This document shows, one piece after another, positions 1 to 64,000 of a stretch of 64,000 bases of DNA. A program made the translations under genes and the position numbers. The notes below the pieces were generated by a model. The model did no database searches. It was not told the origin of the DNA and saw nothing but the letters and a program-made list of their open reading frames with translations. This stretch comes from Octopus bimaculoides (Eukaryota), in NCBI RefSeq assembly GCF_001194135.2, contig NC_068990.1, positions 93,426,006-93,490,005 on the forward strand, given 5' to 3'. Numbering within the stretch: position 1 is the stretch's first letter; each line of letters starts with the position of its first letter.

Positions 1-368
1 AATTGCACCAACACAAAAAGCTACAAGTGTGTGGGGGATGGAGAGAGAGAGAGAGAAATCTAGAACAAACTATTCAGAAACAGAAGAGAATGCTTTAAAA
101 ACAGGTATATTTTATGAAGAGAGGCATTTTGCTCAAAAGTGGAAGAGACACAGGCAGACAAAAGAGACAGAAGAGGAGCAGATGGGGGTGGGGGTGGGGC
201 AAACAGGTCGATTGTATCTGACAACAAACATTTACACTACTTGAGTATACTCGTTTTTGAACTTGAGGGCATCAAATATAGCAACACGGATGATATGTAA
301 GGACTGGAATACTTATGTTGCTGTTTGGTCAACTTTTCTATCTCTTGCTCTCTCTACACACATATATA

Positions 369-404
<36 letters not shown>

Positions 405-421
405 TATGTATATATATATAT

Positions 422-778
422 NNNNNNNNNNNNNNNNNNNNNNNNNNNNNNNNNNNNNNNNNNNNNNNNNNNNNNNNNNNNNNNNNNNNNNNNNNNNNNN
501 NNNNNNNNNNNNNNNNNNNNNNNNNNNNNNNNNNNNNNNNNNNNNNNNNNNNNNNNNNNNNNNNNNNNNNNNNNNNNNNNNNNNNNNNNNNNNNNNNNNN
601 NNNNNNNNNNNNNNNNNNNNNNNNNNNNNNNNNNNNNNNNNNNNNNNNNNNNNNNNNNNNNNNNNNNNNNNNNNNNNNNNNNNNNNNNNNNNNNNNNNNN
701 NNNNNNNNNNNNNNNNNNNNNNNNNNNNNNNNNNNNNNNNNNNNNNNNNNNNNNNNNNNNNNNNNNNNNNNNNNNNNN
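422..778. other. Assembly gap (N). Others: 1704-1784, 17494-17957, 29554-29563, 31767-32345, 36491-36648, 42601-42808, 50985-51276, 60399-60410
   Basis: Runs of n, mostly flanked by microsatellites; all X-containing ORFs in the track are artefacts of these. Confidence 1.
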
Positions 779-1542
779 TATTTTTTTCTGTATACAAAGC
801 AAGGGAAATCATTCCTAATGATAGGAAGGAATGATAAGATCCATTACAGCTATTAAACATGTAGAATACATTGTAATATTTTGAGGAAGATAAGCTTCTG
901 TGGGTCTATTGGTTATGGAACTAAACTATTATTTTGAGAAAGGTGTGTGTGTGTGTGTGTGTGTGTATTTTATAATGCCTTGCCTTCAGCCCTCAGCTCT
1001 TTGACTGTGTTGTAGGGACACCATCATGAAATAGGATTTTTTAGGGCATTTTTAGGCCAAGTGGAGCCCGTCTCTTTCCAGGTCTGACCAAAGCTGATTT
1101 CTTCCAGAAAAAGCAGAATCAACTCCAATAAAGACTTGAACTTTATTTATTGATTCCAAAAAGGTGAAAGACAAAGTCGACCTCAGTGTAATTTGAACTC
1201 AGAGTGCAAAGCTGGACTCGACTTGGCCATTTGGCTGCCTTAAACTTAAATAATAATACAGGGCATTGTGCCCAATGTGCTGCTAAGATTTCTGAAAATC
1301 CACTGGTTCTACTATTATATCAGCCAGGGGTCATAACTGGTGAAGCTTCAAAAAATTGACTCTGTTATGGTATCAGGTACTCTTTCTTCCAACAGTCGAA
1401 ATTAAACAAGAGTACACACACACACACATGGATAGTTCTTGTTTTCTGAAAGATAGATTTACATCTTGAGTTTACATCTTAACAAGAATTTTCCACAAAA
1501 AAATAAAATTATTAGATACATATATATATATATATATATATA

Positions 1543-1784
1543 GATGTGGCTGTGTGGTAAGAAGCTTACTTCTCAACCACATGGTTTGGGTTCAGTCCCA
1601 CTGCATGGCACCTTGGGCAAGTGTCTTCTGCTATAGCCTTGAGCCAACCAAAAGCTTGTGAGTGGATTTGGTAGGTGGAAACTGAAAGAAGCCCATCGTA
1701 TATNNNNNNNNNNNNNNNNNNNNNNNNNNNNNNNNNNNNNNNNNNNNNNNNNNNNNNNNNNNNNNNNNNNNNNNNNNNNNNNNN

Positions 1785-1828
<44 letters not shown>

Positions 1829-2002
1829 CAATGTTGGTGTATTTATGTCCCTGTAACTTAGCGGTTTGGATAAAGAGACCAATAGAATAAATACTAAACT
1901 TAAAAATAAATCCTGGGATCGATTTGTTGGACAAAAATCCTTCAAGGTGGTGCTCCAGCATGTCCACAGTCAAATGACTGAAACAAGCAAAAGAGTAAAA
2001 GA
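1543..2002 (+). mobile_element. tRNA-derived SINE family 1 (head + CORE-like CCTTGGGCAAGT segment + internal microsatellite + tail)
   Basis: TGGCTGTGTGG A box, GGTTCAGTCCC B box, central (TA)n, tail ending CAGTCAAATGACTGAAACAAG(TAAAAGAG)n. Near full-length homologues elsewhere in the window. Confidence 0.85.
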
Positions 2003-2319
2003 ACGTATTTAAACTGCATGGAACTCGGGGGGAAATGGTTCAAAAATCTATCTGCAAGCAGATCAATAGACCTGTCAGCTGAGCCAAACAGCAAAATATA
2101 TTGGTGAGGCTTGGCAACCCTGACACTCCAGTTGCTGGCACCATCAAACTTGCTGCCATTCTGTCTAAGATAACTCCATTAACCAAATAAGATTAATGAG
2201 ACATCAGAGATGACCTTCTTTTGATGTTTGGGTCTGTGAGAAAATGCCTTCTACTTTACAAGTTCTAGATTAACAAGCAATAATTTGAAACAACTTGCAA
2301 AGATGAGAACTGTCTGTAC

Positions 2320-2353
<34 letters not shown>

Positions 2354-3018
2354 ATGTGTGTGTGTGTGTGCATGTGTGTGTGCTTGTGTGTATGATCTTC
2401 CCAGATGTAAACTGGGTGTATCCCACATATATACACAGGATATGCCCAGCTTAGATCTGGGAAGATCAGATTTCTAACTACTCAATACATACTTGTACAG
2501 AGTGTGTATTTTATTATTAGCAAGAGGCCCCAAGAAGGGCTCATCTGTTTCAGAAATCCCATGGGTCGCTCTATCAACATATGGACCTGTGAAACGGATA
2601 AGCACTCTGTAGGGCCTCACACTAATAATACACACACATACACATTGTATATGCAGCATAATTGTGTCAATGATTAAGTTGCAAAAGCCTGATGAAACCT
2701 TTTTACAAAGCATAGTGAACAGCACTATTAAGAAATAAATGGGAAGAGAATATCTCTGGCTAAAATGACTTCTATAAAATGTAATTTTATATATGTATTA
2801 CACACACACACAAAGGGCAACAGGAATTTGCTATGAAACAGTTTAACGGGTTAAGGGACCATAACTGAATAAGGATTTGATGAGGGGTGGTGGAAATGTT
2901 TGAAGTGAGGCAACAAATGAAACAAATCTGTCATTGGTCAACAATTACAACAAAGGAAATGGTGGTTAGAGTAGAAACTAAAATTAGATTTCATTGATTA
3001 GAATATTGTCTATCAATC

Positions 3019-3059
<41 letters not shown>

Positions 3060-4661
3060 GCATACATACATATACACACACACACACCATTTAAAGAAGT
3101 ACTATTTAGCAGAATTCTGAAATAAGAAATGTCCGTTTTATTAGGGCTCTTATAAAGACGGGGTGATGGTAACTATAGAAGCTAGCCTAGTGTTGATTCA
3201 TTCTCATCACAACCAATACTAATTAAAAGTACAGAGTTTTATATAATGATATATAGAAAATAAATTGTCAATTAATTATTGTTCATATAAATTAAACAAA
3301 TGAGAAACACTTAATTTTGGTATATAACTGAATGAGCCGTAGGCTTCAATCTGAGATACATAGTTTAGATATATATATGGTCATTTTTTGGATTAATTAA
3401 CTTTTTGCCTGTCCAAATCTTTGTCCATGCTTGTTTTCAGACTTTTAGTTTGACCAGGTTTCATATGTTCCGAGTAATGTAAAGCTTCTCTTTCCTAAGT
3501 CTCGATTGACTCTGGTGGTTGACAGAAATTAGGAATGTGTATCATACTATGAATGCATGGACGTGAGGAAAGTATGTCCTGTGAATCACACGGGGCAGGC
3601 AAACGATTGAATAAGCAACAGTCTATGACTGGTACTTATTCTGTCAGCTCTGGAAGGAATGAAAAGCAAAGTGGATCCTGGTTGTATTTTGAACTCTGAT
3701 ATAAGAGGGATTACTGAAGTAAATAGCTCCAATTGACCGGGACCAGAAAGAGGGAGTTGAATCTATTGACAGTGAGAAAGGAGGACTCCTGGAAGGGGCA
3801 GTTTCTTTCATATTAGAATAATTGGTGTAAATTAATCAAAACAGATCTGCTAATGATTTACAATATGAACACATTTATATTATTAGCTCTAGTGAGGATG
3901 TAATAGATGTCAGTCAATAGTTTCTCCTTTTTCTGTAGAATCTACAGCGAATAAATTATTATATTAAGTATTAAAAAAAAAAAACTTAAATTTGAAGAAT
4001 ATCAATGTTTTTTTTTTTTTTATGTGTAAAAAACACATTTCGTTTAAAATATCACTTGTAACATAGTTCTAGTTTTGAAAGGAAAGACATATCGATAGAT
4101 CGAGGAGGAGAGAAAGGCACAGAAAGATAAATTAAACAATAAATGGAATCTCGTACCAGATGCAAACCAAATCTACAAATTTTGACACCGCCACGAAACA
4201 CCCAAAAACTTGCCAAGAAACATTAGCGAAGTTATCTCCCCTAGATCGAGGTGATTTCAATTAGCAACAAACTTTAACATAGTGGCCCCTTTTTAGCAAT
4301 ATAATTTAAAATAAAGGGCAGACCCTGAAGATGTAGCCATGATGGTAGTGGTGGTGGTGGTAGGGGGGGGGCTTATATTGAAGAATAATGACGGCAAACA
4401 AAGGGAACACTTCAACAAAGAAACAAAACTCGATACATCTTGATGTCAACACATTATTTAACAATGGGTTGGAGGGGGGGGGGGATAAAAAAAAAAAACT
4501 CATAATTTCACAAAACTGTTACTGTAGCAGGGGAAGAACCAACAAATAGATGAGAATTACATCAACTTCAAATAAAGAATATCACATGTCCTGCTATATG
4601 ATAATAGTTGATCACTGTGGTAGCTACTATCGTGCATATATCAACCAAGGTCACACATATT

Positions 4662-4667
4662 TTTATT
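4662..4667 (-). terminator. Candidate polyadenylation signal (AATAAA) of the USP12/46 gene
   Basis: First canonical AATAAA I found on the minus strand downstream of the stop at 6213; would give a 3' UTR of about 1.55 kb. No transcript evidence. Confidence 0.3.
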
Positions 4668-5257
4668 GTGGAATCTTAAACAGATTATTAAAAAATTTTG
4701 GTAAAGTTTCTTTTTTAGTTTTTTTGTTTTTTTGGGGGTTTTTTTTTCACAAGACGATGATAAAATTATTCTACATACTGGGTATTACTGCTGCCAATGG
4801 TTTTTCTCGCAAATATTACAAAGAACAGCCCACAAAAGGCAAATAGAAGTTGAGGAAATAATTAGAAAAAAAAAAAAAAAAAAAAGGATTAAAAAAAAAG
4901 AGGGGAGTTACTTGAAATGTTTTCAACCATTAATAGTTAAAAATGACGTTTTTTTAAATAAACGTGCTGAATATTTTACATACGAAAAATTATTATAGTT
5001 ATTATTAAAAGAAAACTTTGAGAGCTAATTCATAAATAGAGTAAATAAATATTCATATAAAAATCTGGTGGCGAGGGGTGGGGGGTCTGATAGAAGACTT
5101 AACACAGATTACAGCTGATTATTGAAAACTTTTATATAAAACTCTCAGCTCAGCAAAAACTGAGAATAAACTGAAGTCATTTTGTGAGACTAACAGTTCA
5201 ACAGAGACATCGACATACTCTTATAACACTGTTAGCTCAAGAATAACTTCTATATTA

Positions 5258-5600
5258 AGACTGACAGGTCTGGATAGACTTTCATATTAGACTAGACACA
5301 TCCAGTTAGACTGATTCTTCTGTAAATAGACTTCTATACAAGACTGACAGTTTTGCATAGTATTCCATATTAGACTGACAGTTCTGGACAGGCTTCCATA
5401 CAAGACTGACAGTTCTAATTGGACTACCATGTTAAACTGACAATTGTGAATAGACTTCCATGCTAGACTGCCAGTTTTGGATGGGTTTCCAAGACAGGCT
5501 GACCATTCAGTAATAGACTTCCACATAACACTGACAGTTCTAGATGGATTTCCATATAAGACTGACAATTCTAGATAGACCTCCATATAAGACTGTTAGC
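5258..5600. repeat. Degenerate 31-bp tandem repeat, about 11 units
   Basis: Unit approximately AGACTGACAGTTCTGGATAGACTTCCATATA, read directly. Confidence 0.9.
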
Positions 5601-6212
5601 TGAGCATAGACTTTAGCATAATCCTCCTTGTAAGACCAACAGTTTGGCAGGTTAGACTAGTAGGTGCTTTGTTATTTTCCACCTTTACCCAGTTTGTAAG
5701 TAGTCACAATGGGCTGAGTCTGAGGTCGTCGTCGTCTTCTCAGCAATAAGCTCAGAAGTAGTTTTCAGCTTTTCACAGGGAGCAAAGGAAGAGGAAAAGA
5801 ACACTTCATAACATCGTTTACCTCTTTCAGATGCTTTGTTTGTTTCTGTTATATAACTAGTATTGTTGTTGCTGTTGTTGTTGTTGTGACTGTGGTCTTT
5901 GGTAATGTTGTTGTTCTGTACAATAACAACAACAACATCTAGATGTAAAAAGAGCTGGGGGGGGGGCAGCAGCAGCAGTAGCTAGTAGAAGATGTGCTGA
6001 AGAAAGAAACAAACCAACCAAACCAGCTTCATTGCTAACAAGAGGTTTCAGGGGGGAAAAAACTGAAAGCCCGGTTGATGCAAAATCTGTATTGCTTCGG
6101 AGTGATCTTGCATTCACCCAAACACTGGTTAGTCCGATAATGGAACTGGTCGTAGAACATGTCTTCTAGAAAGATTTAAAGTCAATTAACAACTGCAGCT
6201 GCTGCACTGTTC

Positions 6213-6314
6213 TCATTCCCATGATTGGTAAAACAAAATGTAACCAGATTCGGAATTCTTTTGGAGATCTGAGGGAAGACCATAAAAATCTTCTATTGCA
6301 CTTGCATCGATTTT
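6213..6314 (-). CDS. USP46: USP12/46 terminal exon 9 ([33 protein letters not shown])
   Basis: Not in the ORF track. TTACAG acceptor in phase 0, 33 codons + TGA; matches the USP12/46 C-terminus KID...IEEFYGL...[12 protein letters not shown]. Confidence 0.97.
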
Positions 6315-7303
6315 CTGTAAAATAAGGAAAACAAATTTAGAATAAAATTCAAGATAAACTCGTAGCAATAAGTGAAACAAAATTAAAGAGCATGGGTGCT
6401 ATTGACTACACTGGTGCCACACTAATGTACTGAGTTCTTTGGAGTAAAGATTATTTGCCAACATAACATGGCAGTCCCGGTTTAGGACAAATGTTGCTGT
6501 AATTTAGCCCCAGGAGACATCATCTCCAGATGGCTGTACGACATGATCTGTGTCCTTATATTTTCGAAAATATAAGGACACAGAAGTCAAGTCTATCAGT
6601 CTGTTCATAGTAAGAGTCTTTTTTTAAATACTGGTTGCTGTTTGATTCTTTTATCTCACAGTTGTTAAGAATGTCTTCTGGCTATGTTATGGTGGTTTCC
6701 ATAATAATTCTTTAATAAATTGTAAAGAAATATCTTTCGCTGAGTTAAGAATTTTGTAATATCTCTGCAGTAATGTACATCATGCTGCCCTGAGATGGTT
6801 CCAGTATCATACAGGTTTTTTTTTTTTTTTATCTATAAGAGGTTTTCAACAAACGAATAACTTGCAGATGTCTGATTACCAAGCTGTACAAGCGGGACCG
6901 GTCAGTGGACTAACAGAACCGTTTAGCAGTTAAACTGACCACATCCTGCCTCTCACAGGCTATGTGACAAGGTCAATCTTGAAGAAATGACACAATGCAT
7001 AACTAACACAAAATAATGTGAATAAATAGGATTACATTTGACTGAGTAATCTGGATGCTAAAGGGTCAATACATACTCTATTTACAGTGGTCAAATTAAC
7101 AACTGGCCTTCTTACTGCAATATCATGTAATCCACATACAGTGGCCAAATTAATAACTGACCTTTACATGGCCTGTAACACATTATTCTATTTGTGCTGT
7201 ATTTACAAAGGTGTTTATATTTTGAAAAGACAAATGACGATGGAACTGGACAAACAAGGGTTAAAATAAAGAACCCCCCCCCCCGAAAACTACCACAACT
7301 TAC

Positions 7304-7447
7304 ATCAACAATATCATCATCAAAAAGTAACCAGAAGCCATGGCTTTTAACAATGCTGATGTAGTGGCCTCTGTTAGGTCCACTTCCACAATGAATCACC
7401 ACTGCTACCAAGTCATACAGTCGGTACGGATTATATGCATCATCAGA
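7304..7447 (-). CDS. USP46: USP12/46 exon 8, His box ([48 protein letters not shown])
   Basis: TTTCAG acceptor, 144 nt, GTAAGT donor; catalytic GHY and FDDD motifs. Confidence 0.98.
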
Positions 7448-8085
7448 CTGAAAAACAACAGAATAAAGAATTAGAATAAAGAATAAAGAATAAAGAATTA
7501 GAAACATTGAAAAAGAAAAGCAACTTTTTAATCGAATTTTAATTGCTTCTAACAAGGTACAAAATCAACTAGATTGTTTTGTTTTTTGGGGTTTTTTTGC
7601 GTTATAGACAATGATTGACAGAAATACAGGAATTGTAGAAATACATTAGACATCATCATCCTTTAACGTCCGTTTTCCATGCTGGCATGGGTTGGATGGT
7701 TTGACCAGAACTGGCAAGCTGGGGTGATGTACAAGACTCCAGTCTGACTTGGCCTGGTTTCTACGGCTGAATGCTGCCCTTCCTAATACCAACCACTATA
7801 CAGTGTGAGCTGAAAATATGTTTACATATTGCCCATCTTGAGGATTTCCATTCACTACAGCAAGGTAGTTGTTGATCCTATGATTGATTTATCTGTCCTT
7901 TTAACAGGAAGTCTTGTTTTAGTCATGCTAGAAACCTTTAATCATTAGTCCAATGATTTGCTGTTAAACATTGAGATGGTAATGCTGGCATTGTGTCAAG
8001 ATATACAATGCCACATTGGCAATAACAAAATTAAATCAAGATTAGCTCACACTTGGATGGTGCTTTTAGCATTAAGAATATATAC

Positions 8086-8151
<66 letters not shown>

Positions 8152-8185
8152 TATGTTTTAAGTGGTGATAAACAGAAGTACTTAC

Positions 8186-8318
8186 GGTATTAAATAAACG
8201 TAGTTCTAAAGGAAATACAACTCGGTAGGAAAGTTTTGTGTAGCGGTTCAACTGCTCCATATATTTGAAACGCTTTAAGTGCAAGGCAAGAATCTGAGGT
8301 AATTTTTTGACTCGCATT
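8186..8318 (-). CDS. USP46: USP12/46 exon 7 ([45 protein letters not shown])
   Basis: TTTCAG acceptor in phase 2, 133 nt, GTAAGT donor; LHLKRF motif. Confidence 0.98.
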
Positions 8319-8904
8319 CTGAAACAAAAGAATTCATGCGAAATTAAACCATTTAAAAAAAATGCTGTTTTAAAAAATGTTACACAAAATTTTTTTAGTC
8401 CTTTATCATTTAAAATGTTCATATCAAATATTCTACCAGTTTCATGTTGAAAGTGGTCAGATTCTGCCTCTCATACCTACCCTACAGTGTCATTTTGGAA
8501 ATATATAATCACATACATTTGAGAGAGTAAAGTGAATGCTAAAGGATTAAAAATCAATTGGAACAAAAACACAATAGAGGGCATTGAAACGTTCGGACAG
8601 ACAGACAATACAAAGGCGGACAAGAGAAACAACAATCAGAAGGACAGGCAAAAAAGGACGGGTCGTTCTTGGTTTTCTTTCCTCAGTCAAGTGCCAGACG
8701 TCACGACCATTTCTGGCAGTTACACTTGAGATGGTTCGATCTGGTTGCCCCCAAAAAAGTCTAAGCTAAGAGCATTAGACCCCTTTGTAAGAAAGCTAGC
8801 GAATGCATATGGCAACAAAGACACAAAAGAAACAAAAAAAAAACGGGGAACATGGTAGAAAGTGTGAGTTTGAGTTGGTTATGATCACTGGAATGACAAC
8901 AAAC

Positions 8905-9065
8905 CTTTTCTGAGCCTCCTGTTTACTACAGCACACCTCACAGTAATATTTGTGTTCAGCACATAACGTCTCTGTGTTACTAAAACCTCGTAAACAATGG
9001 GTTATCGATGTGTTCTGCTCAACATCAACAGATAAATCTAGAAAATCTTCATCTTTACTACTGAC
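8905..9065 (-). CDS. USP46: USP12/46 exon 6 ([53 protein letters not shown])
   Basis: TTTCAG acceptor, 161 nt (53 codons +2), GTTTGT donor in phase 2; second CxxC (CEVC). Confidence 0.97.
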
Positions 9066-10281
9066 CTGAAATACAAGGACATAATAAATCATTTCAAAGT
9101 CATACACACATGTAAATACATATACATACATGCACATATATATAAGAAATGGAAAACAAAACAATAAATTAAACAATTATAAATTCATTTCAATTTAAAT
9201 ATTTTATACAAACACCATTACATATTTAAACAGATTTGATTATTCTTGAAAAAATTTGTTTTATTAATGTATCATTTGTTTGTATAAAATATTTAAATTG
9301 AATTGAATTTATAATTGTTTGATTTATTGTTTTGTTTTGTTTTTTCATTTCTTATTAATATTTATATATTAATAAACTGTATATTTTTATTTACCTATTG
9401 GAATACCATTGTTATTGATATAGGTAATATAAACCAGTAAATTCTTCGGATATTTAACATCCCTTAGGCGAATTTTACACCTAGCTAAATTGTTATATAC
9501 ACACACACACACACACACATATAACAGGCATAATAATGTGAATTGTGTTAAAAGCCTCATTCTGCACAGCTTTAGTTATGAAGATAAAACATCAAAATTT
9601 ATGGCAGAGGGTAAAAGAAGAGCAGATAAATCTCCAAGCAATTACCACAGTGACCAGAGCAAACAACACTTGTCTCCGCAATGCCTTGCTCGTCTCTGCA
9701 CTTACCACAGACTTCACACTGAATCAGTAAATGGGTGTGCTTATGGACTGATTCAACAGCTGGAAATTGATGCAGCTGGTGCAAGGTCACACCACTGGCA
9801 CACTAGATATACAGTTTGCTGTTTATAAAGAGATTCACTGCAAGCTTGGAGGTTGAGTCTTCATATTTAATTCTTTATTGCCCACAAGGGGCTAAGCATA
9901 GAGGGGACAAACAAGGACAGACAAAGATGTTGGATCTAACAAGATGATACAGGATCCAGAAGGGTGGTCATACATACTGCACTTTCATCTAAGCCAGATA
10001 AAAGGGTTCTCCATTTTGGCACAAGGCCAGCAATTTCAAATGGAGAGGATTAGCTGATTACATCAACCCCGGAGTTCTACTGGTCCTTATTTTATTGACC
10101 CCAAAAGGAAGAAGGCAAACTCAACTCCAGCAGAATTTTGAACTCAGAATTGGAAGAAATGCCTGGTGGCATTTCTTCCAATGCTCTACTGATTCTGCTA
10201 GCTAGCTGCATTTGAGCCACACGTAACGAAGTAATGATAATGGTGATGATATTAGCAATTAGAAAATAATTAAAGACTTAC

Positions 10282-10412
10282 TGTTTCACAATTTAAACAT
10301 CTAGTTTCATTGGTTAGCGTTCCTTGGAAAATATCATGAACCCATGTTGATGCAACCTTCGGATGGATATCAACACCTCCAACTGTTGATTTACTTCGGT
10401 TACCCTGTTTCT
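10282..10412 (-). CDS. USP46: USP12/46 exon 5 ([44 protein letters not shown])
   Basis: Not in the ORF track; found by searching for WVH-IFQG. Phase-1 acceptor (tandem AAG/CAG, exon start 10415 or 10412), GTAAGT donor in phase 0; carries the first CxxC of the fingers Zn site. Confidence 0.96.
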
Positions 10413-11294
10413 CTGCTTTAAAACAAAACTCAAACATAATCATCTAACACAAGCAACCAAAGAATTTCAATTATTACACTAATAGTAATGAAATTATTGT
10501 GTCTAGTGCTCAGGTGCACTACAACTCATCAAAGGTGCATGCGCAGTACATAGAATTATGTACAAATGCCAGGAAAGGGAACAGTGTATGAGTCAGGATA
10601 GACATGTGTGCATGCGTATGGAGGGGGAAGGGGATGTCAGGTGTAGGGTTAGTGAATTTCAGGAAGCATGGAGGTTTTTTTTAAGGATGCAATGTTTTGA
10701 CAGCTAACAACTGATACAGGTAGTTTGTGAAAAAATGTTTCCGAAAGTCATGGGAGCTGTGCTGTTTTCTGACTTTATAAGGCATGTCCAGGTATGTTAA
10801 ACACATGGAGCTCAAAAAGGTGCTTAAGGTGGTTGTTGGAACAATGGTTAATAATTTCTGAACATGGCATGAATCAGAAATAATTATTTCCTGAACATAG
10901 CACTGATGTGGGCAAACAATAACAAATAGATATTTCATTTTTATATCAAAAAGTTACATCAAAAGACTGTCGTCAACATGTTGGTAAGCTCCGAGATAAA
11001 CTTACACTAGATCTGTCAATTATTTCCCTTTACATGATTAGAATTCTCTATCAAAGTGTGATCGATTCTATGGAACTTGTGCTTCTATCTATTCCTCCAT
11101 CCAAATATCCACCCACCTATATATAAATACCTGAGTCTACTTATATTAATCTAAATACCTGTTTACCTACCTCTATATCGATCCATCTGCCCATCTGTGC
11201 ACTAAATAAACACATGAGCCTGTCAATACCTGTCCACTTGTCTAGTGATCTATCTACAGTGCAAAGTGGAGAAGGTGTCAGCTGTAGCATTACT

Positions 11295-11690
11295 CATCAT
11301 CATCACCATCATCGTTTAAGGTCCGCTTTCCATGCTGGCATGGGTTGGACGGTTTGATTGAAGACTGGCAAGCCAGGAGGCTGCACCAGGCTCCCATCTG
11401 ATCTGGCAATGTTTCTACGGCTGGATGCCCTTCCTAATGACAACCACTCCAAGTGTGTAGTGAGTGCTTTTTACATGCCACCAGTATGGGGCCAGTCAGG
11501 CAGCACTGGCATCGGCCATGCTCAAATGGTGCTTTTTACGTGCCACCAGCATGGGTGCCAGTCAGGTGGTACTGGCATTGGCCATGACTACAATTTCACT
11601 TGACTCAACAGGTCTTCTGAAGCACAGCATATTGCCTGACGATTGAAAGGTATCTTTAAACAGGCCAGTTATGCGACACTGGCATCGGCA
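11295..11690 (-). mobile_element. RTE-type 3' UTR fragment
   Basis: Reverse complement of about 28250-28625. Further shorter copies at about 7651-7810(-), 17958-18060(-), 24510-24693(+), 27120-27300(-), 30560-30900(-), 42809-42890(+), 46490-46550(-), 47435-47570(+), 51670-51840(+). Confidence 0.8.
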
Positions 11691-12396
11691 CAAAACACAC
11701 TTCTATATTATAAATGCTAGGTTCAGTGATGTGTACAAACGTGGCTTGTCTAATGCATCTATCAATGTAAACAGCCTTTTATATTCAGTGAGTCTTGTGA
11801 TATCGGGTAACGGTGAATGCTGTAATATTTTGATGTCTTGGACTCTTGTACAGTCCCAGATATGATCTTCATTGTACAGAGTTTAAATTATGGAATTGCG
11901 TTCATTTTTCAATAAAGAAATGATTTTAATTAAAGCTAGGTCAGGGATCATATCACAGGATGATGAAACCTGTTACAAGCAGCAGTTCCATAGTTGAGTA
12001 GTTGGTAACTAAGCTAGCTCCCCCACTTGAGTAGCCTGCTACTCTTGCGAGGAGTATGTCTGGATGCCCTGTTGAAGGGTAGAGGTGCTCTTCGTGGGCC
12101 AATGGCCATCCAGTTCGGGAAGCCAATGGCAAACCGTCCCAATATCTCTACCAAGAAAACACAATGAGAAAATCAGAACCAAGTATTGCCATGACTTCAT
12201 CCAATGGGAGAACTCCCACTTAATCAGGCAGACTTTTGTTGTTGATCATTGATGTGCAGCAAAAGTGCACGAGACAATGATGACAAATATTTCGATGCAG
12301 TTGTGCCTATGTATGAAACAATAAAGTTCACCACCACTGCCACCATGGCATAAAACTTTGATAGAAGAGATAGTGTGAGAGAATGAGATGTCTTAC

Positions 12397-12477
12397 CTTG
12401 CAACAAATCAGCCACAGTGTTTAGGAGATAGTTCAGAAATTCGTGTGCATCTTGCTGCATATAGTTATCAAACAACT
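12397..12477 (-). CDS. USP46: USP12/46 exon 4 ([27 protein letters not shown])
   Basis: TTTCAG acceptor in phase 1, 81 nt, GTAAGA donor in phase 1; [11 protein letters not shown] motif. Confidence 0.98.
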
Positions 12478-14109
12478 CTGAAAAACAAAGACAATTACTG
12501 ACGCTTACGAACACAGATGTTAAATGATGGTGATTGTATATTTGACCTGGGTATGGCTTTAAACAACATCCAGTGGTAGGGCACTGGTTTGGGAGCTCCA
12601 GTGTGCATGTTGTCACTTACAAAATATCAAAGGGCCTCATGTCTTTACATACATATTGTCTGTGAGGAAAATTTTCTCCTGAGCCAATTTCAGCAGTAAA
12701 AGGCTCTCCCAAACTTGAGTGTATATGAACAGGTTAAATACGACTGTACAGGAGTATATTTAATTCAATGCTGCTTTGTGCAACTCTGCTTATTTAATCC
12801 AAGCTTGACCAATTTTTACTTACATGGATAAATGAGTTATTTACTATTCTTATAAATAAGAACTATCATTTATATAGTCCTGTGAAAGACAAATTCAGTA
12901 TTCATAGCTGATGATTTGCAATGACAGAGAAACCCGTCTCACATTCTGATGTCGTCATTCACAGCCCAGTCTGTTACCAGTCATATTGAGCACGAGGAGA
13001 ACTTTCTCTTGGGACTATTTCCACAGTGAAAGGCCTTCTCACATCCAAGTACGCACATGTGATAAATCTGGTTGTACATAACAATATTATAGATATTTGT
13101 TAGTTTTTACATCTGTTTTTCCATGCTACGAAGGTTTATATGAATATATTATTAAGGCATTGTTTTACAACCAAATGTTCTTTCCATCTTAAGCCAACCA
13201 AAACCTCAAGTGAATTTATTAGAGGGAAACTGAAAGAAGCCTGTCACATGTGGCTGTGTTGTCACCTCTGTCAACAAATTGTCCACTCAAGATGTATGAA
13301 GTAAGAGATCCTTTACTTGAAAGACAGGTTAGGGTCAATAATAAACAAAATCAAACACACACACAGACAAAGTATGCGTGTTGTTAGTTTGTGGGTTGGC
13401 TGTGGTTTTGATTTCTTTATATACCTCAAGCTGCTTGTAATTCATATTTGGATTTTTTTTCCATGGCATGAAACATTGGTACAGCAGATGGTTCCCAATC
13501 CATTTAGCAGAGAGTCATAGGCAGTGATATGGCTTGGCGCAGGTCTTGTTTGCTGTCCAGCATTGATAAGTAACAACAATGACGAAACATCGATGTCTGT
13601 TGCTCCGAGAAGGGACCTATGTGAGTTGTCTCACTTGAGGTGTCTTTTACACCAGGTCCATAGAGAATGTATTCTCTTATGCCTAAAAACCACAGCTGAC
13701 CCATGAACTAACAATACACATACCTTGAGCAGGTGTGTTCGATTTTGTTTATAAACTTCAAGCTGCTTCTAATTCATATTTGAAACATAATTAGATGCTA
13801 GAGAGAGAGAGAAAGAAAACATTAAAATGTGTGATATCAAATGAGTCAGCGCCAGAAAGGCTTGGCCAAAATGTTTCAAACCCCACAGGTATCCTTTTAA
13901 ACAAGTTTACCTCAGTGTTACATTATATTGAATAATGTCTGTTTCCATATGAAATACTGAAAGAATTGAAATGAGATTTTTTTTCTTTTTAAAGTTATTT
14001 TCTGTTCTGAAGATATGTTGTTTATTTGTTACAGTCATTAAATATTAATTAACAATGTCAGAAAAATATAAGATTACTCAAGGAAAACAATATAAGAAAT
14101 AGAATTTAC

Positions 14110-14329
14110 CGTTTTCTTTACGTAACCTGGTAATAAATTTCTTTGGTGCTATAGTGCCAACCTTTTTCTTCTGCGTGGCTATATTGTAAAAGAGATCGGC
14201 AAGACATGTTAGCAGTGTTTCTTTTTTCTGGTTCTTCTGTTGTAATTTGTATTGCAGAACTTTTTCACGGAACGGACGGCAGAAGTATAGCGCTTGCAAC
14301 ACAGAATTGCAGTAACACGTATTTCCAAA
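14110..14329 (-). CDS. USP46: USP12/46 exon 3, Cys box ([24 protein letters not shown]...[11 protein letters not shown])
   Basis: TTTCAG acceptor, 220 nt (73 codons +1), GTAAAT donor; contains the catalytic GNTCYCNS motif. Confidence 0.98.
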
Positions 14330-14419
14330 CTGAAAGGAAAACAAATCAAATACATTGACCAACTTTGAAGGAACAAATACAATTACAAAAAAAAAAACCA
14401 CCAACAAAACAATGCATAA

Positions 14420-14468
<49 letters not shown>

Positions 14469-16169
14469 CATACATACACACATAGACATACATTATATAT
14501 AGACACAGACACACACATACACGATAGGCAATTCCTGTCAACCAAATTCATTCACAAAGGCATTGGTCAGCAAGGTTATAACTGAAGACACAAAGTGGAA
14601 AACAGTGAGACTGAACCCCAAACCATGTGGTTGCAAAGTATGTGTGTGTGTGTTGTGTGTGTTTACATTCAGTGCTCAATGCATTGAAATGGCATCGAGC
14701 AGTGAACTTCATTGGCAGTTCTTTGCTAAAAAAATAGTCTGCACTTTTGAAAATGTGTGGAAATAAAAATCCCTCAGTAATATGAAATCATCCATGTTAG
14801 CATAGTAAAAATAGACCAATGTAAAAACAAACAAACATCGTTAGTTCTTTGCTTAAGATTATAAAACTGGGTTTCTCTCTTTCATATTACGTTTGTGATT
14901 GGTTAAGTAGATAACCTTGTAAAATGGACGTTGAAATTAAGTTTACTGTCATTAATAACACCACAGATGATAAATGAAATATAACAAATCTCAAAACTCG
15001 ATAGGGTGCACAGCCTGGAAATCAAGGGGTCTCTCCAGTTTGAGGTGCTACTTCTATGCATTGAGAGGTCACAGCTCTGCTATGATGAACATGTAATTAA
15101 AATGTCACAAGGAAGGAACACAAGAGAAATCCTTCGAGTTTAGGAGACCAAAGAATAGACCAAGAAGTTGGAAAATATCCATAATCTCAATTGGTCACAC
15201 TTGGGAATTGAGCCGGAAAGTGTAATGGCATTTGCATCTAATAGGATCCTAGATAGAAGGTACCTAGGGACCCTAACCACCCAAAGGAATTGTGGGCAGA
15301 GAAAATGGATGGAACAAAATATGAAAACTATGAAGTTCACATTGTGCTTATTCCGTTTTCCCAGACAGTTGCATCTGGTTAAATATTGAGGTCAAAGAGT
15401 TCAGGAACTTCATTCCATCACCAACTTTGTGCAATGTCTGTGACATGTTATTTCGCTATAAATAGATACCATGACGAGGCGCGTTTCACAACGGGAAGCA
15501 GTAGGGGATATTGTATAACTGTCAAGTGAGTTCTGTGCTAAGTTCAATAACATGACATCCTGTCAAGGGAGAGAGATGAAACGCTCTGCTGTTTAAGAAA
15601 AAGTGGAATAAACTCGGCTCTGCAGCAAACTCCAATACCTATTGGTAATTGTGGTGGATAAATGGAAAAAAATATTAACCACTTCATGTTGCCATTATGA
15701 ATCAAGGATGGAGTAGGTTTAGTTTAGACTCCAAAGCATCAACCATTAACTCCAGTTACAGAAATGACTTTAACCCTTTTTCGTTACCAAATTTCTCTTG
15801 AAATACACTTTGTTTCAATAAATTTTGAAAATAATACAGAATTTAGGAAAATCAAGACAGTGTTCGAACATAGATTAACCTGCACTTTAGATGGAAGATT
15901 TTAATCTCGATCAATACCAAACAGAAAGGTTTACATCGAAAGGGTTCATCAATATACGTTGTGTGAAGACAAAGGGTCAGCAGGATTTCAACACTGCTAC
16001 TTCTCAGTCTAGCTCCTTTTATAGAGTCACCTTTTTATCTCTTTATTGACAGACATACTGGGAAGCGAAATGGTATGACAAGCTAGAAAAGAGGTAAAAT
16101 AGTCAACTCGTATGGAACACTGACAGAAATAACTAAATACTTTCAAATAAAATGGTTAAAAGGAACTAC

Positions 16170-16341
16170 AGTTCTATATTTGAGAGATGAAGAATTATTT
16201 ACATCATTTACATTTGACAGATATTTGTCCTCATCTTGTTTGTTATTAACACAACATTTCGGCTGATATACCCTCCAGCCTTCATCAGGTGTCTTGGGGA
16301 AATTTCTAACCTGGGTTCTTATTCCTAAGGTACTTTTTCTA

Positions 16342-16382
<41 letters not shown>

Positions 16383-16453
16383 TCACTGCCTGCAATCGAA
16401 CTCAGAATATTGGGGTTAGTAGCCCGCGCTCTTAACCACTACGCCATATGCCC
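16170..16453 (-). mobile_element. tRNA-headed short element with (AAT)n and hammerhead-like tail, copy A
   Basis: Minus strand reads GGGCATA-TGGCGTAGTGG (A box)...GAGTTCGATTGC (B box), (AAT)n, then GACAC-CTGATGA-A-GGCTG..CAGCC-GAA-AT-GT-T-GTGTT. Homologous to copies at about 29.0 and 34.1 kb. Confidence 0.85.
16248..16293 (-). ncRNA. Minimal type I hammerhead ribozyme motif (predicted)
   Basis: Perfect helix II GGCUG/CAGCC and intact cores; helix III reads AU/GU (a CpG-type change relative to copy C). Confidence 0.55.
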
Positions 16454-17406
16454 ATGGGATATCAGCTTAACAGATATGGGGTTATCTGATTTAATATTTC
16501 AGAGCTCAATAAATTTTCTTTTGTCTTTAATTCTCTTCTCGTTAAAATCACTTCAGCGAGAGGGAAAGAGTAAAACTCTAAATCGTTTGAAGTAATATTA
16601 AGTAATATAACTTTATCGCTCCTACCTGAAACTAAGATGGTACTTTTGCTTCCTGCTTGAGTAAGAATTTGTTAGGAGAGCGTAGAAGAATAAATGTGAT
16701 CATCAACTTCATCTCTCTCTCACTTTCTTAAGACAACCCCGCCACACACAGACACACATATGGGTCAGCTATTGGAATTTTGTTTACAACAAAAAACAGA
16801 ATTACTATTATTTTATACCTTCAGAATGTTTTGCAAAGCTATATTTAATGGTTGTGGCCCAATAAAAGTGAAGTGAATTGATAAAGGGATGCAGTAAGAA
16901 CTACGTAGAAATCTCATCAATAGGAGACGCAGAGATGTGGCAGGAGAGCTTTACACATCAGAAAGCAATTAGGTCATAGGAATGGAAAAGAAGATATTTC
17001 TTAAGCTAATAAAATGGAGTTAGAAAAAACATATTCTAAAGGATGTAAATACTACAAGAATTATAAAAATAATTCTCTGCATGATATGAATTCAAATATT
17101 GATTTAGCAATTAAGCTAAAATTATGATGGAATTTGATGCCAGTGGTGGGGAAGTTTTCTTTAAAATAAGTTTAGCTGCTTATTCAATGCACTTTTAAGG
17201 AAGAATGAAAACAGAACACTTAAAAATAAATATATGTGAATTTGCAAAGTGAACAATGGTAATGTTTAATGATTCAATTGAATCAGATAAAAAATATGCA
17301 TGACACCTTCTGTTTCAATCATCTTGGAATGACCAAAGCCTTGTGAGTAGATTTGGTAGATAGAAACTGAAAGAAGCCCATCATGTATGTGTGTGTGTGT
17401 GCGTGT

Positions 17407-17439
<33 letters not shown>

Positions 17440-19074
17440 CATTTATGTCTACTTGTTTTGACATCACATGGCAGTTGTAAATAATTGTCACTANNNNNNN
17501 NNNNNNNNNNNNNNNNNNNNNNNNNNNNNNNNNNNNNNNNNNNNNNNNNNNNNNNNNNNNNNNNNNNNNNNNNNNNNNNNNNNNNNNNNNNNNNNNNNNN
17601 NNNNNNNNNNNNNNNNNNNNNNNNNNNNNNNNNNNNNNNNNNNNNNNNNNNNNNNNNNNNNNNNNNNNNNNNNNNNNNNNNNNNNNNNNNNNNNNNNNNN
17701 NNNNNNNNNNNNNNNNNNNNNNNNNNNNNNNNNNNNNNNNNNNNNNNNNNNNNNNNNNNNNNNNNNNNNNNNNNNNNNNNNNNNNNNNNNNNNNNNNNNN
17801 NNNNNNNNNNNNNNNNNNNNNNNNNNNNNNNNNNNNNNNNNNNNNNNNNNNNNNNNNNNNNNNNNNNNNNNNNNNNNNNNNNNNNNNNNNNNNNNNNNNN
17901 NNNNNNNNNNNNNNNNNNNNNNNNNNNNNNNNNNNNNNNNNNNNNNNNNNNNNNNNNGGCACGGGGGCCAGTCAGGCAGTCCTGGCATCAGCCATACTCG
18001 AATGGTGCTTTTTACGTGCCACTGGCACGGGAGCCAGTCAGCTGGCACTGACATCGACGGAGTGAATAATTTCCAAACCAAGATACAAAAAAAAATGACC
18101 ACACAAGCAGCATAAATTCAACGAAACAGATTCTGTTGGTTCTACTCTGCAATGCCCAGATCATATCAAAGGGTTAAATAGGGAAATGTGAGCAGGTTGC
18201 TTGCGTGAATGCCAACTAAGCATTTACCATAGAACTGTCACAGAACTTTACAGATTCATGTCATCAGTGAGACTGATTTGTAATTTATATTCAGTTTCCA
18301 AGTGACATATTTACTATTCTCAAAATAAATAAATAATAAAAATAAAATATACAGCATAAAAAAAATATAAAGAGGTATCTATCTAAATCAATAGTAATTT
18401 CCAAAGAAATATTTTTAGTGTTATAAATAAATTCTAAAATGATTATCTAAATGTTGATTCAAGCTGTCGTTTTTGTACATTAATGCATAGAAAGTTGTAC
18501 GTGAAGCCATATGCTACTGCCTCAGCAAAAGGCTGTGCCTGCATGTAGTTATACATTCGCACATTCTAGTCTGCAAATATGTTGGTGTATATATATATGT
18601 AGAGGTAAATGATTCTGTATCTATTGACAGGTAGGTGGCTGCTTGACTCTAAGTGAATGTGTTGGTAGATAAGTGAATCTGTAGTTTAATGTTTCATTCA
18701 AATAACAGTCAGAAACATTTTAATAATGAGCACCAAGTTATTGAAAGAGGGCAGATTGAACTCCTGCTGCAAAACAAATAACAAAAGACAATCCCTGAAT
18801 CCCAAGACCAAATAGATGATACGTTGGCTTTGAATAGTTCTGAAGATTTTCAGTCCTGATACACATGACTATTAATGGAGAAGTTATTGATATAAACAAG
18901 ACAGAAGTTTCATAATTGACATGCTGGAATACATTTGTCTTGAAAATACATCAATAAAAGTGTCTTCTACAAGAGCTTCAGGTCAACCAAAGCCTTGGGA
19001 GTGGATTTCGTAGACAAAAACTGAAAGAACTCTGAATCTTATCAGGTGTGTGTGTGTGTGTGTATGTGTGTGTA

Positions 19075-19620
19075 TGAGGGTGGGTCAAAAAATAATGCCA
19101 TTTTGTTTAGGACAGGTATAATTACCAACACAGGAACATGTAACATACATCAAAAGGAAGCTGGTCCTCTGTGGATCACATCCCTACTTCTCAACATAGT
19201 CACCATTTCTCTCAATAGCAATGTTCCACCTTCGAATAAGAGCATGTATCCCTGCCCCGTAAAATTCTGTTGACTGTTCTTTGAGCCACTTCTTCACTAC
19301 AGTTTTCACTTCTTCGTCACTGGAATAATGTTTGCCTCTCAAACCCTCTTTCATGGGGCCGAAGAGATGATAGTCTGATGAGGAAGTGAAAACTGTAATG
19401 AAGAAGTGGCTCAAAGAACAGTCAACAGAATTTTATGGGGCAGGGATACATGCTCTCATTCGAAGGTGAAACATTGCTATTGAGAGAAACGGTGACTCTG
19501 TTGAGAAGTAGGGATGTGATTCACAGAGGACCAGCTTCATTTTGATGTATGATACATGTTCCTGTGTTGGTAATTATACCTGTCCTAAACAAAATGGCAT
19601 TACTTTCTGACTCACTCTCA
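19075..19620. mobile_element. Palindromic mariner/Tc1-derived non-autonomous element
   Basis: TA|TGAGGG...CTCA|TA ends; about 245-bp inverted arms, each containing the mariner transposase C-terminus (SDYHLFGPMKEGLRGKHYSSDEEVK...RRWNIAIERNGDYVEK on minus). Confidence 0.92.
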
Positions 19621-20817
19621 TATATATTGATATATATATATATATATGCATGTATGAGTGTGTGTATGCTTGTGTCTCCTTGTCTTGACATTGTATGATT
19701 GTTGTAAACGAGTGTCACTGTCATACAAGCAGTGGAGAAATGGAGAAATGTTTCCTTGCCTGGAAACAAGTCAGCAAGAGAAGGGGGCATCCAGTAGCAG
19801 GTAATCTGTCTCAATAAACTTCGTTTCACTCATCCAAGCATGGAAAAGTGGATGCTGAAATGATGATGATGGTGGTGATGCTTGTGTAAGTTAGGCAATT
19901 GTATGCTTGGGGCAGAGTTCCGTTAGACAGATGCCTTTCACAGTTACCCTCCACCACCTGTTCCCCAATCTATCAAACAATAGACAGCTCACAGACGATC
20001 ACATGGAGAACTGCAAACAAACACCACCACCTATATATAAACAGTAAGATTTTGGTTAACAGTCAGTGAATACATGTGATGAGGGGGAAATATGAAATTA
20101 CACACACACACACATTGCATGATATGTTTCTTTCAGTTTCTGTCTATCAAATCCATTCACGAGTTTTTGATCAGGTCAGGGTTTATAACAGAAGGCACCC
20201 AAGGTGCCAAACAATGATGGGATTAAGCCTGAAAGTATAGTTAGGAAGCAAACTTCTTAAGCACACAAGGCTGGATTAACAAAAAAAACAGGCAGGACTT
20301 GTTAGCTGACAGACGCACTCATTCCCACAATACAGCACAATTTATTATTATGTGTGTCATTTCAGAGAGATTTGGTGTATTTTACTGTTTTTTTTTGTTT
20401 TTTTTATGGCTGGGTAGTGAAAGAATAACTACATTGATGTAATAAAATATGCCTATTTTGAATAAATCTTTGGCAAAATATATCTAAGTAAGCTACAGCA
20501 TAAATGTAAACGATAATGGTTAGATTTTACTATAGAACAACCAAAATTGTCATAATAGCATATAATTACAACATAATACCCTATAACTAGTCATTATGCC
20601 ATAACTACATCACCTATTCCACTAATGTGTGCAGTTTATATGCATCATATTGCTAAAAGTTGAATATCTGACAATACACTAATTCTGTTAACTGATATGA
20701 AATTAGTTCACCCAAAATTAGGTGAAACAGACACTTCTCAAGAAAAGGCTGAAAATTCTTTTTCAAAATACAGTCCAATCTAATAGAAGGAACTAATAAT
20801 TATGGTTTTTAAAGAGG

Positions 20818-21210
20818 ATAATTAACATCCACTTTTCCATGCTTGCACAGGTCAGACAGAATTTGAGGCAGATTTTGCTATGGTTGGATGCCTTTCCTGT
20901 TGTTAACCCTCAACTGTTTCCAAGCAAGGTAACATTTCTCCTTGGCCAGATATGATACTTAAGGAAGACTAGAAATGAACAACACAGCTAGTATGAAGGT
21001 GATGCTCATTTACAATTGTCACATGATGTCTTGATAAGAGTACACACAAACACACACATACATAAAGACTGGTCTCTTCCAGTTTCCAACAATTGAATCC
21101 ACCTGCAAAGCTTTGGTTGGCCTGAGGTCATAGAAGAAGACACTTGTCCAAGGTGTCACTTAGTGTGATTGAACCTGAGACTACATGGTTAAGAAGCAAG
21201 CTTCTTCACA
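20818..21210 (-). mobile_element. SINE with family-1 head but a different, RTE-like tail
   Basis: Right part is the reverse complement of the family-1 head; left part is a distinct tail ending GGAAAAGTGGATGTTAA. Similar copies at about 23322-23640(-), 52490-52905(-), 19650-19880(+), 43460-43715(+). Confidence 0.75.
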
Positions 21211-24200
21211 ATTCTTCATCACTGAATTCTAGATTTTAAGGAGAATTTTGCTGCAATAAAAAAAGAAAAACAAAACTGAAGCAAATTGAAACAAAAAAGT
21301 TTAAAGAGTAAAATAAAATAATGTATGCAGGGAGAAATGACCATCTCTGGGATAGGCATACTACATGAATGCTGGGTTGAAAAAGTGGTCTCACATACAC
21401 ATGACTATCTCTGGGATAGGCATGCTGAGTTGAAAAGGTGGTGCTTACTGCACCTAAGTTTCCCAAACATTCACTCATCTAAGGACTTATTAGGCTAGAG
21501 GTTGGTCAGATGAGAACCTGTGCCATTGTTATCATTAATAATACCATGTGATATTTTTAATAATACCACATCAAGATATGTTCCTCTTAACAGTTTCCAT
21601 TCAACCTTATTTCATTCATTCCAGCCATCCAGGGACACAGCCTTCAAGATTTCAATTGAACAAATTGCACCCAGTATCTATTTTCGAGTGTGGTTCTTAC
21701 TCTAATGAACTCATTTGCTGAATTGCTAAGTTATGGGGATATAAACAAACCAATATCAGTTGCCAAGCAGTGGACACACTGACACACACATATGCACGTG
21801 ATGGGCTTTCACAGTTTCCACTTACAAAATTTACTCATATGTCGGCCCAGGGCTATTATACAAGACACTTGCTCAAAGTACTGCACAGTGGGACTGAACC
21901 TGAGACCACATCTCCATGCCTGCACCAGATTTGAAATGACTTCTTGAACAAGTACTTTTTTTAATTTTATTTATCACACAGTATTACTCAGTCTTAATAA
22001 ATAATAGCTTTTGTTTCTTTTTTTTCTCTCTTATAAAGTAACTTAAATCTACGTAAAGACTTTTGGCATTGTATCAGTGAAAATACTGTGAGCAGTGAAT
22101 CACTTAATGGAAGATATTCTCAAAAATGTCCAGCATTTTCTCCAAGATGAAAGATGTGGTTAATATCAAAGAGACTGAGCCAAATGTTATATAAGTAGAT
22201 ACTAAGTCTAAGAGTAGACAGCGTTTTGCCAACTACCACTTAGCCATTAGTACAATAGTTAATTTTCACAGCTGGTGTGGGAAGTAGAAAATACGGGCAG
22301 CAGTAGAAAAGTAAATAAAACGATAAAGAAAACACATGTGCAAGCACACATACACGCATACACACACACACACAAGAATTACTAATGTACAGCAATATTT
22401 AGTGTGGTGTTAGACTTGTTATTTAGTTGGCCGCAAGCCCTTCTGCAGAAATATGTCTCATTTGATTATTTAGATGAAGGAGAAAATGGTTTTAAGATAA
22501 CCTAAAACATTGTTCTTTTTCTTTCGTTCATTCTGAAGACCATTAGAGAAGACTGTGGTTTCTATCTCTCCACATAAATCTTCCTTTGCCTTAACGAGCT
22601 TCATTACATGCATAAATTAAACAACACTTATTTCATGTACTTATTTAGTTGTTTCGTTATAAATCAAAAATAAATACAAGCATAATTACAACCCAACGTA
22701 GTTAGAAATACAGAGAATTTAAGATAAAGATAGTATACAGGTGTATAGTTTGCTCCCTATCACATTGTTCCAGGTTCAGTCCCAATGCGTGGCACCTTTG
22801 GCAAGTGTCTTCTACTATAGCTCTGTAATGTTAGCATTTACAAAGTTGTCTTAAGGAAAAAGACAAAATAACACTCTGAAAGTGTTGGAATGTTGTCAAT
22901 TTATGAGCCAAATAATGTAAGTTATTTAGAAATTCAGTTTTATGTTTAGTCTAAAGTCCAAGAAATGATTTGAAGCAATTAAACAAAACAAGACTAATTA
23001 AATGGAACAACTCTTCTAAATAATGAATTCTGACTGAAAAACAGGAAAATATACTAAACCATTGTGAAACATGGAACTTTCACTTTACTAAATCCCATGA
23101 AAGAATCATGAATGAGAAATGCAATGTGGCTATTAATTCTATGATTTCAATGAGGAGTAGCTGTCCACAAACAAAATATTTGTCACCATTACTTCTAGAA
23201 TTAACGACAACCTTCTGGAACTGCCCCTTAACAAAATTCTTCTTTCAAAGTGATCTAAATTAAAACCTTCCATCAAAATTGAATGCTAGTTTGGGCTCTA
23301 AATACTAGGATAATAATAATCATCATCATCATTTAACATCCACTTTTCCATGACTGCATGGATCGGATGGAATTTATCAAGGCAGGTTTTCTACAGCTGG
23401 ATGACGCTTATGTTGCCAAACCTCACCTGTTTCCAAACAAGGTAATATTTCCCCATGACCAGACTTGCTTCTGCAGAATACTGGAAATGAATGACAGCCT
23501 GTATGGCAGTGGTATTCATTTACAACTATTACAAATGCCAAAAAAGGACACACACACACACACACACATGATGGGCTTCTTTCAGTTTCCATCTACCAAA
23601 ACCACTCACAAGGCTTTGATAGGTTCAGGGCTATAGTAAAAGACTGAACCCAGGAATTTTAGAAGATTCTTCATTATTTTAGAAACTAATAGATGCAAAG
23701 CTGGTAAATTTCAAATGAAATATGGTAACAAAAAGGGTTAAGGAGAATGTTACAATCGGGGTGGGGGACACATCTACTTTTCATATATCTATTTATTTCA
23801 TGATATCTTCTGGTGAATAAATTCTTCTTGCAACAGTCAAGAGATTAAATTACAAGACTAAACTTACTATTGTCATTTACTTTACTAATCCCTCACCCCA
23901 AACTTGTGGCATTGGGCCTGTCTGTTAGATATTATTAAAAAATTTTTTTTTATTTAATATCATATTTACTACTACTACTACCACTACTACTACTGCTACT
24001 ACTACTACTGTTGCTGCTACTGCTGCTGTCAACATTAGCTGGTTGTTTGCTCTGGTAATATTCCAGCAATTTTCACACTTAACCGTCACAATAACGGCTT
24101 CAAATTTTGGTACAAGACTAGTGATTTTAGAGTGGTGTGGGGGTGGGGGTAGTTGATTACATCAACCCCAGTGTTTAGTTGGTACTTTGTTCAACCCTGA

Positions 24201-27200
24201 AAGGACAACAGGTGAAGATGACCTCAGCAGGATTTGAACTCAACATGTAAAGAGTCAGAAGAAAATATTTGGTCTGGCACACACACAATTCTGTCAGTTT
24301 GCTGCCTCATGACAATAACATCTAATTAGAAGCTCATAAAGATTTATGGAACTGTTACTCACGTCATTTACTTACAGTGATTCAATGTACGTGTTTGTTT
24401 GAGAAAGTATAATAATTGATTCATAAGTAAGAAAAATATTTTCAAAAGTGAACAGGAACTTGTGATGTTCAAGCATTTAACATGTACCTTTAATAATGTA
24501 AATATGTGGCACATAAAAAGCACCCACTACACTCTTGGAGTAGTTGGTGTTAGGAAGGGCATTCAGCTGTAGAAACCTTGCCAGATCAGATTGGAGCCTT
24601 GTGCAGCCTTCTGGCTTGCCTGTCCTCAGTCAAACCATCCAACCCATGCCAGCATCGAAAGCGGATGTTAAATGATGATGATGATGATGATGACTCCAAA
24701 CCAGAACTGAAACTGAGCAACTGATGAGAGTGATCGGTTGGTCTAGAAGTTTATTTTTATTCTAGATTACCACAGGGTGTATCTCTTAGTATTAGACTTA
24801 ATTCAAGTGAGAAGACATTACCTTGGAGAGCTGACATAAAGCTAACCTCTGGATCATAATAGAGTCAAGACTACACGAAGAGATCACAACAAATAAAAAC
24901 TCAGAACTCTAAAACTTGTTGGTGCACCTCTGAATTACTAAAATAATTCTCTACACACAGTTAATGATTTGTGATAATTAGAGGTTTTAATTAGCGTTGG
25001 GTGGAGGTGCTATAATAACAGAGTAGACTGCTGAGAAAGGATGGAAAATTTTTCATAAAAATGATCACTCGGTTGGCAACAAAGGATTTCTTTCTTTCTT
25101 TCTTTCTCTCTCTCTCTGCTAAAGGTAGACTACATGAAACCTGCTGAAGAAATGTGATGCTACATAGTGATGGGACATTTACATGGAATGTGTAAGGTCT
25201 GTGGAGGTTGGGAAAGAAATGAGAAGAATATAATCCATTGGATATATAATGTGATCCTGCATGAAACATGGAGATCAAATGAAATGAAAGAACAGTTAGG
25301 TATGACAGACATCAAGTAGAAGTAATATAGATGTGTGGTATGAATGGATGGTGAGTCTGAGTGAAAATGTGGGTTACCAATGGAAGATTTTTGAAGAAGA
25401 AATGGTAAAGTTTAGTCATCATTATCAAATATTTAAATTTGGAAGATCATTTCACTTACTCTAACAGTAAAATAGTGAATAAAACACAACTAAAGAATAC
25501 ATTCTATTAAGTCTAGGAATAAAGAACACGTTTTCTCCCAGCAACTCCTTTCAGAAAGTCTCTGCAAACTGTGTGAACACTTTTGAATCTTTCTGAATTA
25601 TTTTCAATCACAAAAAAGAACAATCTCAGAATCTCAAACCTGCCCATTGCCATTTAGATGATTTAAGAAATAATAAAAAAAAAAAACTAAGAACCGTGAT
25701 GAAGTTAATAGATGGAGGATTAGTGTATTTGATAGCATAAAAGAGACACACAAGTGTGTTATATACACACTAATTTCAGCAGTGCATATTCAACAAAAAA
25801 GTCTTTAGTATATTAAAACTTGTGGGGGACACAGCTTTGCATCTAGGACCTGAGCTGAATTTTAAAAATAATTTTCTGATTTAAAAAGTGCATCTTATAT
25901 GTTGTCAAATACAGTATATAGAACAGAGATTGTAGCTATTAATAGCTGGAGGAAGTAAATTTCAAATCGTGCTATTGTTAGCAATTAAAACGTCCATTAT
26001 GTGTCAGAAAATAAAAAATATTTGTAGTTGTTACCTAACCCCAGGGCCATAAACATAAATTGACAATAAACCAAGATCTAACAGAGGATTGACAAAAATA
26101 GATTTCAGTCATTTGTATTCACCTGAAATTCACACATGCCAATGCTTGTGTGTGCATATGGGAACTTTAGATGAATACAAACACACACACACACCTGTGT
26201 CTGTGTGATTTCCTTTATTTCACAAATAGCAAAAATTAAATGTATAAATAGAATAAATCTCTAAACAAGATATTTCTCTCCCTCTCAAAGAAACAACCAA
26301 TGAAAAACCAATTTACATTTCTACTCAAAATACTAACCAAAATAAAGATTGTGACCTTTTTCGCAAACAAATGCACAATGATAGTTTTGTGAATGGACGC
26401 AAGTTGGGCAATTTGCTGCATAACCGTATATAAAGAAGGAACGCATAGAAGAACAATGGCCTCACTGAAAATGGCTTTTCTCCTTAAAGCAACATAACTG
26501 AAAAGTGGCCAGCTAAATAACTATGGCGACTCCACCAAAAGGCTCAAAATATAGCTGTTACAGCCATCTGCTACAGATGTATTCAAATTGACATTAAATT
26601 TACTTCTCTTTCTAATTTACAAATGAACTACAAACTGAACTTTGTCTTGGTCAAATATTTCCAAACTGGTTATGTGGTTAAGGAGCTTGCTTTGAAGCCA
26701 AGTTGTTTTAAGTTCAGTCCCATTGTGCAGCACCATCAGGAGGTGTCTCCCACTATAGTCCAAGGCTGGCCACCACTCGTGAGCAATTTGGTAGACAGAA
26801 ACTATGTGGAAGGCTATCAAATACATGTGTGCATGTGTGTGTTTGTACCTCATCACCACTTGACAACTGATGTCTGTTTGTTTATGTCCCTCTAACTTAG
26901 CAGTTCAGCAAAAGCGAACGATAGAATAACTTCCAGACTTAAAATAAGTACTGGGGTCAATTGGTTTAATTAAAACCCTTTAAAGTAGTGCTCCAGCATG
27001 GCCACAGTCCAATAACTCAAACAAGTAACGATAAAAACAGAAAACATTCTCTATAGACACACCTCAACTTCTGCCACTTTCCTTTCAAACATGTTTGCCT
27101 TTTATAATGAACTTAATGTCACTTAATGTCCAGCTTCTATGCTAGTATGGGTCAGACAGTTTGACAGGACCTGACAAGTTGAAGGACTGAGCTATGAGCC

Positions 27201-27998
27201 AATAAATACTTTGGCAACGTTTCTAAAGATGGATGCCCTTCCTAATGCCAACCACTTAACAGTGTGTGTGGTGAGTGCTTATTACAAGGCACTGGCACTA
27301 AGGATGACTACCTCATAACTTGTGATGGTGAGGACCTAAAGTGGACCCTATAACTGAAGGAGAATAGAAGAGAGAGTGGATGATGGTTCTAGGCAGACAA
27401 ATGGGGAAAAGTAAGAGGAGAGAATGGGGGAGTATGGCAGGGAATGGGGGAGAGGGAAGCGGTGGTGACAGGGGCTATTGGTAAAAAAGGGTGGGAGGGA
27501 TAGATTTGAAAGGTGATTGGAAGTGGTGGGGGGTAGACCATTAATTACTCTGTACCTAAGAGATGCAACCAAAAATTAAAATAGCAACTTCTATCTATGA
27601 ATATTAAAGATTTTATGGCCGAATTGAGAAAAACAAAAAACATAAATCAAAAATATATAAAGATTTTATGATGAACTTCACTTATTTCAGAAATGAAAAA
27701 TAAGGAGAATAGAATAGACACCTAACGAGATATTTATCTCGTTTGAGGAAAGTATCAATAAAAGACCAACCTAAACATGCAGATGTGAGCGTGTGTATAC
27801 TCCCTCTCACACAGATCAACATCATCTTCCTTGATGGGTTCCACACAGGAATGGATTTGACAGTTCTTCAGAATCTAATGATGCTGTCATTGCATTTGAT
27901 TTCAATTTCGATTTCACTTGCCTCAACAGGTCTTTGCAAGCAGAGTTTGGTGTCCAATGAAGGAAAGGTACGCATAAGTGGGCTGGTTACACCCCTAC

Positions 27999-28029
<31 letters not shown>

Positions 28030-28034
<5 letters not shown>

Positions 28035-28625
28035 TGCATATGGATGAGGACGGCTGTGTGAAAATGTCACACCCTAGCAGTAGAGGGAACTTGTGGAAGA
28101 GGTAGACCTAGGAAGATCTGGAATGAGGTGGTGAAGCACGACCTTCGAACATTGGGCCTAACAGAGGCAATGACGAGTGATCAAGACCTTTAGAGATATG
28201 CTGTGCTTGAGAAGACTTTGCAAGTCAAGTGAGACCATAAACGTGGCCTATGCCAGTGCAACATAACCAGCCCATTTAAAAAGTACCCTTCCATCATTGG
28301 GGAATAAACTGTGCTTGCGAAGACCTGTTGAGTCAAGTGAAGTTATTGTCATGACTGATGCCTGTACCAGCTGACTGGCTCCCGTGCTGGTGGCACGTAA
28401 AAAGCACCATTCAAGTGTGGTCGATACCAGTGCCACCCGACTGGCCTTGTGTCAGTGGCATGTAAAAAGCACCCACTGTTAGGAAGAGCATCCAGCTGTA
28501 GAAACCTTGCCAGATCAAAATGGATCCTGGTGCAGCCTCCTGGCTTGCTAGTCCTCAGGCACACTATCCAACCCATGCCAGCATGGAAAGCAGATGTTAA
28601 ACGACAATGATGTTGATGATGATGA
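28030..28625 (+). mobile_element. 5'-truncated RTE-type LINE 3' end with 3' UTR and (GAT)n tail
   Basis: MDEDGCVK..GTCGRGRPRKIWNEVVKHDLRTLGLTEAMTSDQDL*RYAVLEK (with a frameshift), followed by the tail shared with many copies in the window. Confidence 0.85.
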
Positions 28626-28631
28626 CAATGT

Positions 28632-28687
<56 letters not shown>

Positions 28688-28724
28688 GTATGTATATATT
28701 TAAGAAACTAGTACAAATACTTAC

Positions 28725-28805
28725 ATTTACTAATCCAAAATAATGTTCATTCACCGGGAATTGATCTGACCCTATCTCTTTTTCCAGCTGTGAGGCATTG
28801 GCACC
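28725..28805 (-). CDS. USP46: USP12/46 exon 2 ([27 protein letters not shown])
   Basis: TTACAG acceptor, 81 nt, GTAAGT donor; close match to the USP12/46 N-terminal segment [27 protein letters not shown]. Confidence 0.96.
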
Positions 28806-28963
28806 CTGTAATGAGAAGGTCAATCATCAGTAATGATATTGGGGTCTAAATTAATAAGGAACAAAATATAGGGAGACATTTAGCAATAGTTTGTCTAAAA
28901 AACAACAACAATGTTACTGTTTCAATGTCGTACCAGATGGACAAAAATTAACATAAATTCTAC

Positions 28964-29241
28964 ACATTATTTGCATTTGACGGATATTTGTCGTCATCTT
29001 GTTTGTTGTTAACATGTTTCGGCTGATATACCCTCCAGCCTTCATCAGGTGTCTTGGGGAAATTTCGAACCTGGGTTCTCAATTCCTAAGGTATTTTTCG
29101 ATATTATTATTATTATTCAGGTCACTGCCTGGAATCGAACTCGGAATCTTGGGGTTAGTAGCCAGTGCTCTTAACCACTATACCATATGCCCATCAAATG
29201 TAAATAATGTACATAATTCCTCATCTCTTAAATATAGAACT
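28964..29241 (-). mobile_element. Same element, copy B, with inverted tail segment at its 5' end
   Basis: Head ends at 29192; 29194-29241 is tail sequence in the opposite orientation (44/48 identical to the copy A tail). Confidence 0.85.
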
Positions 29242-30886
29242 ATAAATTCTACAGTCTTCGTTATGGGAATACTGTAATAAGTTTGAACCTTGAAGCATGA
29301 AGTAAAATCTACTAGAATTATCAAAACATTTGAGCCACTTTTCCCTGTTCCAACAGGTCGAATGGAATTTCTTGAAACAGATTTTTTGTGGCTGGATTGT
29401 CCTTCCCGTCATTAACCTCCACCTGTTCCCAAGTAAGATATGTTTTACACAAAAGACTGGAGACAAAGGACACCACTGATTGATGGTAATACTTGTTTAC
29501 AACAATCACATGATGTCAAAGCAAGAAGACAGTAACACACACACACACACACANNNNNNNNNNCACACACACACACACACACGACTGGCTTCTTTCAGTT
29601 TCTACTACCAAATTCACTTGCAAAGCTTTATTTGGCCCAGGACTATAATAGAAGAAAATAGCCCAAGGTGCCACACAGTGGGACTGAACCTACCACACTG
29701 CACATGACTACAATATTCATAACATCTAATTATAATATTCCCCATGCTACACTTAACTACAATAATCACCACACTACATCTAAGTACACCATTTGCAAGC
29801 CATCATGACTCAACAGTTTATTTATATCTCTTATGATATAAAACTAATTAGTAAGTTACTGAACTTGATATCCTAGATTCAGCAGCTTTGTGCAGACATC
29901 GTTGACTCAGTTTTACTATGAAACAACTACCTCTCACATTATGATGGAGTCCACCATTAGATGAGCATCCATCAGTAAAACATAATCCTAACAGAAACAG
30001 TGATAGAGTGAGGCGAAGCAGTTGGTGCAGTCGCCATTGAAGAAATGATCATTGTTGTGAATTATAGGAAACAGTGATTTCCAGTGCGGGGACAATGCTG
30101 GAGGTTTTAGGGGTAGGAGAGTTGATTAAATCTACCCTGGTAGGGAGCAAAAAGATGTTAATGAGGACAGGAGTGTGTAATTAAATACTGTCCCTCATTA
30201 TCATCATCATCATTGTCGTTTAACGTCTGCTTTCTAATCGACAGGCCCCCTCCCCCAAAGTTTCAAGCCTTGTGCCTAGAGTAAAAAAGATTATATCAAC
30301 ATTGGTGAAATGGAGAAAATTGTTTATTATGAATTCCAGAGACACAGTTTTCTTACACAGATGTTAATATCCAGGGACAGAGTTTTGTGTTATATTGATG
30401 TTGAATCAAAAAGCAACTGTCGTGTTAGATTTTCTAATAGGGGTGTCGAGGATTTCTGAAACGCTTGGCAAGGGTGCCTCGAGGCAGAAACGGTTGGGAT
30501 ACTGTGCTCTAACGACTGCAAAAAGAATAAAAGAATCTACCAAAGCACCATCTTGCTTTCATGTCTGCTGTCCATTGCAGACGTGCGTTGGATGGTTTGA
30601 CAGGATTTGATGATATGGAGGAGGGCCTCGTAAACCAATGTCTGCTTCAGCAGGATTTCTACAGATGGATGCCCTTCCTAACACCAACCACTTCACTGAG
30701 AGTATTGGGGGCATCTTCCATATCATCATCATCATAATCATTTAGAGTCCACTCTCCATGCTGGCATGGGTTAGACAGTTTGATGAGGCAGAGCTGCACT
30801 AGGTTGAAGGCACGGTTTGGCATGGTTTCTATAGCTGGATGCCCTTCTTAATGCCACCCCCTCCAGGAGCATAATGGGTGCTTTTC

Positions 30887-31163
30887 GTGCCACTGGCATG
30901 GCGCCGGCAACAACCACGATTATGACTCACAGGTGGGTGCCATTTATAAGGCACCGGTGGTGACCCTAACGATTCATGGGTGCCATTTGCATGGCACTGG
31001 CAATGACTATGACCAACGACCACAATTCCTGAGGTGCCAATTTACATGGCACCATTGATGACCACAGCTACAATGCACAGGTGTCATTTACATGGCACCG
31101 GCACCAGCTATGATGATTCACAAGTGCCATTTACATGGTACCGTCAATGACCACGACTACAAT
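30887..31163. repeat. Minisatellite of 18-bp hairpin motif GTGCCATTTACATGGCAC with 25-36 nt linkers
   Basis: Motifs start at 30937, 30980, 31034, 31081 and 31124, with a degenerate one at 30887. Confidence 0.85.
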
Positions 31164-32345
31164 ATATATGTGTGTGTGTGTTTAAGATTACATGTGAAAA
31201 GTATGGCACTTGGTTTGGGTGTAAACATTAGCAGATATTTTCTTGTTTGCGGATAATTTCTATAATTTCTCGAGTAACCCTTCTAACTGGCACCTGTATT
31301 CCAATCAGAGATAATCAATCCTCTGCATCACAGCATTTATAACAAGCAATGTGCAGCAGAGTTTAACTGACAATAGTCATCTTTTCAAAGAATACAACTA
31401 ATCAAGCAGAGTCTTGTTGTATCTATGTGAGAAGACATTCCAGCCATGACGGATGAGTTTATATGTCTCTACTGGAAATAGGTCAGTTGGCCAATATATC
31501 AGCACAACGGTTTCACTTACTACAACAGGTAGTATGTCTGCCTCTCTCTCTCTCTCTCTCTCACTTTATATATATATATTCTTTTATTCTTTTACTTGTT
31601 TCAGTCATTTGACTGCGGCCATGCTGGAGCACCACCTTTTAGTCGAGTAAATCGACCCCAGTACTTATTCTTTGTAAGCCTAATACTTATTCTATCAGTC
31701 TCTTTTTGCTGAACCCCTAGGTTACGGGGATGTAAACACACAAGCATCACATGTCAAGCGATGTTGNNNNNNNNNNNNNNNNNNNNNNNNNNNNNNNNNN
31801 NNNNNNNNNNNNNNNNNNNNNNNNNNNNNNNNNNNNNNNNNNNNNNNNNNNNNNNNNNNNNNNNNNNNNNNNNNNNNNNNNNNNNNNNNNNNNNNNNNNN
31901 NNNNNNNNNNNNNNNNNNNNNNNNNNNNNNNNNNNNNNNNNNNNNNNNNNNNNNNNNNNNNNNNNNNNNNNNNNNNNNNNNNNNNNNNNNNNNNNNNNNN
32001 NNNNNNNNNNNNNNNNNNNNNNNNNNNNNNNNNNNNNNNNNNNNNNNNNNNNNNNNNNNNNNNNNNNNNNNNNNNNNNNNNNNNNNNNNNNNNNNNNNNN
32101 NNNNNNNNNNNNNNNNNNNNNNNNNNNNNNNNNNNNNNNNNNNNNNNNNNNNNNNNNNNNNNNNNNNNNNNNNNNNNNNNNNNNNNNNNNNNNNNNNNNN
32201 NNNNNNNNNNNNNNNNNNNNNNNNNNNNNNNNNNNNNNNNNNNNNNNNNNNNNNNNNNNNNNNNNNNNNNNNNNNNNNNNNNNNNNNNNNNNNNNNNNNN
32301 NNNNNNNNNNNNNNNNNNNNNNNNNNNNNNNNNNNNNNNNNNNNN

Positions 32346-32411
<66 letters not shown>

Positions 32412-33914
32412 CATTTGAATTTCATAGGTGCAAAGTGCCATTGTGCAACAGTTGATAGCAACAGTACACTGACTAGTTGTCTAAAGCATAACAAAAGTGG
32501 TTTAAGTATAATGAAAGTGTACGCCATAACAAGACAGCAGAATATCTGTGTTAGTTGTTGTGTTCTAGAAATCAAAAGTCACTGCTAAGATTTCACTGGA
32601 GATAACATTACAAAACAGCTGCAACATTGAGATAGATAAAACGATACAACAACAATAAAAGCATTGGCTCAAGCGACTTAGTACAAGCAAAATAAGATAC
32701 ACGAGATGTCTACAGCCCCTCCCACCCACTCCACCACCCTGCTTAATTAGATGAAATGTTTAACCCTAATATTAAATGTGAAAGTTAAGAAATGGAAGGA
32801 CTAGGAAATATTCCTCCACCTAACAGGCGCAGGATAAGAAGCTCACTTGGCAATCACATGGTTTGGGGTTCAGTCCCATTGCATGGCACTCTGGGCAAGT
32901 GTCTTCCACTACAGCCCTGGGACAACCATTGCACTGTGGAAGCCTGTCGTGTGTGTGCGTGTTTCTGTCCATGTTTGTCCCTGGCACCATTTGACAACTA
33001 ATGCTGGTTTGTTTATGCCCCTGTAACTTAGCGATTTGGTAAAAAAAAGGCCAATGGAATAGGTACCAGACTTTTATGGAATAAGTATTGTGCATGGGGC
33101 TGTGATTTTTGCCTGACTAAAACACTTCAGGTCAATGCCCTAGCATGGCTACAGTCCAATGACTGAAACAAGTAAAAGATTCCTCTCTAGGAATCTCTTT
33201 TTGCCGAACCCCTAGGTTATGGGGATGTAAACACACAAGCATCGCATCTCAAGCGATGTTGGGAGGGGGGGGGGAGACAAACAGACACACACACACATAT
33301 ATATATATAGGAAGAATTCACAGAAAAACAAAAGACATCCTTACTTTTTGAGTATTCAAATATTTGATTACAAAAAACTGTGTGAGAAAATAGTTACACT
33401 AAGGTAGATGCGATGTCATTTGAAAGAGTCACAATCTTAAATATCAAGGTAACAACTTCACAGACTTATATGATGAGTTTCCTACAGTTTCCATCTAACA
33501 AATTCACTTGCAAGACATTATTCTAACTGGGGATATTGTAGAAGACATTTACCAAAGGTGCTATACATTGGGACTGAACCTGAAGCCATACAATCATGAA
33601 GTGAACCTCTTAACCACACAGCCACGCCAGAGCACCAAATTATATCCTCATTGTGATTTTGACTCAAATTCTCCAAGGTTCAGCTGGAATTCAGAGAGGC
33701 AAATTCTGTACAATCTGATGCTCTTCCTGTTTCCAAGCAAGGTTATATTGAGTGCTGCTGATAACATGACATGTAAACCAATACAATTTGTTGGAAACTA
33801 AAGAGGCAATACTACCAAGCCAGTTTGATGAGTAAAATGAATTTGGATATCTTGTCGGATGAAATACAAGACCTGCCAAATGGTGGATGTATTCAGGAGT
33901 CAACAGAACGGTAC

Positions 33915-34086
33915 TTATTATTATTAAAGCTGCAAAAACATCACACTAAACTGCTACTCAGAGTTTCACGTTCCCCTTCATTGGACAGTTTTCAATCTAA
34001 ACTGTCTGATGAACGGGAATGTGAAACTCTGAGTAGCAGTTTTTTGTGATATTTTTGAGATGTTTTTGAAGCTTTGATAATAATAA
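33915..34086. repeat. Inverted repeat, 44-bp inner arms (33948-33991 / 33999-34042) extendable to about 75 bp
   Basis: AAACTGCTACTCAGAGTTTCAC...GACAGTTT-tcaatct-AAACTGTC...GTGAAACTCTGAGTAGCAGTTT. Confidence 0.9.
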
Positions 34087-34121
34087 AGCATATTACTCTA
34101 CCTCCTGTAGTCAAGTACTAC

Positions 34122-34190
34122 GCATATGGCATAGTGGTTAAGAGCACAGGCTACTAACCCCAAAATTCCGAGTTCCATTCCAGGCAGAGA

Positions 34191-34243
<53 letters not shown>

Positions 34244-34378
34244 TCGAAAAATACCCAAGGAATGAGAACCCAGGTTCAAATTTCCCCAAGACACCTGATG
34301 AAGGCCGGAGGGTGTATCAGCTGAAACGTTGTGTTAACAACAAACAAGATGAGGACAAATATCAGTAAAATGTAAATA
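34122..34378 (+). mobile_element. Same element, copy C
   Basis: GCATATGGCATAGTGG A box, GAGTTCCATTCC B box, long (AAT)n, GACAC-CTGATGA-A-GGCCG..CAGCT-GAA-AC-GT-T-GTGTT at 34290-34335. Confidence 0.85.
34290..34335 (+). ncRNA. Minimal type I hammerhead ribozyme motif (predicted)
   Basis: CUGAUGA and GAA cores, helix I GACAC/GUGUU, helix II GGCCG/CAGCU (one mismatch, one wobble), palindromic helix III AC/GU, GUU triplet. Structure inferred by eye; activity unknown. Confidence 0.6.
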
Positions 34379-35869
34379 CGATTAAAGTGTTTTCTCAATC
34401 CTACAATGTCTCCACTCATTCACTAACTTACTCTTCAGAGTGTCCTGGGTGCATTTTATTGTGACACCAGCACCAGTGAGGTTGCCCTGTGTATGTATGC
34501 CTGAGTTTATGTTTATACCAATCCAAGAACTGAGGTTTATGTTGTGTCCCTTTATGAACAGTAACTGACATAAGTGCTGGAACTGGTATGATTGCCTAAA
34601 ACCATTGGCAGTGGTGGTGAACTAACTTGGCTGCAGTGGAAGAGAAGAACACAAGACAACCTCACTTGGATATATAGGAAATACATGACCTGCATCACAC
34701 ACTTTGGTCGATGAGAACAGGAAGTTGATGACCAACTAGAGAAATGTGAGCAACAATCTAACCAAACCTACAGTCAGAAATCTGTAACATGGAAGGAAGA
34801 CTGCTGAAGATGAAAGACTGAATCAAAGAAGAGAGCAGAAAGATTCCAGGCAATGAAAATCCCCAGCAGGCTGAACTTTGAAGAAGAAAATCTATGTTGT
34901 TGATATTCATTGATGCTTGATATTACAAGATATTTCTGTGCCTGGTATTCAATAACAGTCTCATTATCTGGGATGTTGACAGCAACACTAGATTTGATGT
35001 ATCTTGTGACACTTCTGATTAAAGTACACAAATTTTCCCCACTGAAGCATAACGAGAGAGGTTAGTGATTTGGAGGAAGTTTAGACCCAGCTTTTTTTTT
35101 TATATATTTTCGTTTTTTTTTAATTTTGATCCTTTCTGAAGAGGATAGGAAAAACTGAGTTACTGCAACAAACAGTTGTTAAAAGAACCACCTTTGTAGT
35201 TAACAATCGCTATTGTGATGGCCTTCTCGTCAGACAGACCCAGCCAAAGTAAACGTTCCAAATACTACACCATAGCATGTCTGTACACGACAGAGAATAA
35301 CCCACTCCCAACCGAACAGAACATGACCGAGGAGTGGTCGTAGATAACCTGATACTAGTTACCTAGCAACCTGAAGCTGTTAATGATTAAAGATGATGAA
35401 AGCTGGAGTTCTCTCTGATCTTTGGTATGCATGTTCTCCACTAGAGGGCACTGGTTAGTACTCACGTTAGTAAGCATACATGTGAACGCTACTGAATCAC
35501 CTACAAGTCGTGGACAAACAGGAACTAAAAGCTTTAGGGATTGGACAAGTCTATTCTATTTTAATGGGACAGATAGCTGCTTGAGTAAGGTGTATGGGGG
35601 AGATTCGTAGCAGTTGTTTTTTTTTATTTATAAGTGTTCTATAAAGTTGTAAAGCAGTAAACGAAAATTAAGGGGACTAGACATTAAGATACATATCACT
35701 TGAACTGTTACATAGATGACTTAGGGGGTATTGACATGAAGAAAAACGGGTTGAAAAACACCGGATTAAGACGAACATTATATTTTAAAATGTCTATTTC
35801 TAGCCAACTTTACAGGTAGTTTCCAACACAAAATGCGTATGCTACAACACATCACCTTCCAACCGCCTC

Positions 35870-35917
<48 letters not shown>

Positions 35918-36699
35918 ACAATTTAATCAATCCATTACCACCGTAAATAGACTGAGAAGAGAAAGTTTTCCAGACAATTTAGTGAACAAATGATAGGAGA
36001 TGAAATGAATTGACTATAGTTTAACAAAATGTTCAGTGGAGAAATATAGAAAGAAACGTAGAGAAGATATCGATTGTAGAGCTGACACAAACAGCAAGCT
36101 GAATAGTATTTTTCGTACGGAATCATAACAGCAAAGGCAATTAACAGCCGGTTAACTAGAGATACGTGTAGACTGTCTCTAGAGACAGCTATTTCATAGG
36201 AAACATTAAAAATTTACCTCTAATCAAATGAAAACAATAACAAAAAGCAGTTGAAATTAAAAAATAAACAAGACTAAATAATAAATCAGCCGTTAATTGT
36301 GTCAGTGAAAGTGGTTATTGTTGAAATTTGTAAAGCGATCGAGTTGCTTTTTAAACAGCTTCATTACATATTTGAATTTGTAAATAGTTACAATTTGATC
36401 AGAATGAAAATCTATGATGTGACGACGATCAGACATGAGCGGTGTTGAGGAGTTGCTTTTTTGATATACACACACATATATATATATATANNNNNNNNNN
36501 NNNNNNNNNNNNNNNNNNNNNNNNNNNNNNNNNNNNNNNNNNNNNNNNNNNNNNNNNNNNNNNNNNNNNNNNNNNNNNNNNNNNNNNNNNNNNNNNNNNN
36601 NNNNNNNNNNNNNNNNNNNNNNNNNNNNNNNNNNNNNNNNNNNNNNNNATATATGCATGACTAGAGCTCAACAAAATGATACAGTTGTTTTGAAAGTGA

Positions 36700-38356
36700 A
36701 GTAAAAAGGAGTGGAAGGTGGCGGCGAGTGGTTGTTGGTCATTATTAGTACACATATTTATATCACGACCTGGTCAACACCAGCGGAGAGATGTACTTGA
36801 AGAAAAGTCCTAACCTAGTTGTCTTAACAGAGAGAGGTGAGGGTGAGAGGGACGGTTTTATATAATCAAGTGGGGGGATTAAAATACATAGTGACAAGCA
36901 GGTAGAAATGTGGAGGTAAGCAGCAAAAATGTCATAGGTGTGTGTTGAAGAGTCTAACAGTAGCACTAAGCAAATGTGTTGGTGCGTGTATCACGTACAT
37001 ACGTATCAACCATTGTCAAATTGCATTATTGTCGAGAGAGAGAGAATCTAGATCACAAGATGACCATTAACGACGTTCTTTCTGTCGAGCATTCGTCATG
37101 GTTGTTCTCAGTAATGAAAATCACCAGCGTGGGGGCGGAAATATTTTCTCAGATAGACATAAGACATATATATATTTTTTTATATGACAATAAAACAAAC
37201 CGTCGGAATGGAAAGAAGAAAACAAAAGGTTGTTAATGTATAAACATTGGTGTCCAATTAACTCGAAAATGGATGCAACAGTGGCGGGTGGGGGTGGGGG
37301 GTTGGAGAGAGGAAGCCGGACTGGAAACGACAAGACGTTAATAGCAAGATCACTAAATCGGGAAATAAACAAACTGGGGGGAAAAAGTGTGTGTGTGAAA
37401 GAGAGAGTCTCTATGTGTGTGTGTGTGTGTGTGTGTGTGCGTATATGTATGCATATTTGCGTGTGCATAAGGTAGAGGAGATATAGCAATGCCTACTAAA
37501 ATGGGCGGGATTAAGAGGACCAAACAGAGATTATGTCAACAACAGCTATAAAACACACTTTACGGTGGATGCAGATATTAAGAAAAGAGTTCAGGAGGAA
37601 ATAAGATGGGGAAATAACACGAAAAGAAACAGTTGCCTGTATACATGTGTGGCATCGACGCAAACATCTGTACTCATACATTCATAGATAGATAGATAGA
37701 TAGGCACACAGACATACACATACACACAGATGAACTCAAGATGATTGTTAAAATCTCGATCTCTCACAAGATTCTTTGAGAAACGTGAAGAGATAAAACG
37801 AAAAGGAAAAGAAGAAAAACGTCAATATTGTGTTCTGACAGCGTCAGTCGGTGGTGCCAATGAGAAAAGACAGAGTGTATATTCAGAGACAGACCTATAC
37901 ACACACACATATATATAGATAGATGTATGCATGTATGTATAGACATGTAAAGAGAGATGGATAACTTACAGTATTCCAGAGACAGCTGAGAAACGGAACG
38001 GACATAACGTGGAGAGAAGTAGGGAAAAAGGTAGTAGCGGTGAGAGAAGAGATTGTCGAGGTAGTGGCGGTAGTGGTTGGAGGAGGAGGAGGAGAGTTGC
38101 GTATATGAGAGAAAAGACCACTTGGACATAGAGAGGGGGGAAGGGGAGAGAGTTCGACTGGTAGAACTAGCATACTGTCAGTGTGTCACACTGTGTATGC
38201 ATGTGTCTGTGTGTATGTATGTGTGTGCTTGCATATAACATATATGTGGACAGATAAATGATAGATGTGCACACACACACACACACATATATATATACAC
38301 ACGCATATGTGTGTGTACACATATATGTTTATGTATATGTATGTCACACTAGCATG

Positions 38357-38414
<58 letters not shown>

Positions 38415-38650
38415 AGACTGTAGTGTAGTAAATATAGTTCAAAATGCAATTAAATTTATGCCGTGTGTGTGTGACTATTTATAAGGGTTGGGTACTGACA
38501 GACGATTACGTGGTTGTGTGTATATTAACGTGCGTGCAATATCTTTACGCAGAGATGACCGTAACGGCGGCGATACACACCTGGTGAAAAGGAGTGTATG
38601 ATCCACGTTCGAATCCTGGTCGTAGCTACTTTACACCTACCCCATGGATA
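36700..38650 (-). promoter_or_regulatory. CpG-rich region around USP12/46 exon 1 (likely promoter/5' end)
   Basis: CG dinucleotides are visibly more frequent than in the CpG-poor introns; pyrimidine-rich leader upstream of the ATG on the minus strand. Judged by eye, not counted. Confidence 0.45.
37970..38005 (-). CDS. USP46: USP12/46-family deubiquitinase, candidate coding exon 1 (MSVPFLSCLWNT)
   Basis: ATG at 38005-38003, 12 codons, then a strong GTAAGT donor in phase 0, matching the phase-0 acceptor of exon 2. The length equals the 12-aa segment before GTNAS in human USP46 (MTVRNIASICNM, recalled), but sequence similarity is weak. It lies in a visibly CpG-rich stretch. An in-frame upstream ATG at 38173 could extend it to 68 aa. 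Confidence 0.6.
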
Positions 38651-38776
38651 CACTGGAGAAATCAATAACACTTGTCTTTCGTTAATGTAAACCTATGATC
38701 ATGAAATGTTATGCAGTTAATTATGTATAAAGTACACACACATACGCATATATACTTACGTGTGTGCGCGTATATG

Positions 38777-38851
<75 letters not shown>

Positions 38852-40039
38852 TTTATATGTAATATGTAATATATGTGTGTGTGTAAATATATCTATATAT
38901 ATTTACGCGTGCGCGCAGATACATACATACTCACAAACACACACACATATCCTCATCGTCATCAATTGTACATGTGGCCTTCTCTGCTGGCGTGGGTTGA
39001 GCAGTTTGTCCACGGTCTGAGTCATCCCTTATTATTGTGAGCTGGTGTTTCTCTAGACTGGTGCTCATACATGGCTTTTGACTTGGTCTCTACAGCTAGA
39101 TACCCTTCCTATCACAGGCCAATAAGCAGACAGGTTGGATAAAGAGACTTCAGAACCTTACATGCTCTCCACTCCATTGCCAGCCATTTAATAACAGTAT
39201 GTACTGAGCACATGTTGTGGATGCCAGCATTAGAGTGGTTGTCCTCACTCACCAGTTACTCTTGAGGGAGAGCAATCGGTCTCCTTACCATTGTAGGACT
39301 ACTTCGGAGGGGGGGGGGCTTGTACACAGGTAACATAGAGAGTATTCAGTGATTTAAAGACATGCAGACCAAGGGGGGAGACATAGATTGTTTTGGGAGA
39401 GCAATACTAGCAGTAAGTGGAGGTGGAGCAGCTGTGTAAGTGCTGAGAGTACTCAATAACCTGGGGCATGTGCATTTGCTGCTGGAGTGGCCAGACATAA
39501 TATTAGAAGAGAGAGAGGGAGAGAGAGGGAGAGCAATGATATCAGAAAGACAATGGAAGTTGGGTGAAAGGAGCAGTAATATGATGTAGGTGATAATTTG
39601 TGGTGGGGTTGGGTAGGGAATGACATTAACTGAGGGGCCAAAGGTATGGATGGGTGGTAATAGAAATGGCCCTGGGGGAGGAGAGAATGATGGCTGGTAA
39701 ATCAGAAGGGCAAAAGAAGCCAAACAGATGCACTAGAAAGAAGGAATTACAGAATGGTTTAATGAAGTCTTTGATATACAGGTCGAGGGAAAATGGAATG
39801 GTGGACCAATGCAGTTTCTTATACACAGGTCAGGTGAAAGGAGAGGGTGGACCAATGCAGTCTCCAATATACAGGCCTAGTAAAGGGTGAAGGAGTCAGA
39901 GTGATGAGAATGATGCAGTCAGTACTGGTGGTAGGAGAAAGAGAGAAACTGGTTTAAAAGAGGAGCAAGGGTGAGCAATAGAGTGATGTGAGTAGAGGGA
40001 GACAGCAAGATGTACGATGTACTCTTGGCAGAGCACAAG

Positions 40040-40490
40040 GTCCCCCAATCTCTAAACACTATTTTTGTGTTTGCTTTCTGCAATACTACAAATTGCAAAA
40101 CAATAGTCCTTTGTCCTCCCCTCCACGAGTGGCAGCATCTTCAGATCAGCCTTAACTGCTTCATCCCAAGTTGTCCTTCGTCTCAGCCTTCCACAAGTTC
40201 CATTGAATTCCTGGCACCTCTTCATGCAACTATCATCATTCATATGTACCCCAGGCCCCTATTAATACAGTCTTCTCTTTTGCACACAGCACTTCATTCT
40301 TCTGATGCCCAAGTTTTCCTCGCAGTACACTTGTATTCTGGCATTCATGCACACTAACAATGCACATCCAACAGAGCATCCTTGTTCCATTTCCTTCTAG
40401 CCTCTTTGCAAGGTTTTCTACACTCAAGGCCCACGTTTCACTTCTATGCAGCATTGCAGTTCAAATGCAAGTGCCACACGATCTACCCCA
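40040..40490 (-). mobile_element. RTE-type LINE ORF C-terminal remnant
   Basis: MLHRSETWALSVENLAKRLE..MLCWMC and GTCGRLRRRTTWDEAVKADLKML in the ORF track. Confidence 0.8.
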
Positions 40491-40649
40491 TTGTTGTGAA
40501 CAGCAATAATAGTTACATGATATCAATGACTTGCAGGAAAGTCATTGACATGGAAAATCTGTAGAGATGACCTTAACAAGTTACATAAACATATATGTAA
40601 ACACAGAAATATATATACATGCAAAAATTATATGTATATGTATGTATGA

Positions 40650-41080
40650 CTGATGATCACTTAAAGTAAAAGGAAAGTTGTGGAAGAGAGAGACCCAGGA
40701 AAACATGGGATGATGTTTTGAAGGCTGATCTCAAAATGTTGAATCTTACGAAACGGATGACAGAGGACCGAGATATGTGGCGCATTGTTATACTCAAGAA
40801 GAGCTGCCCACCACAACAAAATTGAAATTCTAAAACCAAGGTGCCACGTACAAAGGACTGGTGTGGGTGCTGGTGCCATTTAAAAAAAACACCTGTAATG
40901 GTGCCACATAAAAAGCACCTAGTACACTCTGTGGTGTGGTTGGTGTAAAGAAGGGCACCCAGTCATAGAAACCAAGCCAAATTGGACTATGGCACCTGAG
41001 GCAACCCCTGGCTTTACCAGTTCCTGTCAAGCCATCCAACCCATGCCAGCACGGAAAACAGACATTAAATGATGACAATG
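40650..41080 (+). mobile_element. RTE-type LINE 3' end
   Basis: RPRKTWDDVLKADLKMLNLTKRMTEDRDMWRIVILKK, then the shared ...CCAACCCATGCCAGC..TAAATGATGA tail. Confidence 0.8.
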
Positions 41081-41299
41081 AGGATGATTATATATATGTG
41101 TGTGTGTAGTAAGGCTTCAACAAGTTGAATAGCTCTTGATCAGCGAAGAGAGTAAAGATGATGTTATAATAAGACCCACAATTCTTGTTAAATACAGCTA
41201 CCCAGGGAGCAGGACATAAATTGATGACGATGATGATGATGATGGTAAAACACATTGAATGATCAGATATGTTAATGGTCACTTCTAATTTCAATCTAA

Positions 41300-42560
41300 T
41301 AATGAATTCTAATGATTGGCATATAATGTGAAAAAATAAAATATAGTAAATTTCATACAACAATAAAATTTGAACACATAATCTCAAAGACAACAAACTG
41401 TTTGCTTTAGTCATTTCAGCAATGATGGCATGTATTGTAGAGATGTTGGTCCCCATCTGCTGAGTCTATATATAGTCAGAGTGGCAATTGTGATATTGCC
41501 TCTATATCGAGATTGGCAAGTGGCTACGATTGGCAAGTTGTCTTATCAATTTTTGTGCAGTAAATATTCATGGAGCAAATGTTTGCTTGACAGAAGAAGA
41601 AGAAAAGAAAAGAAACATTTTATTGTCCTTCCACTAATGAATGCTTTCCATGGCATTTTTTCTTCCAAATTTCTTGTCTGAACGTTTGAACCACATGCTC
41701 TGATTTGCTGTTTCAAACAAAGAAATCAGATGACATGAAATGCAGAACATCTACTGGGTGCTGATCTTTCTCACTCTATTAACTCTTAAAGTACTGCTGT
41801 ACTTTCTCTGTACTCTCTCCATCCTCTTATAAACTAAAGATCTTGATGGAATGCTTTTACACCTGTTTACAATTCATAAAATGTAACCATTGCATGAATG
41901 TGGATAAAACTTACTGTGGTATGATATAACGATTGTTGGTGTACGTTGTGAATGTGATTTCTCCCTCATGTCATGTCATTTCCATCTTGTCCAATTAGGC
42001 TGAATACAGGTAAAATTGATTATACATGGATGTTTTTACATATATTTACAAGATATTGATTCCTATGCACAGGTTGTGTTTGGTCAACAATAGACCCAGA
42101 AAATCTCATACCGGAATCAGATTCTGGTGCTGCTTCCATTGACTCTTGTCTGTTTCAATTAAGGACACCATTTGACCGTCTTCATAATTGTGTCACAAAA
42201 CCATTTAGTTTTGTTTCAACAATCCCTGACAAATACTGATCATTCAATATATAATTTGTAGGAACCTTTTGTCTGTGCATCCTCCATTTGATTATAGTTT
42301 GGCAGTGATAATAATGACCAGGCAACACTACTTCTGCTCGCAGTTTTCCAACTGTCATTCCACCAAAGAATGCTTTCCGTGGCAGGTTTAACAAATTCCT
42401 TTTGTGAATGTTTGAACAAAGTGCTCTGAAGTGAAATGTTGAATGTCCTTCTAATTGAAAATTTGTTGTTTAAATTGACTTCCACTGTTGGATCTAATTC
42501 TTTCAGACAGTCTTTCAATGGTGAATATTTTATGGTTAAATGCTTCATTATTAGTTAGCT
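41300..42560 (-). mobile_element. Second, diverged decayed Ty3/Gypsy pol remnant
   Basis: 41860-42070 aligns by eye with 45590-45805; RNase H-like MKFTIFYFFTLYANH near 41350; many stops. Confidence 0.55.
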
Positions 42561-43179
42561 GTCTTGTGAATAAATACCAAAAAATTTTCCAGATTCCTAT
42601 NNNNNNNNNNNNNNNNNNNNNNNNNNNNNNNNNNNNNNNNNNNNNNNNNNNNNNNNNNNNNNNNNNNNNNNNNNNNNNNNNNNNNNNNNNNNNNNNNNNN
42701 NNNNNNNNNNNNNNNNNNNNNNNNNNNNNNNNNNNNNNNNNNNNNNNNNNNNNNNNNNNNNNNNNNNNNNNNNNNNNNNNNNNNNNNNNNNNNNNNNNNN
42801 NNNNNNNNGCCTGGTGTAGCCATCTGGTTCACCAGTCCTCAGTCAAATCGTCCAACCCATGCTAGCATGGAAAGCAGACGTTAAACAATGACTTGTCACT
42901 GTCATACAAGCAGTGTCATTCATTTCCAGTCATGGGGAAATAGAACATTACTGGGAGTGAGAGATCCCCAAATGGCTGTCATAGCATCCATCTAAAAGTG
43001 GAACAAATTGATTCAAAACCATTGATTTCACATGCTCACAGGTCATCTCAGTTCCGCCTGTCACTCTGTACTAATCGTAGAGACTCAGAGAAAGGGGTAC
43101 CTGGTGTTTTGCAAGGGTTTAACACTATAATCCAATAAGGCAGAGACGTCTCTTTATGTTGACCTCATTTGTCATTGCA

Positions 43180-46100
43180 TCTACTCAAAGTTCTAGAGCA
43201 ATGGAAGAAGAATGGCAATGTGTGCATACTTAACCAGTCGATTAGGTCTGTAACAGGACTGAACAGTCATCTGAGAGGTCATGAATGGAGAGTCAGAAAT
43301 GCCAATGTCAATGAGGAAGCACAAAATGACAGCAATCATCTGTGAAGGTGAAGTAATCATTGTGTGTGCTTGTGCATGCGTGTGTGTGTGTGAGACCATG
43401 CACATGTGTGCATGTGTGTGTGTGAGACCATGCACATGTGTGCATGTGTGTGTGTGCATGACCTTGTCTTGACATTGTGTGATAGTTGTAAACGAGTGTC
43501 ACTCTCATACAAGCAGTGTCGTTCATTTCCTTCTGTGGAAACCTGTCCAGTCATGGGGAAATAGAACATTACTTGGAAACAAGTGAGAGTTAGCGACAGG
43601 AAGGACATCCAGACATTGAAAATCTGCCTCTGTGAATTCAATCTGACCCATGCAAATATGGAAAAGTGAACATTAACACATTAATGATGATGATGATGAC
43701 GATGACGACAATGACGATGTAACATATGGAAATTCTGAGACTGAATCAATGACAATATGCCATTGGTCCAGCATTGCTGATATGGATTTGTTGCTGTGGT
43801 CCAGATGTTTTATCAAGTTCGTTAGCAATTAATCAACATGGTGCATATGACTTGTCTATGACATCTCTACATCAAACCAATTGTCGTATCTAGGACTGAT
43901 TTGTTTCATTCAGGCCATGGCTCTTACAAATTTCATTTTGTTGAGTAAGACTTTTTATTTTGTAATATTTTTAGAATTAATTACTCTATAAAAATCGGAC
44001 TCCAAAACTAATAAACTCCCAGGATAATTAATTGCATCACTTTTTATCCCGCATTTTCGGAGATGTTTGTCTTCCCTATTTAGGTTTCCTGGCCAACCAT
44101 TAACGATGTTAAATGACGATGATGATGATGATGGTAATGATGACAATTTCAGGACTGATTCCATTTCTTTGGCAGTGACTGACATTTCCATTCATAACTT
44201 CCATGTCGTTCAAATCCGGATGCAAAATGAATTCCATGACTTACATTAAAATCAGCCGAGTGTGTGATTAAGCTCAGTCCTGCAGCACGGCACCTCAGGC
44301 AAATGTCTGCAACTATAGCTCTAGGTGAACCAATGTCTTGTGAGTAAATTTGGTAGATGGAAACTGTGTGGAAGCCTGTCAAGTGTATGGGTGTGTGTAT
44401 GTTTTTGTGTTTGTCCTCCCACAGCTTGACAACTGGTGTTGGTTTGTTTACATCTCTGTAACATAGTGGTTCGGTTAAAGAAGCTGACAAAGTAAGTACC
44501 AAACTTAAAATAAGTACTGGGGTCCATTTGTTCGACTAACCCCACAAGATAGTGCTCCAGCATGGCTGCAGTCCAATGACTTGCAAAAGTAAAAGAGGTT
44601 GAATTGGCAGTCTTCATAATCCATTAGCAATTCCTTGTTTCACCATACTAAATATATTTGTATGACACCAATAACATTGCCCAACCATGCAGCGGCTGAG
44701 ATGTATATACTGGTATATACTGAGATGTAAACACTGGTATATACTGAGATGTATATACTGGTATATACTGAGATGTATACACTGGTATATACTGAGATGT
44801 ATATATACTGGTATATACATCTCTGATGAGAGAAATATGTGTGTATTATTATTAGCAGCATGTGATCAGTGATTAATTCAAAATGTTACCCATATATGAA
44901 TCCATTAAATTGGTGAAGGTCAGATATAATTGGTAATTATCTATTTGCAACCATCAATGTTGATACGCATTCAATATTTTACACAAATGAACCAATCAAT
45001 GCTCAACTCCGCTTTGATGTTGTCACAGAAGTGCAACCGTGATGCATCTGCTGCCAAAACGACTGGCAAATTTCTGTAGTAATGCGAGACTTGTGTCTTC
45101 AATTAATCACTTGACCGTTCAACTCATCAAAACTTCAGCAACAATCCTTACTTTAAATAGTACCTTTTTTGTTTGTTTGTTTGTTTGTTAAATTGACATT
45201 TCAAGTCATGACTATTTAACTGATAAAATATTATTTTTAAATTATTCAAATATTCTTCATCTGTTGCCATGGTAACAATGGTATCATCCACATACAGAGC
45301 ACAATGCTCTAATACTGATAACATTTCATTAACTGGAAAATTTTAAATGACATTCATTTGTACTTGTAAAGAGCAAAAGGTATATTTATCAGGAATAAAT
45401 TTTGTGAGTCTTCTATTAACTCAAACTGTTAAATAATCATTTTTTAAACTGATATGCCCAAGTTTTACCCACCCTCCAGTTTATAGAATAATTCATTGTA
45501 TCTTGGCACTGAATTTACGAGCTTTTGAATTCCTGTCGTTCTCTCAATCCCATTAGAAATAAGAGAGATTTTGATGAAATGCTGTGAGACCAGTATAAAA
45601 GTCATTAAAACATAATCAGTGCATGAATTTGGATAAAACTGGCTGATATGATGTGATACTCACTGTTGATGTACATAATTGAGAATGTGGTTGTTACCTG
45701 TTGTCATGTCACTTTTACTTGCCGAAGTAGGTTGAATACAAGTAAGTTGATTATACGGAAGTATAGTCACACATATTTGCAATATGTTGATCTGTTTTGC
45801 AGTTAGCCTCTGTAACTTGGTTAGTTGCACAACTATTATCAGAAAAAAGCATTCTGAAGTGTCCCTTCATCTCCTCTACTGATGTAATGCCATGTTCACA
45901 GGCAAACCTCATGGATTATCTGGACAAAAATTTCATTAGGAAAATGTTGAAGAAAATACTCAATGGACTTTGCTTATAAAAGGTTTGTGGGACTCTCACT
46001 AACGAAAGCATTGATGTAATGATCAAATATACAACCAGTCTACACCTGCTCAGAATCAATAAATCTTAATACCAAATACATCACTGGTGTCTACAAATAA
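43180..46100 (-). mobile_element. Decayed Ty3/Gypsy pol remnant (RT, RNase H, integrase), interrupted by SINEs
   Basis: Hand translation of minus strand with stops/frameshifts: SVPRYNELFYKLEGG (~45500), ALYVDDTIV..EEYLNNLKIIF (~45300-45230), NLPVVLAADAS (~45070-45040), VTAKE..IVNGWP and MKQISPRYDNW (~44190-43870), in gypsy domain order. Confidence 0.8.
44696..44826. repeat. 24-bp tandem repeat (CTGAGATGTATATACTGGTATATA) x5
   Basis: Read directly; ends in an inverted partial unit TATATACATCTC. Confidence 0.9.
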
Positions 46101-46560
46101 CACTGTTATTTCTCTCTGATTATTTTCTCCAAGTTAAAGCTCTCTTTCTCTAACTAAATCATTTATATATATAATTATGAATGAATAACATCACTAAATC
46201 CTAACTCACAGCCAGAGGTATACCTGTCATAATGCTGGAAAGTTCTTTCTAAAGTGAGGTTAAATTTTGTTTCTCACATGGAAGATATTTCTCCCAAACA
46301 ACAACAACAACACTGCCAAACCCTTTGTCATTTAAACCAGCCATATCTGATCTAATTATTCTACCTGTTTTATGTTCAAACTCACCAGATCTGACCTCTC
46401 ACACCTCCCCTACAATGTCATTCTCAAAATAAAGAGTCACATCATCAAAATCTCAACGGTATGATGCATGATTAAGTCAAAACAATCATCATCATCATCA
46501 TCGTCGTTTAACGTCCTCTTTCCATGCTGGCATGGGTTGGACAGTTTGACTGTAGAAAGG

Positions 46561-46601
<41 letters not shown>

Positions 46602-48317
46602 TTTCATTTGATGTCACATATACATTTATAAAAAGATTTATTTTTCTACATGAATAACATTTTTTCCCCCTTATGTGAACAATATTTTTCTGAGTTTCTC
46701 TGTGGTTGATTTGACACTTTACACAAACTTTCTTTTATTTTATATTTATCTGAAATTTGTCACAAATAGCTTTGAATTTGATATTTTTAATATAATTCAA
46801 TCATCATCATCATCAATAATAGTGTAAAAAAATATTCCTATTGGCCTAGTAAACCCATTCTGTCAAAAATGACAGCATTTTAAAATAAATAAGCTCAAAT
46901 TAAAATGAAATAAACACACACACACCCTACCACTGATATAGATACATACTTGACTTAGTGAGGATAATAGGTTTTTTTTATGAAAATTCTTTCAAGAATT
47001 GAATTCAAAGAGTTTGAAAATTTTCATCCCTAAAAGGAGTTTAACAGTGAACTTCATGATAAAAAATTTATGTAAACAATAGATATAATAAATGCCTAAT
47101 TTAGCAGAAAAGAAATATATATTACATGTGTGTGAGTATAATTGTCTCTCACAGGTGTCTATGTATGATGTGTTTGTGTACTTGGAAGAGGTTGTTTTTT
47201 TTTACTTTTGTTGTTCCGATTAACTTTTGCAGCTTGAATTTTGAAGAGCAGAACTAAAGATGGAAAATATTTCAAAGTCTATGAATGAGTCTTAATCACC
47301 TACAATGCCAGTTTATCTTCCTTTCTTCTGTTTCCCTTCCACTACCAGAACACTTTAGTGGGACAGCGAAAAAAAAAAAAAAAATAGATATACTTACATA
47401 TAAATACACAATCAAGTTTATTATAACAGACTACACTCTCAGAGTGGTTGGCGTTAGGAAGGGCATCCAGCTGTAGAAAGTTTGCCAGATCAGAATGAGT
47501 GTTGTGCAGCCTTCTGGCTCACCAGTGCTCAGTCAAATCGTCCAACCCATGCCAGCATGGAAAGTGGACAGCTTTAACAAGAACAGATTTTGCAACAAAT
47601 TTTGTGTTCCAACTCAAATACATTTGGATTAGGTTGTAGGTTAATAATGGTTTCTTGGTACATAGAAAATATGTTTCTCAATTTGTCATGATTTTGTTTT
47701 GTTCCTGCATTTAGTGGAGAATGAATATTATTTGTGCATCTGATTCCATTTCAGAAAATTTCAACCAAGTGGGCTACTTTTCTTTCAGTAGTCTACAAAG
47801 TAGATTTCTTTTTAGCCTAGATTTGTGAAATATTGTGAAGAGAAATACTTGACAAAATTATATGACAAACGGGGAAAATCTACTGGAATTATTTGATGGA
47901 AAAACAATCTGTCAGAAATAAAATAATGTTGACAAGTTGAACTATTATTAATAATAATAATAATTGACTGCAAGAATTCATTGCGGGGGTTCTTGAAGCA
48001 GGACCAGTAAACAAGTGTCACCCTAGTCCGCTGGCTGTGGACAGCTGACACATTCTATCACACCCAGCAAAATAAGCTGTGAGTTTTCATATGATGATGA
48101 TGATAATAATAAAAATGATTTCAAATTTTGGTACAAGGCCAGCAATTTGAGGGGAGAGGGTTAAGTTGATTAGATCGACCCCAGTATGCAACTGGTACTT
48201 ATTTTACCGACTCTGAAAGGATGAAAGGCAAAGCTGACCTGGGCGGAATTTGAATTCAGAATGTAGTTATGGCCGAAATACCACTAAGCATTTCATTGAT
48301 TCTGCCAGCTCCCTGCT

Positions 48318-48353
<36 letters not shown>

Positions 48354-49275
48354 GAACTTCTGATGAAACCTTGCACTTAAATTTTATAGAGAGTGATTTT
48401 GGTGAGAGCTTTTCTGATAATGTCAACCTCCACATGGCTCCTGTGACTACAAAGGAGAGCAAAGGGTTAGAAGTATTTCCAATTCTCAAACCTTTCCTTG
48501 ATTAAGACCAAGGCATGGATCATAATATCTAAATGCTCAACCCCGTTCTGCAACACCTTGGCCAAGTGTCTTCTATTATAACAACAAAAGCAATCCTTTC
48601 TACTCTAGGCACAAGGCCTGAAATTTGTGGGGAGGAGGATGAGTCAATTACATTGACCCCTGTGCACAACTGGTACTTATTTCATTGACCCCAGAGGGAC
48701 GAAAGGCAAAATCAACCTCAGCAGAATTTGAACTCAGAACATAGCAACAGAGGAAATGTTACTAAGCAGTTTGTGCAGCATCCCAATGAATCTGCCAGCT
48801 TAATATAATGATGATGGTGATGATGAAATCATAAATATTTATGAGGTGAAAATCTCAACAAATAATAAAAATAATTAGATAATTAATTATGACAAATAAT
48901 GATTAAATTTCTGTTTCCCACATCCAGCACCATTGTTGTAGCAGAACAAAAGAAAATTTCAATTTCAACACCTACAGATATTACCTTTTAATCATAGTGT
49001 ATTGTTAAATTGAAGTAATCTTTTCTACTCTAGGCACAAGGCCCGAAACTTTTGGGGAGGGGGTCAGTCAATTAGATCCACCCCAGTATGCAACTGGTAC
49101 TTAATTTATCAACTCTGAAAGTATGAAAGGTAAAGTCGACCTCAGTGGAGGTTGAACTTAGAATGTAAAGACAGACGAAATGCCACTAAACATTTCGCCT
49201 GGTATGCTAACGTTTCTGCCAGCTTGGCACCTTTGAATTGAAGCAATTCTTCCAGAAATTAGTATTCACACCTGG

Positions 49276-49306
<31 letters not shown>

Positions 49307-49498
49307 AATGCAAAAGTAAAACTGCTACATACATAAGGTTTTCATTTAGCAGTGCAGGACCATATATATATATATATAATATTTGATTGGAGGATATGTT
49401 AACCGCATGAAGGGATAGCTGCATCCATGGAAATACTGGTTCAATACCTAGTATTTTGGGGGAATGAATTTCCTCAAAATAATAGGTATATATAAAGC

Positions 49499-49710
49499 AT
49501 ATAGTTTATATCCATTTAAAAGAAGAGAACAAAATGGAGATTAGGAAGTTAATAATTGTTTATTATTAACAAATTGGTCACCTTCGCTTCTTATAGCTAT
49601 TTTAATTAATAGGGCCGTAAAAAGCGAAGATGAGCAATTTGTTGTTAATAATAAACGATTATCAACTTCCTAATCTCCATTTTGTTCTCTTCTTTTAAAT
49701 GGTTATAAAC

Positions 49711-49715
<5 letters not shown>
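49499..49715. repeat. About 100-bp-arm inverted repeat (fold-back)
   Basis: CCATTTAAAAGAAGAGAACAAAATGGAGATTAGGAAGTT on the left is perfectly complemented on the right; very short loop near 49600. Confidence 0.92.
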
Positions 49716-49796
<81 letters not shown>

Positions 49797-49798
<2 letters not shown>

Positions 49799-49986
49799 AG
49801 AATATACGAAAAAACAGCAACAGACGAGGACAGGTGGTGTAAATAACAAAAGGATGTATTAGCATGATGCTCAGGAATACGGAAAATCTTTGACGTTTCG
49901 AGCTACGCTCTTCAACAGAAAGAATACGGAGACAAGGAGAAAAACATGGAGAGAAAAAAATTGAATAGTGTTCAGCCAACGGTCAA
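49797..49986 (-). mobile_element. Short element between (TA)n and (GA)n tracts carrying a hammerhead-like motif; probable Penelope-like terminal fragment
   Basis: Minus strand 49923-49887: TCTTT-CTGTTGA-A-GAGC-gta-GCTC-GAA-AC-GT-C-AAAGA. Confidence 0.5.
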
Positions 49987-49987
49987 T

Positions 49988-50027
<40 letters not shown>

Positions 50028-50959
50028 AGGAGGGGGGAAGGGTGGAGAGATCGAGGGGAGAAAGACAGATACATGCACGTGACACAAACATGGTAAAGAT
50101 GCATGTGAAATACATGTGAGATAGTTAGAGCATGCACCTGTCCAACATAAAATATATCAAATGTCACATGTAAAGAAGTTTTCACCCTTATAAGGGTGAT
50201 ACCACCCTTTAGATTTCTCTAACCTACCCAAGTATTGTCAACATGCAACTTAGAATCTCCAGGCCAAGAACATTAATCACTTTGATCTCTGCAATCTGAG
50301 AGGACTTACAGTTGCCATAGGCACAGCTCATTTCTCCCCCCAAAAGTAGAAGCAAATATCCAAAACAGCTGTCAAGATAAGACTATTACATCATTCCATT
50401 TGTTTATTTGAATTCCATGTAAATGCATTCATTAAGCCTACTTGCATTTATCTGCCCTTTTTTACCTCCAGACCTACTCAACAAAGACTGTTGTTATGGC
50501 TGACTTTCAACATTGGAGCCACCTGTCTTGAATGAAGGAGCTGGAATTTTAAGTTCTCATTTATCTGAGCATTACTTTGTGAATGTCTATACCATGCCTA
50601 CTTTAGCATTCTCCAATTCTCTCTCTCGAGGGTTCATTATATGTATCTTACACACACATATACATACATGCATATGTATGTATACATACATATATACACG
50701 CACATGTATGTATACATGTATCTGAATCTATACGTATTACACCAACAAACAAAATCAGAGCTAAAACCTTAAGGTAAGCTATTCATCCTCGACACACCTG
50801 AGACCTTTAAGCAAATATTTATGTAAGGACAGGACCCAGTTGATCCTTGGTAACTGTCCCACCCAGAAATAATAAAACTCCAAGAGAGGAATTGATCCTA
50901 TAATCATTAAGTTAGCAGTCCAACATCTTGTTTACTCAGACATTCCATTATATAGTAGA

Positions 50960-51392
50960 GATGAGAGAGAAAGAGGTGGGGGGGNNNNNNNNNNNNNNNN
51001 NNNNNNNNNNNNNNNNNNNNNNNNNNNNNNNNNNNNNNNNNNNNNNNNNNNNNNNNNNNNNNNNNNNNNNNNNNNNNNNNNNNNNNNNNNNNNNNNNNNN
51101 NNNNNNNNNNNNNNNNNNNNNNNNNNNNNNNNNNNNNNNNNNNNNNNNNNNNNNNNNNNNNNNNNNNNNNNNNNNNNNNNNNNNNNNNNNNNNNNNNNNN
51201 NNNNNNNNNNNNNNNNNNNNNNNNNNNNNNNNNNNNNNNNNNNNNNNNNNNNNNNNNNNNNNNNNNNNNNNNNNNNTCTGATGAGGGAAAAAGAGGTGGG
51301 GGGTTGTCTGCTGAGAGAAAGTGGGGGGGTTGTGTGATGAGAGAGAAAGAGGTGGAGGTTTGTGTGATGAGAGAGAAAGAGGTGGGGGTTTG
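50960..51392. repeat. About 29-bp purine-rich tandem repeat (GATGAGAGAGAAAGAGGTGGGGG...) spanning an N-gap
   Basis: The same unit is on both sides of the gap 50985-51276. Confidence 0.7.
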
Positions 51393-51803
51393 ACAGTGTT
51401 ATAGAATATTGTAGTGGACTTCTTCCAACTACATTTATTTACATCCTTAAGCTGCTCTTTGGTAGGTCATAGTATAAAACTTAGTGGTACTATATCATGG
51501 TAGCAACCAATATCTGTTTTCACTGAATACTTCCATGACAATTTCATTGTGCCAATGTCTCATTGCCTGGCACAGAGCCAACTTCCTCAATACTAGACTC
51601 CTTCCTGTTGAGGGGTTGTCTTGCAAATTACTTGGTCAACTCACTGGTGCTGGTACAATGTACACTGCCGTAAAGCGGTTGGCATTAGGAAGGGCATCTA
51701 GTCATAGAAACCATGCCAAAGTAAACATTGGGGCTTGGCATCTAATCGTACCAAAGAAGAAATTGGAACCAGCTCTTCTAACCCATGTCAGTATGGAAAA
51801 CAG

Positions 51804-51838
<35 letters not shown>

Positions 51839-52919
51839 TAACAGTTTCTTCACTATTTTCACAGCAGATACTGTTCTAAATGGAATACACATCAATATTT
51901 TCGTGTCTGTCCATGTAGGCATATCATCACTATTAAAATGGAACCTTAAGATAGGTGTTGCTCTCTAACAGAATGCAGATTTCATCAAGTGGTACCAACT
52001 GTTATTGGCTCAAGCATGAATACATTCTCTGAGACTTACTAAACATGCCTTCAGATGTGTCTTAAATGGAGACCCTAGATCCTTCTTCTTTCCTAATATA
52101 ATCAGCCACCCCTCTTCATATATAGTCTTCTTGTAACGATTTCTCTTTAATCATTTTTCATTACTTCCATCACATCCCTTGTAAAATCTTAACATGATGT
52201 TGATGTAGCATCCTGTATTCTGATACCTTGGAGTCAACAACAGACTCAGCCATTGTTTTCTTTTCCTTATTTTACATTGTAATTGTCATCATCACTATCA
52301 TTGTTTTAGCATCATTTTTCTATGCTTGTTTGGCTCAGACAGAATTCATTTCGGTAGATTTTCTATGGCTGGACATGTTTTCATGGAAGACTGGATAAAA
52401 AGAACACCACTTGTATGATGACTATGTTCATTTTACAAGTTTTGTGCAATGTCAAAGCAAGGAGACGCAAATACAACCAGGCACACACACAAAATCATTG
52501 TCTTAACATTCAATTTTCCATGCATGCATGAGTCAGACAGAATTTGTTGAGGCAGATTTTCTATGGCCGGATGCACTTCCTGTAGCCAATCATCAGCTGT
52601 ATCCAAGCAAGGTATTTCCCTAAAGCTGAAGGTGTCTTCATGGAAGGCTGGAAATGAATCATACCACTTGTACGGCAGTAACACTCATTTATAACGCTCA
52701 TGCAATGTCTGGACCAAGAGACAGTAAAACACATACACACACATATATATACACATACACAATGGGTTTCTTTCAGTTTCTGTTTACCAAACCCACTCAC
52801 AAGGCTTTGGTCAGCCTGAGGCTATAGTAGAAGATACTTGCTCAAGGTGCCATTAACTAGGACTGAACTCCAGATCAAGTGGTTGGGAGGTAAACTTCTT
52901 AACTCCTATCATGAATTTT

Positions 52920-55120
52920 TTTCTTGATTTTCAGAAATTTCGTACCGGATGCTAACAACTTCAGACCAAGCCAAAAAAATCGCAAATAAATCTACTTCGT
53001 GTGTCTAGAACAGTCGGCTTGTTCGAGAGTCCTGACTTTAGCCAAATTACTTTGGTTTTTCAAATGGCTCTTCAAATAGTTTACAAACATGTGACTTGCT
53101 TTAAAAAAGATATTTATCGACCAAGTAATTAAATAACTTCATAACCATATTTCCCATTATTGGAGTGATTTTTCGTTTTTCATTGACAAATATAACATTG
53201 TGTATGAAATTGACATCAACCAACCGTAACATTTACAACGTTTCTACTTTTGTTCTTGACCAAAGTTGGATAGGATTCCTATACGATTACCTTCACTGCT
53301 CCCACTGGTCGTTGGACATAGAATGAGACTCTGATATTGAATAGTTTCTCGTCTTATCATTTGTACTTTAATAAAGTCTAAAGTGTTTTAATTATTATTA
53401 CAAATAAACAAGCTGTTGATAACGGACCCCTTAGTATAACTACAATCATGGAAAGAAAAAAACCCCACTTCTCTCTGTTCCAGTCGTTATTGTCAATCGA
53501 TAGTTTAACCAACAATTTATCGATGTTCAACGTTTATTTATTCCATCAATTTGGCGGAAAATTGTAATAATTTAAGAAGACAGATTAATGAGCCGTGCTA
53601 GGTTACCATATTCATCAGGTATATGGAACGTGTACATTTATTGATAAATATCTGTATGATCCAGAAAAAGCAAGTGTTACAATCAAGGTTTTCGCAAAAA
53701 CATATACATATGTGAGTGCATGTGTGTGTGCGTGTGCGTCTGTGTATAATATACCAGTGTTTATAAATACATACATACATATGTATATATATTCATTGTG
53801 AGGGGGAGATTTAAGAAGAAACTTCTAAATAATGCACGAAGAATGAAAGAGCTCTTAACTCGGATATCGCATTAAAAAGACAATTTCTCTCCGTATATAT
53901 ATTTATATATAAAAGAAAAAACATACATTAAGCGAAAAAAGATTTTAAAATCAAAATCGTAGAAAGAAAATGGTTGGCGCTACGTTGTAGAATTGAATTC
54001 CATCAGTGAAATAGTGTATGTGTGTGTGTATATATATATATACATACATACATTATATATATATATATAATGTATGTATATATATATATGTTTGTATGAA
54101 TATGTAAAGTAGTTGTGTGGATATATCTATCTGTATGTGTGTTTATTTGATAGATGACAATTTATTCTGCTCTTTCAAATTGTTATGAAAGCAATTATAA
54201 TGAAGAGCAACAAAAAGCAAAAACACCTCTCTATGCCCCAACATCACACACACACACATATATATAAGGTAGATAGATAGATACACTGTGGTGTGATTCT
54301 GAGTGGCTATATGTAAATGTGTTTACATAAGTGTGTGCGTGTGTGTCTATATATATGTGTGTGTGTGTGTGATGTTGTGACTGTAGGATGTCGGTGATGA
54401 ATGAGTTGCCATCGGAGTCCAACAGTAAACACCGAGCGCAGTATGTTTCTCAATGAATGTAGGATGAATATCGACAACATAAACAAATGTGCGATGAGGT
54501 GAGGCAGTTTAAAGTTGTGTTTTGGGGGGGAATAAAACAACAGACGTCTGCTATTATTATGAAATGGAAGGGACAGATTGGACGTCATGGAGCTTCACCT
54601 GCCACAATAAACAGACACACCACCGGACATTGGTGCAGAATACATGGAATCGTAAACTATGACGTGACAAAGAATTAGGATAGAAAACTGAAAAACTGTT
54701 CCACTTTACCATATTTTCTTGGTGGATGCTATAGAAAGTCCTATCATTAGCATCAGAACACAGCCATGTTTCAACTCCACGGTGCTACAGATGAAGGGGA
54801 GGAGAAAGGAGACAGTTATTCGCCCTTGTCCACAAAAACATTCTCTAATTACTCGACAGGTAGCGCTCCCTGTACGTCATTCATCTAATAATAGTGCAGT
54901 GGCGAAGACGGTGGCGGTGAATGCGTTCAGTGTTGATGGTGGTGATGGCGGGAGGTGTAAACACTAACGGTTCTTATGATAATAGTGGTGGTGGTGGTGG
55001 CGGTGGCGATGTAAAAACGCTCACAGTCCTTATGCTGGTGATGGTGGTGGTGATGACGATCGAGGTGATTCTGTGTGATAGACATGACAACATCGCTAAA
55101 TATTGCTTCTCTTAAGTGAA
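52920..55120. promoter_or_regulatory. Second CpG-rich, repeat-poor region; likely promoter/5' end of the plus-strand gene
   Basis: Visible CpG enrichment and few SINEs, 6-8 kb upstream of the 61391 exon. Judged by eye. Confidence 0.35.
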
Positions 55121-57018
55121 TTTGTTAACTTTTAGGTTCCAAAATGCATATTGAGAAAAATGAAGCAGAAAGAAATGCGAGACTTGTAATGTCCTATTAG
55201 TATTGTGTATCTAATTAAGATTCAGTTGAATTAGGTACTTAAATTGAGGCACCTTGCCAGTTCGGTATAGTCCGCACAGCTCCAAGTTAGGTGAACAGAA
55301 TGTAAATTAGTAACAAGGAGGTATCCTTGTTACTTATTTATGTGGGTGTGTGTATTAATATTTAGCAGAAGTAACAGAGTGGCTCAAGGTCCGAGATTTT
55401 CGTGTGTTGGCATGAATATATATATATATAAACACACACATACGTGTGAGTGTTAGTTCACACTACGAAATAAATAAAATTTATCTAACACTATACTCAT
55501 GTTGTATCGATGTAATATGAAAGTAAACTTGGCTTGAAACAATTCCAGCGAAGTAAAGGCTGTGGTAAGAAGCTTGCTTCCCAACCACATTGTTCCTCAG
55601 TTCAGTCTTATAGCGTGGCACACTTGTCTTCTTGGGCTGATCCAAAAGTGTGTGTGTTTGTATCTGTGTATATTCAGTTTTATTTCGAAATTTCTTGCCA
55701 TTGAGTTCTTGTAGTAGCCAGCTCTTTGACAGAAAGAGGAAAAAATGGAGAGCGAATATATAGGGAGAGAGAGAGAGAGTACCAGTTGAACACTGGGTTG
55801 ATGTAATCAACGCATCACCATCTCCCCCAAGCTGCCCTTGTGACAAAATTTGAATTCATTATTATTATCATAGGACATGCTCAACTGGTTAAGGTCAAAC
55901 AAGTGACAAGCAAATCTGTGGTATTGAGCAGAATATTTGCTGTAGCCCATCTTTTATACCAAGACCAAGCAATGTACATGATAACACTTCCAGTCAGTTA
56001 AGATCAGGAACCATGAGAGCCATTGCCGGGTACTTTATCATCATCATCATCATCATCGTTGTTGTTGTTAAGGTTGCAAGCTGCAAGAACCATTAACATA
56101 CCAAACTAAAAACACAGTGGCATTTCCTGTGGCTCTTGATGTTCTGAGTTCAAATGCTGTTGAGGTCATCTATGTTTTCGTTGTTTTGGGGGTCAATAAA
56201 ATTAAGTCTCAGTCAAGCACTGGGTAAGTGGAGGACGAGGGGTCAATGTAATCGACTACCCCCCCCCCCATCCTTATGCCAATGACAGAAAGCATTGTCA
56301 TTAGGAAGCAGAGTTGTCACTGCATCAGACAAAATTGCTCAGCAGCATTTCATCCGAAGTTTTGTGTTCTGAATTCAAAACTTATCTAAGGCTGATTTTG
56401 TTTTTCAGCTTTTGGGTAAGATGTTGACAGAATAAGTACCAGATATGTTCTGGGGTTGATGTAAATGACTTATGACTTGTCCCCCTCCCCCAAATTTTAG
56501 GTCTTGTAGAAGGGGTATTATTTATGCCTTTATTGGCCACAAGAGGCAAAACATAGAGGGGACAACCAAGGACAGACAAAGGGATTAAGTCAATTACATC
56601 GACTCCAGTGCATAACTGGTACTTATTTTATCGACCCCGAAAAGATGAAAGGCAAAGTCGACCTCGGCAGAATTTGAACTCAGAACGTAAAGACAGACGA
56701 AATACCGCTAAGCATTTCACCCGGCATCCTAACGACTCTGTCAACTCGTTGCCCTTAAGCAAGGGTTATTATTAATGACACTGAACTGGCAGCATCCTTT
56801 GCACTCAAGACAAACAAACCCAACAGTATTTCGTCTGTCTTTATGTTCTGAGTTCAAATTCTGCTGAGGTCGACTTTGCCTTTCATCCTTTCGGGGTCAA
56901 TTAAATAAATACCCAATTGAACACTGAGGTTGATGTAATCAACTAGCCTCCTCCCCTTCAGGTTTGTACTTATTGTAGAAAGTGTTATTATCATCATCAT
57001 CATCATCATCATTATTAC

Positions 57019-57052
<34 letters not shown>

Positions 57053-57054
<2 letters not shown>

Positions 57055-57269
57055 GGTGGTGAGCTGGCAAAATTGTTAGCATGCTGGGCAAAATGCATAA
57101 CAGCGTTTTGTCCATCCTTTCATTCCGAGTTCAAATTCTGTCAAATTCAACTTTACCTTTCATCCTTTTGGGGTCAATGAAATAAGAACCAGTTATGCAC
57201 TGGGGTTGATGTAATCGACTGTCCCCCTCTGCCCCAAATTTCAGGCCTTTGCCTATAGTAGAAAGGATT
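57053..57269 (+). mobile_element. tRNA-derived SINE with a Deu/Nin-like central domain
   Basis: AAGGTGGTGAGCTGGCAAAA head, GAGTTCAAATTC B box, CTTTACCTTTCATCCTTTTGGGGTCAATGAAATAAGAACC segment resembling the recalled Deu/Nin domain. Copies at about 10005-10210(-), 24108-24310(-), 48112-48330(-), 48591-48800(-), 49017-49233(-), 56570-56760(-), 56830-56985(+), 59128-59312(+). Confidence 0.8.
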
Positions 57270-57280
57270 ATTATTATTAC

Positions 57281-57346
<66 letters not shown>

Positions 57347-59772
57347 TATTATTACAACAGTCTGGAAATAATTTTCTCTGTAAATCATTCTATGAAGAAC
57401 GCTCCTCTCCAACCCTTATAACTCTCTTCTGCTTACTGCATATTATCCACGTTTTACTTTCTATTGAAATCGTTTCTGTTAACTGACCCCAATTCTGCCT
57501 TCCTTGAATGTCACTGTTTGCGTTTCATATGGAAAACAACAAATTATTGAATATTTTAACACTCTATTCTTTTCCCTGTTTACCGAAACGATTATGCAGT
57601 GATTTCTCCAACACATGAATGAGATTGTATAACAACTGTGCGACAAGGAAATGTATTCATTAAAATAAATGTTGTTACTGTGTTATTAACGATGATGGTA
57701 TTTAGAGCAGAGGGTGTGTGCAAACAACATTTAACACAAACTACAGAACTACACAATCGGTTTTTTATTGGTCAAACAACAACAATATCTTCAGGGCTTG
57801 TGTAAAATGTAAAAGGCAAATGTGATTAATTAAGAATGTGAGTAATTAAGACATTTCAGCGGATTTTTTTTGGAAAGTTTTCTTGTATTATGTCTGCTTA
57901 TCAAACAGCCATTCCTGCCCCGTGGGTTATCTTCTAGGACAGCTACAGAGGCTTAAATCTGTAAATATAATAAATTCTCTAAATATAGTAAATTAGAACT
58001 AAAGGAATTAAAGAAGGTTATAAAGATTTTAATCTTTGCTGAATCCTTGACAGGGTTTCAATTTCTGGTTGAAGCTATTTCAATTCATTTATGTAAGAAA
58101 TGTCTTTTGAAAGGATATTTACATCACAGCTTCCTATTTCTAGTAAAATGAAAATAAAAATCTCACTATTTGAGCTTAGAAAAAATGAAACTTATTGTTG
58201 AAATCAGAAATTACTATTGAACTGTCTGGATCTGAAATATGCTGGACTAAATGTGTTAGTTTATTTGATATGCTACCCCCTTATTCTAAGTTCAAATCCA
58301 TTTAAGATCATCTTTACTTTTTTTTTCCGTTTAAATGATAAGTAATTGGTATTTAATTGACATGTGGGTCTTTTTAAAGCATTATACTCCTTCCCTTTGT
58401 CTGTAATTTCTTCAAAAGATATTCAGTAGTCAAAATGCATGAATATCAAAAGTTTTTAGCCAAATAGCGTTATCTACCAAATAAGAATTATCTTCCTTAG
58501 CTCATAGTAAATGCTTGAATTCTCTCCCTTACATCGAGGAATGGAAGAAATAATGGTTCAGTGTTGCTGTGTTGGAACGTTAAGCAGTAAAATCTCAACG
58601 AGAATAGAAAGTAGATTATTGGTTACAAGAGAGTCGTGATTCAGTGTTTTGTCAGAATCGTCGGTTGTATATTTTAGAGTGAAGTCAGGACAGCTACCCT
58701 GTCTTACATTACTTAGTTTCTTGGTTTTAAAATAATATCCGGATATTTATGTCAAAATGACAGAAGTTATCAAAAACTGGACAGAACTTGAAATTGTGAT
58801 CTATTGACAATCGATTCGATATTAAATGCCGCTAAGCATTTTTTACCCTGGCGCCCTGACAATTCTGTTGGCTCACCATTTTAGCATGCCTAGACATTAA
58901 TAGCACTTAGTTATGGCTTTCAGCCACAGACTGGTGAAGTTGGTTCTGTTAAGAACTAATTGATCTGTAATAAATATAAGCACTCTTGTTTATCTTAAAA
59001 GAAAGCAAAAGATACTTTTGAATTTTCAGGAAAATAGCACAACACTAACCACTGATTCACATTTTTAGTTAAAAACCTGAAATGTGATAATCTTCATATA
59101 TATAGCTTTGTTATTTTAAAATACACAAAGGTGGGTGAGGTAGCAGAATTTTTAGCAAGCTGGGAAAAATGCTTAGCGCCATTTTACCACTTTTATGTGC
59201 TGAGTTCAAACTCTGCCAAGGTCAACTTTGCCTTTCATCCTTTTGGGGTCAGTGTAATTGACTGGCCCCTTCCTGCAAAGTTTCAGACCTTTATGCCTGT
59301 TAGAGAAAGGATTTTAAAATACACAGAGGGCAACAGTCTTGTTGTTGTCTCTAGTTTTTTGCCTTACACATAGAAACACAAACACACAAGTCAATGTAAT
59401 ACGTGAGTGTGTCTGCGTCAGTGTCTGATGTGTGTGAGTGTGTGCATCATCATCATCACCATCATCGTCATCATTGTCATCATTCAAAGTCTGTTTTTCC
59501 AGGTTGGTAGAGGTGTGTGTGTCTGTGTGTCTGTGTGTATAATTTCTCACTCTCTCTCTCTCTCTCTCTTTCTCCTCCTCCTCCTCATCTCTGATTCGAA
59601 ACAAAATTACTTCCGTAATTCTTGAAGAGAATAAAAAAACTCCCTCTCCGCATTCTCCCTGTTTAGTCCTTTGATGTAAGATTTATCTGCATAAGCCTCT
59701 GATTAGCATCATAAACGTTTTGTGTGTGTGTGTGTAAATGTGCAAATGTGTGTGTATGTGTTTGTGTGTGTG

Positions 59773-59840
<68 letters not shown>

Positions 59841-60692
59841 AGGAGAAATTATACACACATACATAGATAAATAGATTGATAGACAGATAAATAGATAGAT
59901 AGCTACACACACACACACACATACATACATACATGCATACACACGTACATACATACATACACACACACACGCATGCATGCGTGTGTGTGTGTGTATGTAT
60001 GTGTGTATAAATGCTTTGATTATTTCCTGCTCCTTATATAAAGAAGTGCAGAAGTAATGGAACAAACCCTGCTGCTGGGAAGATATTTCAAAAATATTAC
60101 CTCTGTATCACAAGAATTTATGTTTGATGATTGAACAATAAATATTATAATAAGTAATTAAATTGTTATAATGAATTGCTGTAATAAGTAATTAAAATAA
60201 CAAAAAACAAAACAAAACCAGCAACAAAACAGAAAGCCAACGTATAAGATGGCTTTATAAGTGTTATTATAATGACCCTCACTGCTGAGGAACTGTGTTG
60301 CTACATTGGTGTGGATGAGCAGCATGAAGCGTGTGGTGCCTGGTTATTTGGAGGTGAGCGAATCACGACGCAATTATTGGTAGGCCTTACCCCCCCCCNN
60401 NNNNNNNNNNCACACACACACACACACCCACACAGGTAGAGGTGTCACCTTAAGTGTTTGCTCGTGAGTGTGAATGTCGTCTTGGAAACTATCAGTTTAG
60501 ACAGCGTTTCTAATTGTCGCCTGGCTTTGAGCTGTGCGTGTGTGTGTGCAGGTGTGTGAGTGTGTCTGCGTGTGTGTGCACGCGTGTATGTGTGTCTGTG
60601 TAAACAGGCGTAGACGAACACACTGAATGTGTGTGTGTGTGTGTGTGTATGTACACACTTACAGATACAGATATATATGTACATGTGTGTAT

Positions 60693-60764
<72 letters not shown>

Positions 60765-61390
60765 TTCTGACACATTATATATAAACATTGACAAACACTG
60801 GAATCATGAGATATATTAAATCATTCACATATCTATGTATTTATGAATGTACATATACACACACCCTTATGTACATGCGCACATATATAAACACATAAAC
60901 AGACACACACACACAGAGGCTGGTTATAAACTTTAGGAACACAACCACCAAGTCCACTTCTTAAACACACTCACAATGTTTAAGGATTGAAAAGTTTCAT
61001 TCCAGTCATTCAGTCTTTAACAATGTTTCCAGTCGTAATCAAGTGGACCCCAAGGTTTACATGGCGTCAGTGATTGAAGACCAACTTAACTTCAACCACT
61101 TATATTACTCTCGACAGTAAATAAGTTTGTATTTATAACAAATTGATTATTCATTCTCATTAACTGAATGAAGACTTGATCGCACAGTGTTACCCAACAA
61201 CTTGTCAACTTTCACTTTTCACTTCTTTTCTGCACTTTATTTTCCTAACTGAATTGCTTCTAAACAAGGGCAGAGTAGGTTGATCCCAGCTGATTTACTC
61301 AAGGCATTGCACATATTCAGTGAGGATTATTTAGGCAAGAAACAAGACCATCACCTTCTGGTTGTAGGGATCCTTCAGCTAACCCCTACC

Positions 61391-61579
61391 ATGGCTACTA
61401 CTGTTTTATCTGGAAGACAAACAAATAGTTCGAAGCGATCTAAACATAAAAAGGACAAGCTTGTTGCTGATGTTGGCTCAGCAGACAGGAATGGACATAC
61501 GGATCATCTGTTTTCAGTGGAACGTAAAGAAAATGACTGTCCCAGTGAACAAATGGAGATTTCTACGGAAACCGAGATG
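61391..61579 (+). CDS. Probable first coding exon of an unidentified gene (MATTVLSGRQTNSSKRSKHKKDK...EISTETEM)
   Basis: ACCATGG Kozak context, 63 open codons in non-repetitive sequence, ends at a GTAGGT donor in phase 0. Candidate acceptors end at 61320, 61367 and 61378. Basic KRSKHKK cluster. No recognised homology. Confidence 0.5.
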
Positions 61580-62013
61580 GTAGGTGGCATTACATTATAA
61601 ATCTACACACCGCATGTGTATATGTATATATATGTATATATGTAATCACAATAGAACTGGATGGTCAACATGTTTACTTTCTAACCACGACATCCCAGTC
61701 TAATATCATTTTCTGTAGCCTCAGGTTGACCTATAACTTGTGAATGAAATTGGGTGAATGGAAACTGCAAGGAAACCTGTCTGGGCAATTGCATCTGTAA
61801 TTTAAAAGGTACAACCTTGCCACAGTGATTCTGCCTGAAAGTTATGCTAATAATGCATGTCTTCTGTGGAAAACCCAACCACTTATATCCTAATTCAGGA
61901 GCAGGTAATTTGGTAGATGAAACAACTGAATCTCCATCATCAAACAACTCATTCACCACATACACACACACACACATGTATATATGTATGTGTATATATA
62001 TGTGTGTGTGTAT

Positions 62014-62558
62014 GTAATAACTTTTTTGTCATGATAACATGGCTGTTCTATACTTCATTTTAATTCCACAAAAGCGTCTTTTCAAGCTGAGTTAACAACA
62101 CACAACCTGTGTCCTCTATATTGTGAGTAAGAGAGCAAATAACTCCCATCCAGCTTGGCAAGACTAGCAGACCATGGTTTCTGGGTTTTACCCTTCATCG
62201 GTACTGGATAGCTGCCTGCTAGAGATGGCAGTCAATCATCCCTACTCCCAATATATAAACAGAGAAATGGCAGACAGCCACTGATCTCATAACAAGCAAA
62301 ACAGCTAGTTTTAACCCCAGGAAAACGTCTTTTCCAGTACCAATGAAGGATAAAGACCCAGAGACCATGGTCTACTGGTCATGCCAAGCTAGAGGCTAGT
62401 GAATCGCTCCATTACTCACAATATATTGGACACAGCTTGTGTGTTGTTGAGCAGCTGGAAAAGACGTTTTCCTGGGGTTAAAAAGTAGTAACGTAGTTCT
62501 TTATAGAACAGCCATGTTTTAGTGACAAAAAAATGTTACCGTCTCGTATTGTTACTAC
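62014..62558. mobile_element. Fold-back/MITE-like element with about 200-bp imperfect inverted arms
   Basis: 62014-62215 is the reverse complement of about 62325-62540 (e.g. AACATGGCTGTTCTATA / TATAGAACAGCCATGTT; AGACCATGGTTTCTGGGT / ACCCAGAGACCATGGTCT). Confidence 0.75.
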
Positions 62559-63277
62559 TTATATCCCATCTAGAGATTTTAAAAACTACCTATTTTGCTT
62601 GTGTGTGTGTATATATATATATATATATGCATCATAAACAAATATTCAAAACTTAGAAAGCTAGTAACAGGAAGAGTGTTTATATTGTCATGTTTTATTA
62701 ATATGGTTTTCTTTATATAAAAAAATTTATACATCATCGAATTGCATGTTGTGAGGCAACAGTACATACATAGACGTATGTGTGTGTGTGCTGGTGTGTG
62801 TGTGTGCGTGGGGTGTGTGTGTGTTTATGCTTACTGTCTACAAAAAACAGTTTCTCTATTGTAAACATTAGCATGATGAATACATGTACACACATACACA
62901 CGCACTCATTCACTCACACAACATCCATGCACACGCATACACAATGCACACGCATACACAATGCACACGCATACACAATGCACACTTAATGAATAACAGT
63001 TTTACATTTTAATGTAAAAAAATCTACTTTAGTAAATAAACTTTGTTGTGTTTTTTTCACACAAATAAATTTAATCCTTTTGTGTCGCATTAAAATGTCA
63101 AAGTGAGAAGAAGAGGGTCAGAAGAGAGTGATCCGAAGGGTGTCCAGGTGATTGTTACAGAACAAGGAAACACAGGGACTGAGAGTGAGGCCACAAAACA
63201 GATCTGACCAAAATTTTTAAATCTGAAAAAACAATAACAAAAAACAACAACAACAAAATAAAACAAATAGACACAGG

Positions 63278-63666
63278 TGCACCTGTGTGGTAAGAAGCTT
63301 GCTTACCAACTACATGGTTCCGGGTTCAATCCCACTGTGTGGCACCTTGGGCAAGTGTCTTCTACTATAGCCTTGGACCAACCAAAGCCTTGTGAGTGGA
63401 TTTGGTAGACAGAAACTGAAAGAAGCCTGTTGTGTATGTGTGTGTGTGTGTGTATTTTGTGTCTGTGTTTGTCCCCCTTCCCATTGCTTGACAACTGATG
63501 TTGGTATGGTTTATGTCCCCGAAACTTAGCAGTTTGTCAAAAAAGACTGATAGAATAAGTACTAGGCTTACAAGGAATAAGTCCTGGGGTTGATTTGTTC
63601 AACTTTCTGTGCTCCAGCATGGCCACAGTCAAATGACTGAAATGTGTAAACGAGTCAAAGAGTAAA
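63278..63666 (+). mobile_element. SINE family 1 copy
   Basis: Collinear with 1543-2002. Other copies at about 26660-27035(+), 32830-33180(+), 44255-44600(+), 31570-31766(-, tail only). Confidence 0.85.
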
Positions 63667-64000
63667 TGGTTTTAATCAAATTCCCTAACACATACATGTT
63701 TATTCAAATGCACATATACATTCACATACATAATATACCAATACACAAACACACATATAAATACACACACACACACCCATGTATCTCCACTACAGCAAGA
63801 CACTTGTTCCTCTCCCTCTATCATAATATAACCTCTCCTCACCTGGCATTAAGCCACTTCCCTCAATGTTACACCCCAGGGCCACATAAAAATACACTTT
63901 GTAGACCTGTAAATTAGCTGGGATTAGGAAAGGAGTCCAAGCAAACTATCCAGCAGATGTTAAATGATGATGGTGGTGATGGTGGTGGTCTATTCTGTTC

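What the first reader, a model, noticed from the sequence alone, without database searches (positions are those of the whole stretch)
34122..34378. tRNA-headed SINE-like element whose tail is a minimal Penelope-type hammerhead ribozyme (three copies)
Seen: three homologous copies (16170-16453 minus, 28964-29192 minus, 34122-34378 plus). Each has a tRNA-like head with A box TGGCGTAGTGG and B box GAGTTCGATTCC, then (AAT)n, then GACAC-CUGAUGA-A-GGCUG-loop-CAGCC-GAA-AC-GU-U-GUGUU. This gives helix I (5 bp, one G-U), helix II (5 bp), a 2-bp self-complementary helix III and a GUU triplet. Established: minimal type I hammerheads with a palindromic helix III occur in Penelope-like element termini and are thought to act as dimers. 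An extra nucleotide after A9 is known in a viroid hammerhead, and the schistosome Sm-alpha repeat is a precedent for a tRNA-related repeat with a hammerhead. Inference: this is a Pol III-driven non-autonomous retroelement mobilised by a Penelope RT rather than a LINE, possibly with self-cleaved or circular RNA intermediates. Most known SINEs borrow LINE tails. I do not know whether this family is already described as ribozyme-bearing.
Basis: partly seen in the sequence, partly recalled or inferred. Interest (0 to 1): 0.85.

Follow-up and report, generated by a model that had tools for sequence, protein, structure and literature searches.

The report
Octopus SINE with Penelope-type hammerhead tail
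This is a short mobile element of octopus genomes that joins a tRNA-style promoter head to a minimal hammerhead ribozyme tail. The way its copies are inserted suggests that Penelope-like retrotransposons copied it, not the LINEs that normally move such elements.

Summary
The three copies are real (16170-16453 minus, 28965-29192 minus, 34122-34378 plus). The window is Octopus bimaculoides, in introns or upstream sequence of a USP46-like gene.

It is the family consensus. Ten sequences from six independent copies in three Octopus species each carry at least one lesion, mostly decay of the two CpGs inside the core. The consensus meets the published non-descriptor hallmarks of Penelope-type minimal hammerheads.

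The new evidence is the insertion architecture:
- Three of four insertion events carry a second, inverted copy (47 nt to nearly full length) abutting the head.
- Two events are bracketed by one 12-13 bp target duplication.
- A conserved 32-33 nt terminal extension sits in full on only one arm per event.

These are published Penelope-like element (PLE) signatures, and LINE-mobilised SINEs are not expected to show them.

No autonomous PLE sharing the tail could be looked for, so the partnership is inferred. Circular or self-cleaved intermediates are not supported: there are no tandems, the termini are fixed, and every copy is contiguous across the cleavage site. I found no prior description, but Repbase and Dfam could not be searched.

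The parts
16170..16453 (-). Copy c16: full SINE including the terminal extension. It lies in an intron of the USP46-like gene, in the sense orientation.
   Evidence: Orthologous copies are present in O. sinensis (L005 72240-72530) and O. vulgaris.
16379..16453 (-). c16 tRNA-like head. A box TGGCGTAGTGG sits at element positions 8-18 and B box AGTTCGATTGC at 52-62.
   Evidence: It is not recognised as a tRNA by ARAGORN or Rfam.
16344..16378 (-). c16 internal (AAT)n microsatellite, 11.7 units.
16248..16293 (-). c16 hammerhead block GACAC-CUGAUGA-A-GGCUGG..UCAGCC-GAA-AUGU-U-GUGUU. It has one lesion, C15.2 to U, which is a CpG decay.
   Evidence: It passes the descriptor only if G-U is allowed in helix III.
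16202..16247 (-). c16 46-nt tail downstream of the hammerhead.
16170..16201 (-). c16 terminal extension (TAAATAATTCTTCATCTCTCAAATATAGAACT). It is absent from the 3' ends of the c29 and c34 main copies.
   Evidence: (30/33 identical to the c29 inverted fragment; 0 of 500 shuffles reach that score).
28953..28964 (+). Left target-site duplication ATAAATTCTACA of the c29 insertion.
   Evidence: 12/12 direct repeat. It is conserved in O. sinensis.
28965..29192 (-). Copy c29: main arm, without the extension. It lies about 150 nt upstream of USP46-like exon 2, in the sense orientation.
29011..29053 (-). c29 hammerhead block with a 3-nt deletion in the GUUGUGUU run that holds the cleavage site, and a G-to-A change beside the gap.
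29194..29241 (+). Inverted, 5'-truncated second arm of the c29 insertion: the last ~15 nt of the tail plus the full 33-nt extension, abutting the head of c29.
   Evidence: It is also present in O. sinensis and O. vulgaris.
29242..29253 (+). Right target-site duplication ATAAATTCTACA of the c29 insertion.
34122..34378 (+). Copy c34, the finding's own coordinates. It has no extension and its 5' end lacks the first 2-3 nt. Its orthologue in O. sinensis and O. vulgaris is the minus arm of a head-to-head pair.
34290..34335 (+). c34 hammerhead block. The core and ACGU are intact, but helix II is damaged (GGCCG/CAGCU).

Best explanation
This is a family of roughly 230-290 nt non-autonomous retroelements of Octopus.

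**Structure.** A degenerate tRNA-derived head supplies an internal RNA polymerase III promoter (A and B boxes). After it come an unstable (AAT)n linker and a 3' module. That module holds a Penelope-type minimal hammerhead, a 46-nt tail and a 32-33 nt terminal extension. I infer that the 3' module was copied from the 3' end of a Penelope-like element.

**Proposed mechanism.**
1. Pol III transcribes from the head through the whole element into a flanking T-run. This step is inferred.
2. The reverse transcriptase and GIY-YIG nuclease of a Penelope-like element recognise the 3' module in trans and copy it at a staggered break. This step is inferred.
3. Often both DNA ends prime on a SINE RNA. This gives two arms joined head to head inside a single 12-13 bp target duplication, with the extension kept in full on only one arm. 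The architecture is shown; the priming model is inferred.

**State of the hammerhead.** It is intact in the family consensus. After insertion it decays neutrally, fastest at the two CpGs in its core (C11.1-G12 and C15.2-G16.2). The RNAs that were actually copied were uncleaved. The ribozyme is therefore more likely an inherited recognition or processing module of the Penelope 3' end than the generator of the SINE's ends.
For: Family and head:
- Six independent copies in three species share one 5' end. A and B boxes sit at tRNA positions 8-18 and 52-62.

Hammerhead:
- The consensus passes a strict minimal-hammerhead descriptor, with 0 hits in 300 shuffles of the window.
[quoted passage not shown] Its helix I of 5 bp also fits their 4-5 bp.
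- All helix III variants (AUGU, ACAU) are single CpG-decay steps from ACGU.
- The helix I plus helix II fold lies within 0.6 kcal/mol of the minimum free energy.

Insertion architecture:
- c29 has a 12-bp target duplication around the main copy plus an inverted 47-nt 3' fragment, conserved in O. sinensis.
- O. sinensis and O. vulgaris have two head-to-head pairs with the identical junction CCATATGCC-TGT-GGG. One pair is bracketed by the 13-bp duplication ATGATCTTGTAAA.
- The full extension is on only one arm in all four events.
- Craig et al. 2021 describe exactly these features for PLEs: an inverted 5'-truncated copy at the 5' end, and a 30-40 bp tail often at only one end.

Context:
- There is no poly(A) or microsatellite 3' tail. 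Another SINE family in the same window ends in (ATT)n.
- Thirty Penelope families are reported as recently active in O. vulgaris.
Against: - No autonomous Penelope-like element sharing the tail was found. The reachable loci (window, L005, L006, L007, L008) contain no PLE reverse transcriptase or GIY-YIG motif, only LINE-type and LTR-type RT fragments.
- No partial tandem (pseudo-LTR) arrangement, the commonest PLE signature, was seen.
- The head is not detectable as a tRNA.
- No Rfam hammerhead model matches.
- Helix II is 5-6 bp, against the 7-8 bp reported for schistosome PLE hammerheads.
- No target duplication could be found for c16 or for the c34/39k event.
- The sample is only four insertion events in one gene.
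- Ribozyme activity is untested, and published minimal PLE hammerheads cleave poorly in vitro.
Confidence: 0.68

Rival explanations
1. It is an ordinary tRNA-derived SINE mobilised by a LINE. The hammerhead-like block is an incidental or captured sequence with no link to Penelope-like elements.
For: - No PLE partner was found.
- LINE reverse transcriptase fragments are present in the same loci.
- Other SINEs are abundant in the window.
- No Rfam hammerhead hit.
- Every genomic copy has a damaged motif.
Against: - There is no A-rich or microsatellite 3' tail.
- Both arms of the double insertions carry their own 3' ends. That is not what L1-type twin priming produces (twin priming as I know it from Ostertag and Kazazian 2001, recalled from memory).
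- The full extension sits on one arm only in all four events.
- The consensus motif has four PLE-specific features beyond the core boxes and 0 chance hits in shuffles.
Confidence: 0.12
2. The units are not SINEs but short non-autonomous or truncated Penelope pseudo-LTR derivatives. The 'tRNA head' is a chance resemblance, and transcription comes from a Pol II promoter of the pLTR kind.
For: - The head fails ARAGORN even at relaxed thresholds and fails Rfam tRNA.
- Short non-autonomous Penelope elements are known in Heliconius butterflies and in Chlamydomonas.
- The insertion architecture is PLE-like.
Against: - Six independent copies share the same 5' end, rather than the variable 5' truncation typical of PLEs.
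- The A box matches TRGCNNAGTGG exactly in the CpG-restored consensus. The B box matches 10/11. Both sit at exact tRNA positions 8-18 and 52-62.
- There is no TTTT run inside the consensus.
Confidence: 0.1
3. It is a metazoan non-LTR retrozyme. Tandem copies would be transcribed, self-cleaved at the hammerhead, circularised by a tRNA ligase, and the circles reverse-transcribed.
For: - It has a hammerhead in a non-coding retroelement of about 250 nt with a likely PLE connection.
- Solo retrozyme monomers are known.
Against: - No tandem array of the unit occurs in the window or the loci.
- All copies have the same 5' and 3' termini and are contiguous across the cleavage site.
- The ribozyme is the minimal PLE type, without helix III loop or loop-loop contacts, not the canonical type I of retrozymes.
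Confidence: 0.06

Closest known systems
Minimal type I hammerheads of Penelope-like elements (Cervera and de la Pena 2014, PMC4209133; Lunse et al. 2017 as cited there)
   Same: - CUGAUGA and GAAA boxes.
- An unpaired nucleotide between A9 and G10.1.
- The G10.1-C11.1 pair.
- No helix III loop, with palindromic A-C-G-U that can only pair between two copies.
- A short 5-bp helix I.
- Dispersed, mostly single motifs in a metazoan genome.
   Different: - It sits inside a roughly 260-nt unit with a tRNA-type Pol III head, not in the pseudo-LTR of an RT-encoding element.
- Helix II is 5-6 bp, against the 7-8 bp reported in schistosomes.
- No PLE open reading frame is nearby.
Sm-alpha / Sj-alpha SINE-like hammerhead elements of Schistosoma (Ferbeyre et al. 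1998; Laha et al. 2000; summarised in PMC6765202)
   Same: A short non-coding retroposon that combines a Pol III promoter with a hammerhead ribozyme.
   Different: - The schistosome ribozyme is a canonical type I hammerhead that is active on its own, and the elements are often tandem.
- Here the motif is the minimal dimer-requiring type, the copies are dispersed or inverted but never tandem, and the Rfam Hammerhead_1 model does not match.
- Sequence homology to Sm-alpha was not tested.
Metazoan non-LTR retrozymes (Cervera and de la Pena 2020, PMC7229834; Li et al. 2026 preprint 10.64898/2026.07.22.740005)
   Same: A non-autonomous, hammerhead-bearing element of 170-400 nt, proposed to depend on Penelope-like elements.
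   Different: - Retrozymes are defined by tandem organisation and circular RNA, and no Pol III head has been reported for them.
- This family has a fixed linear unit, a tRNA-type head and no tandems.
Non-autonomous Penelope-like derivatives (MRC1 and others in Chlamydomonas, Craig et al. 2021 PMC8557442; short non-autonomous Penelope in Heliconius, PMC6685494)
   Same: Non-coding elements that share PLE insertion peculiarities and presumably the 3' end of an autonomous PLE.
   Different: - Those are internally deleted PLEs that form pseudo-LTRs.
- This one has a foreign tRNA-like head, which is the SINE design, and no pseudo-LTR.
Classical tRNA-derived SINEs with LINE partners, including the octopus OK/OR1/OR2 SINEs (Ohshima and Okada 1994, seen only as a citation)
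   Same: - A tRNA-type A and B box head.
- A composite build: head, body and a borrowed 3' module.
- Target duplications and high copy number in octopus.
   Different: - The 3' module carries a hammerhead, and the 3' end has no simple-repeat or poly(A) tail.
- The insertions are two-armed and inverted.
- I could not compare sequences with OK/OR1/OR2 because that paper is not held.

Membership tests
tRNA-derived SINE (SINE2) | Internal Pol III promoter: A box (TRGCNNAGTGG) and B box (GGTTCGANNCC) at tRNA spacing | tested here: met
   The CpG-restored consensus has TGGCGTAGTGG at positions 8-18 and AGTTCGATTCC at 52-62. Individual copies carry 0-2 changes.
tRNA-derived SINE (SINE2) | Recognisable tRNA homology or cloverleaf in the head | tested here: not met
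   - ARAGORN finds nothing in the window, the three heads or the consensus, even at relaxed thresholds.
- No Rfam tRNA match at E up to 10.
tRNA-derived SINE (SINE2) | Short, non-coding, dispersed copies with a constant 5' end and target-site duplications | tested here: met
   - Six independent copies of 230-290 nt share the same 5' end.
- 12-bp and 13-bp duplications flank two events.
- No duplication was found for the other two events.
tRNA-derived SINE (SINE2) | 3' module shared with an autonomous partner in the same genome | not testable with these tools
   No tool searches octopus genomes by DNA. The reachable loci hold no partner.
Penelope-type minimal hammerhead ribozyme | Conserved core CUGANGA ... 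GAAA with helices I and II | tested here: met
   - The consensus passes the strict descriptor, with 0 hits in 300 shuffles.
- Every genomic copy has at least one lesion.
Penelope-type minimal hammerhead ribozyme | Nucleotide between 9 and 10.1, G10.1-C11.1 pair, palindromic 15.2-16.2 without loop 3, helix I of 4-5 bp | tested here: met
   The consensus reads CUGAUGA-A-G..C-GAA-ACGU-U, with a 5-bp helix I.
Penelope-type minimal hammerhead ribozyme | Enlarged helix II (6-8 bp) | tested here: inconclusive
   There are 5 Watson-Crick pairs plus one G-U, giving 6 bp. That equals the D. virilis value and is below the schistosome 7-8 bp.
Penelope-type minimal hammerhead ribozyme | Self-cleavage, as a dimer | not testable with these tools
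   This needs in vitro transcription of monomer and dimer constructs.
Rfam hammerhead families (Hammerhead_1, _3, _II, HH9, HH10) | Covariance-model match | tested here: not met
   There is no match at the gathering threshold, or at E up to 10 on the two copies scanned, c16 and c34. These models include a helix III stem-loop that minimal PLE motifs lack; that last point is from my own knowledge.
Penelope-like element dependent (PLE-type insertion) | Inverted 5'-truncated copy immediately adjacent to the 5' end | tested here: met
   Present in three of four events: the c29 47-nt arm, and the 39k and 91k head-to-head pairs.
Penelope-like element dependent (PLE-type insertion) | 30-40 bp extension (tail), often present at only one end of the insertion | tested here: met
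   A conserved 32-33 nt extension is present in full on only one arm in all four events.
Penelope-like element dependent (PLE-type insertion) | Partial tandems forming pseudo-LTRs | tested here: not met
   No direct tandem of the unit occurs in the window or the loci.
Penelope-like element dependent (PLE-type insertion) | An autonomous RT plus GIY-YIG element with the same 3' end in the genome | not testable with these tools
   - No PLE RT or GIY-YIG motif occurs in the window, L005, L006, L007 or L008.
Metazoan non-LTR retrozyme | Tandem repeats, each with a canonical type I hammerhead, expressed as circular RNA | tested here: not met
   - There are no tandems.
- The motif is the minimal type.
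- Circular RNA cannot be tested here.

The most novel reading that the evidence does not exclude
This would be the first recognised tRNA-promoter SINE whose partner is a Penelope-like element and not a LINE. Its palindromic-helix-III hammerhead would do more than cleave. By pairing two SINE RNAs, it would deliver two templates to one staggered break. That would explain the head-to-head double insertions with an identical junction. It would also explain why thousands of 'orphan' minimal hammerheads are scattered through invertebrate genomes.
Probability: 0.2. Interest if true: 0.8.

Novelty: new variant of a known kind. Interest (0 to 1): 0.62.

Why it matters
- **A new kind of partner.** As far as I know, the SINEs whose partners have been identified depend on LINEs. 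A SINE that borrows the 3' end of a Penelope-like element would add a second class of autonomous partner.
- **A tractable reporter.** A small, abundant element of this kind could be used to study the poorly understood Penelope integration mechanism: two-ended priming, inverted arms and terminal extensions.
- **An explanation for orphan hammerheads.** It would give a concrete origin for at least some of the dispersed minimal hammerheads that earlier surveys attributed to truncated PLEs.
- **A use in annotation.** Octopus genomes are about 12% SINE, and in O. vulgaris most recently active SINE families are unclassified. The one-sided extension and inverted arm could help classify them.
- **A caution for ribozyme surveys.** Two CpGs inside the ribozyme core explain why almost every genomic copy is dead while the consensus is intact. 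Surveys that score individual loci would miss such a family.

Tried and rejected
1. Rfam at the gathering threshold on the window, and at E up to 10 on two copies, gave no hammerhead or tRNA.
2. ARAGORN on the window and, relaxed, on the heads and consensus found nothing.
3. I tried to harvest more copies by searching an antisense ORF that spans the SINE in the protein collection.
4. Exact-pattern scans of metagenome contigs (two) and viral contigs (one) with conserved 22-nt and 32-nt stretches gave 0 hits.
5. A single-exon USP query returned only short metagenome fragments of distant animals. The spliced 351-aa query did work, and it led to the Octopus loci.
6. I looked for an empty site for the 91k pair in O. 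bimaculoides. The region is rearranged and there is no clean empty site.
7. I looked for the partner arm of c34 in O. bimaculoides. Homology stops at the head, so loss versus gain cannot be decided.
8. I tested for a degenerate inverted arm or an upstream extension copy at c16. The result is marginal (p about 0.05-0.07 and 0.15) and is not claimed.
9. I searched for PLE RT or GIY-YIG motifs in all loci. Only LINE-type YADD fragments turned up.
10. A Pfam scan of all window ORFs was prepared but not run, because it would not have reached the decisive partner question.
11. Literature searches combined hammerhead, SINE, octopus, cephalopod, mollusc, Penelope and retrozyme, and also used literal sequence strings. 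No description of this family was found.
12. Covariation analysis was rejected as uninformative. The copies decay neutrally, and the HHR substitution rate (about 3%) equals that of the rest of the element.

Full report
**What is there**

The window holds three copies of one repeat: c16 at 16170-16453 (minus), c29 at 28965-29192 (minus) and c34 at 34122-34378 (plus). They differ pairwise by 7-11% in substitutions. A sensitive blastn found no further copy in the window, apart from a short inverted fragment next to c29. A 32-nt degenerate pattern over the ribozyme core hits exactly these three places, against 0 expected.

Each copy has these parts, in order:
- a 72-75 nt head;
- an (AAT)n run of 5 to 16 units;
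- a linker of about 50 nt;
- a 46-nt hammerhead-like block;
- a 43-46 nt tail.

There is no poly(A) or simple-repeat 3' end. Another SINE family in the same window ends in (ATT)n.

**Correction to the observation**

The three copies differ from it as follows:
- c34 has the intact core and ACGU, but helix II reads GGCCG/CAGCU.
- c16 has one change, ACGU to AUGU.
- c29 has lost 3 nt (GUU, or an equivalent triplet, from the run that holds the cleavage site), with a G-to-A change beside the gap.

A strict minimal-hammerhead descriptor therefore matches none of the three. It matches c16 if G-U is allowed in helix III, and c34 if one helix II mismatch is allowed. It matches the consensus outright. 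It gave no hit in 300 dinucleotide shuffles of the window on both strands.

No Rfam hammerhead or tRNA model matches, even at E up to 10. ARAGORN finds no tRNA in the heads or the consensus at relaxed thresholds. The head is thus 'tRNA-like' only in having A and B boxes at exact tRNA positions, 8-18 and 52-62.

**Where the window comes from, and more copies**

Exons of a USP12/46-type deubiquitinase lie on the minus strand. The spliced 351-aa product is 100% identical to USP46-like of Octopus vulgaris and O. sinensis. I fetched that gene from four genomes:
- O. sinensis (L005) and O. vulgaris (L006), both about 88-92% identical to the window.
- O. bimaculoides (L008), which is 100% identical to the window. 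The window is therefore O. bimaculoides chromosome CM046610.1.
- Argonauta hians (L007), which has no copy of the family in this locus.

In O. sinensis and O. vulgaris, c16 and c29 have orthologues, so both insertions predate the split of these species. c34 corresponds to the minus arm of a head-to-head pair (L005 38942-39157 and 39162-39403). A further head-to-head pair lies at L005 91391-91949. This gives six independent copies from four insertion events, sampled in ten lineage sequences.

**The hammerhead is ancestral and decays neutrally**

All ten sequences carry at least one lesion in the 46-nt block, but the consensus is intact. The helix III variants are AUGU (c16, 39m) and ACAU (c29, 91m). 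Both are single CpG-decay steps from ACGU, which survives in c34, 39p and V_91p. The C11.1-G12 step is a second CpG. It shows the matching C-to-T change (c34, S_91p) or G-to-A change (S_c29, S_39p, V_91p).

In the three window copies, substitutions in the block (about 3%) equal those in the rest of the element. There is thus no sign of constraint after insertion, as expected for dead SINE copies. A 3-nt deletion in the GUUGUGUU run at the cleavage site recurs in four lineages and differs even between orthologues. I leave this unexplained.

The consensus has the hallmarks that Cervera and de la Pena (2014) say emerged without being imposed by their search: a nucleotide between 9 and 10.1, G10.1-C11.1, and a palindromic 15.2-16.2 without loop 3. 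Its helix I of 5 bp also fits their 4-5 bp. Helix I plus helix II lies within 0.6 kcal/mol of the minimum free energy fold.

**The insertion architecture points to Penelope-like elements**

*c29.* On the plus strand this insertion reads:
- target duplication ATAAATTCTACA (28953-28964);
- the SINE in minus orientation (28965-29192);
- a plus-orientation copy of the last 47 nt of the element (29194-29241);
- ATAAATTCTACA again (29242-29253).

The same structure and duplication are present in O. sinensis.

*The extension.* The last 33 nt of that fragment are not found after the c29 main copy or after c34. They do follow c16 directly: 30 of 33 nt are identical, and 0 of 500 shuffles reach that score.

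*The two pairs.* In the O. sinensis and O. vulgaris pairs the heads face each other across an identical junction, CCATATGCC-TGT-GGG. The 91k pair is bracketed by one 13-bp duplication, ATGATCTTGTAAA.

*Across the four events.* The full extension is carried by only one arm in every event. The other arm ends at variable points within AAATGTAAATAATGTAAATAG.

Craig et al. (2021) list precisely these peculiarities for Penelope-like elements. [quoted passage not shown] They also describe a 30-40 bp extension that is often present at only one end.

Each arm has its own 3' end. The structure is therefore not the inversion-with-truncation made by L1 twin priming (from my own knowledge). It looks instead like priming on a SINE RNA from both ends of one staggered break. 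The other classic PLE feature, partial tandems, was not seen.

**What is shown and what is inferred**

Shown:
- the family and its constant 5' end;
- the A and B boxes;
- the intact ancestral minimal hammerhead of Penelope type;
- the CpG-driven decay;
- the two-armed, single-duplication insertions with a one-sided extension, conserved across species.

Inferred:
- Pol III transcription;
- derivation of the 3' module from a PLE;
- mobilisation by a PLE reverse transcriptase and GIY-YIG nuclease.

I could not test the decisive point, an autonomous PLE with the same 3' end. No tool searches octopus DNA, and the roughly 320 kb reached hold only LINE-type and LTR-type RT fragments. PLEs are reported as recently active in O. 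vulgaris, with 30 Penelope families, so a partner is plausible.

**The ribozyme's role**

Every copy is contiguous across the GUU/G site and extends 43-79 nt beyond it. The RNAs that were reverse-transcribed were therefore uncleaved. With no tandems and fixed termini, a retrozyme-like circular route is unlikely.

The most economical reading is that the hammerhead is part of the PLE 3' module that the SINE borrowed. Its function in PLEs themselves is still called unclear. A speculative extension is that the palindromic helix III pairs two SINE RNAs and so favours the double insertions. Nothing here tests that.

**Novelty**

The following are known:
- minimal hammerheads in PLEs, and many 'orphan' dispersed ones;
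- Sm-alpha, a Pol III SINE-like element with a canonical hammerhead;
- retrozymes as proposed PLE dependants;
- internally deleted non-autonomous PLEs.

Nine literature searches, including literal sequence strings, found no description of a tRNA-promoter SINE with a Penelope-type 3' module, nor of this octopus family. Repbase and Dfam could not be searched. I rate it a new variant of a known kind, with interest 0.62.

Noticed in passing
window 6216-28823, minus strand: Exons of a USP46-like deubiquitinase lie at about 28.7, 14.2, 12.4, 10.3, 9.0, 8.2, 7.4 and 6.3 kb. The spliced product is 100% identical to the Octopus USP46-like protein. The window equals O. bimaculoides CM046610.1. c16 lies in the 14-kb intron, and c29 lies about 150 nt upstream of exon 2. 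Both are in the sense orientation.
   Followed up: yes
window 29011-29053; L005 38985-39030, 91440-91480; L006 orthologues: A 3-nt deletion in the GUUGUGUU run at the hammerhead cleavage site recurs in four lineages (W_c29, 39m, 91m, V_91p) and differs between orthologous copies. It could be a slippage hotspot, gene conversion between arms, or selection against a cleavable site in a host intron.
   Followed up: partly
window 33915-34086: An almost perfect hairpin or palindromic element lies directly upstream of c34, with 59-nt arms 88% complementary plus outer 31-nt arms and TTATTATTA/TAATAATAA ends. It looks like a MITE. This sequence, and not the second SINE arm, is what abuts the head of c34 in O. 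bimaculoides.
   Followed up: partly
window 46520-46600, 48150-48353, 56800-57354: A different, abundant SINE family has a B box (GAGTTCAAATTC) and (ATT)n tails. It includes two units in tandem at 56.8-57.35 kb. It shows that LINE-style simple-repeat tails are the norm for other SINEs here.
   Followed up: partly
L005 39157-39162 and 91626-91630 (and the L006 orthologues): Two independent head-to-head pairs share the identical junction CCATATGCC-TGT-GGG. This suggests a reproducible joining step at the RNA 5' end and not random ligation. The 5' end contains the palindrome CATATG.
   Followed up: partly
window 16456-16500: Just upstream of the c16 head are 11-mers resembling the tail (ATATCTGTTAA) and the reverse complement of helix II and its loop (GCTGATATCCC). 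They may be a degenerate inverted arm, but alignment to the consensus is only marginal (p about 0.05-0.07).
   Followed up: partly
window 19187-19432 (minus) and 45151-45342 (minus): A mariner-type transposase C-terminal remnant (DYHLF...GDYVEK) and an LTR-retrotransposon-type RT fragment (YVDD). Neither is Penelope-like. These are identified by eye, not by Pfam.
   Followed up: no
window 5325-5595, 44696-44818, 11464-11586: Tandem repeats with periods of 31/62, 24 and 66 nt, of unknown nature.
   Followed up: no
L007 (Argonauta hians USP46 locus, 47 kb): The gene spans 27 kb here, against 48 kb in O. bimaculoides and 83 kb in O. sinensis and O. vulgaris. It contains no copy of this SINE family.
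   Followed up: partly
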